From: an uncultured delta proteobacterium
GTDB lineage: Bacteria; Desulfobacterota; Zymogenia; Zymogenales; Zymogenaceae
Assembly (NCBI GenBank): GCA_963792965.1
Contig: CAWBYW010000009.1
Span: forward strand, 96,001 to 160,000
DNA: 64,000 nt
Reading direction: 5' to 3'
The notes below the pieces were generated by a model. That model ran no database searches, was not told where the DNA came from, and worked only from the letters and a program-made list of their open reading frames with translations. Positions 1 to 64,000 of this stretch are shown in pieces; the first letter of the stretch is position 1, and each line of letters begins with the position of its first letter. The translations under genes were made by a program, and so were the position numbers.

Positions 1-591
1 CGGAAGCTTAACCGTCAGCTCGGGGTCGAGCATCGCCAGGTCGCAGTTCGCGTAGGGGTGCGCCACCGAGAGCTTCGTATGCGCCTCCGTGTCAAGCACC
101 ACCATCGCAAACGTCACCTCGCTTCCGGTCCCCGCCGTGGTCGGAAAGGCGATGTGGGGCGGAAGGAGCTTTGCGCCCTCAAAGAGCGCCGCCTGATCGG
201 CCAGCGGTTTGAAGTCAGTATAACCCTGCCCGATCATGATGTTGACGGCCTTGGCGGTATCCATGACGCTCCCGCCGCCGATGACGATCATGCAGTCGGC
301 GCCGTTTTTCTTATAGAACTTCGTTCCCTCGTTGATGATGTCGATCCGGGCGTCCTGGACGATCCCGTCGAAGATCCCCACCAGCTTGAGATCGGACTTC
401 TTCACCTCATCGGCGACCATATCGCAGACACCGGCCTTGACGATCCCTTTGTCTGTAAAGATGACCGCTTTCGTCCCCCCGAGCACTCCCATTTCGTAGC
501 CGACCTCGGCCCGGAGCCCCGGCGAGTACATGATTTTGGGACGGTGCAGGAAGACAAAGAAAGGATCAAACGTGATATCGGGATACTTCAT
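1..591 (-). CDS. Iron-containing alcohol dehydrogenase (5' part; runs off window start)
   Basis: Manual translation from ATG at 591: MKYPDITFDPFFVFLHRPKIMYSPG...VIGGGSVMDTAKA...AFPTTAGTGSE. GGGSxxD and PTTAGTGSE are Fe-ADH motifs. Not in the ORF track because it is truncated. Confidence 0.9.
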   Translation of the reverse strand, partial: MKYPDITFDPFFVFLHRPKIMYSPGLRAEVGYEMGVLGGTKAVIFTDKGIVKAGVCDMVADEVKKSDLKLVGIFDGIVQDARIDIINEGTKFYKKNGADCMIVIGGGSVMDTAKAVNIMIGQGYTDFKPLADQAALFEGAKLLPPHIAFPTTAGTGSEVTFAMVVLDTEAHTKLSVAHPYANCDLAMLDPELTVKLP

Positions 592-688
592 AGAAGGCCT
601 CCTTTTTCAGGTTGATACATAGTATATAATATAAGTGCTTGTGCGCTTCGACTCACCCGCGATCGCGTCAAATAGGGGGCCACGGACG

Positions 689-1291
689 TCAGCCGCGTGA
701 GACCATCGAGAGGACCTGGTCGATCACCTTTTTGTTCATTTCGGCAAAGTCAAACGCGCGAGAGTCAAAGATGTGCTGGAGCGACGCGCCGAGCACCGCT
801 GCGATAACGAAGGATGAGGTGCTCTGTAACACGAGGTCCGCCTTGAAGACGCCCCGGGAGATGCCCATCTCGAGGATCTTTTCGATCTCACGTCTCCAGT
901 GCGAAAACAGCTTCGCGTTGATTTCCTTAATGAACTCCTTATGGTTGATCTGTGTCCAGAAGACCATAATGACACGGTAGAACTCCATATGCTCGTGCAC
1001 GATATCGAGGCTTATCTCGATGACGTTTCTGAGCTGCTCTTCCGGCCCCGAGCTCTCCTTCCTAACTTCGGCGAATCTTTTGTCGATGACGGCGATGATG
1101 GAATCGAAGAGCGAGACCATCATATCATCTTTGCTCTTAAAATAGTAGTAGACTATTCCTTTAGAGAAGCCGGCGTGATCGGCGATATCCTGAACCGTGA
1201 TATTTTCGTACCCGTTCTTGGCGATGATTTCGTACGCGGCGCGCGTAATCTGGGTCTCGCGGCGGCTCTTGAGGTCTTCTTTTGAAACCAT
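689..1291 (-). CDS. TetR/AcrR family transcriptional regulator
   Basis: N-terminal HTH ITVQDIADHAGFSKGIVYYYFKSKDD; 200 aa. Confidence 0.93.
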   Translation of the reverse strand: MVSKEDLKSRRETQITRAAYEIIAKNGYENITVQDIADHAGFSKGIVYYYFKSKDDMMVSLFDSIIAVIDKRFAEVRKESSGPEEQLRNVIEISLDIVHEHMEFYRVIMVFWTQINHKEFIKEINAKLFSHWRREIEKILEMGISRGVFKADLVLQSTSSFVIAAVLGASLQHIFDSRAFDFAEMNKKVIDQVLSMVSRG

Positions 1292-1310
1292 ATGCGTGGC
1301 CTGGAAGGTT

Positions 1311-1354
1311 TACTGACCAGTCAGTATTCTAACGCCTCGATCACCGTGAGTCAA
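1311..1354 (-). promoter_or_regulatory. sigma70 promoter of tetR with overlapping palindromic operator
   Basis: Minus strand TTGACT (1354-1349), 17 bp, TAGAAT (1331-1326); palindrome TACTGAC-CA-GTCAGTA at 1311-1326. Confidence 0.7.
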
Positions 1355-1405
1355 GGCTTTTCAGAGAGAAGGCCACCCGCAGGGCGTCGTCGAAGAAGGG
1401 GTGTC

Positions 1406-2234
1406 CTATTGCGCATCCAGCACACGGATAAAATCGACGAGGATCCCAAAGCTCTCCTCAAGGATGTCCGTGTTCACCACCGAGCGCCGGTCCCTGTCCG
1501 TATCGAGGATGAAGAGCCCGATCCTCGGGATGCCTTCCACCGTTATCGCCGGATACCCCGCGTCGAGGAAGACCTGTGAGTCGGCCCCTACGCCCGGTAT
1601 CGAGACGGGAGACAGGTCGTACCCCCGGCGCTTCCCGATCATGGTGAGGATCTCCTCCAGCCGGTCGGAAGACCCCTCCGCCCAGGAGCGGGGCGGTGCC
1701 ATCCCCAGGCACTCGAGGTTGACGGCGGCGGTAATCCTCGCGGGCATACGGGGACTTGTCTTTGACAAACCGCCGGGAGCCGACGTGCCCCTCTTCCTCA
1801 CCGTCGAAGGCGACGAACAACAGGGTGTGCCTGTTGGACCTGTCACGAAAGCACGAAAAGAGGGCGACCAGCATCGTGACACCCGAGAAGTCGTCCAGCG
1901 CCCCCTCCCCCTCCCCCTCCTGGGCCCGGTCGAGGTGGGCACAGATGATGATCGTATCCGGGAGCTTTCCGGCAACGGTGACAATCACGTTCCCCGGGCA
2001 CCCCTCCCCATCCCCGAGCGGCTCAACAGCAACCTCTTTTGCGCCGAACCCGGCAAAGAGGTCGCGGACAGCCACGCACCTTTCGCCGCTTTCCCGGGGG
2101 ATGGCCGAAAAACGGTCCCAGATGCGCGCCGGCCCGGCGCAGGGATCTGCAGACAACGCCCTCGCCGTAAAAAGGAGAAAAAGTAGGAGGACGAACCCGC
2201 CGACACGCTTTATGGGGGCACATCGATTACTCAC
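1406..2234 (-). CDS. M28 family metallopeptidase, secreted (one frameshift near 1745)
   Basis: Signal peptide, IICAHLD, GALDDFSG, FDGEEEGHVGS in ORF 1458..2234; continues as ITAAVNLECLG in ORF 1406..1984. Confidence 0.8.
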
Positions 2235-2272
2235 ATCCTATCCTCATGCTCCGCCGGCACCAGGGGCCGGCT

Positions 2273-3112
2273 TTACCACGGTTTGACGTCGCGCAGCGGC
2301 GACTCCGACCGGAGAATCATGGCGGTGGCCTTCGCCTCACATCTGTCCGCACAGAGCCCGCACCCCTGGCAGTTGAGCACCCGGGCAACCCGATGCTTCC
2401 CGTTGCGGGCGCGCCCGGCGACAAGCTCGCGCTCGTCGAAGGGGCAGACGTCGATGCACGTGCCGCATCCCCTGCACTTCTTCTCGTCCACCGTCGAGAC
2501 CGATCGGGAGGGGTAGAAGGTGTATGGCTCGTCTTTGAAAAGTCGGTACGCCACCAGCGGGACGCATGACTCTTTGCAGCAATTACAGACGACGAAGTAG
2601 TTTTCGCTCTGCCGGTAAAAGAGGTGTCGATCGATAGACTGGATCATGCCGTCCGCCCGCGACTTTCTACAGATCTGTTTAGCCTCTTGTTTCGTGATGA
2701 TCCGATAGTCTTTCGGGAAAAGGTCCTTGTACCAGATCGTGGCGGACTGTCTGATGACGATATCGGTCATGATCTCATGGTCGCAGTTTTTGTTGCCGAC
2801 CCGGCAGCGACACGGCCCGACGGCGATGGCGTGATCGTCGGAGAGGCCGTCGATGAAGGAAAGGGCCTCATCGAGCGTCGTGGCCTGGCAGACAACCCCG
2901 CGCGTGCCCAGGAAGTGGGCGAAAAGGTAATAGAAGGGCTTGCGAAACCAGGCCTTCTTCATGACCGAAAGGCGGCTGACCCGGAACAGGATCCTGAGGA
3001 GCTCCACCTCGTGCCAGGCGTAGCCCTTGAAGAGAAATCGTCTGAGTCTGGAGCCCTCGTCGGTGATGTGCCCGATCAGCGACAACGACAGTGCCGCGAG
3101 TATCGCTTCCAT
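2273..3112 (-). CDS. 4Fe-4S dicluster-binding protein
   Basis: GPCRCR, CNCCKESC, CRGCGTCIDVCP and CQGCGLCADRC motifs. Confidence 0.85.
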   Translation of the reverse strand: MEAILAALSLSLIGHITDEGSRLRRFLFKGYAWHEVELLRILFRVSRLSVMKKAWFRKPFYYLFAHFLGTRGVVCQATTLDEALSFIDGLSDDHAIAVGPCRCRVGNKNCDHEIMTDIVIRQSATIWYKDLFPKDYRIITKQEAKQICRKSRADGMIQSIDRHLFYRQSENYFVVCNCCKESCVPLVAYRLFKDEPYTFYPSRSVSTVDEKKCRGCGTCIDVCPFDERELVAGRARNGKHRVARVLNCQGCGLCADRCEAKATAMILRSESPLRDVKPW

Positions 3113-3161
3113 CTTACCTTCCTCACGTATCCCACGGAGATATGGGCATCAGACCTTCGGG

Positions 3162-4779
3162 CTATTGGCCGGTCTTTTCAAACTCCTCTTTGAGCCTGAG
3201 CTTCATGATCTTGCCCACCGGCGTCAGGGGCAGGGAGTCGCGAAAGACGATCTGCCGCGGCACCTTGTAGTCGGCCAGGTGCTCCTTGCAGTAGGCCTTG
3301 AGCTCCGCCTCGCTGGGCGCACTTCCCGGCTTCGCCACGATATAGTAGCGGCCCACCTCCCCGAGGACCGGGTCGGGCACGCCGATGCCCGCGGCCATCA
3401 ACACCTTCGGGTGCTTGGAGAGGAGATTTTCCACCTCCACCGGGTAGACGTTGTAGCCGCCCTGCAGGTACATCTCCTTCTTCCTCCCCTTGAGCGTGAT
3501 GTACCCCTTCTCGTCGACGTATCCCATGTCCCCGGTATGGAGCCACCCGTCGGCATCGAAGGTCTCGGCGGTCTCATCCGGCATCATGAAGTAGCCCCGG
3601 CAGACCGCGTCCCCGCGAAAGCAGAGCTCACCGACCTCACCCACCGGCAGCTCCTTGCCGTCGGCGTCAACGACCTTGACCTTGAAATCTCCGATCGGCT
3701 TGCCGATGGAGCGCACTGTCGTCTCAAAATCGCTGTCCCAGGGGGAAAGCACGACCGCGCCGGAGGTCTCCGAGAGCCCATAGAGGTTCATGACCATGGC
3801 GTTTGGAAAGACTTCCTGGATCCTCGTGAGGAGGGCCGGCTCGGAGTTGGAGCCTCCCGAGATCGCCAGCCTCACCCGGCTCATATCGAGCTTCAGAAAA
3901 TCCGGGTTCATAAAGAGGAGCGTGTAGAGGGTGGGGACTCCCCCGTAGACCGTCGGCTTGTAGATCGAGGCCTGTTTCACTATATCGTTGAGATCGGGCG
4001 TCGGGATAAGGACGCCGGGGGCCTTGGCCAGGAGGCTGGACAGTATCGCGCAGGTGATCCCCCCCACGTGGTTGAGCGGCAGCACCACCAGCATGCTGTC
4101 GTCGGCGCTCATCCGCGCGTGCTCGACCTGCGCCCGCGCCGAGGCGAGCTGGCTCTTGTGGGAGATCGCCGCGCCCTTGGGCTTGCCCGTCGTGCCGGAG
4201 GTATAGATAATGATGATCAGGTCATCGGGGACGACCGCCTTCTTCGCGGCGCGAAAGGGCGGCAGTGTCCACCGTGGTCTGTTGAAGCGAGCGGTACGTC
4301 CGGCCGCCGGCAAAACGCGCCACGGCCCCCGGCGGGGTCGTCTCCGTTTCGATGAAGATGAAATCAGTGACGGTCGGGATCTTTTTCCGAAGCCCGTCCA
4401 GAAAGGACAGGTAGTCAAAGCCGGCAAGGTCCGTCGGGGCGACCAGGGCCCGCGCCCCGCTCTGGTTGAGCATATAGTCAAGCTCCATGTCCCGATACCG
4501 GACGTTGAGCGCCACTACTACCGCGCCGATCTTTGCGGCGGCAAAATAGGTATAGAGCCACTCGGGCTGGTTGAGGCCGATCATCCCGATCCGATCCCCC
4601 TTCTCGAATCCGAGCGCCAACAGCCCCGCGGCCACGCGGTCCGACGCCTCGTCCACGTCCCGAAAGCTGATCTCACTTCCCCGGTAGATATATGCCGTGC
4701 GAAAAGAGCCGTCCGGAAGCGGACGCGCCGCCTCGGCCAGCGCTTCGTGGATCAGGTTCGTTTTGCCGCTCTGTTTCAT
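3162..4779 (-). CDS. AMP-dependent acyl-CoA synthetase/ligase (frameshifted around 4230-4340)
   Basis: IYTSGTTGKPKG, YGLSET, WLHTGDMG and GKIMK adenylate-forming motifs; N-terminal part lies in ORF 4222..4845. Confidence 0.9.
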
Positions 4780-5037
4780 GGGCGGGCTCCCACAGAGGTT
4801 ATGATGCTGCGTGCATCGGATCGCCAAAACGAGTGCCGCCGCCACGCTGAATGGCAGCGTCTCTTCGAATTATCGTAGGGGAATTTTCCAACAACAATAC
4901 ATGAGAAGGCCGGCACAATCAATCAAAATAGTACGGAAGCGCGCCGCCCCTCGGACCGAGGCCTACTTTCGGAGGGGCTTGACAACGGCGACGGCTGCTG
5001 TTATTGTTCCTTTTCTTGAAGAGGACTGAGAAGAGAG

Positions 5038-5397
5038 ATGGGACTCGAGATTATCCTGACGGAGGGCGTAAACCCGCCCGAGCTTTCCCACGGCGGGACG
5101 TACGACGATACGCGGCACGCCGTCGTCCTTCCCCGCGGCGCCTGTATCATCGGGGTGGGGGGATTTTTGTTCGATGAGGTGTCGCCGGACGGCACAATGA
5201 AAGAAGCGACCAACCGCTTCTGGCTGAGATTCGTTGACATCAAGTATATCAAGACGACCGAGGGGACCGTCCTCTTCAGGAACTTCGACCTCTGCCCTTC
5301 CTGCGACGTGATGGATCATGTCTTCAAAAACGACCGGAGGCGCGGGGTCGTCCGCACCTGCCGCCGCTGCGGAAGGGATATCCCTATACGCGAATAA
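5038..5397 (+). CDS. Hypothetical protein with C-terminal zinc ribbon
   Basis: 119 aa, purine-rich RBS-like sequence upstream, CPSC...CRRC. Confidence 0.65.
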   Translation: MGLEIILTEGVNPPELSHGGTYDDTRHAVVLPRGACIIGVGGFLFDEVSPDGTMKEATNRFWLRFVDIKYIKTTEGTVLFRNFDLCPSCDVMDHVFKNDRRRGVVRTCRRCGRDIPIRE

Positions 5398-5615
5398 CCG
5401 ACAGTAACGAGCCTTAAAAACTCCACCCTTACCTTTGAACAAATCAAGACCCAATCCCACATCTTCCCATTTTCATCCCTCCCACGTATAGCCGACAAAA
5501 AAGAGGGAGCATTCGTCTCCCCCTTCCTGATCCCCGGTTTGCCGTTTGGGGTGGCGTCCCCCAAGGGAGACGTTCGCTTGACGCCGGGACAGGCCTCATG
5601 TTTTTTGTACATGCC

Positions 5616-5631
5616 TGCAAAATAATTTGCA
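5616..5631. promoter_or_regulatory. Putative upstream activator site TGCAA-N6-TTGCA (copy 1)
   Basis: TGCAAAATAATTTGCA, 203 bp upstream of the sigma54 -24 box; same motif and spacing at 7737. Confidence 0.6.
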
Positions 5632-5818
5632 CTTTGCGTTACATAAAAGTATTAATAATAACAGGCGGTTCCCTCCAGTGCCAAAATAGTCTGCATACTG
5701 AATAATTCCTGCCCCCTCGAAGAGAATCCATGTCATGGATAACCGGGTCATACGTACCACAAACCGCGTCTTTTCTCTCATAACCAATTGAAATAATTCA
5801 ATATTTAGTGCTTTAAGT

Positions 5819-5833
5819 TGGCACGACGATTGC
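5819..5833 (+). promoter_or_regulatory. sigma54 -24/-12 promoter
   Basis: TGGCAC-GACGA-TTGC matches the consensus; IHF-like TAACCAATTGAAA at 5781-5793. Confidence 0.8.
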
Positions 5834-5923
5834 TCTTAGAATACTCAGCCGCGATTACGCATCAATATAGGCCGTTGGTCATGCCTCGGTCGGATGTGTA
5901 GCGCTAATACGTAGGAGAAAGCC

Positions 5924-6613
5924 ATGACACATTTGAAAGCAGTTGGTGTTCCGCCCGATCTCGTTCCCGTTTTCGAAGCTGCTGAAGAAAAAATCAAGGG
6001 ATTCTTCGACACCATTAAACCCTATCCCGAAAAGGGGAGAATAGAGATCGGTGGAACAAGGTTCATGTGGGCCCAGGCGCGCGGAATGGCGCTTTCTTTC
6101 CGTGATACGATAATAGACATATACGGTGAGAAAGGGACTGAACAAATTCTGTATAAGTTCGGCCACTCCCTCGGTTCTCACGAGGCCAAGGCCTTCATCG
6201 AGCGCTTCAAACTGAAAGATCCGGTGGAAAAGCTTGCGGCGGGCCCGGTCTACTTCGCCTATACCGGCTGGGCATTCGTCGAATTTCTCCCGTCCAGCAG
6301 GCCCGCTCCGAATGAGGACTGCATTTTGACGTACAACCATCCCGGCTCTTTTGAGGCCGAGTTCTATCTCGCGGACAAGAAAAAAGCCGACCACCCCATC
6401 TGCTTCATCAACGCCGGGTATTCGTCGGGGTGGTCGGCGGAAAGCTTCGGTCTCCCGCTCGAGTCACGGGAGGTCACCTGTCAGGCGCGGGGAGACGAAC
6501 ATTGCACGTTCGTTTTGACCCACCGCAACAAGATGCTGGAGAGGCTCGAGAAATTCAGAGAGCTCCTGAAGACGAAGAAACGCTCCGAGATTACGACGGA
6601 AGACCTGCTCTGA
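5924..6613 (+). CDS. Stand-alone XylR-N/V4R domain protein (copy A)
   Basis: GPVYFAYTGWAFV, SFEA, PICFINAGYSSGW...EVTCQARGDEHCTF; no output domain; RBS AGGAG. Confidence 0.85.
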   Translation: MTHLKAVGVPPDLVPVFEAAEEKIKGFFDTIKPYPEKGRIEIGGTRFMWAQARGMALSFRDTIIDIYGEKGTEQILYKFGHSLGSHEAKAFIERFKLKDPVEKLAAGPVYFAYTGWAFVEFLPSSRPAPNEDCILTYNHPGSFEAEFYLADKKKADHPICFINAGYSSGWSAESFGLPLESREVTCQARGDEHCTFVLTHRNKMLERLEKFRELLKTKKRSEITTEDLL

Positions 6614-6670
6614 GGACGGTTCGAAAGACTGTTGAAGAGGTTGAGATTTGCATGCTCTCCAAGCGGCTGG

Positions 6671-6787
6671 GGGCGCGGCATGGCCCTTGCTTTCCGAGAT
6701 ACTATGCCCGATACCTACGGTGAAAAGGGGACGGAATAGACCCTCAATAAATTCGACCAATCACCGGGCTCCAGCAAAGCGAAGGGA
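6671..6787 (+). pseudogene. Decayed fragment of a third XylR-N/V4R paralog
   Basis: Translates GRGMALAFRDTMPDTYGEKGTE*TLNKFDQSPGSSKAKG versus ARGMALSFRDTIIDIYGEKGTEQILYKFGHSLGSHEAKA in copy A; TAG at 6737. Confidence 0.75.
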
Positions 6788-6840
6788 ATTGTATAACATC
6801 AAATCCTTATCCTGAACAATATTCACAGGAGCCAGCCATT

Positions 6841-7446
6841 ATGAGCGGCGATGAGAAAATGGCGACGAATATGTCCATTCGGGCGGCCGTCGATTGTTTC
6901 ACCGAAATCATGGGGAAGAACGGTGCGAGAATAATCTTCAGGAATGCGGGGTTCGAGCACATCTATGACACCCCCCCGCCGTACGACTTGAATCCTAATA
7001 TTTCCGTAGAGTCACAAACTCGACTCTATATTGAGGTCGCCCAACTCGTCGGGCTCAAAGGAGCGCTGAGCATATGGAGGCGAGTCGGATATGCAGCCGT
7101 AAAATACGGGAATGAGTTCGGCCATGCATTTGACGCATATACAGATCTTCCTCCCGATGAAAAATACAACAAATCCAGCGAGCTCCTCTCGATGGTGATC
7201 GGCAAGGGGAAGACAGTGATGAGTGGCACGGGGAGGGTTGATTTTGACTGCTTTGACTGCACGGTATGCTCCCCGTACTTCTCCTCGGAGACCAAGAGGC
7301 CGGTTTGTCTTCTCTATACGGGTGCACTTCAGTATATTGCCGATTGGGCGTACGGGAAAAACGCCGCACAGGTCGTCGAGACGAAATGCAAGGCAAAGGG
7401 TGACGACACGTGCTACTACGAGCTGGTAATGACTGAGCCTTCTTGA
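6841..7446 (+). CDS. V4R (4-vinyl reductase) domain protein, different subfamily
   Basis: EIMGKNGARIIFRNAG, CFDCTVC, PVC...ETKCKAKGDDTCYY. Confidence 0.8.
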   Translation: MSGDEKMATNMSIRAAVDCFTEIMGKNGARIIFRNAGFEHIYDTPPPYDLNPNISVESQTRLYIEVAQLVGLKGALSIWRRVGYAAVKYGNEFGHAFDAYTDLPPDEKYNKSSELLSMVIGKGKTVMSGTGRVDFDCFDCTVCSPYFSSETKRPVCLLYTGALQYIADWAYGKNAAQVVETKCKAKGDDTCYYELVMTEPS

Positions 7447-7736
7447 TATGACCTGCTTGGCCGGGTTGTCCGCTCCCGTAGCGGCTGCTGAAGACAGATC
7501 CCGATGAGGGGGTAGCCGACAGCAACGATCCCCCCAAAATGTCATCCTTACCTTTGAACGAATCAAAGCGTAATCCCATATCTTCCGCCTTTTCATCTAT
7601 CGCGATCCCCGCAAATCTGACAGTGGAGATTAATAAGCCAAGAGGAAAGTCGCCATGGCGATTAACCTCCCTCTCGATAATGCCAAAACAATAGAAGATA
7701 GTATGCTGACATATGATATTCGTTTTTATGCGCATG

Positions 7737-7752
7737 TGCAAGAAATCTTGCA
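7737..7752. promoter_or_regulatory. Putative upstream activator site TGCAA-N6-TTGCA (copy 2)
   Basis: GTGCAAGAAATCTTGCAC near-perfect palindrome, 203 bp upstream of the sigma54 -24 box at 7940. Confidence 0.6.
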
Positions 7753-7939
7753 CCCTTGATTTTCGGAAATACCAATGATAATAGGCTGTTTCCCGAAACG
7801 TGACAAGAATTATGCATAGCGCGCCTCCCCTCCCCCCGGCCAAACGGATATAGGCTCGACAGGTGAGCCATTAGGATAACAAACTAAGTGTTTTCTTCTA
7901 TAACCAGTTGATGTCGCTTAAGGCTCCCCGCGCCTAAGG

Positions 7940-7954
7940 TGGTACACTATTTGC
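7940..7954 (+). promoter_or_regulatory. sigma54 -24/-12 promoter
   Basis: TGGTAC-ACTAT-TTGC; IHF-like TAACCAGTTGATG at 7901-7913. Confidence 0.75.
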
Positions 7955-8048
7955 TACTTACCATATCTTGGCCGTAAATACTTACCGGGCAAGATAGAAA
8001 GTCAGGCTCTATGTCGGATAGATTACATCAATTAGTAAGGAGAAATTC

Positions 8049-8738
8049 ATGACAGCATTGAAAGCAGTGGGTGTCCCACCCGATCTTGTTCCCGCCTTCC
8101 AGGCCGCTGAAGAAAGAATCAAGGGATTTTTCGATATGATTAAGCTCTATCCCGAAAAGGGGAGGATAGAGATCGGCGGCACGAGGTTCATGTGGGCACA
8201 GGCGCGCGGAATGGCGCTTTCTTTCCGTGACACGATAATCGACATATACGGTGAGAAAGGGACTGAACAAATTCTGTATAAGTTCGGCCATTCCCTCGGT
8301 TCCTACGAGGCCAAGGCCTTCATCGAGCGTTTCAAGTTGAAAGACCCGGTGGAAAAGGTCGCGGCGGGCCCGGTCTATTTCGCCTATACCGGCTGGGCAT
8401 TCGTCGAATTTCTCCCGTCCAGCAGGCCCGCGCCGAATGAGGACTGCATCTTGGCATACAACCATCCCGGCTCCTTCGAGGCCGAGTTCTATATCGCGGA
8501 CAAGAAAAAGGTCGACCATCCCATCTGCTTCATCAACGCCGGATATTCGTCCGGGTGGGCCGCGGAGAGCTTCGGCCTCCCCCTCGAGGCCCGGGAGGTC
8601 ACCTGCCAGGCGCAGGGAGACGAACATTGCACGTTTCTTCTGACCCACCGCAACAAGATGTTGGAGAGGCTCGAGAAATTCAGAGAGCTCCTGAAGACGA
8701 AGAAACGCTCCGAGATTACGACGGAAGACCTGCTCTGA
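8049..8738 (+). CDS. Stand-alone XylR-N/V4R domain protein (copy B)
   Basis: 229 aa; 15 substitutions versus copy A by manual comparison (~93% identical). Confidence 0.85.
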   Translation: MTALKAVGVPPDLVPAFQAAEERIKGFFDMIKLYPEKGRIEIGGTRFMWAQARGMALSFRDTIIDIYGEKGTEQILYKFGHSLGSYEAKAFIERFKLKDPVEKVAAGPVYFAYTGWAFVEFLPSSRPAPNEDCILAYNHPGSFEAEFYIADKKKVDHPICFINAGYSSGWAAESFGLPLEAREVTCQAQGDEHCTFLLTHRNKMLERLEKFRELLKTKKRSEITTEDLL

Positions 8739-8786
8739 GGACGGTTCGAAACTTACCGGTGGAGTAGTCATACTCCGCAAGGGGAT

Positions 8787-8811
8787 GGGGGGCGCGGCGC
8801 CCCCCTTTTTT
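8787..8811 (+). terminator. Rho-independent terminator
   Basis: GGGGGGCGC-G-GCGCCCCCC followed by TTTTTT. Confidence 0.7.
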
Positions 8812-8946
8812 CTTCGCACCTCGCGGTTCCCTCACCTCGCCGCAAATCTCCGCCCAATAGAATATCCCAAAATAAAATAATATACATCTCACTTCCACCA
8901 CAGTATAATGAGCCCAGTCTTTTCCATTTAAGAGAGGAGGGCATCT

Positions 8947-10440
8947 ATGGTTCGACTCAGATACTTCTCTATTTTGCTCCTTGCCGTGCTGATTCTTTTG
9001 CCCGTGAGCGGCTTCGGGATCGACGTGGCCAAGGTACCCACCCAGGCCGAGATCACGGGGTGGATCGACACGCTCTGTACCCCGAATAACCGAAGGCCCG
9101 GCGAGGCCGGCGACCGCATGGCCGAGGATTTCATCTACCAGAAGTTCACCGAATTCGGCCTGAAAGACGTGAAGAAGGAGCCCGTCGATCTCACCGTCTG
9201 GCATGCGAACTCCTGGTCCCTTACGGCGGGCGATCAGAAAGTGCCGTCATTTTATGTCCTCAACACCGGCTTTACCCCGAAAGAGGGGATAACCGCCCAG
9301 CTTGTCTACCTCAAGAACGGGACCGTTGAGGACTTCAAGGCGGCCGACGTGAAGGGGAAGATCGCCGTGATCGACCTCGACTTCGGGATACTCCCGGCGC
9401 TCCCGCTGATCCTCATGGCATCCTACTACGTCTACGATCCCGGCCACACCTTCCTCTGGTGGGAGTGGCAGCCCACCACCTGGGTGAGGGAGAACTGGGA
9501 CGCAGAGCCCGCCAAGAAGGGTGTCGAGAACACGAAGAACGCCTATGACCTCGCCATAAAAAACGGCGCCGCGGGCCTCGTCTGGATATTGAAGGATCAG
9601 CCCACGAACATCAATTCCTACTATAGCCCCTACGAGGGTATCATGACCGAGCTTCCCGCCCTCTACGTGGGAAAGTACGACGGAAAAGAACTGAAAGAGC
9701 GACTCAAGAAGGAAACCCTGAAGGGCACAATGGTGCTCTTAGGGACCAAGACCCCCGGCATCATGCATGACGTCTACGGGGTGCTTCCCGGCAAATCCAA
9801 GGATAGCTTCCTCATCACCACCCACCACGATTCCCCGTTCAAGGGATACATCGAGGACGGCACCGGGGTGGGGATGATACTGAGCCTGGCAAAATATTTC
9901 TCCCGGATCCCGGAGAGCGAGCGGGAAAAGACGCTTATCTTCGTGGCGTCGGCGGGTCACTTCTACGGCTCCAAGGGCATGGAGTCCTGGATCAATACCC
10001 ACAAGAAGGATTACGTCAAGGATATCGTGCTCAACCTCAACATGGAACATATCGCCGCGAAGGAATTCGTGGAAAACAAACAAGGCAACTTCGAGTATTC
10101 GGGCAAGATGCAGACGCGGGGCATCTTCATCTACAACAATAATCACTATAAGCAGGCGATCGCCGAGGCGCTGAACGACACAAGGCTGGGGCGCTCCATC
10201 GTCGTCGCGATCACCGCGCTTGGCGAGGATCCACCGGGCGAGGGCATTTACTCCAACAGGGCCGGTATCCCGATCATCCACTACATCAGCGGGCCGACCT
10301 ACCTGCTGGTCGACGCGGACACAAGAGACAAGATAAATTTCGATGAGCTGGTCCCCGCGGCGAAGACCTTCATCGAGGTCATCGAAAAGCTTGCGCCCCT
10401 GTCCAGAGAAGAGCTCAGAAAGAAAGAGAAGGAGGAGTAG
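8947..10440 (+). CDS. Secreted M28 family peptidase with PA domain
   Basis: Signal peptide, DVKGKIAV PA domain, ITTHHDSPFKGYIEDGTG; RBS GGAGG. Confidence 0.8.
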   Translation: MVRLRYFSILLLAVLILLPVSGFGIDVAKVPTQAEITGWIDTLCTPNNRRPGEAGDRMAEDFIYQKFTEFGLKDVKKEPVDLTVWHANSWSLTAGDQKVPSFYVLNTGFTPKEGITAQLVYLKNGTVEDFKAADVKGKIAVIDLDFGILPALPLILMASYYVYDPGHTFLWWEWQPTTWVRENWDAEPAKKGVENTKNAYDLAIKNGAAGLVWILKDQPTNINSYYSPYEGIMTELPALYVGKYDGKELKERLKKETLKGTMVLLGTKTPGIMHDVYGVLPGKSKDSFLITTHHDSPFKGYIEDGTGVGMILSLAKYFSRIPESEREKTLIFVASAGHFYGSKGMESWINTHKKDYVKDIVLNLNMEHIAAKEFVENKQGNFEYSGKMQTRGIFIYNNNHYKQAIAEALNDTRLGRSIVVAITALGEDPPGEGIYSNRAGIPIIHYISGPTYLLVDADTRDKINFDELVPAAKTFIEVIEKLAPLSREELRKKEKEE

Positions 10441-10443
10441 AAA

Positions 10444-10722
10444 ATGAAAAACAGAAAAGTGGTGAGCTTTCTGATCTCGCTGTTCTCCCCGATCCTCCCT
10501 ATCGCCGCCGTTCTCCTCATTGACCGAATCGAACAGGCGGCAGCTCTCCTCGTTGTCTCGGTCATCATCCTGGCCGTGGTGGTCTGCTCGGTGATTATGT
10601 TGTTGAAGACAAAGGAAAAATCGCCGGGGATGAAGATCATCGGGACGATCTGTGCCGTCCTCGGCATTCTGATCACGGTGATCGTCGGACTTATCGCCGG
10701 ATGGACGCTGACGAAGATATAG
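10444..10722 (+). CDS. Small membrane protein (3 TM)
   Basis: Hydrophobic 92 aa, RBS GGAG, directly after the peptidase gene. Confidence 0.7.
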   Translation: MKNRKVVSFLISLFSPILPIAAVLLIDRIEQAAALLVVSVIILAVVVCSVIMLLKTKEKSPGMKIIGTICAVLGILITVIVGLIAGWTLTKI

Positions 10723-10744
10723 TCCGGATAAAACGCCACATTGA

Positions 10745-10777
10745 GGGGGGAACCTCCCGGAGGTCCCCCCTTTCTTT
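10745..10777 (+). terminator. Rho-independent terminator
   Basis: GGGGGGAACCTCCCGGAGGTCCCCCC hairpin followed by TTTCTTT. Confidence 0.7.
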
Positions 10778-11196
10778 GTGGCACGCCGGTTAAGCCCGGA
10801 AGCCCGGCATCATCCTTTCACGCGCTTTTTGGCCTTATGCCTTCCACGAGAAACATCCGTCCGGCCTGGCCACGTGCCGGCACGACGTTTCATTGCTCCT
10901 TCCCCGTGCAACACGTCAGCAACTTGCCCGAAGCCGCTCCATGATGGGGCCCGTAAGGTGATCGTGGAGTAACCTGTTATTATTATCTATTCCGCACCAC
11001 GACAAAGAGGGAATCCGCGCGGACCCCCCGCGCCGCCCGTCGAACCATGACCGTTCATCTCTGCAACAGATCAACCAATCGTCACGTGAAAGGCCCCCTC
11101 GGCCCCCGAGACCCCCCAAAAAGGCCAAAAAAACGTGAAAACGGGGCAAAAGACGGCACAATCGGAGGTCTATACCCGGCCTGCCTCACGACTCTG

Positions 11197-11211
11197 TGGC
11201 ACGCGGATTGC
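11197..11211 (+). promoter_or_regulatory. sigma54 -24/-12 promoter
   Basis: TGGCAC-GCGGA-TTGC, 66 bp upstream of the small ORF at 11277. Confidence 0.75.
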
Positions 11212-11276
11212 TTAATAGAAGACAGAGAGAAAGTCAGAACGCGTTTTCAACAGCGCTCGTAATGGGGGGAAAGACG

Positions 11277-11363
11277 ATGAAAGATGACGACGTTGGAAGC
11301 TGGATCATGGTTGTTCTCATGCTTTTTTTAACGATGTATCTGTTATATATGACCGTCGCCTGA
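11277..11363 (+). CDS. 28-aa single-TM small protein (paralog 1)
   Basis: MKDDDVGSWIMVVLMLFLTMYLLYMTVA; G-rich RBS; paralog at 12462 differs mostly at synonymous sites. Confidence 0.8.
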   Translation: MKDDDVGSWIMVVLMLFLTMYLLYMTVA

Positions 11364-11527
11364 AGACGGCCGAACAAGGGAGTGAGTGGAAATCGAGTGG
11401 AGTTTTGATAGGCAAACCGGCCGCGGACTTCGCGCCGTCCTTTATCTCTCTCTTCTCACCTTCCGCTCATTGCATCCGGCAAAGTCGCGAGCGTTTCATT
11501 AGTAATTTTAGCCTGCGCGGTGGAACT

Positions 11528-12076
11528 ATGAAAGTCGGTGAGTTTAAATTCGACGAGCTCTTGAGCTTTGACCCTCATTGGGGACAAATCCTCTTCAAAG
11601 GCGAAGATTTACGCAGGATGAGCGCCGAGTCATTCGGAGACCTCCTCAATGAAACCATCGATATCGCCGGACCCAACATGGCCCGGGTATTGATGGAGCA
11701 CATCGGCCGCACCGCCGGAAAGAGCGACGCACACACGATCAGGGAAACGCGTCCCGCCGGGACCGATCTGGACTGGCTGGCCTTCGAGCCCACCATCCGT
11801 ACCTGGGAGGGAATCGTCGAAGGGGTCCCGGAGACCGTAGACATCGACCGGAGATCGGGAAGGTTTTACATCAAGGGGATCTGGAAGAACTCGTTCTTTG
11901 CCGAACAGTACGTCAGGCATTTCGGGAAGTCAAAAGACCCGGTCTGCTGGTTATTGAACGGATACGCCACGGGCTATGCGAGTGAGTTCTTCGGCGCCCA
12001 CCTTGTCGCGCGTGAGCTTACGTGCAGGGGAATGGGCGACGATGCCTGCCGCTTCGAGATCGCGCCCATGCAGTAG
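11528..12076 (+). CDS. Stand-alone XylR-N/V4R domain protein
   Basis: GIWKNSFFAEQY, DPVCWLLNGYATGYASEFFG...ELTCRGMGDDACRF; stops right after V4R, no AAA+ domain. Confidence 0.85.
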   Translation: MKVGEFKFDELLSFDPHWGQILFKGEDLRRMSAESFGDLLNETIDIAGPNMARVLMEHIGRTAGKSDAHTIRETRPAGTDLDWLAFEPTIRTWEGIVEGVPETVDIDRRSGRFYIKGIWKNSFFAEQYVRHFGKSKDPVCWLLNGYATGYASEFFGAHLVARELTCRGMGDDACRFEIAPMQ

Positions 12077-12461
12077 CACGCCCTCTCTCCGGCCGACGCG
12101 CATGGGGCCCCGCCTTCTATTCGGTATCGCCGTGGGGTCGGGGGCGGATTTCACGGCCTGGTGGAATCGAGACCCGAATCGACGCCCCCAAGGGGCATTG
12201 CGTCAGGAGCCGCACGATCCGTAGATCAAATACGTTCATGCCCGTTCCATAGAAAAGACGATTGCAAAAACCACCGTTACCCCGCACACGCGTGGCCCCA
12301 TACCGTATAAAAAAGGTTACGGACAAGGCAAAATTCTCCGCAAACAGAAGTTTACTGTTAGCTGCGTCACAGCTCAAGCGATAAGAGCTGTTAACATGGA
12401 TGATGAGAGATGAACCGAAATACCTATGGTTTCGATAGTGCGGAAAATGAGGAGACAAGCA

Positions 12462-12548
12462 ATGAAGTATGATGATGTCGGTAGTTGGCTTATGGTGATT
12501 ATTATGCTCTTCCTGACGATGTACCTCCTTTATATGACCATCTTCTAA
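12462..12548 (+). CDS. 28-aa single-TM small protein (paralog 2)
   Basis: MKYDDVGSWLMVIIMLFLTMYLLYMTIF; RBS GAGGAG; 22/28 identical to paralog 1. Confidence 0.8.
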   Translation: MKYDDVGSWLMVIIMLFLTMYLLYMTIF

Positions 12549-12850
12549 TATCACTCGGAGAGCATTCGACGACGGACGACGACCACCGGATGTCTCCGCC
12601 ACCCCTCTCCACGCCCGCCACAACTTTCCTTCACGCATTTCAGAACGACGACACCTCGCCCGTAATTTTAGCCCGGCTGACCCTCTGCATTTTCGCCCCT
12701 GGCCCGTCCGGAAGACGCATGCGCTTACACTCGGGGGGGATAATCGTGGGCGGCGGTGGGGGCACACAGGCGAGATACCTTCGTAACCTTAGGGCGGGCC
12801 GGCTTCTCTTGAAGGAAGCCAACGGCGTGCTCAGGAAAGTTCTATCTTCT

Positions 12851-13265
12851 TTATTTCTTCTCCTTTACCGTTGCGATGGTGAGCTTCTCAAACCCCGCCC
12901 GTTTCGCGGCGTCCATGACGGACACGACCGCCCCATGCGTCGCGTCGGAGTCCGCCCGGATGACGATATTCCCGGAGGGATTCGTTTTTTTGAGCGCCGG
13001 TGAGCTTATCCAGAAGAGTATCCGGAGTATAGGCCTGGTCTTCCATCATGATCTCGTTTTGCCTCGTCACCACCACGACCACCTCCTCGCCCGGTTTTGG
13101 GAGCTCTTCCACGGCGGATTTGGGCAGCTCCACCTTGAGGCCGGACGGATGGACAAAGGTCGTGGAAAGGACGAAGAATATGATAAGGTTGAGCACCACA
13201 TCGATAAGAGAGGTCAGGTTAATAAATACCTCTCCCTGCGATTTTGCCTTTTTCCTGAAGTTCAT
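12851..13265 (-). CDS. exbD: ExbD/TolR biopolymer transport protein (frameshift near 12975)
   Basis: INLTSLIDVVLNLIIFF; C-terminal ...AGFEKLTIATVKEKK* lies in another frame. Confidence 0.85.
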
Positions 13266-13274
13266 GCCCCCCCC

Positions 13275-13892
13275 TTACTGGTCTCCCTTGATGATATCTA
13301 CCAGCCCGATGGAATACTGCTGCATATCCAGCACGAGGTCCTTGACCTTGCCCAACAGGTAGTGATAACCGATGAGCGCGGGGATTGCAACGGTGAGGCC
13401 GCTGGCGGTGGTGATGAGCGCCACCGAGATGCCCCCGGCAAGCTGGGACGGATCGGCGACATTACCTCCCACGACCTTTTCAAAAACCTGGATCATCCCC
13501 TGGACGGTTCCCAATAGCCCCAGAAGCGGGCTGACCTGGGCGATCACCGAGAGGACTCCCACGTATTTCTCGATATACTCCGCCTCCTGTCCCCCGACCT
13601 CCTCGACGGCGACCTTGATGGCGTCCCGTTTCTTTCCGTAGTTGTTCATCGCGGCCTGAAAGATCCGCCCCATGGGGGAGCGATCACGCTCGAGGAGTAC
13701 CGTCACGTCGTCTATTCGGTTCTGTTTGAGCAGCACCTCCACATCTCTCAGAAGATCGTCCGGGATGATCCTCTTCCTCCTGAGGAAGAAGATCCTCTCA
13801 AGGAAGACCCCGAGGGCAACCACGGAGCACAGGATAATCGGGATCATCAACACCCCGCCGCTGATGATAAAATCAAGGAAACTCTTCATCAT
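13275..13892 (-). CDS. exbB: MotA/TolQ/ExbB proton channel protein
   Basis: SPLLGLLGTVQGMI, GISVALITTASGL. Confidence 0.9.
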   Translation of the reverse strand: MMKSFLDFIISGGVLMIPIILCSVVALGVFLERIFFLRRKRIIPDDLLRDVEVLLKQNRIDDVTVLLERDRSPMGRIFQAAMNNYGKKRDAIKVAVEEVGGQEAEYIEKYVGVLSVIAQVSPLLGLLGTVQGMIQVFEKVVGGNVADPSQLAGGISVALITTASGLTVAIPALIGYHYLLGKVKDLVLDMQQYSIGLVDIIKGDQ

Positions 13893-13899
13893 TGCTCCC

Positions 13900-15165
13900 C
13901 TATTTATTCAACAGGTCTTTGACCCGGACCACTTCCACCTCGGAGCCGGCCAGCCTCTTTTCCATCTCTTTGAGGGCCTGGATTGTCTCCGGACGGGGAT
14001 GGCAGATGGCAAGGGCCTTCCCGTTCTTTTTTGCCTTCTTGATGAGCTCATCGATCCTCATCTTGATCTTTTCTACGTCCGATTCGTTATCCAGGAAGAC
14101 GTCTCGCTCAAGCGCGGCCACGCCGAGATTCCTGGCAAGATCGTAAGCGATGGATTTTGAGGTCGTCCTCGAATCGACGAAGAAGAGCTGCCTTTCCTTT
14201 ATTTTCAAAAGGACGATCTTCATTTTCTCCCGGTCCTGGGTGAGGAGGGAGCCCATATGGTTATTGACTCCGCTGATATACGGGACCCCGTCGAGGTCGC
14301 CGGCCAGCGTGTTAACGAATTCTTCATCGCCCATAAAGACGAAAAGGCCCCCCGGCCCGGGATTATACTTCGGGTAGTCGATGGGCTCCATCGGGAGATG
14401 GAGCATCACCTCTCTCCCCTTTCCATGCGCCCGCTTTGCCACCTCGGCCGTATAGCTGTAATGGGGGAAGACCGAAAAGGTGACGGGATATTTCAGGGCC
14501 AATAGGTCTGTGACGAAGTTCTTATTGGGCCCCATGTCGTCGATGATAATGGCCACCCTCGGGAGGACTCGATGGGGGGGGACCGGTGTCGGGGGCTTGG
14601 TGGAGACAAAGGTGAGGCTCCGGATCGGCACCCCGTAGGCATAGACGGTCATCTCGAAGCCGCTCTCTATAACCTCGCCCGATTCCTCCCTGAGAACGCC
14701 CGGATACCCTCCGACATACCCGGAGAGGTACTCTCTGATCTTCTCCGCCCTCAGTCCCTCGGGGATCGTATAGCGCTCCCCGATCTCCGTGTACCCAATA
14801 CCACCCTCCCGGCGGGCGGTCTCTTGTCGATCGGCGAGAGAATCGGCGCCGATCCCGAGGTCCGCGATCGCTCCCGTGATGTCTTCATTGAGGATCGCGA
14901 TCCTACGCGAGATCTCGTCCTTCCCGAGGGGCAAGCGGACAGCATTTGGAACGGCAGGGGAGGAAGGGAGCTCCCCCCCTCCCCTTTTGCCGATCGCGTA
15001 CATCAATAATAAAACGGCACAGGTCAACACGAGAAGAAGAAAGGCGGAAAAGATAAGATATCGTCGTGTGCGAAACCGGGGCGATTTCCTCTTCGCCGAA
15101 CGGATGGCCGCTCTCGATGATCCTCCTCTTCCCCTCCCGGTTTTATCTGCCATAGTCATCGGCAT
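13900..15165 (-). CDS. Divergent polysaccharide deacetylase family protein (YibQ-like)
   Basis: IIIDDMG, LHLPMEP, NNHMGS, FVDSRT, RDVFLD. Confidence 0.9.
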   Translation of the reverse strand: MPMTMADKTGRGRGGSSRAAIRSAKRKSPRFRTRRYLIFSAFLLLVLTCAVLLLMYAIGKRGGGELPSSPAVPNAVRLPLGKDEISRRIAILNEDITGAIADLGIGADSLADRQETARREGGIGYTEIGERYTIPEGLRAEKIREYLSGYVGGYPGVLREESGEVIESGFEMTVYAYGVPIRSLTFVSTKPPTPVPPHRVLPRVAIIIDDMGPNKNFVTDLLALKYPVTFSVFPHYSYTAEVAKRAHGKGREVMLHLPMEPIDYPKYNPGPGGLFVFMGDEEFVNTLAGDLDGVPYISGVNNHMGSLLTQDREKMKIVLLKIKERQLFFVDSRTTSKSIAYDLARNLGVAALERDVFLDNESDVEKIKMRIDELIKKAKKNGKALAICHPRPETIQALKEMEKRLAGSEVEVVRVKDLLNK

Positions 15166-15287
15166 CGGCTCGAAGTTCGTTCTTTTTGCATGTCTTGTCG
15201 CCTGTAAGGCGTCCGTCCGTGCGCCCGGCCGGCGTCCCGGTGATCGTCCCGGATAGGTGCCGCGCCGAGACGCACGGTGCCGTCGCC

Positions 15288-16533
15288 CTATTTGCCAATA
15301 ATCCCTTTATACTTGTTCCAGTTGAGGATGACTTCTTTGGCCTTATCGAGCTGGATATCCGGTTTTTTCGCCGTCTCAGGTGCGACCGGAAGCTCTCCGC
15401 CGTTGGTCCCCTCTCCAGTGTCCTTGACCTCGACGATGATGTCCGGGATAATCCCCTTGCCGTCGATGGAAGTGCCGTTCGGCGTATAGTACTTGGCGGT
15501 CGTGAGCTTGAGGCCCGATCCGTCCGGGAGCGGTATGATCGTCTGCACCGATCCCTTGCCGTAGGTCTTCTCGCCGATGAGGATGGCCCGTTTGCGATCC
15601 TTCAGCGCCCCCGAGACAATCTCCGACGCGCTGGCGCTGCCGCCGTTAACCAGGACGACCATAGGGATGTCAGCCGGCAGTGTCGAGTCCTTTTTCGCGG
15701 TAAAGGTCATGTCGCTCCCCGCAACCCGTCCCTTGGTGGAGACGATGATGCCCTCATCGATGAAGAAATTGGCGACCTCAACCGATTGCACCAACAACCC
15801 GCCTGGGTCGTTTCTGAGATCGAGGATGATGCCCCTGATGTTGCCGTTGGTCTTCTTGACGATCTCATCCAGCGCAGCCCGGGTATCCTCTCCCGTCCGT
15901 TCCTGGAACTGGGTGATCCGCAGATAAGCGACATTGTTGTCGTATATCTCATATTTGACGCTCTTGATGTTGATGACCTCGCGGGTGATGAGATAGTCCC
16001 TGGGCTTCGTCAACCCCTTTCGAATGATCGAGATGGTCACCTTCGTGCCGGCCGGTCCCCGGAGCTTCTTCACGGCATCTATGAGCGACATCCCGTCGGT
16101 CGGGCTTACCCTCGATCGAGACGATCTTGTCGCCCGCCTTCAGGCCCATCCGCCATGCCGGCGTGTCCTCGATCGGCGAGATGATGCCGGGGTAGCCGTC
16201 GATGATGCCCAGCTCTATCCCGAGCCCCCCGAAGCTCCCCGACGTCTCCACCTGGAATTCCTTATATTCGTCCGGGGTAAAGAAGGCGCTGTGGGGATCC
16301 AAAGAAGAGACCATCCCCCTGATGGCGCCGGTGATCAGCGTGTTGACGTCAACCGGGTCGACGTAGTTCTCCTTGATAAGGTTCAGTACGTCGATGAACT
16401 GCTCGAGATCCTTGTAGCTGTTGGCCGGAGTGGCCGCCAACACCCTATCCAATCCCTTTCCCACCGAGATCCCGACAAGAAAGATCAGGGCGCAGACGAT
16501 GATGACCCTGACCCTGCCGTTTTTTCCTGACAT
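15288..16533 (-). CDS. ctpA: S41 carboxy-terminal protease (frameshift near 16105)
   Basis: LDPHS, PDZ domain, LDLRNDPGG, SASASEI, TYGKGSVQ across two ORFs. Confidence 0.9.
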
Positions 16534-16580
16534 TGTTTTATCTCCTTTTTGTGATTAACGGCCGTACGCGGACACATCCC

Positions 16581-17800
16581 TCATTTCCGCGCAAGCCAGT
16601 TTTCCGGATCGGTTGTGTCGCCGTGATGGCGTACCTCAAAATAGAGCATGGCCCCTTTCAAAGACCCGGTATCGCCCACCGTAGCGATCTTCTCCCTGGA
16701 CGCGACCCTGTCACCGACCTTTTTGAGAAGATCCTTTGCGTGGGCGTAGACCGTGTAGTAGTTGTCTCCGTGATCGATGATGATAAGGTTACCGTAGCCC
16801 GAGAAATAGTCCGCATAGATGACCTGTCCGTCCGCCACGGCGATGATCGGGCTGCCGGTGGGCGCCTGAATCTCTATCCCCTTGTTGTATATCGGGTTGT
16901 CGTATTTCGGGTCTCTGCCCCTGCCGTATTTCGTAATGATAGCGCCCGACGCCGGGTACGGGAGTCTTCCTCTCAGGCCGGCAAAATACCCGCCCGGAAG
17001 GGGTCGACACATGTTCCGTCGTCGGGGCCTTCTTTTCTTTCCTTTCTTTCTCCTGTTGTTCCCGTTCCCTGTTCTCCTTTTCTATCTGCAGCGTCTCGAT
17101 GAGGGAGGTAAGCTTCTTTTCGGCCGTCTCGAGCTCCAGGAGCGCCTGTTCGTATGACGACTTCTCCACCCTGATGCCGTTCAGATAGTCCGTCCTCTTT
17201 TCCTTTTCTTCCAAGAGGTCGAGGGTCTTCTTATCGGCGTTATCCTTCAGCAGGGAAAGGGTGTTCTTCTTTACCTTCAGGTCACGCACGTTCTCCTTCA
17301 GGACAGCGAGATCCGCCCTGAAGGAGGCAAAGAGGACCCGATCGGAATAGATAACGGCCGACAGATATTTCCCCCTGCGCTGAAGATCATCGGTGCTTTT
17401 CGAGCTAAAGAGGACGGGCAAATATCCGGTTCCCCCAAGCTTATAGAGGCTGACGAGCCTCTTGGAGATGTCCGCACTGCTTTGTCTCGAGTTTTTTCGT
17501 CAAATCGGCAATCCGAGCTTCAAGTCCCTCGATGTCGATGTTTGTCGTGTCAATCTCACGACTGATGGAAACGAGCTCCTTTTCCTTGCCGGAGAGTCTG
17601 TTGTCCATCTCCGAGAGTTGCGTCAGGATCGATTTCTCTTCCCGTGAGGCATCATCGATCTTCTTGTGCTTCTCCTGGATCTCCTCCTTTATGGTGGAGA
17701 GCTCTTTCTGCTTCTCCCCGATCTCCTGGGCAACTCCCCCGAGGGGGATACAGACAATGACAAACGCGAGGGCGGCTGCTGCTTTTGCCCACGGCCTCAT
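16581..17800 (-). CDS. envC: Murein hydrolase activator EnvC (coiled coil + M23), two frameshifts
   Basis: Signal peptide and coiled coil in ORFs 17441..17800 and 16789..17421; M23-like GYGNLIIIDH...YAH...LYFEVR in 16581..17012. Confidence 0.85.
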
Positions 17801-17801
17801 A

Positions 17802-18701
17802 CTATGCCTTTAATAATCTCCCGAACGAAAAGAGACTCCCCATAACTCCGATGACCACGCCGCCGAGGATGATGGAGACCACGACAGCGGGCGAGAAAAA
17901 TACGAGTTTCTCGGTGCCAAACAGAAGGCTCATCCCCTGGTAATAGTGTCTCATAAAATAGTCAAATAGGAAAGAGAGCCCGACAAGGGCGACAGCGGAG
18001 CCCAAAAGCCCGACGATCATTCCTTCCATAACGATCGGTATCTTGATGAAGGCGTCGGTCGCACCCACGAGCTTCATGATCTCGATCTCCTGTCTGCGGG
18101 AGAGGATGATGAGCCTGAGCGTATTGGAGATGATCGCGACGGCCGAAAGCGACAGCATCATCCCCGCGGCAACCCCCGCCGCCCTCACCAGCCGGACGAA
18201 CTCGTGAAACCTCGAAAGCCACTCCTGGGCATAGGCCACATCCTCGACGCCGGTCATGCGCCCGATCTTATCGGCCACGAGCTTCACGTCTTCGGGTGAC
18301 CGGGATTCCTCCTTGAGCGTCACCTCAAACGAGGCCGGCAGGGGGTTGCTCTCCAGCCCCTCCAGGACGTCGGCCTGTTCCTGAAACGACTCCCTGAGAT
18401 AGGCCAGCGCCTCGTCCTTGGAGACGTAGGAGACGTCCCGGACCTCCTTTATGGAAAGGATCGCGTTCCTCACCTCTTCGGTGGCGTCCTTTGAGATAAA
18501 ATCGGAAAGGTACACGGTGACGTGGACTTTTTCACCGATGCCCGAAAGGATCCCCGTGAGGTTGACGAAAAACAGGAGATACGCGCAGAAAATGAAGACG
18601 GCGACGGCGATCGTCGAGGCCGCCAGGAGGTTGACAAAGGGGTACGCCTTGATATTCGAGAGTGATTTCCTGGTAAAGTAGGACAGCCTTTGAAGGAACA
18701 T
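17802..18701 (-). CDS. ftsX: Cell division permease FtsX
   Basis: NPLPASF, ISNTLRL, EIEIMKLVGAT. Confidence 0.93.
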   Translation of the reverse strand: MFLQRLSYFTRKSLSNIKAYPFVNLLAASTIAVAVFIFCAYLLFFVNLTGILSGIGEKVHVTVYLSDFISKDATEEVRNAILSIKEVRDVSYVSKDEALAYLRESFQEQADVLEGLESNPLPASFEVTLKEESRSPEDVKLVADKIGRMTGVEDVAYAQEWLSRFHEFVRLVRAAGVAAGMMLSLSAVAIISNTLRLIILSRRQEIEIMKLVGATDAFIKIPIVMEGMIVGLLGSAVALVGLSFLFDYFMRHYYQGMSLLFGTEKLVFFSPAVVVSIILGGVVIGVMGSLFSFGRLLKA

Positions 18702-19355
18702 TCAGTTTATGATCCTTCCCCCGTTCAGGGAGATGAGCCGTTTATGAAACCGCTCGACGATATCCTTGTTATGGGTGGCCATGATGACGGTGGCCCCGCG
18801 CTTGTGGATGTAGTCCATGAGCCTGATGATGTCGAGCGTGAGCTCCGAGTCGAGGTTGCCCGTCGGCTCGTCGGCGATCAGGATCGGCGGCTCGTTGGCG
18901 ACGGCGCGCGCGATGGCCACCCGCTGCTGCTGGCCTCCGGAGAGCTCGAGGGGCTTCGCGTCGTACTTATCCTCGATGCCGACGAACTTGAGGACCCGCG
19001 TGACCTGTTTCTTGATCTCTCTGTTCGGCATCCCCATGACTTCAAGGGGGAAGGCGATATTCTCGAAGACGCTCACCGTATTGATGAGCTTGAAGTCCTG
19101 GAAGACCACGCCCACCGCCCGCCTGAGGTAGGGAATCTTACGCTCTTTGATGGTGCTGACGTTGACCCCGTTGATGAAGACCTGCCCCTTGGTGGCCCGC
19201 TCGGCGAGATAGAGAAGCTTGAGGAGGGTGGTCTTGCCCGCGCCCGAGGGACCCGTCAGGAAGACGAATTCACCCCGCGCGATGGAGAGCGTGATATCGG
19301 AAAGGGCGTCCGTTCCCGTCCCGTAGGTCTTATAGACATGGTGAAGACGGATCAT
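18702..19355 (-). CDS. ftsE: Cell division ATP-binding protein FtsE
   Basis: [34 protein letters not shown]. Confidence 0.95.
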
Positions 19356-19436
19356 CCGACCGCGTATCCCTTAAAAAAAGAATCATTATCCGAAAGACAC
19401 CGGCCTACTGTCTCGGAAATGATTCTTTTCGATCCA

Positions 19437-19826
19437 TTATTTCTTTGAATCGGTGTCCTCGGCGGCGAGATAATCGAGAATAACCTCGTCGAGAGATTTC
19501 TCGGAGATTACGGTGTCCCCGAATACGACCTCTCCCTTTTTCGCCTCGACAACCGCTTCTTTCCCTGCCCTCTCAAACACGCCGTTCTTGAGATCGAAGA
19601 GCATCAGCTTATGCTGTTCTTTCATAATCTCCCGCACCACTTCTTCCATCTTATCGGAGCTGACGATATCCGAGTAGCTGGTGCGTTTTGAAGAAAGGAT
19701 AGTCCCGCCTTTATACAGAAGGGTTGTTACCACAGGATTTTCTATGCCGCTGTCCTCAGTCTGGATATGATAGAGGACGCCCCGATACCGAATGTTGTGA
19801 TTGAATCCCGGAATCATACCATACAA
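19437..19826 (-). CDS. Hypothetical protein (GFNHNIRYRGVLYHIQTEDSG)
   Basis: 129-aa ORF with plausible codon use, between ruvB and ftsE. Confidence 0.75.
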   Translation of the reverse strand: MYGMIPGFNHNIRYRGVLYHIQTEDSGIENPVVTTLLYKGGTILSSKRTSYSDIVSSDKMEEVVREIMKEQHKLMLFDLKNGVFERAGKEAVVEAKKGEVVFGDTVISEKSLDEVILDYLAAEDTDSKK

Positions 19827-19925
19827 CCCCTCTCCACTATGATAGGAGAGTCTTCGGATACCGATACTAATTTATCGGGTTTGATCATTTTTTATACCAT
19901 AACCACCGGATTTCCGCAAGAAAAT

Positions 19926-20945
19926 TTATTCAAAGAGACCCTTTTGCTTCTCCTTGGGTATACGGTCAAAGTGTTGATAGGCGCGCCGTGTCGCAACCCT
20001 TCCCCGCGGCGTCCGGTCAAGATACCCTTCCTGGATCAGGTACGGCTCATAGAGGTCTTCAATGGTATCCTTATTCTCACCGATGGCGGCAGACAGCGTC
20101 TCGATGCCCACCGGCCCCCCGTCGAATTTGTCTATGATCGTCAGCATGAGTTTCCGGTCCATCTCGTCAAATCCGGCCTCATCGACGTTGAAAAGGACGA
20201 GCGCCTCGTGCGCCACGCCACCGTCGATGACGCCGTCCGCCCTCACCTGGGCGAAGTCCCGAACCCTCCTGACCAGCCGGTTGACCACGCGCGGCGTCCC
20301 CCGGGCTCGGGAGGCGATCTGCTGGGCCCCATCCCCGGTCATCTCGATGCCGAGGATCGAGGCGGTGCGGCGGGCGATCGTAACCAGGTCCTGCGCGTTA
20401 TAAAAGTCAAGCCGCGCCACCACCCCGAACCGGTCCCTCAGGGGGGAGGTGATGAGGCCCGCCCTCGTGGTGGCCCCGATCAGGGTATAGTGGGAAAGGT
20501 TCAGCTTGATGCTGCGGGCGCTCGGACCCTGCCCGATGATGACGTCCAGCTCGTAGTCCTCCATCGCCGGGTAGAGGATCTCCTCGACCACGGGAGAAAG
20601 GCGGTGGATCTCGTCGATGAAGAGGATCTCGCGCTCCTCGAGATTGGTGAGGATTGCGGCCAGGTCCCCCGCGCGCTCGATGACGGGGCCGGAGGTCGTC
20701 CTGATGGGGACGCCCAGCTCATGGGAGATGACGTAGGCAAGCGTCGTTTTACCGAGGCCCGGCGGCCCATAGAGGAGGACGTGATCGAGTGCCTCCTTGC
20801 GCTGCCGGGCCGCCTCGATGAAGATCGAGAGGTTTTCCTTGATCTTCTCTTGCCCGACGAACTCGGTCAGACGTTTGGGCCTCAGTCCCTCCTCGAACAA
20901 ACGGTCGTCGTCAAGCGGCTGGGGGCTGTTTATTCGAGTGTCCAT
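19926..20945 (-). CDS. ruvB: Holliday junction helicase RuvB
   Basis: [33 protein letters not shown]. Confidence 0.97.
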
Positions 20946-20954
20946 AGGGTCATC

Positions 20955-21545
20955 CTACAGCTTTGAGAGGGTCTTCAGGGCCCGTCTGAGTATATCGCCG
21001 AGGTCGCTTGTGCCCACGCCCGCCGCCTCCCTGACCGCGCCGGCGGCCTCCGAGCGGGAATAGCCGAGGTTAACGAGGGCCTCCACCACGTCGGAGAGAT
21101 CCACCGAATCCCCCGGCCGCGCGGTCTCGCCACTCAGGGCTCGTTTCGAGAGCTTCTCCTTGAGCTCCAGCACGATCCTCTCGGCCGTCTTCTTGCCGAC
21201 GCCGGGAAGCCTGATGAACGCGCTCGTGTCCCCCGCGGCGATGTACGATTCGATATCACGGGCCGACGCCCCCGAGAGGATCGTCGTGGCGAGCTTCGGC
21301 CCGATCCCGGAGACGGAGATCAGGTCGACAAAGAGGGCCCTCTCTTCTTCCGTTGCAAATCCGAAAAGAGAGATGGCGTCCTCCCGCACGTGCGTGTGGA
21401 TGACGAGGTGGACGGTCTGGCCGTTGTCGGGCAGCGCCGCGAACGTGGACAGCGGGATCGTCACCAGATAGCCGACCCCGCCGACATCCAGCACCACATG
21501 GTTGAGGGCCTTCTTGGCGATCCTTCCCGTGAGCGATGCGATCAT
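20955..21545 (-). CDS. ruvA: Holliday junction protein RuvA
   Basis: MIASLTG, GGVGY, HVREDA, SGIGPK, ALVNLGY. Confidence 0.96.
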   Translation of the reverse strand: MIASLTGRIAKKALNHVVLDVGGVGYLVTIPLSTFAALPDNGQTVHLVIHTHVREDAISLFGFATEEERALFVDLISVSGIGPKLATTILSGASARDIESYIAAGDTSAFIRLPGVGKKTAERIVLELKEKLSKRALSGETARPGDSVDLSDVVEALVNLGYSRSEAAGAVREAAGVGTSDLGDILRRALKTLSKL

Positions 21546-22025
21546 AGGGCCCCTCTGGTCAGGTGTGACTTCCGGGTGTGGAGATGACAGACGGCCACCG
21601 CAAGGGCGTCGCAGATGTGCTCGGAGGTCTTCCCCTTGATACAGAGGATTGCGCGGATCATCGACTCGACCTGCGCCTTTTCGGCGGCGCCGTATCCGGT
21701 AACCGCCGATTTTACTTCCCTCGGTGCGTATTCGAATACCGGGATACCGCGGCGTGCGGCGGCCAGGAAAACGACGCCCCGGGCGTGGGCGAGCTTGAAA
21801 GCGCTGGCAGTGTTCTTCGCATGGAAGAGGCCTTCCACGGCCACCGCCTCGGGGGACGTCTGGTCGAGGATGCTCTCGATACCCGTACAGATGATATCGA
21901 GTCTTTCTCCGAAAGTGAGCACGGCCCCCGGCCGCACCTCACCCATCGAAACGACCTGAAGCGGCTCCTCCCCACAGATCACCCCGTAGCCCGTGACGGT
22001 GATCCCAGGGTCTATCCCCACTATC
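21542..22025 (-). CDS. ruvC: Crossover junction endodeoxyribonuclease RuvC (start approximate)
   Basis: IVGIDPG, LAHARG, VTGYGAAEKAQV, DALAVA. Confidence 0.93.
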
Positions 22026-22031
22026 CTTCCG

Positions 22032-22781
22032 CTAAATATCCAGCCCCTCCATGACCTCTTCCGAGATGTCGAAATTGGCATATACGTTCTGGACGTCGTC
22101 GTTGTCGTCCAGCGCGTCCATGAGCCTGAGCATCCTTTCGGCGTCCCTCCCGGTGAGCGGAACGCTGTTCTTGGGGAGCATGGTGACCGACGCGGAGGAA
22201 ATGGGAAAGCCCTTTTTTTCGAGCGTCTCCCTGACGGTCTCGAACTCGGAAGCCTCCGTGAGGACGTCAAAGGCGCTCCCCTCGTCACTGACGTCCAGCG
22301 CTCCGGCGTCAAGCGCCGCTCCCATGAGCGAGTCTTCGTCCGTGCCTTTCTTATCGACCGTGATGACCCCCCTTTTCTCGAAGATATAGCTCACCGAGCC
22401 CGCCTCGCCGAGCCTGCCCGAGTTTCGTGAGAGGATATAACGGATGTCGGCCACCGTCCGATTTCTGTTGTCGGTGAGGACTTCAACCATCAGCGCGACG
22501 CCGCCGGGCCCGTACCCTTCATAAATGGCCTCCTCATAGTGGAAGCCTTCCGCATCTCCGGCGCCCTTCTTGATGGCCCGATCGATGTTGTCCTTGGGCA
22601 TATTGGCGGCCTTAGCGGCGGCGATGGCGGTCCGGAGCCGCGGATTGAAATTCGGGTCGGTGCCGCCTGCCCGCGTGGATACCGTCAGCTCTTTGATCAA
22701 CTTGGTAAACATCTTCCCCCGCTTCGCGTCCACCTCTCCCTTTTTGTGTTTGATGCTCGCCCATTTTGAATGGCCGGACAT
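22032..22781 (-). CDS. yebC: YebC/PmpR family protein
   Basis: [24 protein letters not shown]. Confidence 0.96.
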
Positions 22782-22962
22782 ATGAATCCCCCTGTCGTAC
22801 TAGATCACTCAATCCAAAAAACCATCCTCATATTAGCACAAAAATGCCTCTTTTCAATGAAAAAAAGGAGTACCGGGATACCCGTCCATGGACGGATGAG
22901 GTCATCCGTGATACTCCTTGGCCCGCGCTCATGGGCACGTTCGGCCCAACTTCGCCCCTTGC

Positions 22963-23694
22963 CTAAAGATCCGGCTCGGTGTTGATGACGATATCCTCGA
23001 TGGAGGTTCTGCCGGGCATCGGTGTATGAAAGCGCGGATCGATCGACTGACCGCCGACGGTGAGCGTTATGCCGCCCGCGCCCGTCTCCGCCTCAAAGAC
23101 GTCCCCGGACCTTGGTCCCCAGAACCATTCGGCGCGGATCGTCTGCCCGTCGATGGTATAGCGTCCCCGAACAAGGTCCATGGTCAGGTACTTGCGGCTG
23201 ATCTTCTCGCCCGAGAAGTCGACGTTCCACGACAGCGCGATATACTGGGCCAGCCCTTCGGGCTCAAAGGTATAGATGATTGCGGGAGACGAGCTGTAAA
23301 GCGCCCAGTCGCCGAGGATCTGTTCGGGTCTTATCGACGTCTTGGTGATGGACGGTTTCTGGGGAGCGGGCGTTCCCTCATCCGGCACGATGACGCCCGC
23401 ATCAAGCGTGATAAATCGGCCGAAGATGTATCCCTTCTTCCCCTTGAAGACGACCGCGTACCACACATCGAACTGCCCGTTGATAGTTTCGGAGACGTTC
23501 GTCCGCGCGCTCACCTCCAAGCGTGTCCCCTTGTTGATTTGGTCGAGTATTGTGGCGGTGGCTTTCGGCGCTTCCCGGATCCGTACCCCGTCGCCGGCGA
23601 TGGTCGCGTTCTCCACCCCGAACAGCGGGGCCGATACCACGGATACGACGCACAGGGCCCATAACAAGAAAATGGGGAGCATTGTCTTTCTCAT
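22963..23694 (-). CDS. Exported SH3-domain protein
   Basis: Signal peptide, GDGVRIREAP...WYAV...GYIFGRF. Confidence 0.75.
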   Translation of the reverse strand: MRKTMLPIFLLWALCVVSVVSAPLFGVENATIAGDGVRIREAPKATATILDQINKGTRLEVSARTNVSETINGQFDVWYAVVFKGKKGYIFGRFITLDAGVIVPDEGTPAPQKPSITKTSIRPEQILGDWALYSSSPAIIYTFEPEGLAQYIALSWNVDFSGEKISRKYLTMDLVRGRYTIDGQTIRAEWFWGPRSGDVFEAETGAGGITLTVGGQSIDPRFHTPMPGRTSIEDIVINTEPDL

Positions 23695-23775
23695 ACATCC
23701 CTCATGCATGCGGGTTTTCTTATCGGCCTGGCCGCATCTTATCCAGGGGCGACGTCCGCCGGAACGGCCGGGCAC

Positions 23776-24228
23776 CTAAGGAAAGACCTCCTTCCCCTTC
23801 TGAGAGAAGAGCTTCAGGGCGTCCGACGCTGAGCGGATAAACGTGAAGGTAACCATCCCCGTCGTCACTTCCGAAGGTCGATTCGATCCCGTCATCCTCG
23901 TCTTTTTCCAGCGGGCATCCATGAACACCTCGTTTTTCTCGTCGCCCGTCCAAATCCGCTCCGGGACGATTTCGAGCTCAATCGAGGAGGCCGTATCGAG
24001 ACTCTTCTCGATCCGGGCCTGAAGATCCCCGTACCCCTCGAGGTATCGGGCGGACACAAGGGCCATGAACCCCCTTCCGTCGCGGCTTTCATAGGCCAGG
24101 CAGAGCTTGTCGACGACGTTTCGGGCGAGGTCTTCGGTCGACATCTTTGGAGGGGGGGTAGCGGTGGTCGTCGCGCAGGCAAAGAGGACAGCGATGGCCA
24201 CCATCGGATACCAGTTTCTGATTCTCAT
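23776..24228 (-). CDS. Lipoprotein, possibly NTF2-like
   Basis: Lipobox LFAC; 150 aa. Confidence 0.7.
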   Translation of the reverse strand: MRIRNWYPMVAIAVLFACATTTATPPPKMSTEDLARNVVDKLCLAYESRDGRGFMALVSARYLEGYGDLQARIEKSLDTASSIELEIVPERIWTGDEKNEVFMDARWKKTRMTGSNRPSEVTTGMVTFTFIRSASDALKLFSQKGKEVFP

Positions 24229-24282
24229 CTCTCTTCCGTCTAAAAATTGTTTTATACTACACTACCGGCGATTCGGTAAAGC

Positions 24283-24315
24283 AAAAAAAGGCCCCGCGTC
24301 AGGACGTGGGGCCTT
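24283..24315 (-). terminator. Rho-independent terminator after the OmpA-family gene
   Basis: Minus strand AAGGCCCCACGTCCTGACGCGGGGCC followed by TTTTTTT. Confidence 0.7.
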
Positions 24316-24332
24316 GCGTGCGTCGCGCTCCG

Positions 24333-24992
24333 TCAGTGGGTCGGCGAGACGATGGTGGCTTCCACGCGGCGGTTGCGCTGCTTATTGTACGGGGTGTCGT
24401 TGGGAACCAGGGGCCGGTCTTCGCCATATCCATAGGCGGTGATTCTCCGGGGATCTACCCCGTAGGACACCAGGGCGGTCCTCACGGCGTTTGCCCGCAG
24501 CTCGGAGAGGATCTGGTTATATTCCCGTGTGCCGTCGCTGTCCGTGTGCCCCTCTACGATCACCGAGGTGGACGGATCGTCGTTGATGATGCCCGCCACC
24601 CGTGACAGCTCTGCGTAGGCGCCGGGCATTAGCTCGGCGCTCCCGGTGGCAAAAAGGGTATCGTTGGGGAAATAGGCAGTAAGCCGGTTGCCGTTTCGCG
24701 ATGTCTCGTAACCCATGTCCCTGAGGTCCTGTTCCTGTCTCTCGAGCGCATACCCGATCGCGCCACCGACGATAACGCCACTGGCGGCCCCGATGGCCGC
24801 CCCCGTGCCGGCATTCCCCGACGCCGAGCCGATGGCCGCCCCAAGACCCGCGCCGACCAGCCCCCCAATCAGGGCGCCGCTTTCGGTCTTCGTCAGCCCG
24901 CCCCCGGGGGCACAGCTGACGAGGACGAAGATCAATGCCGTCGCAAGGAGAAGAAACGACGAGAAACCTTCTTTCCTACGTATCCGGTTCAT
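24333..24992 (-). CDS. OmpA-family lipoprotein with glycine zipper
   Basis: Lipobox VSC, glycine zipper, VEGHTD, LSELRA, NRRVE. Confidence 0.92.
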   Translation of the reverse strand: MNRIRRKEGFSSFLLLATALIFVLVSCAPGGGLTKTESGALIGGLVGAGLGAAIGSASGNAGTGAAIGAASGVIVGGAIGYALERQEQDLRDMGYETSRNGNRLTAYFPNDTLFATGSAELMPGAYAELSRVAGIINDDPSTSVIVEGHTDSDGTREYNQILSELRANAVRTALVSYGVDPRRITAYGYGEDRPLVPNDTPYNKQRNRRVEATIVSPTH

Positions 24993-25022
24993 GGACCGCG
25001 CCTCCTCTCGTTGTGGAGATAG

Positions 25023-25622
25023 CTACTGGCCGTTATACCCGGGAGACATCAAGCGGCGATTCTGCTTCTGGTAGTAGTCTTCGGAATAGGGTGTTGTGCT
25101 CGGTGTGGAAGGGCCGGTGTCGTTGCCCGAGTAGGCGCCCTCATTCCCGGAGGGATAACGCTCCTCGGGAGCTGGGCCGTTTCCGTAGTCCTGTCGATAT
25201 CCGTAGCCGGGGTCGTATCCGTAGTTGGGCTCGTATCCGGAAGGCGGCCTGTTATCACATCCTCTCCGATAATACCGGTCGTTGTAGTAGGAATCACCGT
25301 AGTAGGAGTTGTTGTAATAGGAATCGTCATAGGAGGGATCGTAGTAACCGTATCGGTCATTATATTCGGTGGTGTACCCGAGCAGTCCGCCGACGATCGT
25401 GCCCGCCAGGGCCCCGATGCCCGCGCCCTCGCCGGCGTGGCCGGTCGCCGAGCCGATGGCCGCCCCGAGCCCCGCGCCGTAGAGCGTTCCCAAGAGGGCC
25501 CCGCCCCCGGTATAGGTGAGCCCGGGTCCGTAGGGTCCGTAGGCGCAGCCAAAGAGGAGAACGGCGGCCGCCGCGATGAGCAAAACCCTGCCTCTCGTTG
25601 TCTTTATTGTCTTGTTGCTCAT
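25023..25622 (-). CDS. Glycine-zipper lipoprotein with Tyr/Gly/Ser/Asn-rich tail
   Basis: Lipobox LFGC, GAGLGAAIGSATGHAGEGAGIGA, SYY-rich low-complexity C-terminus. Confidence 0.8.
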   Translation of the reverse strand: MSNKTIKTTRGRVLLIAAAAVLLFGCAYGPYGPGLTYTGGGALLGTLYGAGLGAAIGSATGHAGEGAGIGALAGTIVGGLLGYTTEYNDRYGYYDPSYDDSYYNNSYYGDSYYNDRYYRRGCDNRPPSGYEPNYGYDPGYGYRQDYGNGPAPEERYPSGNEGAYSGNDTGPSTPSTTPYSEDYYQKQNRRLMSPGYNGQ

Positions 25623-25853
25623 GATCGTTACTCCTTCCATCTCACGTTAAATACACGATAAGAATATCGTCATTTCAAGCGCAATTATATGACCGGGGTC
25701 ACAGTCGAGGGGCGTCGCGAGGTTAAATATAACGGATTTAGTAGCGTATTACGGGGCGCACTCCGCACCGCTCGCCGGAGTCGGCCTCAAGACGGGAGAA
25801 GGGACCCGAAAAGGGAGAGAAGTCGTGCCGTTTACCGGGTTCGGCGGGATTTT

Positions 25854-27011
25854 CTACAGGGAGATACAGTAGAGCCAGCCCTGGTCCGTCCCGATATAGA
25901 CCCTTCCGAAATAGATGGCGGGCTTCACCCGGACACCCCCTTCGAGCTCCGCACCCCAGAGAGTTCTTCCGGTCTTTGAGCAGAGGCAGAGGACTTTGCC
26001 CTGATAATCGGCGACAACGAGGAATTTCCCGGCCAGGACCATCTTCTGGACGCAAATCTCGCCGGTATCGGCCTCCCAGAGCGTCCGCTTGTCTGCCAGG
26101 TCGACGGCCGCGATTCGCGAATAGCCGCCCGGATCGCCCGAGAGCGCCCTGAGGCTCCCGTTGAGGAAGTAGAGCCCCCCGGCGGTATACAGCCGGTTTC
26201 TCATGAGGATCGGGGGCGCCCCGGCCTCGATCGCGTTAAGTCCGATGGATCCGAGGTAGCGCCGCCACGAGTTGTAGTGGGTGTCCCCGCTCTTGCTCCG
26301 ATAGGGGATGAGGTACTCATCGCGAAACAAATAGACGGTCTGGTCCCAGACCACCGGCGCCGAGAAGTAGATGATGTCCCGGTAGCCCTCTTCCTTTTCT
26401 TTACCGGTGAGCTTGGTGATCCAGGCGATCTCGCCGTTCTTGGCCCACACCGCCAGCAGGTGGGAGAGCGTCCGAAAATATATCCGCTCTCCGTCGGTGA
26501 CGGGCCCGAACTTCAGGATGATCCGGTGACCCGCCAGGTCTTTTTCCCACAGGACGCGGCGCCGCTTCAGGTCGTATCCGATGAGGGCCGAATCCCCCCC
26601 GTCTCCCACAAAGCCGAAGAAAGCCTTCTTCCCAACCACGAGCGGGACTCCCGCGGTGCCGGAGTTCTTAGCGTAGATCCGCTCCATGGTCGACAGGTCG
26701 TAGATATGGTTGCTCTTGACCGAATTGGCCTCGGGCGGTGGCGGGGCCACTCCTTTGATATCGGCGCTGCCCAGCCCGGAGAAGGAGAAATAGTGGGCTT
26801 CCGCGTGCCCCATCCGCTCGGCGTACTTTTCGGTATCGGCCATGGTGCCGCTCGTCGCGTTGAAGGCGTAGAGGTACCCCCCTGATTCGATGACCAGATA
26901 GCGGTCCACGACGATCAGCGGGTTGACGACCGGCTCAGACAGCCTCCGCTTCCAGAGGACGGAGCCGACCCTGATCCCCTCTTCCTTCTTTTGTGGTAGA
27001 TGGTAATCCAC
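25854..27011 (-). CDS. PQQ-like beta-propeller repeat protein
   Basis: Repeated xxGxxxW units (KNGEIAW, KTGRTLW), VYIGTDQGWLY. Confidence 0.75.
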   Translation of the reverse strand: MDYHLPQKKEEGIRVGSVLWKRRLSEPVVNPLIVVDRYLVIESGGYLYAFNATSGTMADTEKYAERMGHAEAHYFSFSGLGSADIKGVAPPPPEANSVKSNHIYDLSTMERIYAKNSGTAGVPLVVGKKAFFGFVGDGGDSALIGYDLKRRRVLWEKDLAGHRIILKFGPVTDGERIYFRTLSHLLAVWAKNGEIAWITKLTGKEKEEGYRDIIYFSAPVVWDQTVYLFRDEYLIPYRSKSGDTHYNSWRRYLGSIGLNAIEAGAPPILMRNRLYTAGGLYFLNGSLRALSGDPGGYSRIAAVDLADKRTLWEADTGEICVQKMVLAGKFLVVADYQGKVLCLCSKTGRTLWGAELEGGVRVKPAIYFGRVYIGTDQGWLYCISL

Positions 27012-27150
27012 GCTAACTCCCAGACGAAAGGGCTTTAGATTGTAGCACATTGTAGGGCGGAGTCAATACTAAAAATACGCCGGACATACGCGGCCTCGGT
27101 GGGGGAAAGAGCCGGTCGGACGCCCGTTTTCGCCCCCGGAGTGGTTTGTA

Positions 27151-27666
27151 TCAGAGCATCCTGTCGTAACGCTGCTCCGTCCGTTCTTTTCCCCACATCT
27201 CTTTCTTGTGCTGATCCGTGAGGTCAAACCCCATCGACCGATAGAGCGCGGCGGCCTCGGTGTGGACATCCACGGTCATGAGGAATACCCGGCAATAGCC
27301 GGATTCACTGCAAAACGAGAGCGCCTCCTTAAGCAGGAGACGACCGATGCCGAGGCCCCGGATAGCGGGGTCAAGGAGAAACCACCGGAGCTGGGCCTCT
27401 TCGGGGGAGAAGTCCACGACGGCCAGCGAGCCGACGATCTTGTCGTCCTTTTGGAGGATCCATATGCGTTGACGATTGCTTCTTGACAACACGAACTGCG
27501 CCAGCGGAGCCGCCACATACGCCTCGAAGGTAGTGTCGTAGCCGTACTGGCTCGCGTAGAGAATCCCGTGAAGTTTGACGATCGCGCCGAAGTCGCCGGG
27601 CTTCAAATGATGTCTGACGGTAATGTTATCGGGGAGGCGGTCACCACGACGAGGTTTGTCGACCAT
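27151..27666 (-). CDS. GNAT N-acetyltransferase
   Basis: AQLRWFLLDPAIRGLGIG, AAALYRSMGF. Confidence 0.88.
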   Translation of the reverse strand: MVDKPRRGDRLPDNITVRHHLKPGDFGAIVKLHGILYASQYGYDTTFEAYVAAPLAQFVLSRSNRQRIWILQKDDKIVGSLAVVDFSPEEAQLRWFLLDPAIRGLGIGRLLLKEALSFCSESGYCRVFLMTVDVHTEAAALYRSMGFDLTDQHKKEMWGKERTEQRYDRML

Positions 27667-27899
27667 GACACCGGATTCCTTTCAACGGCAGAGATGAACC
27701 GTCGTCATGATAACCCCTTCATGGTGTCATTGCCAGAGAAAAAGGCCCCCCGTCTTTCCGGTGTCCTGTCTCAGGAAAACGGAAGGAATCGCTATCGCTT
27801 TTTATTTTCTTGTCCCGTAAGCGATTGTCGACACTCGAAAGGTGTGGACATGCGCGACGATCTGTGATATGAAAAATAAACTAAATCGATACCAGTTCA

Positions 27900-28766
27900 T
27901 TGACGGCAGACTCTACCGTGAAAAAGATCGGCATCATCGCCAAGAGAAACAAGAAAGAAGCGGTCGATATCGTGGCCGAGCTTGTCCCGTGGCTCAACGA
28001 GCGCGGGATTGAGGCCCTTGTCGACACTGAAACCGCCGACAGGGCCGGGATCGCCTCCGATATCCGCGCGGAGGATATCCCGCGTGACGCCGACGGAATA
28101 ATCGTCCTCGGCGGAGACGGGACGCTCCTTTTGGCGGCACGGCTCACCGGCGAGCGCGAGATCCCGATCCTCGGGGTCAACCTCGGCAGCCTCGGCTTTC
28201 TCACGGACGTGGCGGTCCCCGAGCTGAAAAACGTCCTTTCGAGCATGATCGCCGACGATTTTCGTGTGGGACGGCGCATGATGCTCGAGGCGGTGGTGGA
28301 GACACACGGCAGGAAGGAGACCTTCTCGGTCCTCAACGATGTCGTCGTCAACAAGGGAAACCTCGCCCGGACCATCAGGCTCGAAGTGTCGGTGAACGGG
28401 GCCTTCCTGACGGTATTCAACGGTGACGGCCTGATCATCTCGACGCCGACCGGCTCCACCGCGTATTCGCTCTCGGCCGGCGGGCCGATCGTCCACCCGA
28501 CGCTCTCGGCCGTCATCATCACCCCGATCTGTCCCCATACCCTCACCAACCGCCCCATCGTCGTCCCCGACTCATCGATGATCGACGTGCGCCTTGCCTC
28601 CGGCGACGGCAACGTCTCGGTCACGCTCGACGGCCAGGTGGGGACGGACTTTTCGCACGAGCACCGGCTGACGATTCATAAATCGGCCAAGGAGATTTTG
28701 CTGGTCGAGCCGCCCGACCGGGATTACTTTGAGATCCTCAGGACCAAACTGAACTGGGGAAGGTAA
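27900..28766 (+). CDS. nadK: NAD(+) kinase
   Basis: GGDGT, LNDVV, STPTGSTAYSLSAGG. Confidence 0.95.
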   Translation: MTADSTVKKIGIIAKRNKKEAVDIVAELVPWLNERGIEALVDTETADRAGIASDIRAEDIPRDADGIIVLGGDGTLLLAARLTGEREIPILGVNLGSLGFLTDVAVPELKNVLSSMIADDFRVGRRMMLEAVVETHGRKETFSVLNDVVVNKGNLARTIRLEVSVNGAFLTVFNGDGLIISTPTGSTAYSLSAGGPIVHPTLSAVIITPICPHTLTNRPIVVPDSSMIDVRLASGDGNVSVTLDGQVGTDFSHEHRLTIHKSAKEILLVEPPDRDYFEILRTKLNWGR

Positions 28767-28772
28767 GGGAGC

Positions 28773-30473
28773 ATGCTCGTTGATCTGTCCATACGCAACT
28801 TCGCCATCATCGATGAGCTCTCCGTGACTTTTTCGCGCGGCCTCAATATCCTCTCCGGGGAGACGGGGGCGGGAAAGTCGATCATCATCAACGCCGTCAA
28901 CCTGATCCTCGGCGATCGCGCCGCAAACGACCTCATCCGCACCGGCTCCGAGGAAGCCGTTGTCGAGGCGACTTTCACGCTCCCCGAAGATAACCCGATC
29001 CACCAGTTCCTCGCCGAAAAGGGGATCGACAACACGCGTGAGGGCCTTATCGTCAGGCGGGTCATCTCCCGAACGGGGAAGAACCGGACCTTCATCAACG
29101 GCGCCCAGGTCACCCTCTCGACACTCTCGGACGTCGGCGAGGAGCTCATCAACATCTCCGGGCAGCACGAGCACCAGACGCTCCTCATCCCCGACCGCCA
29201 CATAGATATCATCGACGCCTACAAGCGGCTATTTCCCCAGCGGGCCGAGGTGGCCGCGTCGGTCAAGCGGCTGAAAGCCCTCCTCGAGGAGTTCAAGTCC
29301 CACTCGCTCAACGAGGAAGAGAAGGCGCGGCGCATCGATTTTCTCAAGTTCCAGATCAAGGAGATCCAGGACGCAAAGCTCGTGCCCGGCGAGGAGCACG
29401 AGCTTAAGGCCGAGCGCGACCTGCTCGTCAACGCCGAGCGGCTCTTCAGAAACGCCGAGGAGGCCCACGAGCTCCTTTACTCGATGGAGGGCTCGGCGGC
29501 CGAAAAGATCGCGGCGTCTCTTGCCAGGATCAGGGAGATATCCGAGATCGACAAGACGCTGGCCCCTCTGCTTGAATCGCTCAACGGGGCGCTCTACGCC
29601 GTCCAGGACGCGGGCAAGGAGCTGGCCGCCTACGCCTCCCGGGTCTCCTTTGACCCCGACCGCCTCGAGGTGCTCGAGGCCCGGCTGAAGCTGATCGGGA
29701 CGCTCAAAAAGAAATACGGCAACTCGGACCAGGAGGTCCTTGACTTTCTGGCTCGGGCCGAAAGCGAGCTCTCGGGCATCGAGCGGGGGGAGGAGCGGAT
29801 CGAGGAGCTCGGGCGAGAGATTGAGGCGGAAAAGAAACGCGCGCTTTCCCTTGCCCTCACGCTCTCGGGGCAGAGGGAACAGGCCGCGCGGGAGTTCGGG
29901 GCGGCGGTCGAATCGGAGGTCTCGTCCCTTAACATGAAGGGGACGAGGTTTGTGATCTCCATCAGGCGGGATAAGGCCGCCCCCACGGAGGACCTCTGTG
30001 CGGACGGCTATCTGTTGACAGTGCGGGGCATCGATAAGGTCGAGTTCCTGATCGCCCCCAACGTCGGCGAAGAGCCCCGGGCGATGGCCAGGATCGCCTC
30101 CGGCGGCGAGCTGTCGCGAATCCTGTTGGCGATGAAGAAGACGCTTGCGGCAACCCAGGTCATCCCGACGCTGGTTTTCGACGAGGTCGACGCCGGGATC
30201 GGCGGGGCGACAGCCGAGGTCGTGGGCAAGAAGCTCAAAGAGGTGAGCCGCTTCCAGCAGGTCATCTGCATCACGCATCTGGCGCAGATCGCGGGCTTTG
30301 CCGACACGCACTACACCGTGGCGAAGCAGTCACGCGGCGACAGGACCGTTACCTCGATGGAGCGGCTGTCGGCCGACGAGCGGGTTATGGAGATCGCCCG
30401 GATGCTGTCCGGCGAGAAGATCACCCAGATCACGATTAACCACGCCAAGGAGATCATCGAATCGTCACGGTGA
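28773..30473 (+). CDS. recN: DNA repair protein RecN
   Basis: GETGAGKS, GQHEHQ, ASGGELSR, FDEVDAGIGG. Confidence 0.97.
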   Translation: MLVDLSIRNFAIIDELSVTFSRGLNILSGETGAGKSIIINAVNLILGDRAANDLIRTGSEEAVVEATFTLPEDNPIHQFLAEKGIDNTREGLIVRRVISRTGKNRTFINGAQVTLSTLSDVGEELINISGQHEHQTLLIPDRHIDIIDAYKRLFPQRAEVAASVKRLKALLEEFKSHSLNEEEKARRIDFLKFQIKEIQDAKLVPGEEHELKAERDLLVNAERLFRNAEEAHELLYSMEGSAAEKIAASLARIREISEIDKTLAPLLESLNGALYAVQDAGKELAAYASRVSFDPDRLEVLEARLKLIGTLKKKYGNSDQEVLDFLARAESELSGIERGEERIEELGREIEAEKKRALSLALTLSGQREQAAREFGAAVESEVSSLNMKGTRFVISIRRDKAAPTEDLCADGYLLTVRGIDKVEFLIAPNVGEEPRAMARIASGGELSRILLAMKKTLAATQVIPTLVFDEVDAGIGGATAEVVGKKLKEVSRFQQVICITHLAQIAGFADTHYTVAKQSRGDRTVTSMERLSADERVMEIARMLSGEKITQITINHAKEIIESSR

Positions 30474-30548
30474 TGTGACGTCACTGCAAGCGATACAAAG
30501 CAATCCCTTTACTACTTCGAGAGCTTCAGGAAAGAGAACAGGAAGGTT

Positions 30549-31006
30549 ATGATTCGCAAAGCAAAAGTCCAGGACATCCCGGCCATCAGGAAGCTGATCG
30601 AGCCCTACGGCAAAAGCGGGGCGATGCTGCCGGTATCGCTCTCGGAGATCTACGACCGGATTAGGTCGTTTGTCCTGTTCGAGGACGAGGGGGGCGCCAT
30701 CGTCGGGGTGGCGGCGCTGCACATCTCGTGGGACGACCTTGCCGAGATCAGGTCCCTTGCCGTGACAAAGGAATACAAGAAAAAGGGGATCGGCCGCCGG
30801 CTTGTCAGACAGGTGCCTTGTGGAGGCGAAAGAGCTGGGCGTCGGGCGCGTCTTTGTCCTGACCTACCTCCCGGAATTTTTTAAGAAGCTCGGTTTTGCA
30901 GGAATTCGACAAGGCCAAGCTCCCCCATAAGATCTGGACCAACTGCCTTAAGTGCGTCCACTTCCCCGATTGCGACGAGGTGGCGCTGATCAGGGAAATC
31001 ACGTAG
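30549..31006 (+). CDS. Short ArgA-type GNAT N-acetyltransferase (frameshifted)
   Basis: WDDLAEIRSLAV; in a shifted frame LPHKIWTNCLKCVHFPDCDEVAL. Confidence 0.85.
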
Positions 31007-31088
31007 GCGCCGATCGCCGAACGGCGTCGGGCGCCTCTTAGCCAAGATGTGCGGGAAAACGTTTCCCGCTTACTCGATGGAGGATACC

Positions 31089-32436
31089 ATGAAACGTTTC
31101 GACGCGGATATCGTCATCGTCGGCGGCGGCACCGCCGGCTCTTACACCGCCTGGCGGCTGGCCGAGCGGGGCCATAAGGTCCTCGTCGTCGAGAAGAAGA
31201 AGCGCGGGACGCTCGGCTCCCATATCGGCATCTTCCACATGGACGAGATCAGGTTTGCCGAGTTCGGCGTCCCGATACCCTCGGGCAAGGAGCTGATCGG
31301 ACACTATGAGGACGGGCTGGCCTGGCCGCCGGACGGCAACAAGACAAAGAAGGTCAATTACGCCTTTTACGTCATGGAGCTTCCCCTCTTCATAGTAAGG
31401 ATGCAAAAATACGCGGAAGAGGCGGGGGCCGACTACCTCTTCGAGACCCAGTATGCCGGCCCGATCCTTTCGGGAGGGAAAGGTCTCAGGGATCCGGGTC
31501 AAAAAGGGCTCGGAGAGCGTCGATATCCCGGCAAAGATCGTCATCGACGCCTCGGGAGTCGACGCCGCCGTCCGCACGTCGCTCCCGAAAAGCATGGGGC
31601 TCGAAACCGACCCCATCAAGCCCGCCGACTTCCTCTACGTCATTTTGCAGTATTGGGACGACGTCGAGGGGAAGAAGACGGGGAAATTCCCCACGGGCCT
31701 GAATTTCTACCCATTCCACAAAGCCTTCATCAACCCGAGCTACGGCAACGGCTCCATCGTCGGCATCGGCCAGCCCGGCAGCCTCGAGACGGCCGAAAAG
31801 ATACAGGCCGAGTTTCTCGCCGAGCGCTTCCCACACGTTAAGCACAAGCTCGTGCGCAAGACATGGGGGAAGACGCCCTTCCGGCGTCCGCCGCTCTCCT
31901 CGTGGCGGACGGGTTCATGACGGTGGGGGACGCCGCCTTCATGACCAAGCCCTTCTCGGGCGAGGGAGTCACCTCGGGTTTCACCGCCTGCCGGATTGCC
32001 GCCGAGACGGCCGACAGCGCCATCAAGAAGGGCGATACGTCCAAGGCGGCCCTGTGGGACCTCAACACGCGCTATTTTTGCGACCAGGGGGCAAAATTCG
32101 CGGGGCTGTTCGCCCAGCTCCCCGCCGCCGCCGAGCTCTCGAGGGGCGACGTGAATTATCTCTTCCAGGAAGATATCATCTTTTCCTCCTTCGACTTCGA
32201 GTCGATGAACAGGGATTTCGAGGTGAAGATGGGCCTCGGGAGGCTCCTCTCCGTCGCCACAAAATTGATCAGGGGGCGGCTTTCCGGGCGGACTGTCGAA
32301 AGAGGGGTTCGGCGCGCTCCTTTCGGCCATGGGGATCGCCGGCAAGATCAGGAAGCACTACGAGGCCTACCCCACGGACCCCGCCGCCTTCCCGGCCTGG
32401 GAGAAGCGGGCGCGCGAGCTCTGGGGGGAATCGTAG
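31089..32436 (+). CDS. FAD-dependent oxidoreductase, geranylgeranyl reductase-like (several frameshifts)
   Basis: IVGGGTAG, IDASG, VGDAAFMTKPFSGEG across three ORFs. Confidence 0.8.
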
Positions 32437-32442
32437 CTCTCC

Positions 32443-32979
32443 ATGCGCATCGCGGTGATTTCCGATACCCACGGCAACGTCGACGGGGCGCGGCTTGTCC
32501 TGATGACGTTCCCCGATATTGATCTCGTGGTTCATCTCGGCGACCACGCCGCCGACATCGACGCGCTGGCGGCCGATCTCCCCTGCCCCGTGGTCGGCGT
32601 CCTCGGCAACGAGGACCGGACCCGGGACGGGCCGACGGAGCTCGTCATTCCGGCGGAATCGATACGCCTCTTCCTCACCCACGGCCATCGCTTCGACCTC
32701 AACCCGTACCTCCCTAAGGAGAAATGGGAGCGGCGGCTGGACATGATCGTTGCCGCGGCAAAAAAGGAGTGGGCGCGCGTCGCGCTCTTCGGCCACACCC
32801 ACAAGGCATTCCTCGAGGAGAGAGACGGCGTGTTGCTGGTCAACCCCGGGGACTTCTACCCGGGAGGGGAGTATTCATCGATCGCCATACTGACTATCCA
32901 TGACAAAAGCATATCGGCCGAGGTCTTTCGTTTTGACCGAAAATTCAACCGCAGCCTCCTTTTCTCGTACCCGAAATAG
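32443..32979 (+). CDS. YfcE-like metallophosphoesterase
   Basis: SDTHG, HLGD, GNED, THGH, GHTH, NPG. Confidence 0.9.
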   Translation: MRIAVISDTHGNVDGARLVLMTFPDIDLVVHLGDHAADIDALAADLPCPVVGVLGNEDRTRDGPTELVIPAESIRLFLTHGHRFDLNPYLPKEKWERRLDMIVAAAKKEWARVALFGHTHKAFLEERDGVLLVNPGDFYPGGEYSSIAILTIHDKSISAEVFRFDRKFNRSLLFSYPK

Positions 32980-33000
32980 CACTTCGTGGACGGACGCCCG

Positions 33001-33649
33001 ATGTGGTTTGCGACGACAAAGAGATTCTTTTTCGAGGGCGTCGGTAGCCGCCGCCGTGCTCTGTGCCTTATTCTGTTCTTCCTGTGCCGGCGGGGCCCTA
33101 TCGTCTCTACTCCCTTAAAGATTCATCTTTTACGCCCCTTTCCCGCCCCATAGACCCAGCCTCCGATTCCACGCTCACGCTCCCTCGCCTCCCCGCGGGC
33201 TGGGAGGTCCTCTCGGCGGACCGGGCCGACGTTAACGGCGACGGGATCGATGAATTCGTCCTCTCCGTTCGCCGCCCCTGGCGCGACTGGCCGATCATGA
33301 GGTGGCACGGGGGGAAAAGCCCCATCGCCGACTGTCACGATCGCGAGATGATGAGCTCGCACCTCATCGTGCTCCGTCCCGACGGGAGCGAAGTTTGGGC
33401 CGGCTCCCCCTTCCCCGGCCGATCGGTAAGCTCCGTGCGGGCGATATCGACGGCGACGGGAAGGTCGAGGTCGTCACCCTCGAAGGGGACTACGCCCGGT
33501 GGCCGAACGGCCCGGCCGTCCGGATCGACGTGTGGAGGTGGGACGCCTTCGGCTTTAAGCTCGTCCACCGCTCGGACGAAGGCGCGTTCCGTGAGCTCTT
33601 CTTGCGCGATATCAACAATGATGGTATAGTTGAGATTATCGTCCGATAA
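33001..33649 (+). CDS. Exported protein with DxDGDG (FG-GAP-like) loops (frameshifted)
   Basis: Lipoprotein-like N-terminus from 33001; DVNGDGIDE, DIDGDGKVE, DINNDGIVE spread over split ORFs. Confidence 0.6.
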
Positions 33650-33671
33650 CAGAGAAAGATAGGAGGAACCC

Positions 33672-35748
33672 ATGAAACCCTATCATGTCGACTATCTCTG
33701 TTTGTCATCATGTGCATAATCCTTTCGGGCCTTGCCGTCACGTTTGCGTGCCGAGGAGCCCAAGAGCTCCTTTTCGCCCTACAAGGAAGTCCCCGTCTCG
33801 CTTCCGGGGGCATACAAAGGCTATACACTGCCGGTCAGGGCGGCCGATATCGCCAACCTCGCCCAGTTCAAGCTCCCGACAGGTAAGATAGAGGCACTTA
33901 CCCAAACCGGCTTTTTCGTGGCGCCGGGAACGTCCAAGGAATTCTTTCAGCTCTACGACGAGGGGCTCTACGACAGGGTCCCGACCTTCATCACCACAGA
34001 CTCGATGCTCCACGTCTTCCACCTCATTTTCGACAAGGTGCTGCGTGACCTCGAGCAGAAGCGCTTCGAGCCGGATATCCGCGCGCTCTCGACGGGCTGC
34101 CGGATCGAGGCGGAAAGGCTCTACCGTGAGCTCAAGGATACCGAGCTTGCCGAGCCGTCCCGGCACGTCCTTGCCTATTTCTCGGTCGCGGAAAGTCTGC
34201 TCGTCCCGGGTTCCCCCGTGCCCCCCGCCGTGGCCGATCTGGTGAAGGGCGAGCTTTCCCTCATCAACGGCGCCGCGGGACTCGGCACAAGCGTCGTCTT
34301 CCCGACGATGACCGAGGACTACTCCCAGTACATTCCCCGCGGCCACTACACGAAAAGCGAGACGCTGAAGCGCTACTTCAAGGCGATGATGTGGTACGGC
34401 CGCATCACCTTCCGGCTGAAAAACCCCGATGAGACGAAGATGGCACTTCTGGTCACCTATATCCTGAAGCACGCAAAGGCGGCGGACGGCACGCCGGTCT
34501 CCACACTCTGGGAGCGGGTATACGAGCCGACCTCCTTTTTCGTCGGCGGGTCCGACGACCCCTCGTATAGAGAATACGGGGCGCTGGCCGATACGGTCTT
34601 CGGCGCGGGCGCGCTTCCGGAGAAATTCGGCGATGAAAAGCTCCTGGCGCGGTTCATCGACGAGGCCAAAAAACTCCCCGCCCCACGGATCAACTCGATG
34701 TGGGTCACCATCTTTGAGAACACGGAAGAGGCCACCCGGGGCTTTCGGCTCATGGGAAGCCGCTTCGTCATCGACGCCTACATCTTCGAGAACCTGATCT
34801 GGCGTCGCGTCGGCACCATCGATAATCCGAGGATGCTCCCCTCGCCCCTGGACGTGATGGCCGCCCTCGGCTCGAAAGAGGCATACGCCATCCTCGATAA
34901 AGAGGGGGAAACGAAGTACAAGAACTATAAAGAGAACATGGCTGCGATGAAGACGGAGATCACGGCGCTGCCCGGTGATTCGTGGACGCGCACCCTCTAT
35001 TCGGCCTGGCTCTACGCGATGATGCCGCTATTGGACCAGAAAGACGCGCGCTATCCCGCCTTCATGCGGACCGAAAAATGGGCCGCCAAGGACCTCAACT
35101 CGGCCGTGGGCTCCTATACCGAGCTCAAACACGACACGATCCTCTACGCAAAGCAGGTCATGGCCGAGGCCGGGGGGGAAGAGATGCCGGAGGTTCAGGG
35201 CTGGGTGGAGCCCGAGCCCTATGTCTGGGCGCGGCTTCTGTCGCTGGTGCGCATGATGCGTGACGGCCTTTCTTCCCGGGGTCTGCTCGATGACGAGCAT
35301 GGGCGGATGTTGGACGACCTCGAAAGCGACGTAAGCTTCCTGCTGGACGTGACCAACAAAGAGCTGGCGGGCGCACCCATCGACCCCGGAGAATAATGAC
35401 CGGATGATGTACTGGGGCGAGCATCTGGAGTGGCTGACGCTTAACGCCGCGGACACCGAGGGAGAGGGACGGCCCTATTTTGAGGACATCGATGCGGCGC
35501 TGGCGGCCGACGTAGCAACCGGCGGTGACCAGGCCCTTGAGCTCGCCACGGGCAGGATCAACGAGATTTACGTCGTCGTTCCGAACGGCCGGGGAAAGCT
35601 CGAGGTAGCCCGGGGAGGCGTCTTTTCGACCTACGAGTTCACGGTGCCCGTATCGGGGCGGCTCACCGACGAGGCATGGAAGGCGATGTTGGGCGCGGGC
35701 ACGGCCCCCGCAGCGCCGGAGTGGACAAACGTCTTTATGACCAAATAG
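33672..35748 (+). CDS. DUF3160 domain protein (frameshifted)
   Basis: FITTDSMLH, DYSQYIPRGHY, YFKAMMWYGR, ELKHDTILYAKQ, RLTDEAW; RBS AGGAGG. Confidence 0.8.
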
Positions 35749-35823
35749 GAAAGACGCCAAACGACGCGCGGGCGGCCTCTTGGCCGCCCGCGCATCCCAA
35801 CTCTCTATGCCGTTTTTCCGGAC

Positions 35824-35988
35824 CTACCTTGTATCGAGAAACATCACCGCCTCGTATTCCGAAAATCCCTGCCGCTCCCAGAAGGGCCGCCCGATCGTGT
35901 TGCGCGCGGCGATTCTAAGCTCGATCCGGGCAATCCCCCGACCGAGAAACCATTCCTCGATATGGCGCACCAGCATCGTTCCGATTCC
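35824..35988 (-). pseudogene. C-terminal half of a GNAT acetyltransferase
   Basis: GIGTMLVRHIEEWFLGRGIARIELRIAARNTIGRPFWERQGF...*; no N-terminal half. Confidence 0.6.
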
Positions 35989-36003
35989 GGGAAATGAGAT
36001 AGC

Positions 36004-37356
36004 CTACTGCCCGCTGAGATCTACCCCCTCCACCAGGAGAGACGGCGCGCCCACCCCACCGAAAAACCTCAGGTCGCTCCCGACGGCCACGGCCCGGCTC
36101 AGCATCGAGATGAGGTTGCCCGCCACGGCCCCCTCCTTGAAAGGGAAGAGCCTTTCGCCGTTCTCGAACACGAACCCGGAGGCCCCCACGGAGAACTCCC
36201 CCGTCACGGGGTTTGCCGTGTGCACCCCCATCAGCTCCGTGATGATAACGCCGCGCACCGCTTCCGCGACCAGCGAGTCGGGGCTTTTCCTCCCGCCGAC
36301 AATAAAAAGATTACTCGGGGACGGCATCGGCGGGGTCATCACCCCGTCGCGCGCCGACGAGCCGGTCGGCCTCACCTGTGCCCTCCGCGCGGACAACAGG
36401 TCGTACAAAAAGCCCTTGAGCACCCCCCTGTCCACGAGCTTGTGTCTGCCCCTCACGATCCCTTCGTCGTCCACCGGAGAACTCGCCACGCCGCCGGGCA
36501 TGATCCCGTCGTCGATGACGGTGATCTTCTCCGAGAATATCTTCTCGTGTTCCCTGCCGGCCAGGGCCGACTTGCCCTTGAGGACGTTTTCGGCCAGAAA
36601 CGACGATGAGAGCACCCCGAGGAGCTCCCCTACTACCTCGTTTATCAACAGCGCCGTGTACTTTCCCGTGGGGGCCTTCTGGGCGCCGAGCCTCTCGACC
36701 GCCGTCAGGCCCGCCCGCTTTCCCACAAGGTACGGATCGAGCCCCTCGTACCCGATTGAAAAATCGGCGTCGTAGGCCATCTCCTGCTCGCCGTCTTGCT
36801 CGGCCATTGCCATGACCTGTGCGGAGACAACGCTCTTTTTGTAGCTGATATCCACGCCGAGGGAGTTTCTGAGAAAGACCTCATACGAAGACTCGGCGTA
36901 CCGCGCGCCCCGCACCCGCACAACCCTCGGGTCCGCGGCAAGCGCCCCCTCCTCCACCAAGCGTGCCCGCGTGATCTTGTCGGCCAGCGGCGCCTTTTCG
37001 ATCGCGTCGTCGAAGATCACTCCCGTCTCGGGGAGTGAGCCCACCGGACCGGCAAGCGCGTAGTGCTCATCCGGGGTGGAGTTGCGCGCGCTTCCCACAG
37101 CGCTCTCGACCATCGTCTCGATCGCGGGGTCGTCGGGCAGCGTCGAGAACGAAAATCCCATCCCGCCGTCCACGATCACCCGGAGCGCTACCCCGTAAGG
37201 CTCGGAGAACTTGAAGTCCTCGGTCTCTTTTCCCTCCGATTCGATGGAGAGGCGCTTGGAGGCGGTATAGAAGAGCTCGTAGGTGTCGATCTTTTTTGCC
37301 GAGAGGCGATCGACGATCTTTTCCGCAACCCTTCCGAAATTTCTCGCGTGATCCAT
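36004..37356 (-). CDS. pmbA: TldD/PmbA family protein (PmbA-like)
   Basis: DDEG, GVHTANPVTGEFSVGASG; no HExxH seen. Confidence 0.88.
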   Translation of the reverse strand: MDHARNFGRVAEKIVDRLSAKKIDTYELFYTASKRLSIESEGKETEDFKFSEPYGVALRVIVDGGMGFSFSTLPDDPAIETMVESAVGSARNSTPDEHYALAGPVGSLPETGVIFDDAIEKAPLADKITRARLVEEGALAADPRVVRVRGARYAESSYEVFLRNSLGVDISYKKSVVSAQVMAMAEQDGEQEMAYDADFSIGYEGLDPYLVGKRAGLTAVERLGAQKAPTGKYTALLINEVVGELLGVLSSSFLAENVLKGKSALAGREHEKIFSEKITVIDDGIMPGGVASSPVDDEGIVRGRHKLVDRGVLKGFLYDLLSARRAQVRPTGSSARDGVMTPPMPSPSNLFIVGGRKSPDSLVAEAVRGVIITELMGVHTANPVTGEFSVGASGFVFENGERLFPFKEGAVAGNLISMLSRAVAVGSDLRFFGGVGAPSLLVEGVDLSGQ

Positions 37357-37490
37357 AACAAAGCCCTCCGGCGATTATTTATAAATGATACCAGACTGGA
37401 CCTCGGCTGTCAAACAACGGCGTCGATTACATTTGCCGACCGTCCGTTTTTCGGCTATACTCACCCCAGAAAAACTCGTCAGGTTTCCCC

Positions 37491-38186
37491 ATGCCCAACC
37501 CCGTCACCGTCAAGAGCCTTTTTGCCGCCGTCGCCAGGCGTTACGATCTCCTCAACCACGTCCTCTCGCTTTCGATCGATCGCATCTGGCGAAGGCGTCT
37601 CGTCTCCCTCTCGGGCGTCACGGACGGCGCGCGCGTGCTGGATATATGCGCCGGCACGGGCGATATCGTCATCGCGTTTCTGAGGGCCACGCGCTACGGG
37701 CACGTCGTCGGCCTCGATTTTTCCCGCGAGATGCTCGCCGTCGGAAGAGAGAAACTCGACGCGTGGGGGAGGGGAGCTGGGGCCGCACTCGTCTGCGGCG
37801 ACGCGCTTGTCCTTCCCTTTGCCGACGACACGTTTGACGTGGCGACGATGGGCTTCGGGCTGAGGAACCTGGCCGATTACGGGCGGGGGATAGAGGAGGC
37901 GGCCCGGGTTTTAAGGCCCGGGGGGAAACTCTTGATCCTCGAGTTCGCTCCGCCGAGGGGAGGGCTCTTCGCGCTCGCGTACCGCGTCTACCTCAGGCTC
38001 CTCATACCCATCATCGGCGGGGTCCTGACCGGGAGGCGTGAAGCGTATGAACACCTGTCGGACACAATCGCGGGGTTCCTGAGGCCGGAGGAGGTGCTCG
38101 CCCTCATGGAGCAGGCCCGTCTCGTAAACCGAACCGCTCATCCTCAGACGTTAGGCATTGCGTATATCTACATCGGTAGGAAATAA
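37491..38186 (+). CDS. ubiE: Ubiquinone/menaquinone biosynthesis methyltransferase
   Basis: YDLLNHVLSL, LDICAGTGD, FGLRN, RVLRPGG. Confidence 0.9.
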   Translation: MPNPVTVKSLFAAVARRYDLLNHVLSLSIDRIWRRRLVSLSGVTDGARVLDICAGTGDIVIAFLRATRYGHVVGLDFSREMLAVGREKLDAWGRGAGAALVCGDALVLPFADDTFDVATMGFGLRNLADYGRGIEEAARVLRPGGKLLILEFAPPRGGLFALAYRVYLRLLIPIIGGVLTGRREAYEHLSDTIAGFLRPEEVLALMEQARLVNRTAHPQTLGIAYIYIGRK

Positions 38187-38373
38187 CACTAATGGCATCC
38201 GGTGATTGCGAGGGACGCTTGTTGGCACCGGGGGAGTATACCGAGGAGGTGTTGAGGGAGACGCTGGGGATGTTCAAGGGCGAGATCGAGCGAGTCAAGG
38301 GGCGGGCGATAAAAATGGCCGTTTTCGATCCGGCCCTTTCCGTTCTTTTCCGGCGCCCGACCTTTCCGATTCC

Positions 38374-39045
38374 TCACAAGATGCCGTAAAGTGAATAAAG
38401 CCCGAAACCGGCGATGAGAATCCCGGAAAGATAGTTGACGGCCTTCATTGTTTTCCGGCTTATGATCCTCCTGGATAGCTCGGTGGTGCCGCAAAGAATG
38501 AGCCACCATATGCTTGAGCCGCAAAACACCCCTAATACTAACAATGTCGGCGAAAAATAGTCGCCTTCCGTTGTCCCCAGTCGTATGCTCGCGAAGACGG
38601 CCGTAAAAGAGAGTATCGTTATGGGATTGGTAATCGTCAGAAGAAACGTGGACAAAAAGCCTTTGAATATCTTCCCCCTTTCTCCGGTGCCTCCGCCCTG
38701 AATATGGACTCCCCCCCTTCCTGCTGATTCTTCTCCTTCCCGCCACGCGGTAAGCTCCGCCGGCTCAGCCGTAAGGACCTTACACCCAAGGTAGCACAGG
38801 AAGATGCCTCCGCCGAGACGGAGAAAAAACTGTTTCCCGATGAAAAAAGCAGATACGGCCGTAAGCCCGAATGCGGCCACACTGCCGTATATTGCGTCGG
38901 CGACGGCTACTCCCAAGGCGGCCGTCACCCCCAGCAGAAAACCACGGGTTATCGTTCGTCGAATGCAGAAAATCCCTATCGGGCCGACGGGCGCGGCGAT
39001 CGAAAAACCTATGACTAATCCCTTCAAGAGGAAACCGAATTTCAT
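38374..39045 (-). CDS. LysE family translocator
   Basis: GFSIAAPVGPIG, LTITNPITI. Confidence 0.9.
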   Translation of the reverse strand: MKFGFLLKGLVIGFSIAAPVGPIGIFCIRRTITRGFLLGVTAALGVAVADAIYGSVAAFGLTAVSAFFIGKQFFLRLGGGIFLCYLGCKVLTAEPAELTAWREGEESAGRGGVHIQGGGTGERGKIFKGFLSTFLLTITNPITILSFTAVFASIRLGTTEGDYFSPTLLVLGVFCGSSIWWLILCGTTELSRRIISRKTMKAVNYLSGILIAGFGLYSLYGIL

Positions 39046-39249
39046 GGTGGGTACCCTGCCATTCCCGTAATCGGCTTAACCTCCCCCTCCAACTCGGGTC
39101 TCGAGCCGGATTATCAACAAGTGAGGGTCGTGATAAACAAAGAGGAGATAATTCCTCATCCCCTCATCTCTTATGATGAAGAAACAGAGTGAGTCAATCG
39201 TAAACCGCGTCCCGTGACGACGCCTGCCTGTTTTGACTCGCGGCGTCCC

Positions 39250-39684
39250 TTAGTGCATCGTCCCCTCGTGCTCATCCCAAAAGAAGGCCGTGCGGGCGCT
39301 TTCGATCTTTTCGATTTCCGACAGGAGGAAGGTGAGGCGGGGGAGCATCGTGAGGTAGCGGCGGGTTCCCTTCTTCATCACCAATTCCTTGAGCTTTTTC
39401 AGCTTTTCCAGGTCCTTGGCGCCGAAGGTCTTTTCCTCTATCTTTTTCTCCACGTCGTCGAGGTATTTCCCGATGGAGTCGCGCTCGATAAGCGGCTTTG
39501 TCAAGAGCGTCAGCGGGGCAAAGAGGATCGCGAAGAAAGCGAGGAACAGCACTATCACCAGGCTAAATCGCGCCCCCGCCCCAAGGATCGTCACCGAGGC
39601 GAGAAACGACACGATTACCGCGCAGAATGTCCCCACCGTAAGGATGAATTGGCCCGATATGCGAAGTCGATCAGACAGCGACAT
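39250..39684 (-). CDS. Hypothetical membrane protein (2 TM)
   Basis: Two hydrophobic helices followed by a charged tail. Confidence 0.6.
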   Translation of the reverse strand: MSLSDRLRISGQFILTVGTFCAVIVSFLASVTILGAGARFSLVIVLFLAFFAILFAPLTLLTKPLIERDSIGKYLDDVEKKIEEKTFGAKDLEKLKKLKELVMKKGTRRYLTMLPRLTFLLSEIEKIESARTAFFWDEHEGTMH

Positions 39685-39799
39685 AGAGAAATCTGTTTTG
39701 TTGTTTGGTCGCCAATGACACACTCGGCTCGACGTCAACCGCGCGTCATATCAGGAGACGTCACGCCGAGTAACTACGTACGGCGTCAACATCATTCCT

Positions 39800-40480
39800 C
39801 TAATTCCTCGCACGCATCAGGAAATAGAGGAGCGTCAGGATAGCGGTGGCAGCCGCCGCCACGTAGGTCATCGCCGCGGCCGTCAGCACCCGCCGCGCGC
39901 CCGCCACCTCGTCGGCCATGAGGATGCCCGAGGATGAAATGGCCGCCAGCGCCCGCCGGCTCGCGTTGATCTCCACGGGAAGCGTGATCACCTGAAACGC
40001 CACCACGGCGGAAAAAAGGATGACGCCGATTTTGATCAGTCCGACCATACCCAAAAACATCCCGGCGATCAACAGAATCCAGGCGAAGTTTGAGCCGACA
40101 TTCGCGATCGGCACGATGGCCGTCCGAAGCTTGAGCGGCGCATATCCATCCGCGTGCTGCAGCGCATGCCCCGCCTCGTGTGCGGCCACCCCGATGGACG
40201 AGACCGAGCGGCCCTGATAGACGTCGGGCGAGAGCCTGAGCGTCTTGCTGGAAGGGTCGTAGAAGTCGGAGAGAAATCCCCTCGTCGGCCCGATCTCCAC
40301 GTCGGTGATGCCTTTGCTCCTTAATATCTTGTCGGCCGCCTGAGCACCTGTCATCCCCGAGGCCGTCCCGACCTTGGAATATTTACGAAAGGAGCTCTTC
40401 ACCCAGAAGGAGGCGAAAAGCGAAAAGATAAACGCCGGAGCCATCAAGAGCAGATACAATGGATCAAATATCATCATCAC
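39800..40480 (-). CDS. Membrane zinc metallopeptidase (YugP-like)
   Basis: AAHEAGHALQH, TLPVEINASRRA, AAAMTYVA. Confidence 0.9.
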   Translation of the reverse strand: MMMIFDPLYLLLMAPAFIFSLFASFWVKSSFRKYSKVGTASGMTGAQAADKILRSKGITDVEIGPTRGFLSDFYDPSSKTLRLSPDVYQGRSVSSIGVAAHEAGHALQHADGYAPLKLRTAIVPIANVGSNFAWILLIAGMFLGMVGLIKIGVILFSAVVAFQVITLPVEINASRRALAAISSSGILMADEVAGARRVLTAAAMTYVAAAATAILTLLYFLMRARN

Positions 40481-40659
40481 ACCTCCTATCTATCATAATG
40501 TAACGCTTTTTTTGATGATGTCAAGAGTAATACGGGCCCGGCGGTTATCCCCAAAGGCCCGGGCGTTCCTGAGACCCAACGGGCGCCCCAAGGGGTCCGC
40601 GAGTTTCAGGAAGACGGAGAAGCCTGATGGGTGGGCTCGGCCTATCGTAGGTACGGCAG

Positions 40660-41415
40660 TTATCGCACATAGCGCTCGATGAAGTCGGCCGACTTCATCC
40701 GCTTTCCCAGTTGATGGTCGACGAAAGAAAGGAGGATCCTTCGGGTTTCGAGAAGCGATTGCGCGCTGAGCGCAATACGCGGCAGCCTCGCAAAAGAGGC
40801 GTCGAGCGCCGCCCTCAGGGCCGCGCTCGTGGAGCCCGACAGGGCCACCCCTCGGTCCCTCGGCACAAGGCATTTCGCACAAACGATCCCCCCCGCCTCG
40901 GGGACAAACAGTGAGCCCTCGCCATCGAGGGCCGCCGACCTGCAGCGCACGCATGACGAAAGGAGCGGCGCGATGCCGACGATCTTCAATATCCTCAACA
41001 CGAAAAGCCACAGGATGTCTTCCCGCGCACCACGCTGAGCCAGAAGGGCCAGGAACGTCGCGGTTGTATCGAAGAGGTCCGACGCCCCTTCCTCCTGGGG
41101 GGCAAGCTCCCTGGTGAGCTCCAGGACAAGCGCCCCGTAGGCCATGGAGCGCATCTCACGTGCGATCCCCTCGTGTGGGTCGATGAGGGCGGCGTCCTCG
41201 ATGAGAAACAGGTCCCTTCCCCGCGGGCGGTAGAATTTCACCCGGATAAGATGGCCCAGGTCGAAGGTATTGACGAAGCGCTTCTTGCTTTTCTTTGCCG
41301 ACTTGGCAATGCCGGTGATCCTTCCGGCGTCCCTGACCAGAAGGTCCACTAAGAGATCGGATTCCCCAAAATCCCTGGCCCCCAGCACGACGGCCGACGA
41401 CTCGATGCGCCTCAT
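40660..41415 (-). CDS. recO: DNA repair protein RecO
   Basis: FGESDL, AKSAKKSKKRF, CVRC...GGIVCAKC. Confidence 0.92.
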   Translation of the reverse strand: MRRIESSAVVLGARDFGESDLLVDLLVRDAGRITGIAKSAKKSKKRFVNTFDLGHLIRVKFYRPRGRDLFLIEDAALIDPHEGIAREMRSMAYGALVLELTRELAPQEEGASDLFDTTATFLALLAQRGAREDILWLFVLRILKIVGIAPLLSSCVRCRSAALDGEGSLFVPEAGGIVCAKCLVPRDRGVALSGSTSAALRAALDASFARLPRIALSAQSLLETRRILLSFVDHQLGKRMKSADFIERYVR

Positions 41416-41679
41416 GGCCCGGTTACCCGGACGGCCCGGACCGATGGCACGAAACGACCCGCACTCCGTGATGAAAGGCCGTCCGCGTGTCGTGCGTGCC
41501 CGTAGCGGGTGCCTTCTTCCTGGAGGAAGTCACGGAGTGCTATGGTCTGGACATGGACGCGTATCATGGCAGGCTCGATGAGAATCCGAGAGAGATAACA
41601 TATTATTCTTTATTATAATTATTATTACATGGACGATTGTCCACGTCAAGGCGCATGCCGCGGCACGAGGGCGCTCCCG

Positions 41680-42285
41680 TTATCGCCCTGATCGCGTCTG
41701 CTCCTTAAGGAGCCCGGCGAAGGCCTTGAACTCGGGCGTCCCCGCTTTCCCAAAGAGGGAAAAGAGGATCGTCTCGGCGGAGGTTATCTCGGCCCCGGCG
41801 TCCGCCATGAAACTGAGCCCGAGTTCCCAGTCGAGATTCTTTCGGGAGCAGACGGCGTCGGCGGCGACAAAAGGGACAAAACCCTCGTCGATCAGCTCGA
41901 TCGCCGACTGCAGGACGCAGATGTGGGTCTCCATCCCGGCCAGGATCAGGTTCGGCCTGCCGAGGGCCCTCACCGCGTCGGCCACGGCGGGCTCGCCCAT
42001 GAGCGAAAACGAGAGTTTCTCCAACGGGCGGTATGCGTCGCCCAGGATACGCTGGATCTCGGGCGCGGTCACGCCCAGTCCGCGCGGGTACTGTTCCGTA
42101 CTGATGATCGGCAGTGAGAGGATCCGTGCGCCCTCGATGAGGAGGATTGTCTGGGCGAGCGTGCGCTCGGCGACCTCCGTTTCCATCGTCGAAAGGAGGG
42201 ACGCCTGAAAATCGATGACGATCAGCGCCGTGTCTTCCCGAGTGGGGCGCGGCGGCCCGTCATACTGGTCGGTATCGGTGTGCAT
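41680..42285 (-). CDS. Isochorismatase family hydrolase
   Basis: VIDFQ, TEQYPRGLG, GMETHICVLQ. Confidence 0.9.
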   Translation of the reverse strand: MHTDTDQYDGPPRPTREDTALIVIDFQASLLSTMETEVAERTLAQTILLIEGARILSLPIISTEQYPRGLGVTAPEIQRILGDAYRPLEKLSFSLMGEPAVADAVRALGRPNLILAGMETHICVLQSAIELIDEGFVPFVAADAVCSRKNLDWELGLSFMADAGAEITSAETILFSLFGKAGTPEFKAFAGLLKEQTRSGR

Positions 42286-42486
42286 ACGTCTCTCTCCACA
42301 AAGGTCTTTTCAGGACACGCACTCGGCTTTCTTCATTCGTATCATGGGGGCACGCGCGTGTCAATATGGATAACGATGAGGGATCGCGCTCGATCCCCGC
42401 CGCGGCGCTCCTGGAGAGCCTTTTTGATTGACAATCGCGCGTAAATCGTGTTAGCTAAAAGAGAACATCTATACAGGGGTATTGGT

Positions 42487-43872
42487 ATGAAACTCGACTA
42501 CAGGAAGACGTTTCTGCTGGGCTTCGGCTTTTTAGGTGTGAGCGTCGTCTGGACGTTCTATAACAGCTTCGTGCCGATCATCCTCAAGGGGTTCATTGCC
42601 TCCAACGCCCTGATCGGGCTCATCATGACCTTTGACAATATCCTTGCCGTGACGATCCAGCCCATCATCGGGGCCGCCAGCGATAAGACGCGGACAAAGA
42701 TCGGCAGGCGTATGCCGTACCTGCTCATCGGTGCGCCCTTCGCCGCAATCTTTTTCGCCCTTATCCCCGTTGCGCAAACCCTCATGGTGCTCCTTTCCCT
42801 GATCATCCTCATGAATATTTTCATGGCGCTCTTTCGCTCCCCCGTCATCGCGCTCATGCCCGATATCATCCCCTCGCCGCTGAGGAGCAAGGCCAACGGC
42901 GTCATCAACTTCATGGGCGGGGCCGGCGCGCTCATCGCGGTTTTTGCCGGAGGGGCGCTCTTTAACAAGAACCAGGACGTGCCTTTCGTCGCGATCGCCG
43001 CCGTCATGCTGACGGCCATTATCGTCGTCTACCTCACCATCAAGGAGCCCAAGGAGATACCCGCCGAGGCGTCGGAGGATATTTCGTGGAAACTCGTGAA
43101 GGTCTCCACGATCGCCCTCGCGGTCGGGGTGGTATCGTTTCTCCTCCTCAACAGAACCGGCGTCCTGGACTCGTATTTGACGTTTTTCAAGGCGGACGCG
43201 ATCTATCAGGGACATATGCTGATTGCGCTGGCACTGTTTGCCCTCATCGTCTTTTTCACGATCCTCAGGTGGGTCCACAGGAGCACGATATTCATATTCC
43301 TGTCGATCTTTTTCTGGTTCTTCGGGTATAACGCCGTGGAGACCTTCTTCACCCTGTACGGCGTCAACACGCTCGGGCTCAAAGCGGGCACCGCGTCGAT
43401 GATCCTCGGGATCTTCATCATCACGTTCATCGTCTTTGCCATCCCGAGCGGCTTTATCGCCACGAAAATCGGGAGAAAGAAAACGATCATCGCGGGGCTC
43501 TGTCTCCTCATCTTCCCGATGGCGCTTATGGCCTTTACCACGTCCATACACGCGATCATCGCCATCATGTTCGTCTCCGGAATAGGCTGGGCCGCCGTTA
43601 ATATCAACTCCTTCCCGATGATATGGGACATCAGCACGGAAGAGATGCTGGGCACTTACACCGGGCTCTACTATTTCTTCTCGATGCTGGCCCAGACGGT
43701 CTCCCCACCGATCGTGGGGATCTTTATCGATTATAACCGAGGCGACTACCAAACTATGTTCTATATCGTGCCCGCCTTTTTCCTCCTTGCCCTCATCACC
43801 ATGCTCTTCGTGAAAGGGGGAGAGGCAAAGCCGATGACCGCGTCCAAGATTCTTGAGCAAATGGAGGTGTAA
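42487..43872 (+). CDS. MFS transporter (maltose/SLC45-like)
   Basis: SDKTRTKIGRRMPY, FRSPVIALMPD, GTYTGLYYF. Confidence 0.88.
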   Translation: MKLDYRKTFLLGFGFLGVSVVWTFYNSFVPIILKGFIASNALIGLIMTFDNILAVTIQPIIGAASDKTRTKIGRRMPYLLIGAPFAAIFFALIPVAQTLMVLLSLIILMNIFMALFRSPVIALMPDIIPSPLRSKANGVINFMGGAGALIAVFAGGALFNKNQDVPFVAIAAVMLTAIIVVYLTIKEPKEIPAEASEDISWKLVKVSTIALAVGVVSFLLLNRTGVLDSYLTFFKADAIYQGHMLIALALFALIVFFTILRWVHRSTIFIFLSIFFWFFGYNAVETFFTLYGVNTLGLKAGTASMILGIFIITFIVFAIPSGFIATKIGRKKTIIAGLCLLIFPMALMAFTTSIHAIIAIMFVSGIGWAAVNINSFPMIWDISTEEMLGTYTGLYYFFSMLAQTVSPPIVGIFIDYNRGDYQTMFYIVPAFFLLALITMLFVKGGEAKPMTASKILEQMEV

Positions 43873-43879
43873 GCGTCCC

Positions 43880-44182
43880 ATGGCCCAACCCAAACAGAAG
43901 ATCACCGTTACCGAGGTCGAATACGTGGCCAGGCTCGCGCGTCTCTCCCTCACGGGAAAGGAGACGGCGCACTATACCGATATCCTCAACGATATCCTGG
44001 CCTATATCGACAAGCTGGGCGAGCTGGACACAAAAAACGTTGAGCCGATGACGCACGCCATTCCCAATGAAAACGTAATGCGCCCAGATGTCGTCTGCCC
44101 GTCTGACGCCGCCTCCGATATCCTCAAGAACGCCCCCGACGCCAAGGGGGCCTTTTTCCGCGTCCCCAAGGTCATTGAGTAG
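43880..44182 (+). CDS. gatC: Asp/Glu-tRNA amidotransferase subunit C
   Basis: [19 protein letters not shown]. Confidence 0.95.
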
Positions 44183-44190
44183 ACGAGACT

Positions 44191-45747
44191 ATGGACATAA
44201 CCGCGCTGACGATCCATGAGCTGAGAGACCTCCTGAAAGAGAGGAAGATAACCTCCGAGGAGGCCACGAAACAATACCTTGGGCGCATCGAGAGGCTTAA
44301 CCCGACGATCAACGCCTACATCACGGTCACAGAAAAGTCCGCACTGGCCGCGGCCAGGGAGGCAGACGCGCGCATTACCGCCGGAAAGACCGGAGCCCTC
44401 CTCGGCGTACCCCTGGCCGTCAAGGACGTCATCTGTACCAAGGGGGTCCGTACCACCTGCGCATCGAAGATCCTCCATAACTACATCCCCCCCTACGACG
44501 CGGCCGTGGTAGAGAAGCTCAGGGACGCGGGGGCGGTCATCCTCGGCAAGACCAACATGGATGAGTTCGCCATGGGCTCCTCGACGGAGTCCTCCCATTT
44601 CGGCCCGACCAAGAACCCCTATAATCTCGACTATATCCCCGGCGGATCGAGCGGCGGGTCCGCGGCGGCCATAGCTGCCGACCTTGCCGCCGGCGCCTTC
44701 GGATCGGACACGGGCGGCTCCATCCGCCAGCCCGCCTCCTATTCCGGCATCGTGGGCCTCAAGCCGACCTACGGGCGGGTGAGCCGCTACGGTCTGGTCG
44801 CCTACGCGTCGTCCCTTGACCAGATCGGGCCGATGACCAAAGACGTGGCCGATACCGCCATTCTCCTCTCCGTCATCTCCGGACACGATCGGAGGGACTC
44901 CACCTCGCTCGCGGTTCCCGTGCCGGATTTTTCGGCGTCTCTCACGGGTGACGTCTCCGGGATGAAGATCGGCATCTCGAAAGAATATTTCGGCGAGGGG
45001 CTCGATCCCGAGGTCAAAGGCCGGGTGATGGACGCCGTCGCCGTACTCGAGAGAGGCGGCGCGCAGGTAGTCGAAGTCACGCTGCCCCATACGGAGTATG
45101 CGCTGGCCTGCTACTATATCATCGCCCCGTCGGAGGCAAGCTCAAACCTTGCCCGCTACGACGGCGTCAGGTACGGCCTCAGGGAGGTGGACCCGGACGA
45201 CGGGATGATCGACATGTTCACGCGCTCGCGCTCGTCCGGATTCGGGGCGGAGGTGAAGCGCAGGATCATGCTGGGCACCTACGCCCTGTCGGCCGGCTAC
45301 TATGACGCATACTACAAGAAGGCCCTCCAGGTCCGCCGGCTCATCCGGGACGATTTTGACCGGGCCTTTTCCGCGGCCGACGTCATCGCCTGTCCCGCGG
45401 CGCCGACACCGGCGTATCGGATTGGTGAAAAGATCGCCGATCCCCTCTCGATGTACCTCGGCGACATCTACACGGTGACGGCCAACCTCGCCGGCATACC
45501 GGGGATCTCGGTGCCGGTTGGGATGAGCGCCGCCGGGCTCCCCATCGGACTGCAGCTTCTCGGAAAACCCCTCGGAGAGCCCGAGATACTCAGGGCCGCC
45601 CACTACGTCCAGACCCACCAAACGGTACAGCTCCCCGAAGCCGAGGCTATAGCGCAACGAAGCGAACACATCCGCTCGGACAGCGCGGACGGGTTGCAGG
45701 TAGCCTGTCCGGAATCGAGCGGACACGGGGGGCTGCGCTTCCCGTGA
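44191..45747 (+). CDS. gatA: Asp/Glu-tRNA amidotransferase subunit A (true end may be TAG 45652 after a frameshift)
   Basis: [30 protein letters not shown]. Confidence 0.96.
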
Positions 45748-46017
45748 CGCCGGCCCGGCGCCGGCGTACATGGCGTCGTCTGACGTGATGGTTTCCTTGC
45801 ATTGTGCAAGGAACTCTTGACGCCCGCTGCCCCATCGAGCCGTCCTTTCTCGCCCGAGGCGGCGTAGGCGACGGTGCCCTTCCTGTACGGGTCGCAACTG
45901 ACAACCGTACATAACTAATTAAAAAAGATTAATGATATCGTTATAAGAAAAACGTAACAGGTACGTTTAAATCTGCTATAATTTCCCGAACAACACGAGA
46001 ATACGGGATTGGTGAAT

Positions 46018-47449
46018 ATGAATTATCAGGCGGTGATCGGCCTTGAGGTCCACGCCCAGATGTTGACGGCCTCAAAGATATTCTGCGGCTGTTCCACGAA
46101 GTTCGGCGCCGATCCGAATTCCTCTATTTGTCCGGTCTGCACGGCACAGCCCGGGGTGTTGCCCGTCCTCAACAAAAAGGTAGTGGAATTCGCCGTGAAG
46201 ACGGCCCTGGCCACCCACGGTGAGGTTGCGGACCGCTCATGGTTTGCCAGAAAAAACTACTTCTATCCCGACCTCCCCAAAGGCTATCAGATTTCCCAGT
46301 ATGAATTTCCCCTGGCCAAGGGCGGCTACATCGAGATCGAGACCGGCGGAGTCGCAAAAAAGGTCGGCCTCATCCGCATCCACATGGAAGAGGACGCCGG
46401 GAAGCTTCTGCACGATGAGCGCGCCCCGCACAGCTACGTGGACCTCAACCGAACGGGCGTGCCGCTGATGGAAATCGTCTCCGAGCCCGATATCAATAGT
46501 CCTCAGGAGGCGGGGGCCTATCTGAGGAAGCTCAGGAGCATTCTCAGGTACCTCGAGGTCTGCGACGGCAACATGGAGGAGGGGAGCTTCCGCTGCGACG
46601 CCAACGTGTCCGTGATGCCGGAAGGCTCAAAGGAGCTCGGCACACGCACCGAGCTCAAGAACATGAACTCGTTCAAGAACGTCGAGAAAGCGCTCGACTA
46701 CGAGATCGTCAGACAGACCAAAGTCCTCAATGAGGGCGGCAAGGTCATCCAGGAGACCCGCCTCTGGAATGACGCGAGAGACATCACCGAGTCGATGCGA
46801 TCAAAAGAGGAGGCTCACGATTATCGCTATTTCCCCGACCCCGACCTCGTAGCGCTCGTGGTCGATTCGGCGTGGATAGAAGAGATCAGGAAAGGGCTCC
46901 CGGAGCTCCCCGACCAGAAGGTGGCCCGGTTCGTCCATGACTACGGGATTCCGCGATACGACGCGGAAGTTCTCTCGGCCGAGAAGGAGATGGCCGATTA
47001 CTTCGAGGAGGTCGTTCGGTACAGGGCGCCCGCAAAACAGGCCTCAAACTGGATCATGACGGAGCTGATGCGCGAGCTCAAGGAAGCCAGGCGCGACATC
47101 ACCGAAGTCCCCGATCTCCGCCGAGGCGCTGGCCCAGATGATCCTTCTGATCGAGTCGGGAACCATCAGCGGTAAGATCGCCAAGACCGTCTTTGCCGAG
47201 ATGGCAAAGACGGGAAAAGCGGCGGGTGAGATCGTCAAGGGACAAGGGCTCACCCAGATCTCCGATCCGGCCGAGATCGAGGCGGTCGCGCGCAGGGTCA
47301 TCAAGGCATTCCCCAAGGAGACGACCGACTACAGGGCAGGAAAGGAAAAGCTGCTCGCCTTTTTCGTCGGCCAGGTCATGAAGGAGACCAAGGGGAAGGC
47401 CAACCCGCAGCTCGTCAATGAGCTGCTCCAGAAGGTCTTGAAAGAGTGA
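46018..47449 (+). CDS. gatB: Asp/Glu-tRNA amidotransferase subunit B (frameshift near 47107)
   Basis: [28 protein letters not shown]; C-terminal FFVGQVMK...GKANP in the next frame. Confidence 0.96.
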
Positions 47450-47682
47450 GGTCGCAACCGACGTCCGCCCGTATGGAACCTCGGCGTGTGATACGAGTCA
47501 TACTCTTCTTAAGGTAAAGGGATTATTCTTGCGATGAAAAATAGAGCCGGATTTTACGGCACCGTCCCCATCTGGGGCCGCCGGGCCGGGTGGCCGACAG
47601 CATTGGCAGAAGATCTTTTTTAGCGTAACCATCACGCGGTTCGCAACGCCCTGAAGGGCGACGGCCGCGCCTCCCGCATACC

Positions 47683-49176
47683 ATGACAAAAAGAGCAAGA
47701 ATCGCACTCATCATTGCCTGCTGCTGCGTCATCTGTGTCGTCTTGTTTCTCACCTTCATCCCCAGGGTGATCAACACGACCGCCTACCGCAACAGCGCTG
47801 CCGACTGGCTCACGGCACGGCTCAGCCGTGTCGTTACCATCGGCGACCTCAGGCTTTCCATCATTACCGGACCTAAGATTATCCTGAGGGATCTTACGAT
47901 TCAGGACGACCCCGCTTTTTCACGGGAGCCGTTTCTTTCCGCCCGCGAGGTCGTCATCTCCGTCAGGCCGATCCCGCTCCTGTCGGGTAGGATCGTCGTG
48001 CGCGGCGTTGTGATTAAGAAGCCTGTATTATCGGTCATCGAAAAAGACGATTCATCCCTTAACGTCGCGACGCTCACGCTATATCAGGCCAAGGGTCCTT
48101 CGGGCACGATCCTGAAGACCAACCTCTTTGAGCTCCCGATTCCTTCCCTTGCCGATAACGGTCCCATGGTGCAGGAAATCGACATCAAAGACGCCGACGT
48201 AATCTACTCCCGAATCAGTGCCGATAAGACTTTCGACGAGCTCCTCCGCCTCAAGGGGATGGATATCGAGATCAAGAACATCGAGGCGACCCGTACCGTG
48301 GCGACCGAAAGGATCGCTCAACCGTCGATTCCTCTTTCCGGGGACGTCTCGCTGACGATATCGACCGGATTTGTCAAGGGATTCCCCTTCGATAACATGG
48401 AGGTCGCCGGCACGATCAAGGACGATACCCTGAGAGTCGACGAGATGAGCACGGAGCTCTTCGGGGGCTCGCTTTCCGCCAACGGCTACGTCGATCTCTC
48501 GCGGGTCAACAAGGGCATGGTTATCAACGCCGAGCTTTCCAACGTCGTGGCCAACAAGCTCATCTCCATCATCCGGAAGGACGAAAATTCCTGCTTCGGC
48601 ATGCTGAACTTCGAGGGGACATTTACCGCCAAAGGAAAGACGACGGGTGAGATGATAGACAATATCTCAGGAGAAGGTCTGATTCGGGTCGAGGACGGCC
48701 ACATCCCGTCTTTCAATATCAGGACCGAGCTCAGCGCCCTGGGCCTCATCCCCAACAAAGGGATCTCCGATATGCTCGACACGAGCTTTTCCATCATCGG
48801 GGGAAGCTTCGTTCTCTCGGGTAATAAATTCGTAACCTCGAAGCTTGCCATCAAAGCCGAGGAGTGGGACGCCATCGCCAAAGGTGAGGTCGACCTTTCG
48901 GGGGCCGTCGATTTTTCGGGCGACATGTTCCTCTCCAGCGCGATGTCGCTGGATATTAAGCCGGAGTACCTCACCTCCATGCTGCACAATCAGACGGGGA
49001 GGCTCTCCCTGCCCTTCAACATCACCGGTAACGTCCAAAGCCTCGAATTCCTGCTGCGTCCGGAGTTCCTGACCGAAAAAGACGCCGACGAAATATTCGA
49101 TGAATTCAAGCGGGAGATCACGGATAAATATAAGGAAGGCTACTCCATCAAGTTCATAAATCGAATCTCGTTTTAA
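47683..49176 (+). CDS. AsmA family protein
   Basis: N-terminal TM, beta-rich body, LFGGSLSANG, LPFNITG. Confidence 0.8.
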   Translation: MTKRARIALIIACCCVICVVLFLTFIPRVINTTAYRNSAADWLTARLSRVVTIGDLRLSIITGPKIILRDLTIQDDPAFSREPFLSAREVVISVRPIPLLSGRIVVRGVVIKKPVLSVIEKDDSSLNVATLTLYQAKGPSGTILKTNLFELPIPSLADNGPMVQEIDIKDADVIYSRISADKTFDELLRLKGMDIEIKNIEATRTVATERIAQPSIPLSGDVSLTISTGFVKGFPFDNMEVAGTIKDDTLRVDEMSTELFGGSLSANGYVDLSRVNKGMVINAELSNVVANKLISIIRKDENSCFGMLNFEGTFTAKGKTTGEMIDNISGEGLIRVEDGHIPSFNIRTELSALGLIPNKGISDMLDTSFSIIGGSFVLSGNKFVTSKLAIKAEEWDAIAKGEVDLSGAVDFSGDMFLSSAMSLDIKPEYLTSMLHNQTGRLSLPFNITGNVQSLEFLLRPEFLTEKDADEIFDEFKREITDKYKEGYSIKFINRISF

Positions 49177-49187
49177 TTCCTCACGAT

Positions 49188-50261
<1,074 letters not shown>

Positions 50262-50391
50262 GGGGTAATTTACGGTAAAAAATACACGATGATAATAAAA
50301 ACTGTTGAGTTTTTGTCACAAATCTCATATGATAGGGTGTGTATGAACGCTCGATCTGTCTTTTGTTGAACCTCAACTAACTTGTGATTTC

Positions 50392-51777
50392 GTGGGCTGG
50401 TTAAAAGATACAATCCTCGCTATAGTGCCCTTCTCCCGGGACCAAAAAAAGGGGAGAGACAGACAGCCTTCCCCATACCGGGAAGTCCAACCGGTAATCC
50501 TTTCCCGTGATAAACACCCGATATCCCGAAGAAACATCGATCCCGATGCCCTCAAGGTCATGTACCGCCTCTATAATCACGGGCACAAGGCTTATCTCGT
50601 CGGAGGTGGGGTCCGCGACCTGTTGCTGGGTAAAAACCCCAAGGATTATGACGTGGGGACAGACGCCAACCCGAAGGAAATCCGGCGGCTCTTCACCAAC
50701 AGCATGATTATCGGCCGCCGATTCAAGATCGTCCATATCAGGTTCAGAAACAACAAGATCATTGAAGTGACGACCTTCAGACGTAAGGGCGACCAGGACG
50801 AGTCGAGGCCGGGGCTGCCGATGCTCAGGGACAACACGTTCGGCACTGAGCAGGAAGACGCCTTTCGCCGCGATATCACGATCAATGGGCTCTTCTACAA
50901 CATCGAGAACTACACGATCATCGATTACGTCGGGGGCCTGGACGATCTCAAAAACAAGGTTATCCGGATCATCGGCGAGCCGAGGACCCGAATCACGGAG
51001 GATCCGGTCCGTATCATCCGCGCCATACGGCACGCCGCCCGCACCGGCTTCGGCATCGAGGAACGGACCGATCAGGCCATTCGGGAGCTCTTCGGAAACC
51101 TCGCCCACTGCTCGCCCGCACGACTCCACGAGGAGCTCATCAAGGAGCTCAAGGGCGGATATTCAGGAAAAACCCTCAGGTACTTCAGGGACTACGGCAT
51201 CCTGAGCGTGCTCTTCCCCGAAATCCAGGATGCGACCGAAAAGCACGACATCACCCGTGACCAGTTCTACCGGTGTCTGGAGCTGCTGGACGCGCTCACC
51301 CGGTCGGGAAGGGAGTTCTCCATTCCCTTCCTCTTCTCTGTCCCCCTGATCCCCGTCGTGATCTCGCTGATCGACCACGCCACCGCCGGGGCGGAGGGGA
51401 AGACGCCGGATGTCCCGCGGATCATCCAGGAATCCCTGGTCCGGTCGCTGGCCAGGGTCGGGGTATCCAAGCGTAATATCGACACGATGCGCCACCTCCT
51501 CTTCTTAAACTGGAAGATGTTCAGGATGATCGACCGCGGCTACATCCCCGCGGTCCTGAGGGGAAAGACGCATTTTACCGAGGCCTTTGATCTTCTCTCG
51601 ATCACCGCCAAGGCGTATGGCTACTTCCCCGAGGCGCCCTGGCCACCCGGACCGGAGGGGCTGGAGCCGTTGAGAAGGCTTATCCGATCCCCCAGGAGGA
51701 GGCACGGCCCACGACACCACAGGAGGCAAGGACCTCCCCGCCCGAGCGTTGAAAGGGGCCGGCCGGGCCGAAAGTGA
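50392..51777 (+). CDS. pcnB: Poly(A) polymerase I
   Basis: GGGVRDLL, DYD, PAP signature IIGRRFKIVHI, RRDITINGL, EDPVR. Confidence 0.88.
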   Translation: MGWLKDTILAIVPFSRDQKKGRDRQPSPYREVQPVILSRDKHPISRRNIDPDALKVMYRLYNHGHKAYLVGGGVRDLLLGKNPKDYDVGTDANPKEIRRLFTNSMIIGRRFKIVHIRFRNNKIIEVTTFRRKGDQDESRPGLPMLRDNTFGTEQEDAFRRDITINGLFYNIENYTIIDYVGGLDDLKNKVIRIIGEPRTRITEDPVRIIRAIRHAARTGFGIEERTDQAIRELFGNLAHCSPARLHEELIKELKGGYSGKTLRYFRDYGILSVLFPEIQDATEKHDITRDQFYRCLELLDALTRSGREFSIPFLFSVPLIPVVISLIDHATAGAEGKTPDVPRIIQESLVRSLARVGVSKRNIDTMRHLLFLNWKMFRMIDRGYIPAVLRGKTHFTEAFDLLSITAKAYGYFPEAPWPPGPEGLEPLRRLIRSPRRRHGPRHHRRQGPPRPSVERGRPGRK

Positions 51778-51830
51778 CGTGCCTTCACGGCGTTCGAGTG
51801 AAAGAAAGCGAGACCACGCCTCATCTCTTC

Positions 51831-51860
51831 TTGCTTTTTTCCAAGAGTCGGAACTATAAT
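51831..51860 (+). promoter_or_regulatory. sigma70 promoter of tRNA-Pro
   Basis: TTGCTT, 18 bp, TATAAT, 8 bp before the tRNA. Confidence 0.55.
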
Positions 51861-51868
51861 GGGACGAT

Positions 51869-51946
<78 letters not shown>

Positions 51947-51958
51947 TTTATGTAATAA

Positions 51959-51971
51959 TATCAATAGCTTA
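51959..51971 (+). promoter_or_regulatory. IHF binding site
   Basis: TATCAATAGCTTA is an exact match to WATCAANNNNTTR. Confidence 0.6.
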
Positions 51972-52020
51972 TAAAACGGCTCTTATGCTGGATTTTATTG
52001 ATACGAAGACTGTTACATAC

Positions 52021-52070
52021 ACCAGGGAATGCTAGGGAATTTCAGGGCATCATAGGGAAAGCTGGGGAAT
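52021..52070 (+). repeat. Five degenerate 10-bp tandem repeats (NNNAGGGAAT)
   Basis: accagggaat gctagggaat ttcagggcat catagggaaa gctggggaat. Confidence 0.7.
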
Positions 52071-52166
52071 TGTAACTACAGTGAGGTCTGTCTAATATCG
52101 TCATGACTACCTGTGCGGTGAGACAGGGAGGCATAGCCTCGGACTTCTAATAATACACCGAGGCAT

Positions 52167-52337
52167 ATGACATCCCTCTTTCTCTTCTCCTTCGCCGTCC
52201 GCTTCCTCAATAGCACCAACATCCTCGCCAAGCTGAAACAACTTCTGGGTCACTCCACCATCAGGAGTACCGAGCATTATTTGAAGTACACCGTCGAGGA
52301 TATTCGGGAGGAGTTTGCCGAGGCGTTTTGGTGGTGA
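52167..52337 (+). pseudogene. Tyrosine recombinase/integrase C-terminal remnant
   Basis: ...SFAVRFLNSTNILAKLKQLLGHSTIRSTEHY... box II motif; HxxR and the N-terminus are missing. Confidence 0.75.
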
Positions 52338-52423
52338 AAAGAGAACTTGAAACTTCCAGAGCCAATACGTTCAAATCCCCCTTACTATTTCTGCGGCATG
52401 TCAGCATATTTTAAATTGAGATA

Positions 52424-53587
52424 TCAGGCCTTCTTTTTCCCTCCTCCGATAAACTCATACTTGATCGCGTCCACCGGACAGACGTTGAGGCAACGCGCAC
52501 AACTGAAGCAGTCGGCGGGGAGCTTCTTTCTCTCAACCCTACCCTGAGCAGCCTCGCTCGGGCAGGCCCGGATGCAGTTACCGCACTCGGTGCAGATGTC
52601 ATGATCTACCCTGACGCGGTAGAGGCTGACTCGCTCCGCGATCCAGGATAAGAATCCAAACGGGCAGATAAACTGACAGAACGGGCGGTATATGACCAGG
52701 CCCAAAAGGAGAACAACGACAACGGTGATCAGGATTGATAATCCCTCAAACTCATAGTTAAAGAGGTTGAAAGGATTCAGCCAGTGATAGATGACGAATC
52801 CCCTATTGCCCCCGATGATGCCGAAGAGCACGAAGAGTGTTAGGATGAAGAGCCCTCCCCTGACCGAGTTGGAAACCCAGAAAGGTATTTTATACCGCTT
52901 GGCTCTTTTCAGCCAGGGGATGCTGTAGATGAGCTCTGTCAGACCGCCGAAGGGGCATGCCCAGCCGCAGACCAGCTTGTTGCCAACGATGGCAAGCCCG
53001 ATGAAAAAGAAAAAAGCCGCAGTGCTCGCCAGAGTGTCCGGATACAGCCCCACCATCGTCTTCAAGAACTGTACTACTCCCTGCATCGGATTTGGCGATT
53101 TTCCCAGAACGAATCCTAGGACAATCGTGGCCAGAAAGACGGGAACGAGATATCCCAGCCGGGGATACCATATCTTTCTCCGCTCGATCCCGGCCTTCTC
53201 TGGCCGTCCGATCTTGACGAGAAATAGCCAGCCCCATAAGACAATCGCCCCATAGAGATAGTACTTCAGCGTGGACTTCGCGTGGCCCATGAGATGTTTT
53301 CCGGCACCACGAAGTCTCACCTCCGTAACACCGAGTTGCCACATCGGCACGTTCTTGGGGGCGCCCAGCGCCAGTCCCAATTCCTTTGCCATGGCGCTCC
53401 CGGTGACTCCAAAGGCGGGCACTGTCTCTTTCAGGGTCATGTCGAGGGTCACTCGGCCGTCTCCCCGATTGGGAACGGCAGTCCCAAAGAAGAGCCCGAG
53501 GAGGATCAGGATAATGATCGAGACAAGACCGACCACGGCCCATACCCGTTGTCTCCGAGACAGGGATGACAGAAATTCACGATACAT
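52424..53587 (-). CDS. Membrane 4Fe-4S protein (NapH/MauN-like)
   Basis: Several TMs, CGWACPFG, FCQFICPFG, two CxxCxxCxxxCP. Confidence 0.85.
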   Translation of the reverse strand: MYREFLSSLSRRQRVWAVVGLVSIIILILLGLFFGTAVPNRGDGRVTLDMTLKETVPAFGVTGSAMAKELGLALGAPKNVPMWQLGVTEVRLRGAGKHLMGHAKSTLKYYLYGAIVLWGWLFLVKIGRPEKAGIERRKIWYPRLGYLVPVFLATIVLGFVLGKSPNPMQGVVQFLKTMVGLYPDTLASTAAFFFFIGLAIVGNKLVCGWACPFGGLTELIYSIPWLKRAKRYKIPFWVSNSVRGGLFILTLFVLFGIIGGNRGFVIYHWLNPFNLFNYEFEGLSILITVVVVLLLGLVIYRPFCQFICPFGFLSWIAERVSLYRVRVDHDICTECGNCIRACPSEAAQGRVERKKLPADCFSCARCLNVCPVDAIKYEFIGGGKKKA

Positions 53588-53768
53588 CTCTATTTTCTCT
53601 TATAACATATTTAAGATATAGCTCAGTGGATCAATTGGAGCACCGTTAGCTCTAACTCTATAATGGGGATGGGGTCCAATACATCTCCCGGTGCATCCGA
53701 CTGTTCCGATCTTGCCCCATTCTCGACCCTACCGCACTCGCGAACCGGCATGGTATTCTCTATTGTTC

Positions 53769-55082
53769 TCAATGATCTGATGGGGGGAATTCCTTTTCAG
53801 CAATTTTTTCATCCGATGTGTGCGTAGGGTGAGTGAGTCTTATAAATGATCCTGACATATAATTCCTCAGCATCTCACCGGCGGTTTGACCGTTTGCCTG
53901 GTATACCGTGATCATAAGATCCCGTGCCGTATGAAAGCTGATCTCCCCGATTTCCCGTACGAGAAGAGCGTCAATCCCCATACCTGCCGATTCTTGCGCT
54001 GCGGCAAGACCCGCCCGCACATCCTTTTTTAAAGCCGCGTTATTGTGTACGAAGGAGCTTTCTGTCTTTCTATCAAAGAGGTTTATGATGAGAAAAAAAG
54101 GTGCCCTTCCGAAATGGATGGATGCCTTTGATTCCAGTCCCTTGTTCTCGGATACGGGGATGAGCACCCGTTGTTTTCTTCCCCGATAAGGGTCAATGTG
54201 AATCATGAAATCAATTATCTTCGGAAATTTTTCTCTTATCTTTTCTGCTATCCCTTCACCAATTTCATGACCCTTTTCAATGGGGAGGGACCGTTCGATG
54301 CCGATTTCCGCCTCGCCGAGGAAAAACATCCCCGATCTTCGGACTCGCACCGATAACACCCCTTTGACACCGGGTACCCGCATGATCTCATCAGTAATCG
54401 AGGCAACCGTCGCTTCATCCAATCCGATATCTAACAGAGACAGTATTGACGACCATCCGATTCTCGCGCCCATCACGAGGATGAAGATAGACACGGCTAT
54501 TGTCGCACTACCCTCGACGTATGGAATCCCAAGATATGAGGAGACAAGGGCACACAAGACAATCAACGACGTGAGCACGTCGATAAGGTATTCGGTCGCG
54601 TTTGCCGTCAGGCTCTGGGAGTTGATCTGCCTGCCGACCTTTCGCGTCAAAACCGAAAGGATCAGTGAAACAACCCCCGCCCCAATCGCGGTGCCGAAGG
54701 CCAAAAACGGAAGGGAAAGGGGATGGGGGTGAAAGAGTGAACGCCATCCTTCGAAGATCAACCTTGTCCCGGTAGCCAGGATGATCATCGATACAGCCAG
54801 CGCCGTAAGGTTTTCGGCCTTATAGAGACCGAAGGGAAACCGCTCATCTGGCTTTCGTAAAGAGAGCCTCATCCCAAGCCAGGAGGCAGCGGCGGCCAGG
54901 AAATCGGCAAGAGAATGGACGGCCTCCGCCAGAAGGATCGATGACGAAGATAGATACGCGACTACCCCTTTTGCCAGTCCGAGAATAAGCGTGACCCACG
55001 CGGCGTTCTTCGCCGTCCGCTTTCCTCTTTCAACGCTTTCTGTGCGCCGATTTGTGCTCAGGCCGTTACTTTTTTGATCCAC
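53769..55082 (-). CDS. Cation diffusion facilitator transporter fused to a NifB/NifX-type domain
   Basis: AEAVHSLAD, PDERFPFG, IHIDP; C-terminal SIHFGRAPFF domain; start approximate. Confidence 0.85.
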   Translation of the reverse strand: MDQKSNGLSTNRRTESVERGKRTAKNAAWVTLILGLAKGVVAYLSSSSILLAEAVHSLADFLAAAASWLGMRLSLRKPDERFPFGLYKAENLTALAVSMIILATGTRLIFEGWRSLFHPHPLSLPFLAFGTAIGAGVVSLILSVLTRKVGRQINSQSLTANATEYLIDVLTSLIVLCALVSSYLGIPYVEGSATIAVSIFILVMGARIGWSSILSLLDIGLDEATVASITDEIMRVPGVKGVLSVRVRRSGMFFLGEAEIGIERSLPIEKGHEIGEGIAEKIREKFPKIIDFMIHIDPYRGRKQRVLIPVSENKGLESKASIHFGRAPFFLIINLFDRKTESSFVHNNAALKKDVRAGLAAAQESAGMGIDALLVREIGEISFHTARDLMITVYQANGQTAGEMLRNYMSGSFIRLTHPTHTSDEKIAEKEFPPSDH

Positions 55083-55314
55083 AGCACATTCCCGGCGTGC
55101 AGTCCCCGCGCGGCTCATCCGATCCGCAACAGCGGCCGGACGAAGCCCCGGTATCTTTCCGGCTCCCCATCGAAAAATTTGTCGACGACAGAAGCCGCTC
55201 GAAGCCCTTTCCCCCGCACTTTTTACACACGAGGGGGTCGCTCTTTTCTCCCATTCCGGTCAGGAACTCGCCGACCTGGCCGCACGCAAGACATCGATAC
55301 TCATGGATAGGCAT
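55066..55314 (-). CDS. FmdB-family zinc ribbon protein
   Basis: MPIHEYRCLACG...CKKCG...RLLS, Cys-rich tail. Confidence 0.85.
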   Translation of the reverse strand: MPIHEYRCLACGQVGEFLTGMGEKSDPLVCKKCGGKGFERLLSSTNFSMGSRKDTGASSGRCCGSDEPRGDCTPGMCCGSKK

Positions 55315-55318
55315 TGCT

Positions 55319-56212
55319 TTATTCTCCTTGTTTCACATGACCGTTCAAACGTTTCTCTATTTCCCCGTATAGTGCGATGATTTCTTTTTTTACTTCCTCC
55401 GGCCCCCATTCGATGAGGCTTTTTCTCTTTCTCACCGCATCGATCACCCCCTCGTGATAGGGAATCTTCCCAACGACCGGGGCTCCCGCGCCTTCCGCCT
55501 CACGCGCGATCTTCTCAGACATATCCGTGTTTATATCAAACTTGTTGATAACAACCAGCGTAGGAACTTCAAAGTGGGCCGTCAAAGCGAGAATCCTATT
55601 CAGGTCGTGGGCACCGCTGACGGTCGGCTCCGTCACCGCCACGGCAAGGCTCGTCCCGGTGACGGAGGCGATAACCGGACACCCGATCCCCGGGGGGCCA
55701 TCGATGAGTATGGAGGAAAGGCCCCTTTCCTGTGCGATCTTCGCCGCGGCCTTCCTAACTTCACTGACAAGCCTTCCCGAGTTGTCCTCGGCGATGCCGA
55801 GCCGCGCGTAAACCATCGGCCCTACGTTCGTCTCAGATATATACAGTTCGCCCGATTTATGGGGAGTCATTGTGACGGCCAGCGGACCACATACCTGAAG
55901 ACAGGCCCCGCATCCCTCACAGTATTCCTCCCGAACATGTGGGTAACCCTCCGCATCAAAGACAAAAGCGTCAAACCGGCAGGTGTCCACGCACCGTCGG
56001 CACCGGGTGCATTTCTTCCCGTCGACGACCGCCCGCTCGCTTCCAAAAAAGTCCCGTGTCTCCCGTACCTCCGGTGAAAGGAGAAGGTGCAGATTAGCCG
56101 CGTCCACGTCTGTATCGCAGATGACCTTGTTTTCGAGAAGATGGGAGAGGGCGGCGCAAACCGTTGTCTTGCCGGTACCACCTTTTCCGCTGATTATCAC
56201 AATCTGTTCCAT
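55319..56212 (-). CDS. MinD/ParA-like ATPase with 4Fe-4S ferredoxin insert (Orp-type)
   Basis: SGKGGTGKTT, DTDVDAANL, two ferredoxin motifs, DGPPGIGCPV. Confidence 0.9.
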   Translation of the reverse strand: MEQIVIISGKGGTGKTTVCAALSHLLENKVICDTDVDAANLHLLLSPEVRETRDFFGSERAVVDGKKCTRCRRCVDTCRFDAFVFDAEGYPHVREEYCEGCGACLQVCGPLAVTMTPHKSGELYISETNVGPMVYARLGIAEDNSGRLVSEVRKAAAKIAQERGLSSILIDGPPGIGCPVIASVTGTSLAVAVTEPTVSGAHDLNRILALTAHFEVPTLVVINKFDINTDMSEKIAREAEGAGAPVVGKIPYHEGVIDAVRKRKSLIEWGPEEVKKEIIALYGEIEKRLNGHVKQGE

Positions 56213-56254
56213 TTTGTAATCACGTACCGTTCTGGGTGTGTCTACTTATTGTAT

Positions 56255-57961
56255 CTATTTCCTTTTTTCATACGGCCACAGCACGATCCCGCCATCGAGA
56301 AATTTCACGTCCTTGAAGCCGAGCCCTTCAAGGGTCTTGGCCGCCTCATAGCCTCTGAGGCTGATCTTACAGAAGGCGATGATCTCTTTATCCTTCGGGA
56401 GTGTATGGGCCTCCGTGCGAAGCTTGCCGAGGGGTATATGTACTACCTTGTCCGAGGGGAGCCGCCCCTGCTCGTCGAGCTCGGCGGGCATACGGACATC
56501 CAGAAATACGCAGTCCGTGCCCCGTTTGATTTTGTCCATCGCCTCCATCGGTGTAACGCTCTTGGCGGTCCCGTCCAGTTTGTTCCTCATGATGTTCGCG
56601 GCGGTAATGATATTATCCATCGCCGACGAATACGGAGGCGCATAGGCGAGATCGAGGTTAGCCACCTGGTCTACCGTAGCCCCAAAGCCGAGGGCCGTGG
56701 CCGCCACGTCGATACGTTTGTCAGCACCTCCGGGTCCGATGATCTGGGCGCCAAGGAGCTTGCGACTCTTTGTGTCGGCCACGAGCTTTATGGCGATGGT
56801 CTTGGCCCCCGGATAGAAATGTGCCTTGTCGGGCGAGGGGGAAAGGACAGTCTGAACATCAAAGCCCGCCTTCTTCGCCGCCGTCTCCGAGAGCCCTGTT
56901 GCGGCAGCAGTATAGTCAAAGACCTTAACGATGGCTGTCCCACAGACACCCCTAAATAGTTCGTTTCCCCCGGCCACATTTGTCCCGATTACACGCCCGT
57001 GCTTGTTAGCCGTCGAGCCCATGGGGATGTTGACGCGCTTTCCGTGCACAAGGCCAATCTGCTCCACACAGTCACCCCCGGCGTAGATATCGGGGTCCGA
57101 AGTCCGCATCTGTTCATCGATGAGGATACCGCCCAGATGCCCTATCTCAAGGCCGCTGTCTTTTGAGAGTTTTACGTTGGGTTTTATACCGACGGCAACG
57201 AGCACGAAATCGGCCGTGATCTCACCCTTGTCGGTAGCGACGCTTGCCACGTTGCCCTGACCGTCTCCGGTGATTTTTACGACCTTAGTATCGGTCATGA
57301 CAGCAACGCCTTTTTCTACCAGGTGTTTCGTCAGATACGCGCTCATCTCGCCGTCGAACAAACCCGGCAGGATTCGATCCATCATCTCGACGATGGTGAC
57401 CGAAAGACCTTTCTTGACGAGGGACTCGGTGACCTCCAGACCGATGAGGCCCCCGCCGATAACCACGGCCCTTTTCAGTCCCCCGCCGGCTATAGCCTGG
57501 TCTATCTTCAGCGCGTCTTCGACACACGCCTGGGAGCAGAGGGTAAAGATATTATTAGCCGAATCGCGCCCGGGGATATCCGGCAGGAACGGGGCACCGC
57601 CTGTGGCAAGCACCAGCTTATCATAGGGGATTTCGGAGTGCGATCCGTCGGCGGTTTTAACTACGTTCACGATCTTTTTCTTCCTGTCGATGGATTCGGC
57701 CAGGGTTCTGTTGAGGACAGCAATATCCTTGACGTTCTTGAAGAAAACTGTGTCTCTAACCACCCCCACCGGCGTCTCCATGAGTTGTTTCACGTCCTTA
57801 ACGTCACCCGAGAGAAAATAGGGAAGGCCGCACCCCGCATAGGAAAGGAGCTCACCCTTCTCAATAATGGTGATCTCGGCCTCTGGGTCGAGCCGTCTGG
57901 CCCGCGCGGCGGCCTTCGGCCCGCACGCAACACCACCGATGATGACAATCTTTTTTCCCAT
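56255..57961 (-). CDS. CoA-disulfide reductase-like FAD oxidoreductase with rhodanese domain
   Basis: IIGGVACG, SYAGCGLPY, LAYAPPYS, rhodanese FCKISLRG. Confidence 0.9.
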   Translation of the reverse strand: MGKKIVIIGGVACGPKAAARARRLDPEAEITIIEKGELLSYAGCGLPYFLSGDVKDVKQLMETPVGVVRDTVFFKNVKDIAVLNRTLAESIDRKKKIVNVVKTADGSHSEIPYDKLVLATGGAPFLPDIPGRDSANNIFTLCSQACVEDALKIDQAIAGGGLKRAVVIGGGLIGLEVTESLVKKGLSVTIVEMMDRILPGLFDGEMSAYLTKHLVEKGVAVMTDTKVVKITGDGQGNVASVATDKGEITADFVLVAVGIKPNVKLSKDSGLEIGHLGGILIDEQMRTSDPDIYAGGDCVEQIGLVHGKRVNIPMGSTANKHGRVIGTNVAGGNELFRGVCGTAIVKVFDYTAAATGLSETAAKKAGFDVQTVLSPSPDKAHFYPGAKTIAIKLVADTKSRKLLGAQIIGPGGADKRIDVAATALGFGATVDQVANLDLAYAPPYSSAMDNIITAANIMRNKLDGTAKSVTPMEAMDKIKRGTDCVFLDVRMPAELDEQGRLPSDKVVHIPLGKLRTEAHTLPKDKEIIAFCKISLRGYEAAKTLEGLGFKDVKFLDGGIVLWPYEKRK

Positions 57962-57963
57962 GT

Positions 57964-58845
57964 CTATTCTCCTCTTTGATTGTTTATCGTCTTAAAAATC
58001 CGCTCAAACAATGCCTTCATGACCTCATCTTTCATGACCACGATTTCCCCTCGGGATATCATCTCGGCAACCTCCCTTTTCAGAGGGATCTCGCCGGTAA
58101 TGGTCAGGCTCTCAGCCGAGAGATAGCTCATGAGTTGTTCATCGACCCCCTGGGCGCGGTTGATGATGATGCCCAGGGGAAGCCCGAGGCTTCTCGTCAT
58201 GCTGACGGCAAGCTTCAGGTCCGAGAGACCGAACGGGGTCGGCTCGGTCACCAACACCACAAAGTCGCAGTCCTTCACCGCCTCGATGACAGGACACGAC
58301 GTCCCCGGCGACGCGTCGAGAATCGATATCCCCTTGGTGGAGGTTTTCTCTTTTACCGATCTCACCAGCGGGGTGGCCATGTGCTCGCCCACGTTGAGCA
58401 CGCCCGCGCGGTAGTCGATTTTGCGATCGAAAAACCCATTTTTACCGACGACTGCCGAGCCTGTTTCGATTACTCCAATCTCCCGGATAGACTCCTTCAC
58501 CGCCCCGTAGGGGCAGACGATCATGCAGGCGCCGCACCCGTGGCAGAGCTCGGGGAAGACGAGCACGTTTTTCTTGGTAACCAAGAGGGCATTGAAGCGG
58601 CACGCCTCGGCGCACCTGCCGCAGAGATCACACCGCGCCTCGTCAATGACCGGAACCATCACGACGGCCGATTCTTTTTTCTTAATCCGGGGTTTCAAGA
58701 AAAGGTGGCCGTCCGGCTCCTCCACGTCGCAATCGACATACTGCACATTGTTGAAAAATTCTCTTGCTACCACGGCGAGGTTAACCGCGACCGTGGTCTT
58801 TCCGGTCCCGCCTTTGCCGCTCGCCACCGCAATTCTCATAATCAT
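57964..58845 (-). CDS. MinD/ParA-like ATPase with 4Fe-4S ferredoxin insert (Orp-type)
   Basis: ASGKGGTGKTT, DCDVEEP, CDLCGRC, CHGCGAC, PGTSCPV, TEPTPFG. Confidence 0.9.
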   Translation of the reverse strand: MIMRIAVASGKGGTGKTTVAVNLAVVAREFFNNVQYVDCDVEEPDGHLFLKPRIKKKESAVVMVPVIDEARCDLCGRCAEACRFNALLVTKKNVLVFPELCHGCGACMIVCPYGAVKESIREIGVIETGSAVVGKNGFFDRKIDYRAGVLNVGEHMATPLVRSVKEKTSTKGISILDASPGTSCPVIEAVKDCDFVVLVTEPTPFGLSDLKLAVSMTRSLGLPLGIIINRAQGVDEQLMSYLSAESLTITGEIPLKREVAEMISRGEIVVMKDEVMKALFERIFKTINNQRGE

Positions 58846-59387
58846 TTTTCTCCACTTTTCTTAAGGCTTTTGCTCCGATACCCTCGCCGACCCCTCCTCT
58901 CGCTTTCCTGCGGATCAAGCCGTTCGGTCCATCCCCCCCGCGCTTCCTGAGGGATGTCGCATCCAGGGAGAAAGGGTTTTATATCCAGTAGGGGGGTCCC
59001 GTCCAGTATATCGACATCTTCGAGATAGAGTGTATTCCTCTCGCACCGGATGAGCCGGACAATGCTCAGGCCGATACCGTTGGGACGGCACGGATGTCGA
59101 GTCGCAAATAGACCCCGGGGGATGTCGTCCAGAAAGGGTTTGACCACGAGCGAGAAAGGCCCTGACTTGTGAAAGTAGTACAGGAGAAGCAGGTGTGAGA
59201 AACCCTCGATATCCTTGAGCCCCTCCGCGTATTCCGGGGCAAGCACAGCCGTGCCCGGGCATCCTCCGGCAAAAGCGGGTTGAATGGGCGTCTCCTCCGA
59301 CCGTATGTGTTCACTGTGAATGACCCCGATGGGAGTGAACACGATCTTCTTGCTGCGCATCCCGGTATCGCCCTGGACAGTGATCAT
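58842..59387 (-). CDS. tsaA: tRNA methyltransferase TrmO/TsaA family
   Basis: PIGVIHS, GLFATRHPCRPNGIGLS, DILDGTPLLDIKP; RBS GGAGG. Confidence 0.88.
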   Translation of the reverse strand: MITVQGDTGMRSKKIVFTPIGVIHSEHIRSEETPIQPAFAGGCPGTAVLAPEYAEGLKDIEGFSHLLLLYYFHKSGPFSLVVKPFLDDIPRGLFATRHPCRPNGIGLSIVRLIRCERNTLYLEDVDILDGTPLLDIKPFLPGCDIPQEARGGWTERLDPQESERRGRRGYRSKSLKKSGEK

Positions 59388-59441
59388 TGCCTCCCTTTCT
59401 TTCTTATTTCTATGGTCTTCTGTCGACAATAAGAAACCCTC

Positions 59442-59816
59442 TCAAATCCGCTTCAATCCCGCGTGAGCCGCAGCAGTGGCGGATTCCAGCAGTCGGGCCT
59501 TATTTGCCCGGAATAAGTCGAGCGCCTCCTGAACAGTGGACGCAGAAACCCCATAGAGTTTCACCTCCCCCGCCGACAGCGCATCAAAGGCCTTTGGGCC
59601 GAAGTTCCCCGACACGACCGCCTCGGCCCCGGCGTTGATAACCGTCTGGGCCGCCCTGATCCCCGCCCCGCCGCCGGCATCGACCGCGTCATTTTTTATC
59701 GCTTTGAAACTACCGGGGTTATCGGCATCCACGACAATAAAGTACGCGCATCTGCCGAACCGCTCATCCATCTCGGAGGAAAGCAAGTTCCCCTTTGCCG
59801 TAATCGCAATCTTCAT
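59442..59816 (-). CDS. NifB/NifX (MTH1175-like, Orange-protein family) protein
   Basis: MKIAIT, RFGRCAYF, GAGIRAAQ, GNFGPKAF. Confidence 0.9.
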   Translation of the reverse strand: MKIAITAKGNLLSSEMDERFGRCAYFIVVDADNPGSFKAIKNDAVDAGGGAGIRAAQTVINAGAEAVVSGNFGPKAFDALSAGEVKLYGVSASTVQEALDLFRANKARLLESATAAAHAGLKRI

Positions 59817-59826
59817 ATGTTCCCCC

Positions 59827-60063
59827 TCACTCCTTCATCATTGCCTTCCCGCAGCTGGGGCACGTCACCTGGTAGCAGGGCATGCCCCTCTGGTGGGCGA
59901 CTTTCGTCCCACACGCCGGGCAGACGCAGTTTCCGCCGGGACCGGAGCCGGGACGATTTCCCATACCTCTCCCGCGACCTCCACCGCCGCCTCCCCTCCC
60001 CATTCCACCGCCGGACCCGGAGCCTCCTCAGGATCCTCCCTGTCCTCTCCCACGCGCTATCAT
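59827..60063 (-). CDS. Small Gly-rich Cys-rich zinc-finger protein (in-frame TGA at codon 12; alternative start 60003)
   Basis: MIARGRGQGGS*GGSGSGGGMGRGGGGGGRGRGMGNRPGSGPGGNCVCPACGTKVAHQRGMPCYQVTCPSCGKAMMKE; RBS GGGAG before 60063. Confidence 0.75.
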
Positions 60064-60085
60064 CTGAGTCTCCCTTTTTATCTGT

Positions 60086-61039
60086 CTATGCCGAAAAGGT
60101 CATTTTCGTGCCGACCATATTCAGAAGAAACCGATCCGGCATGCGTCTTTCGATTTCTATTACTTCTTTCCTCCCCGTGCAGTGAGTCGGGATTATATAC
60201 GCCGGATCGGCATCGATTAGCCCCTCGATCGTCGGATTCACAACGGTGGGTGCATCCGCGCCGTTCAGATGAAAGCCTCCCATGACGGCATGGATCTTTG
60301 TTTGACCGGTCATCTCTCGTGCGTACCGGAGAGTATTGATAATCCCCGAATGGGCACACCCCGAGAGCACCACGAGACCCTTCCCCCTGAGGTTGAGGGC
60401 AATGGCAGAGTCGTCGATGATGTCATCCCAAAGCTCCTTGCCCTCCTTCTCATAACGGAAATCCTGCCCCACCTTTTCGAACGAGGTCTTACGAGGTACC
60501 TCTCCCAGAAAGAGAACCGCATCATCAAAAAGGGAATAGGGTTGGGTCGTCGCTGATAGAGAAAAGCCCGCGGCATCTACCCCCTCCTTGGTCAGAGGAG
60601 GAAAGAAGACCTTAAATTGCTCCGTGATCTTGAGGTAGCGAGGGTTTCTGAATGCCTCGGGATGGACGACGAGCGGTATCCCTTTTTTCCCGATTCTCTC
60701 CGCAAGTTCCTTCATACCACCCACGTGGTCAAGATGGCCGTGGGAGATGACGCACGCCTCGACCTTCGAAAGATCGACGCCGAGGGCGTCGGCGTTGAAG
60801 GCCGCCCCGTGGGCGGAAAAACCGAAATCGAACAGGATGCTTTTTGACTCACCATTACTGGTTATGGTAACGACAGAGGAAAATCCGTGTTCGGCCAGAA
60901 TCGAGTTCTTTACCTGCATGTCCTTGAGAGGCATCGCCCGGAGCACTACCTCGGTATTATCGCGAGAAACCAGGTCGACGTAGTTGTCCTGGAGGGTGAG
61001 AATCTCGACCTTGTCGACCTCTCTGAGGACTTTTTTCAT
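60086..61039 (-). CDS. MBL-fold metallo-hydrolase
   Basis: AEHGFS, SHGHLDHVGG, SGCAHSG, GGFHL, PTHCTG. Confidence 0.9.
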   Translation of the reverse strand: MKKVLREVDKVEILTLQDNYVDLVSRDNTEVVLRAMPLKDMQVKNSILAEHGFSSVVTITSNGESKSILFDFGFSAHGAAFNADALGVDLSKVEACVISHGHLDHVGGMKELAERIGKKGIPLVVHPEAFRNPRYLKITEQFKVFFPPLTKEGVDAAGFSLSATTQPYSLFDDAVLFLGEVPRKTSFEKVGQDFRYEKEGKELWDDIIDDSAIALNLRGKGLVVLSGCAHSGIINTLRYAREMTGQTKIHAVMGGFHLNGADAPTVVNPTIEGLIDADPAYIIPTHCTGRKEVIEIERRMPDRFLLNMVGTKMTFSA

Positions 61040-61107
61040 GATGTTCCTCCACACGTGAGTAGAAATAGAATCAATAATGAGCGGGGTGCTTTCCCCTCAT
61101 CCCATTA

Positions 61108-61485
61108 TCATCCTTCACACCCGTCATGGTGGTCGTGGGCGCACGGAGTGGTTCCCTTGATCCTCCCTTCAAGATAGGCGGTGAGGATATCCCCCACCCG
61201 ACCGGCATAACCTGTCACCACCTCGATCCCCATCTCATCGAAGAGGTCTATCGCCCGGGGTCCCATGCCCCCGGCGATGATGACGTTGGCGCCGGTGGAC
61301 TTGATGAACTCGGGCATGACGCCGGGCTGGTGATTACCGAAGTGGGGATTCGATACGGCCTTGACCGTCTTGACGGAATCGCCGTCAACGGACACAAGGG
61401 TGTAATAGGGACACCTGCCGAAATGGGCGGAGAGCTCCCCGTCAAGCATCTTCTCGGTCTCGGATGCAAGAGCGATATTCTTCAT
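61108..61485 (-). CDS. NifB/NifX family protein
   Basis: SAHFGRCPYY, GGMGPRA, His-rich tail CAHDHHDGC; RBS AAGGAG. Confidence 0.9.
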   Translation of the reverse strand: MKNIALASETEKMLDGELSAHFGRCPYYTLVSVDGDSVKTVKAVSNPHFGNHQPGVMPEFIKSTGANVIIAGGMGPRAIDLFDEMGIEVVTGYAGRVGDILTAYLEGRIKGTTPCAHDHHDGCEG

Positions 61486-61489
61486 TGTG

Positions 61490-62401
61490 TCAATCTCCTT
61501 TTTTTTCGGAAGTCTTTTTTTGTAATGGTTGTAGCTCCCGAAGAATGTTATCAACGATCGGAAGAAAAGATATTGCGGCTGTGGACCCTTTCGCGTCGAT
61601 TACGAACGGCCTTCCCTCGTCACCTCCGACAATGACCCCGGGATCCAGCGGAATCCTCCCCAGGAAGGGGACCTCCATTTCACTTGCCGCGCGCTCTCCG
61701 CCGCCCTTTTTGAAGAGATCGATCTCGTTGCCGCAGTGCGGACAGGTGAAACCGCTCATGTTCTCGACAATCCCGAGCACCGGGACCCCCAATTTCAGGG
61801 AAAAATTGACCGACTTGCGGCTGTCCAACAGCGCCACGTCCTGGGGGGTGGTGACGATGATGGAGCCGTCCGCATCGCCGATAAGTTGCGCCACGGAGAG
61901 CGGTTCGTCGCCCGTGCCGGGCGGCAGGTCCACGATCAGATAATCAAGGTCGCCCCAATTGACCTCCCCCAGGAATTGTCTGATGACCCCATGCTTCATC
62001 GCCCCCCTCCAAATTACCGGGGTGTCGGGGCTTTCCAACAGATACGCCATGGAAATCACCGTCAGGTTATCCATGACAGGAATTGGGGCAATCCCTTCGG
62101 GAGAACCGAGGAGCCTCCGATCCTCCACACCAAGCATTTTGGGAATGTTAGGTCCGTGAAGATCGGCGTCCAACAGGCCGGTTCGATATCCCTTTTGGGC
62201 CAGGGAGACCGCCAGATTGGCGGCGACCGTGGATTTGCCGACGCCGCCCTTGCCGCTCATTACCATGATTTTCTTAGCGATGCGCGAAAGGCGTGCTTTA
62301 AGGATCTCTTCGGTATGCCGTTCCTTTTCCTGAGATTCACATTGTTGCTCTGAACCACACGAGGAGCATGCGGCATCTTTGTCACATTCTTTTTGTTCCA
62401 A
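61490..62401 (-). CDS. Mrp/NBP35 Fe-S carrier ATPase
   Basis: [37 protein letters not shown]. Confidence 0.93.
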
Positions 62402-62571
62402 ACTCTCACCTCATAATCGTATTTCAATAAAAGGAAAATGCCTGGTATAAATGAAATTGATGAACAGCATGCCGCTTCTATATTTACGCTGTTGACGAAA
62501 ATGAGTCTTTTTCAAACCTTCAACCCTTTGCGGGGAGTAGGGGGGATCGGTCCCCCGTACTCATGATGCAC

Positions 62572-62952
62572 TCACTTCTCTTTCTCTGAAAGGTCTGAGA
62601 GCCTTCTTTCCATCGTCTCGATCCGCGACTTCAGCGCACCGATAGTACCCTCAATGGCGGTTCTTTCCTCTTCCGGACTCAGCGAGGGAGAAGGGACGGA
62701 GTCAGGATAGTTTGGAAACGAATCGTAGCCCCGTCCGCGTCCTCCTCCCCGCCGCCACGCCATTCCCATCCCGGACCCGGGCATCGCCCTTCCCCGACCC
62801 CGGGCAAGCCCGAGGCCGCCGGAAAAGAATCTACCAACGGCTCCAGAGACCGAGTTCATGAATCCAGGTGCGTCGAAGCCCGAGCAGTATCCCATTCCCC
62901 TTCCGGTGCGCGGCCCCATTCCCTGGGGACCGGTTCTGTCTCCTCTCGGCAT
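62572..62952 (-). CDS. DUF5320 family protein
   Basis: MPRGDRTGPQGMGPRTGRGMGYC, Gly/Arg-rich middle, C-terminal coiled coil. Confidence 0.85.
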   Translation of the reverse strand: MPRGDRTGPQGMGPRTGRGMGYCSGFDAPGFMNSVSGAVGRFFSGGLGLARGRGRAMPGSGMGMAWRRGGGRGRGYDSFPNYPDSVPSPSLSPEEERTAIEGTIGALKSRIETMERRLSDLSEKEK

Positions 62953-62972
62953 ATCAATACCTCCTTTCAGTG

Positions 62973-63374
62973 CTACGGATTGTTATTGTCTTCCGTACCC
63001 CTCCATCTCCTGCGTCTGCACCCGACTCCTCTGCCCATGCACGGGATGGACATCTCGTCGAGTGTGCCTCGGATGAGCGCCTCCACCGCGCATACCGCGT
63101 CGCCGGCTATCCGGGAATAGACGGTAACTCCGAGGTTTGTCATGCTCTGCCACGTAATCACGTCAATTGCCGAGCAGATAAAAACGTCCACGCCCTCATT
63201 TTTCAGCCAGTGGGCCATCTGGAGCGGATGGATCCCGATAAGGCGGACAATCTCCTCGTTGATAATTCGGGTATCCGACACGGTCACAAAGAGCATCCTC
63301 TGGGCTGTATCGAACCGAGGCGCGATACGTTTTTCCAGAAGAGGAACGGCAATTCGATAAGTGGCTCCATCCAT
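62973..63374 (-). CDS. NifB/NifX family protein (start uncertain)
   Basis: RIAVPLLEKRIAPRFDTA, GVDVFICSAI, Arg-rich tail. Confidence 0.75.
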   Translation of the reverse strand: MDGATYRIAVPLLEKRIAPRFDTAQRMLFVTVSDTRIINEEIVRLIGIHPLQMAHWLKNEGVDVFICSAIDVITWQSMTNLGVTVYSRIAGDAVCAVEALIRGTLDEMSIPCMGRGVGCRRRRWRGTEDNNNP

Positions 63375-63388
63375 ACTACTAATAGATT

Positions 63389-63403
63389 GCAACAGTCGTG
63401 CCA
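63389..63403 (-). promoter_or_regulatory. sigma54 -24/-12 promoter of the orp-like operon
   Basis: Minus strand TGGCAC-GACTG-TTGC; IHF-like ATTCAACATATTA near 63442. Confidence 0.8.
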
Positions 63404-63624
63404 ATCACCAGGCAGAGATACATGTCTGAAAATAGCAGTCAATTCAACATATTAGAAACATGATCAACGCCGGGAATTGTGGCGAACGGGATGGCGAGAA
63501 ATACGGTTTCATAAATGCAATCATTTGAGAGCAGACAATTGCAGAAATGATACTATTTGACTTGTCTTAAGCAGGCCAATGATTGTAGGAAACGAGTAGG
63601 TTTGACGATACCAGTCCAGGATTA

Positions 63625-64000
63625 TTAGAGCAACTGGTGCTTTTTCATCTTTCTCCAGAGGGTGGACTTATTCAGATTGAGGGCTTGAGCGGTCTTCACT
63701 CTGCTTCCCTTAAAACGAGCGAGTGTCTCCGCGATAACCTGTCTCTCGGCCTCTGCTGTCACGTCTCTGCAGTCGCGCGGATCAGCGGAGATTTGCACTC
63801 CACTCGCAGAAACATCGCCAAGGGTGGCTCCTCCGAATATCTCCTGAGGAAGATCTCTTGCGGTAATCCATTCCGATCGACAGAGAACAGCCCCGTGCTC
63901 GATGATATTTTCCAGTTCCCTCACGTTTCCAGAATAATCGTAGCGCATAAGATGATCCAGCACTTCGTCGCTTACCCCGGCGATCTCCTTGCCCAGCTTC
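63625..64000 (-). CDS. sigma54-dependent activator (bEBP), C-terminal part (OrpR-like by context)
   Basis: YDYSGNVRELENIIE AAA+ lid and Fis HTH TAQALNLNKSTLWRKMKK; truncated by window end. Confidence 0.9.
   Translation of the reverse strand, partial: KLGKEIAGVSDEVLDHLMRYDYSGNVRELENIIEHGAVLCRSEWITARDLPQEIFGGATLGDVSASGVQISADPRDCRDVTAEAERQVIAETLARFKGSRVKTAQALNLNKSTLWRKMKKHQLL

Follow-up and report, generated by a model that had tools for sequence, protein, structure and literature searches.

KdpF, MgtS, AcrZ, MgrB, PmrR and CydX form a functional class of bacterial single-pass regulatory microproteins, and small membrane proteins of this sort work by packing their helix against that of another protein and modulating the target. 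Genes of 87 nt, each encoding 28 residues, lie below the usual cut-off of gene callers. We describe here two genes of this size in the window, by which we mean the whole stretch of 64,000 nucleotides analyzed, and the family of peptides to which they belong. The peptides resemble the described class in being about 30 residues long, with one hydrophobic helix, almost no soluble part and a tiny gene of their own; members of the class are often induced by a dedicated signaling system, as the promoter architecture suggests for these peptides too, and the conservation of a single helix face fits helix-helix packing. They differ from it in having no sequence relationship to any of the six proteins and no adjoining cognate partner operon, in their acidic N-terminus, and in an apparent control by sigma-54 and enhancer sites. 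For KdpF, the Pfam model Potass_KdpF gave no match at E <= 10 among the nine members scanned, and no Kdp ATPase is encoded among the neighbors scanned at three loci.

Two 28-codon genes and their predicted product

The two genes and the features closest to them are as follows.

11264-11273, + strand: Shine-Dalgarno-like run of copy 1, GGGGGGAAAG, read from the sequence; the run of copy 3 is nearly identical
11277-11363, + strand: microprotein copy 1, 28 aa plus stop, identified by homologs, conservation and codon pattern
11528-12076, + strand: gene with XylR_N and V4R domains lying between the copies (Pfam V4R 1.4e-15, XylR_N 2.9e-13)
12449-12454, + strand: Shine-Dalgarno sequence of copy 2, GAGGAG, read from the sequence
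12462-12548, + strand: microprotein copy 2, 28 aa plus stop, with no recognizable promoter of its own

The original prediction was that twin frames, each with a ribosome binding site, flank the third XylR_N/V4R gene of a cluster, and that they share most of their residues through different codons while lying in otherwise dissimilar DNA, as expected under purifying selection. All of this is borne out. Translation confirms both frames as 28-residue peptides followed by a stop, and a recount gives 22/28 identical residues (BLASTP reports 22/27 aligned identities, E 2e-15); at 13 of the 16 identical residues other than Met and Trp the codon differs. The coding sequences are identical at 60 of 84 nucleotides, and by Nei-Gojobori counting the differences are 16.0 synonymous and 8.0 non-synonymous, with pS at approximately 1.0 and pN at 0.12. 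Beyond the frames, a gapped alignment of the two loci yields scattered matches and nothing convincing. Purine-rich Shine-Dalgarno-like runs stand 4-8 nt before each ATG, and the gene between the copies is indeed the third with XylR_N and V4R domains; counting all V4R genes of the cluster, it is the fourth. Taken together, the two frames appear to be translated genes.

The predicted anatomy of the peptide, an acidic N-terminus followed by a single hydrophobic helix, also stands. Residues 1-8 are acidic, the net charge of the whole peptide being -1 to -3, and residues 9-28 are hydrophobic (mean Kyte-Doolittle value 1.7-2.3) and bracketed by an invariant W9 and Y24; the hydrophobic segment is predicted to be long enough to span a bilayer, and the C-terminus follows 2-4 residues past Y24 without a charged residue. 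The conserved positions fall mainly on one side of the helix, which comprises W9, V12, M15, L16, T19, L22, L23 and T26, with a helical-wheel conservation moment of 0.284 that was reached in 245 of 10,000 shuffles. This one-sided pattern suggests that the helix packs on a membrane partner or on another copy of itself. We note that conservation of one face fits homo-oligomerization as well as it fits the binding of a partner.

The proposal that the Met residues at positions 11, 15, 20 and 25 constitute a soft-metal motif fares less well. The peptides are rich in Met (2-6 of 28 residues), and M11xxxM15 occurs in seven of the ten copies of the family described below, but M11, M20 and M25 vary and only M15 is invariant; a Ctr1-type MxxxM is not an invariant feature of the helix, position 11 being Thr in 3/10 copies. 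A function in binding Cu or Ag, or alternatively in forming a small homo-oligomeric channel with a Met/Thr stripe (M/T11, M15, T19 and T26) as its lining, could draw on the fact that M15, T19 and T26 are invariant and share a face. Against it, no metal-resistance or transport genes were found among the neighbors scanned, and there is no significant similarity to known metal-binding helices, the best match of a PDB profile search being a transmembrane segment of the zinc transporter ZnT3 at E 0.59, which we treat as chance; we accordingly give this explanation very little credence. A role as a Met-attenuation leader was considered separately and rejected for lack of conservation at the Met positions.

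Extent of the family and selection on it

A six-frame search of the window genome located a third paralog, copy 3, on another contig, and this too is 28 codons long. Among 61 related genomes, convincing matches are present only in the window genome and in all four genomes from a single sister genus. Of these sister-genus metagenome-assembled genomes (MAGs), two carry two copies each, and the window genome carries three. A profile of nine sequences compared with 401 genomes of the phylum recovered exactly those nine ORFs at E <= 2.4e-14, and the remaining matches in these genomes (E >= 0.007) are partial and mostly lie within long frames. Wider collections were searched with a degenerate DNA pattern built on the invariant columns, which matched 15 stretches in the GTDB species set, five of them real (in the same four MAGs) and the other ten due to chance, and seven stretches in JGI metagenomes, one of them a new real copy. 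The same pattern matched four stretches in viral contigs, and a phage or other mobile origin of the peptide was rejected because none of the four is a real member.

Homologs sought across Desulfobacterota genomes and metagenomes thus come to ten copies from six sources (the window genome, the four sister-genus MAGs and one metagenome contig, L059), all of exactly 28 codons and all with the ATG and the stop codon kept. With ten homologous copies of one length, copies 1 and 2 are, on sequence grounds, genuine members of a family, far beyond what chance would give. The family was predicted to be an unrecognized one, and neither the curated libraries nor structures gave reason to think otherwise: Pfam, NCBIfam, PADLOC, PHROGs and the PDB contain no match above threshold, and the best library matches are non-significant and far below the cut-offs (MitoNEET_N at 0.0055 and DUF2633 at 0.011, for three of nine members each; PHROG at E 0.12; PADLOC none). 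A collection of 5.8 billion proteins includes a single entry from the family, an over-long call of copy 2 from the window genome itself, and when the 40-aa longer reading of copy 2 was compared with that collection it matched only itself. The preprint on Ca. Zymogenia describes the lineage as a rare, uncultured and fermentative class of Desulfobacterota, and literature listings obtained by word searches contained nothing on the peptide or on sigma-54-driven microproteins in the lineage. By all of these comparisons this is a previously undescribed, lineage-restricted microprotein family, found only in two genera of one bacterial family.

Nine residues are invariant across the ten copies: M1, W9, M15, L16, T19, L22, L23, Y24 and T26. 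Variable alignment columns number 18, 11 and 24 at the first, second and third codon positions respectively, of 28 each. Among the 45 pairs of copies, dS is saturated in nine; in the other 36, dN/dS is below 1 in 34 and above 1 in two, with one pair at 0.98. These statistics are noisy because the family is tiny (ten sequences in two genera), and they point, as does the comparison of copies 1 and 2, to the purifying selection that had been predicted.

The same substitution pattern bears on the possibility that the functional product is an RNA, either a sigma-54-driven small RNA similar to the Qrr RNAs or a transcript in which the frame serves as a leader ORF, with the peptide incidental. The transcript is predicted to be short and sigma-54-driven, blocks of the 5'UTR are kept in seven of seven sister-genus and metagenome copies, and conserved 3' hairpins follow the ORF, all of which an RNA would explain. 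However, substitutions track codons, and synonymous sites are saturated while the protein and its length are kept; a search of Rfam with positions 10700-13000 gave nothing at E <= 1, the sister-genus 5'UTR has no consensus fold (-1.07), and a test for a leader peptide or upstream ORF found no conserved downstream structural gene. That the peptide is incidental to an RNA would therefore be most surprising. We regard the family as a clean example of a selected microprotein with a predicted promoter, enhancer and terminator of its own, and recognize that its narrow distribution and the still putative nature of its function limit its wider impact.

Promoter, enhancer sites, neighbors and paralogs

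Upstream of copy 1 the following elements can be identified.

10885-10927, + strand: putative distal enhancer (UAS) region, with TGCAAC at 10907, about -290 from the -24 element; conserved in position
11052-11076, + strand: putative proximal enhancer (UAS) site, with TGCAAC at 11062, about -135 from the promoter; conserved in position
11118-11152, + strand: phased A-tract block in the enhancer-promoter interval, common nearly base for base to the genome's own cyclase-operon promoter
11197-11212, + strand: sigma-54 promoter, an exact TGGCAC-N5-TTGCT, 64 nt before the copy 1 ATG

The consensus sigma-54 promoter anticipated before copy 1 is therefore an exact one, and it is also conserved: copy 1 and five orthologous copies, making 6/10, have it at approximately 80-84 nt before the ATG. 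A scan of the window for the sigma-54 consensus found four matches with at most one mismatch, against 0.91 expected. The window genome has rpoN (one full Sigma54_DBD match) together with 13 Sigma54_activat matches, indicative of enhancer-binding proteins (EBPs).

The hexamer TGCAAC/GTTGCA is rare: it occurs seven times in the 64 kb of the window, and its genome-wide density is 0.12 per kb. When the pattern TGCAAC-N115-145-TGGCAY-N5-TTGC was searched in the five peptide-bearing genomes, with the reversed pattern as a control, there were 11 matches and no control matches; the 11 comprise five peptide promoters, five instances of one orthologous second promoter, and one extra site in one MAG. The second promoter precedes genes for an 87-aa protein and for a 471-aa PAS-PAS-GGDEF protein, a diguanylate cyclase. 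TGCAAC is present at -117 to -138 in 11/11 promoters (six peptide promoters, the one on metagenome contig L059 among them, and five cyclase-operon promoters), and a distal TGCAAC/GTTGCA, which formed no part of the search pattern, is present at -275 to -312 in 6/6 peptide and 5/5 cyclase-operon promoters, the range in the latter being -280 to -297. The distal site of the sister-genus promoters takes the form of an inverted repeat, GTTGCA-N11-13-TGCAAC. The 87-aa protein is found in nine of the ten genomes of the bacterial family and matches only unnamed 88-aa clusters in the ESM Atlas, and in the five genomes of the family that have no peptide the enhancer pattern matches two unrelated genes only.

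This arrangement resembles that of NtrC-type promoters, which depend on sigma-54 and an EBP, in its -24 GG and -12 GC elements with exact spacing, in having a pair of putative activator sites situated over 100 nt upstream, of which one is an inverted repeat, and in the A-tract or IHF-like region between the activator sites and the promoter, where the A-tract block may assist in bending the DNA. It departs from characterized systems in that we could not assign the half-site GTTGCA/TGCAAC with its spacer of 11-13 to any characterized EBP, and in that the regulon apparently has only two conserved targets. The predicted membership of the peptide in a sigma-54 circuit is thus supported by the promoter and by putative enhancer sites that hold their positions. 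Judged by motif architecture alone, one EBP may serve two conserved targets, the peptide and the cyclase operon, and the diguanylate cyclase operon is likely co-regulated with the microprotein. The regulatory context is unusually well defined for a gene of this kind, its two enhancer sites recurring at one other operon. If the co-regulation with the cyclase is true, it provides a testable entry into signaling in Candidatus Zymogenia, and the known small membrane regulators gain a member under sigma-54 control.

The neighboring genes provide a different picture. The original prediction saw in the peptide a possible modulator or membrane-bound partner of the standalone XylR_N/V4R sensors, and at first sight the window favors this: a V4R gene stands between copies 1 and 2, no terminator was found that would separate copy 1 from it, other V4R genes of the window are also under sigma-54 promoters (at 5819 and 7940), and V4R genes lie within approximately 7-10 kb of the peptide at the other loci examined. 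However, the synteny is not kept. The sister-genus peptide genes are monocistronic and neighbored by genes for an esterase, a patatin-like protein and an NrpR-like regulator, with no adjoining V4R gene, and the sister genus has a sigma-54-driven operon of three V4R genes, including an ortholog 61% identical to the gene at 11528, that lacks the peptide. Proximity is in any case cheap evidence because V4R matches are so numerous (39, 34, 38, 41 and 33 in five genomes of 2.9-3.8 Mb). The V4R promoters at 5819 and 7940 are without TGCAAC sites, and this, together with the peptide-free V4R operon of the sister genus, indicates that the flanking arrangement is a rearrangement specific to the window genome. 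Only about eight residues of the peptide would lie outside the membrane, and we regard a partnership with the V4R sensors as quite improbable. More generally, the neighbors at three loci encode V4R, peptidase M28, esterase, patatin, NrpR, enoyl-CoA hydratase and MFS proteins; the neighborhoods differ between the two genera, and no conserved partner gene adjoins the peptide.

The paralogs appear to have been rewired, extra copies standing under promoters other than the sigma-54 promoter of copy 1. Copy 3 has a sigma-70-like promoter matching at 10/12 positions and a strong terminator with a 12-bp stem. In two sister-genus MAGs the first copy carries a sigma-70-like site matching at 9/12, and its ORF is immediately followed by a terminator-like site; downstream of the sister-genus copies and copy 3 in general lie either terminator-like hairpins or convergent genes. 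Copy 2 has neither a sigma-70-like match nor TGCAAC sites. A terminator scan from copy 1 through the V4R gene to copy 2 predicted none, which makes read-through plausible, so copy 2 is probably read from copy 1, and the gene at 11528-12076 is probably co-transcribed with copy 1, in the window genome only.

Multiple paralogs are also a property of the hok, ldr and ibs toxin families, and the peptide shares with the type I toxins Hok, Ldr, Ibs and TisB a short, hydrophobic product encoded by multicopy, monocistronic genes. A toxin-like or stress peptide of this kind would, when induced, depolarize or permeabilize the membrane of its producer and arrest growth, and the copy number (three here and two in each of two MAGs) and what appears from the promoter architecture to be tight regulation agree with such a role. 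In contrast to these toxins, the peptide is acidic rather than basic and lacks a charged or polar tail at its C-terminus, and none of the toxin models of NCBIfam, Pfam and PADLOC matched it. No antisense gene was recognized: on the opposite strand the scans gave a single 9/12 promoter-like match for the window and another for the sister genus, both within the expectation from shuffles. A good sigma-70-like promoter on one copy is odd for a toxin, and conservation is limited to one helix face rather than reflecting general amphipathicity. A toxin of this type is accordingly an unlikely explanation.

Proposed action and candidate activator

The reading that we favor, with moderate confidence, is that the family is a sigma-54-controlled, lineage-restricted, single-pass membrane microprotein that packs on a partner helix or on itself and modulates a target. 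The peptide would consist of an acidic N-terminal tail of eight residues and a helix of 19-20 residues bounded by W9 and Y24. An EBP would bind the two TGCAAC/GTTGCA sites approximately 135 and 290 nt upstream and activate sigma-54 transcription of the principal copy, and the same enhancer layout would drive the operon of the 87-aa protein and the PAS-PAS-GGDEF diguanylate cyclase; from this shared layout we propose that the microprotein is made together with a c-di-GMP signal. We infer that the peptide then inserts into the cytoplasmic membrane, where the face formed by W9, V12, M15, L16, T19, L22, L23 and T26 would pack on the transmembrane helix of a putative partner or on a second copy of itself, and the packed peptide may modulate its target by analogy with the small membrane regulators introduced above.

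A bolder version gives the peptide the part of membrane arm in a minimal sigma-54 regulon with just two targets. In it the EBP, with a receiver domain and four PAS domains, would switch on the cyclase and the peptide together, the peptide would use its invariant Met/Thr face either to gate a target in the membrane that belongs to the c-di-GMP response or to self-assemble into a small pore, and the paralogs would have been rewired to constitutive promoters. If true, this would represent a new type of sigma-54-controlled membrane micro-effector; in so specific a form we consider it speculative and improbable.

The activator envisaged in the favored reading has one candidate. None of the 13 EBP matches in the window genome adjoins a peptide gene, and clusters of TGCAAC/GTTGCA genome-wide do not indicate an autoregulated EBP. 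A tree was constructed from 62 EBP cores, 11 from the window genome, 25 from two sister-genus MAGs and 26 from three genomes of other genera; two short rows were removed, and the tree leaves out four genomes entirely as well as two EBPs belonging to one genome. Four orthogroups in this tree are confined to the two peptide-bearing genera. One contains the candidate, a REC-4xPAS-AAA+-HTH protein of 977 aa encoded in the window genome at C35:75296-78226, whose clade (starred in the tree) includes one row from G007 and one from G009 and none from the three genomes of other genera. Matches to its sensor half are present in 4/4 sister-genus MAGs at 59-71% identity, compared with at most 37% in other genera. 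The gene is located 17-25 kb from a peptide gene in 5/5 genomes, and the order of peptide, intervening block and EBP is common to the sister genus and the copy 3 locus of the window genome. Three other EBP orthogroups have the same two-genus pattern, and the candidate reads in broken frames in two of the four sister-genus MAGs, which could be assembly error or decay. We regard this REC-4xPAS EBP as a candidate for the activator of the peptide promoter. As a separate observation, a related EBP gene straddles the end of the window, and after it come TGCAAT/ATTGCA sites and the sigma-54 promoter at 63388-63403.

Divergence and untranslated regions of the peptide genes

The two copies of the 28-aa microprotein gene in the window (copy 1, 11277-11360, and copy 2, 12462-12545) differ at all of their synonymous sites, such that pS is ~1.0, exceeding the roughly 0.75 expected at saturation. 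The GC content of each coding sequence is ~40%, compared with 58% for the window.

Among the sister-genus and metagenome copies, the 5'UTR blocks GGAACAC ... TGTCTAnAC[CG]GTA ... GGAG are retained in all seven, independently of promoter type, and a similar GC-rich hairpin lies 45-80 nt after the stop codon in six of the seven, the exception being the metagenome contig L059. A search for a consensus RNA structure in the 5' part of these copies gave none.

L063 9740-9820 and 10500-10577: conserved UTR regions, with equivalents in the other sister-genus loci L064, L065 and L066, and in L059

Following copy 2 is a convergent ORF with 81% identity to its sister-genus counterpart; judging by its motif, it presumably resembles an ExbD/TolR-type protein.

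12888-13265 (-): convergent ORF after copy 2

At G000:C13:36000-36800, the segment of the window's own genome that is syntenic to the sister-genus peptide locus, the peptide is absent. A methyltransferase-like ORF was seen there by inspection of the translation.

Other sigma-54 layouts and enhancer-binding proteins

The arrangement of enhancer sites and sigma-54 promoter at the peptide gene is shared by an operon encoding an 87-aa protein and a PAS-PAS-GGDEF protein.

G000:C13:180600-182543 (L078 4601-6543): 87-aa protein, then PAS-PAS-GGDEF protein

The 87-aa protein matches no Pfam family, has two paralogs in each genome, and is similar to unnamed 88-aa clusters; the few cluster members for which a record exists come most often from Myxococcota.

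The candidate activator of both promoters, a REC-4xPAS-AAA+-HTH enhancer-binding protein (EBP), is spread over several frames in two sister-genus MAGs with few contigs, with TAG or TGA within the match; these breaks could reflect either assembly error or pseudogenisation.

G007:C7:1042084-1044032 and G005:C5:903992-905424: broken-frame matches to the candidate EBP

TGCAAT/ATTGCA sites and a sigma-54 promoter are present downstream of a second EBP, at the window end, whose relative in another genus (67% identity) has the same layout ahead of a small protein.

63628-64000 (-): PAS-AAA+-HTH EBP, running past the window end
63388-63403 (-): sigma-54 promoter downstream of it

Standalone V4R sensor proteins

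Standalone XylR_N+V4R sensor proteins lacking an AAA+ domain are greatly expanded, with 33-41 V4R matches per genome, and sigma-54 promoters precede several of their genes. In the sister genus a single sigma-54-driven operon holds three standalone V4R genes (L082 5315-7588).

5924-8738: V4R gene region
5819-5834 and 7940-7955: sigma-54 promoters at V4R genes

One V4R protein (window 5924-6613; L082 5422-6108) is 95% identical across the two genera, whereas the adjoining orthologs share 56-61% identity, a disparity that points to either unusually strong constraint or recent transfer.
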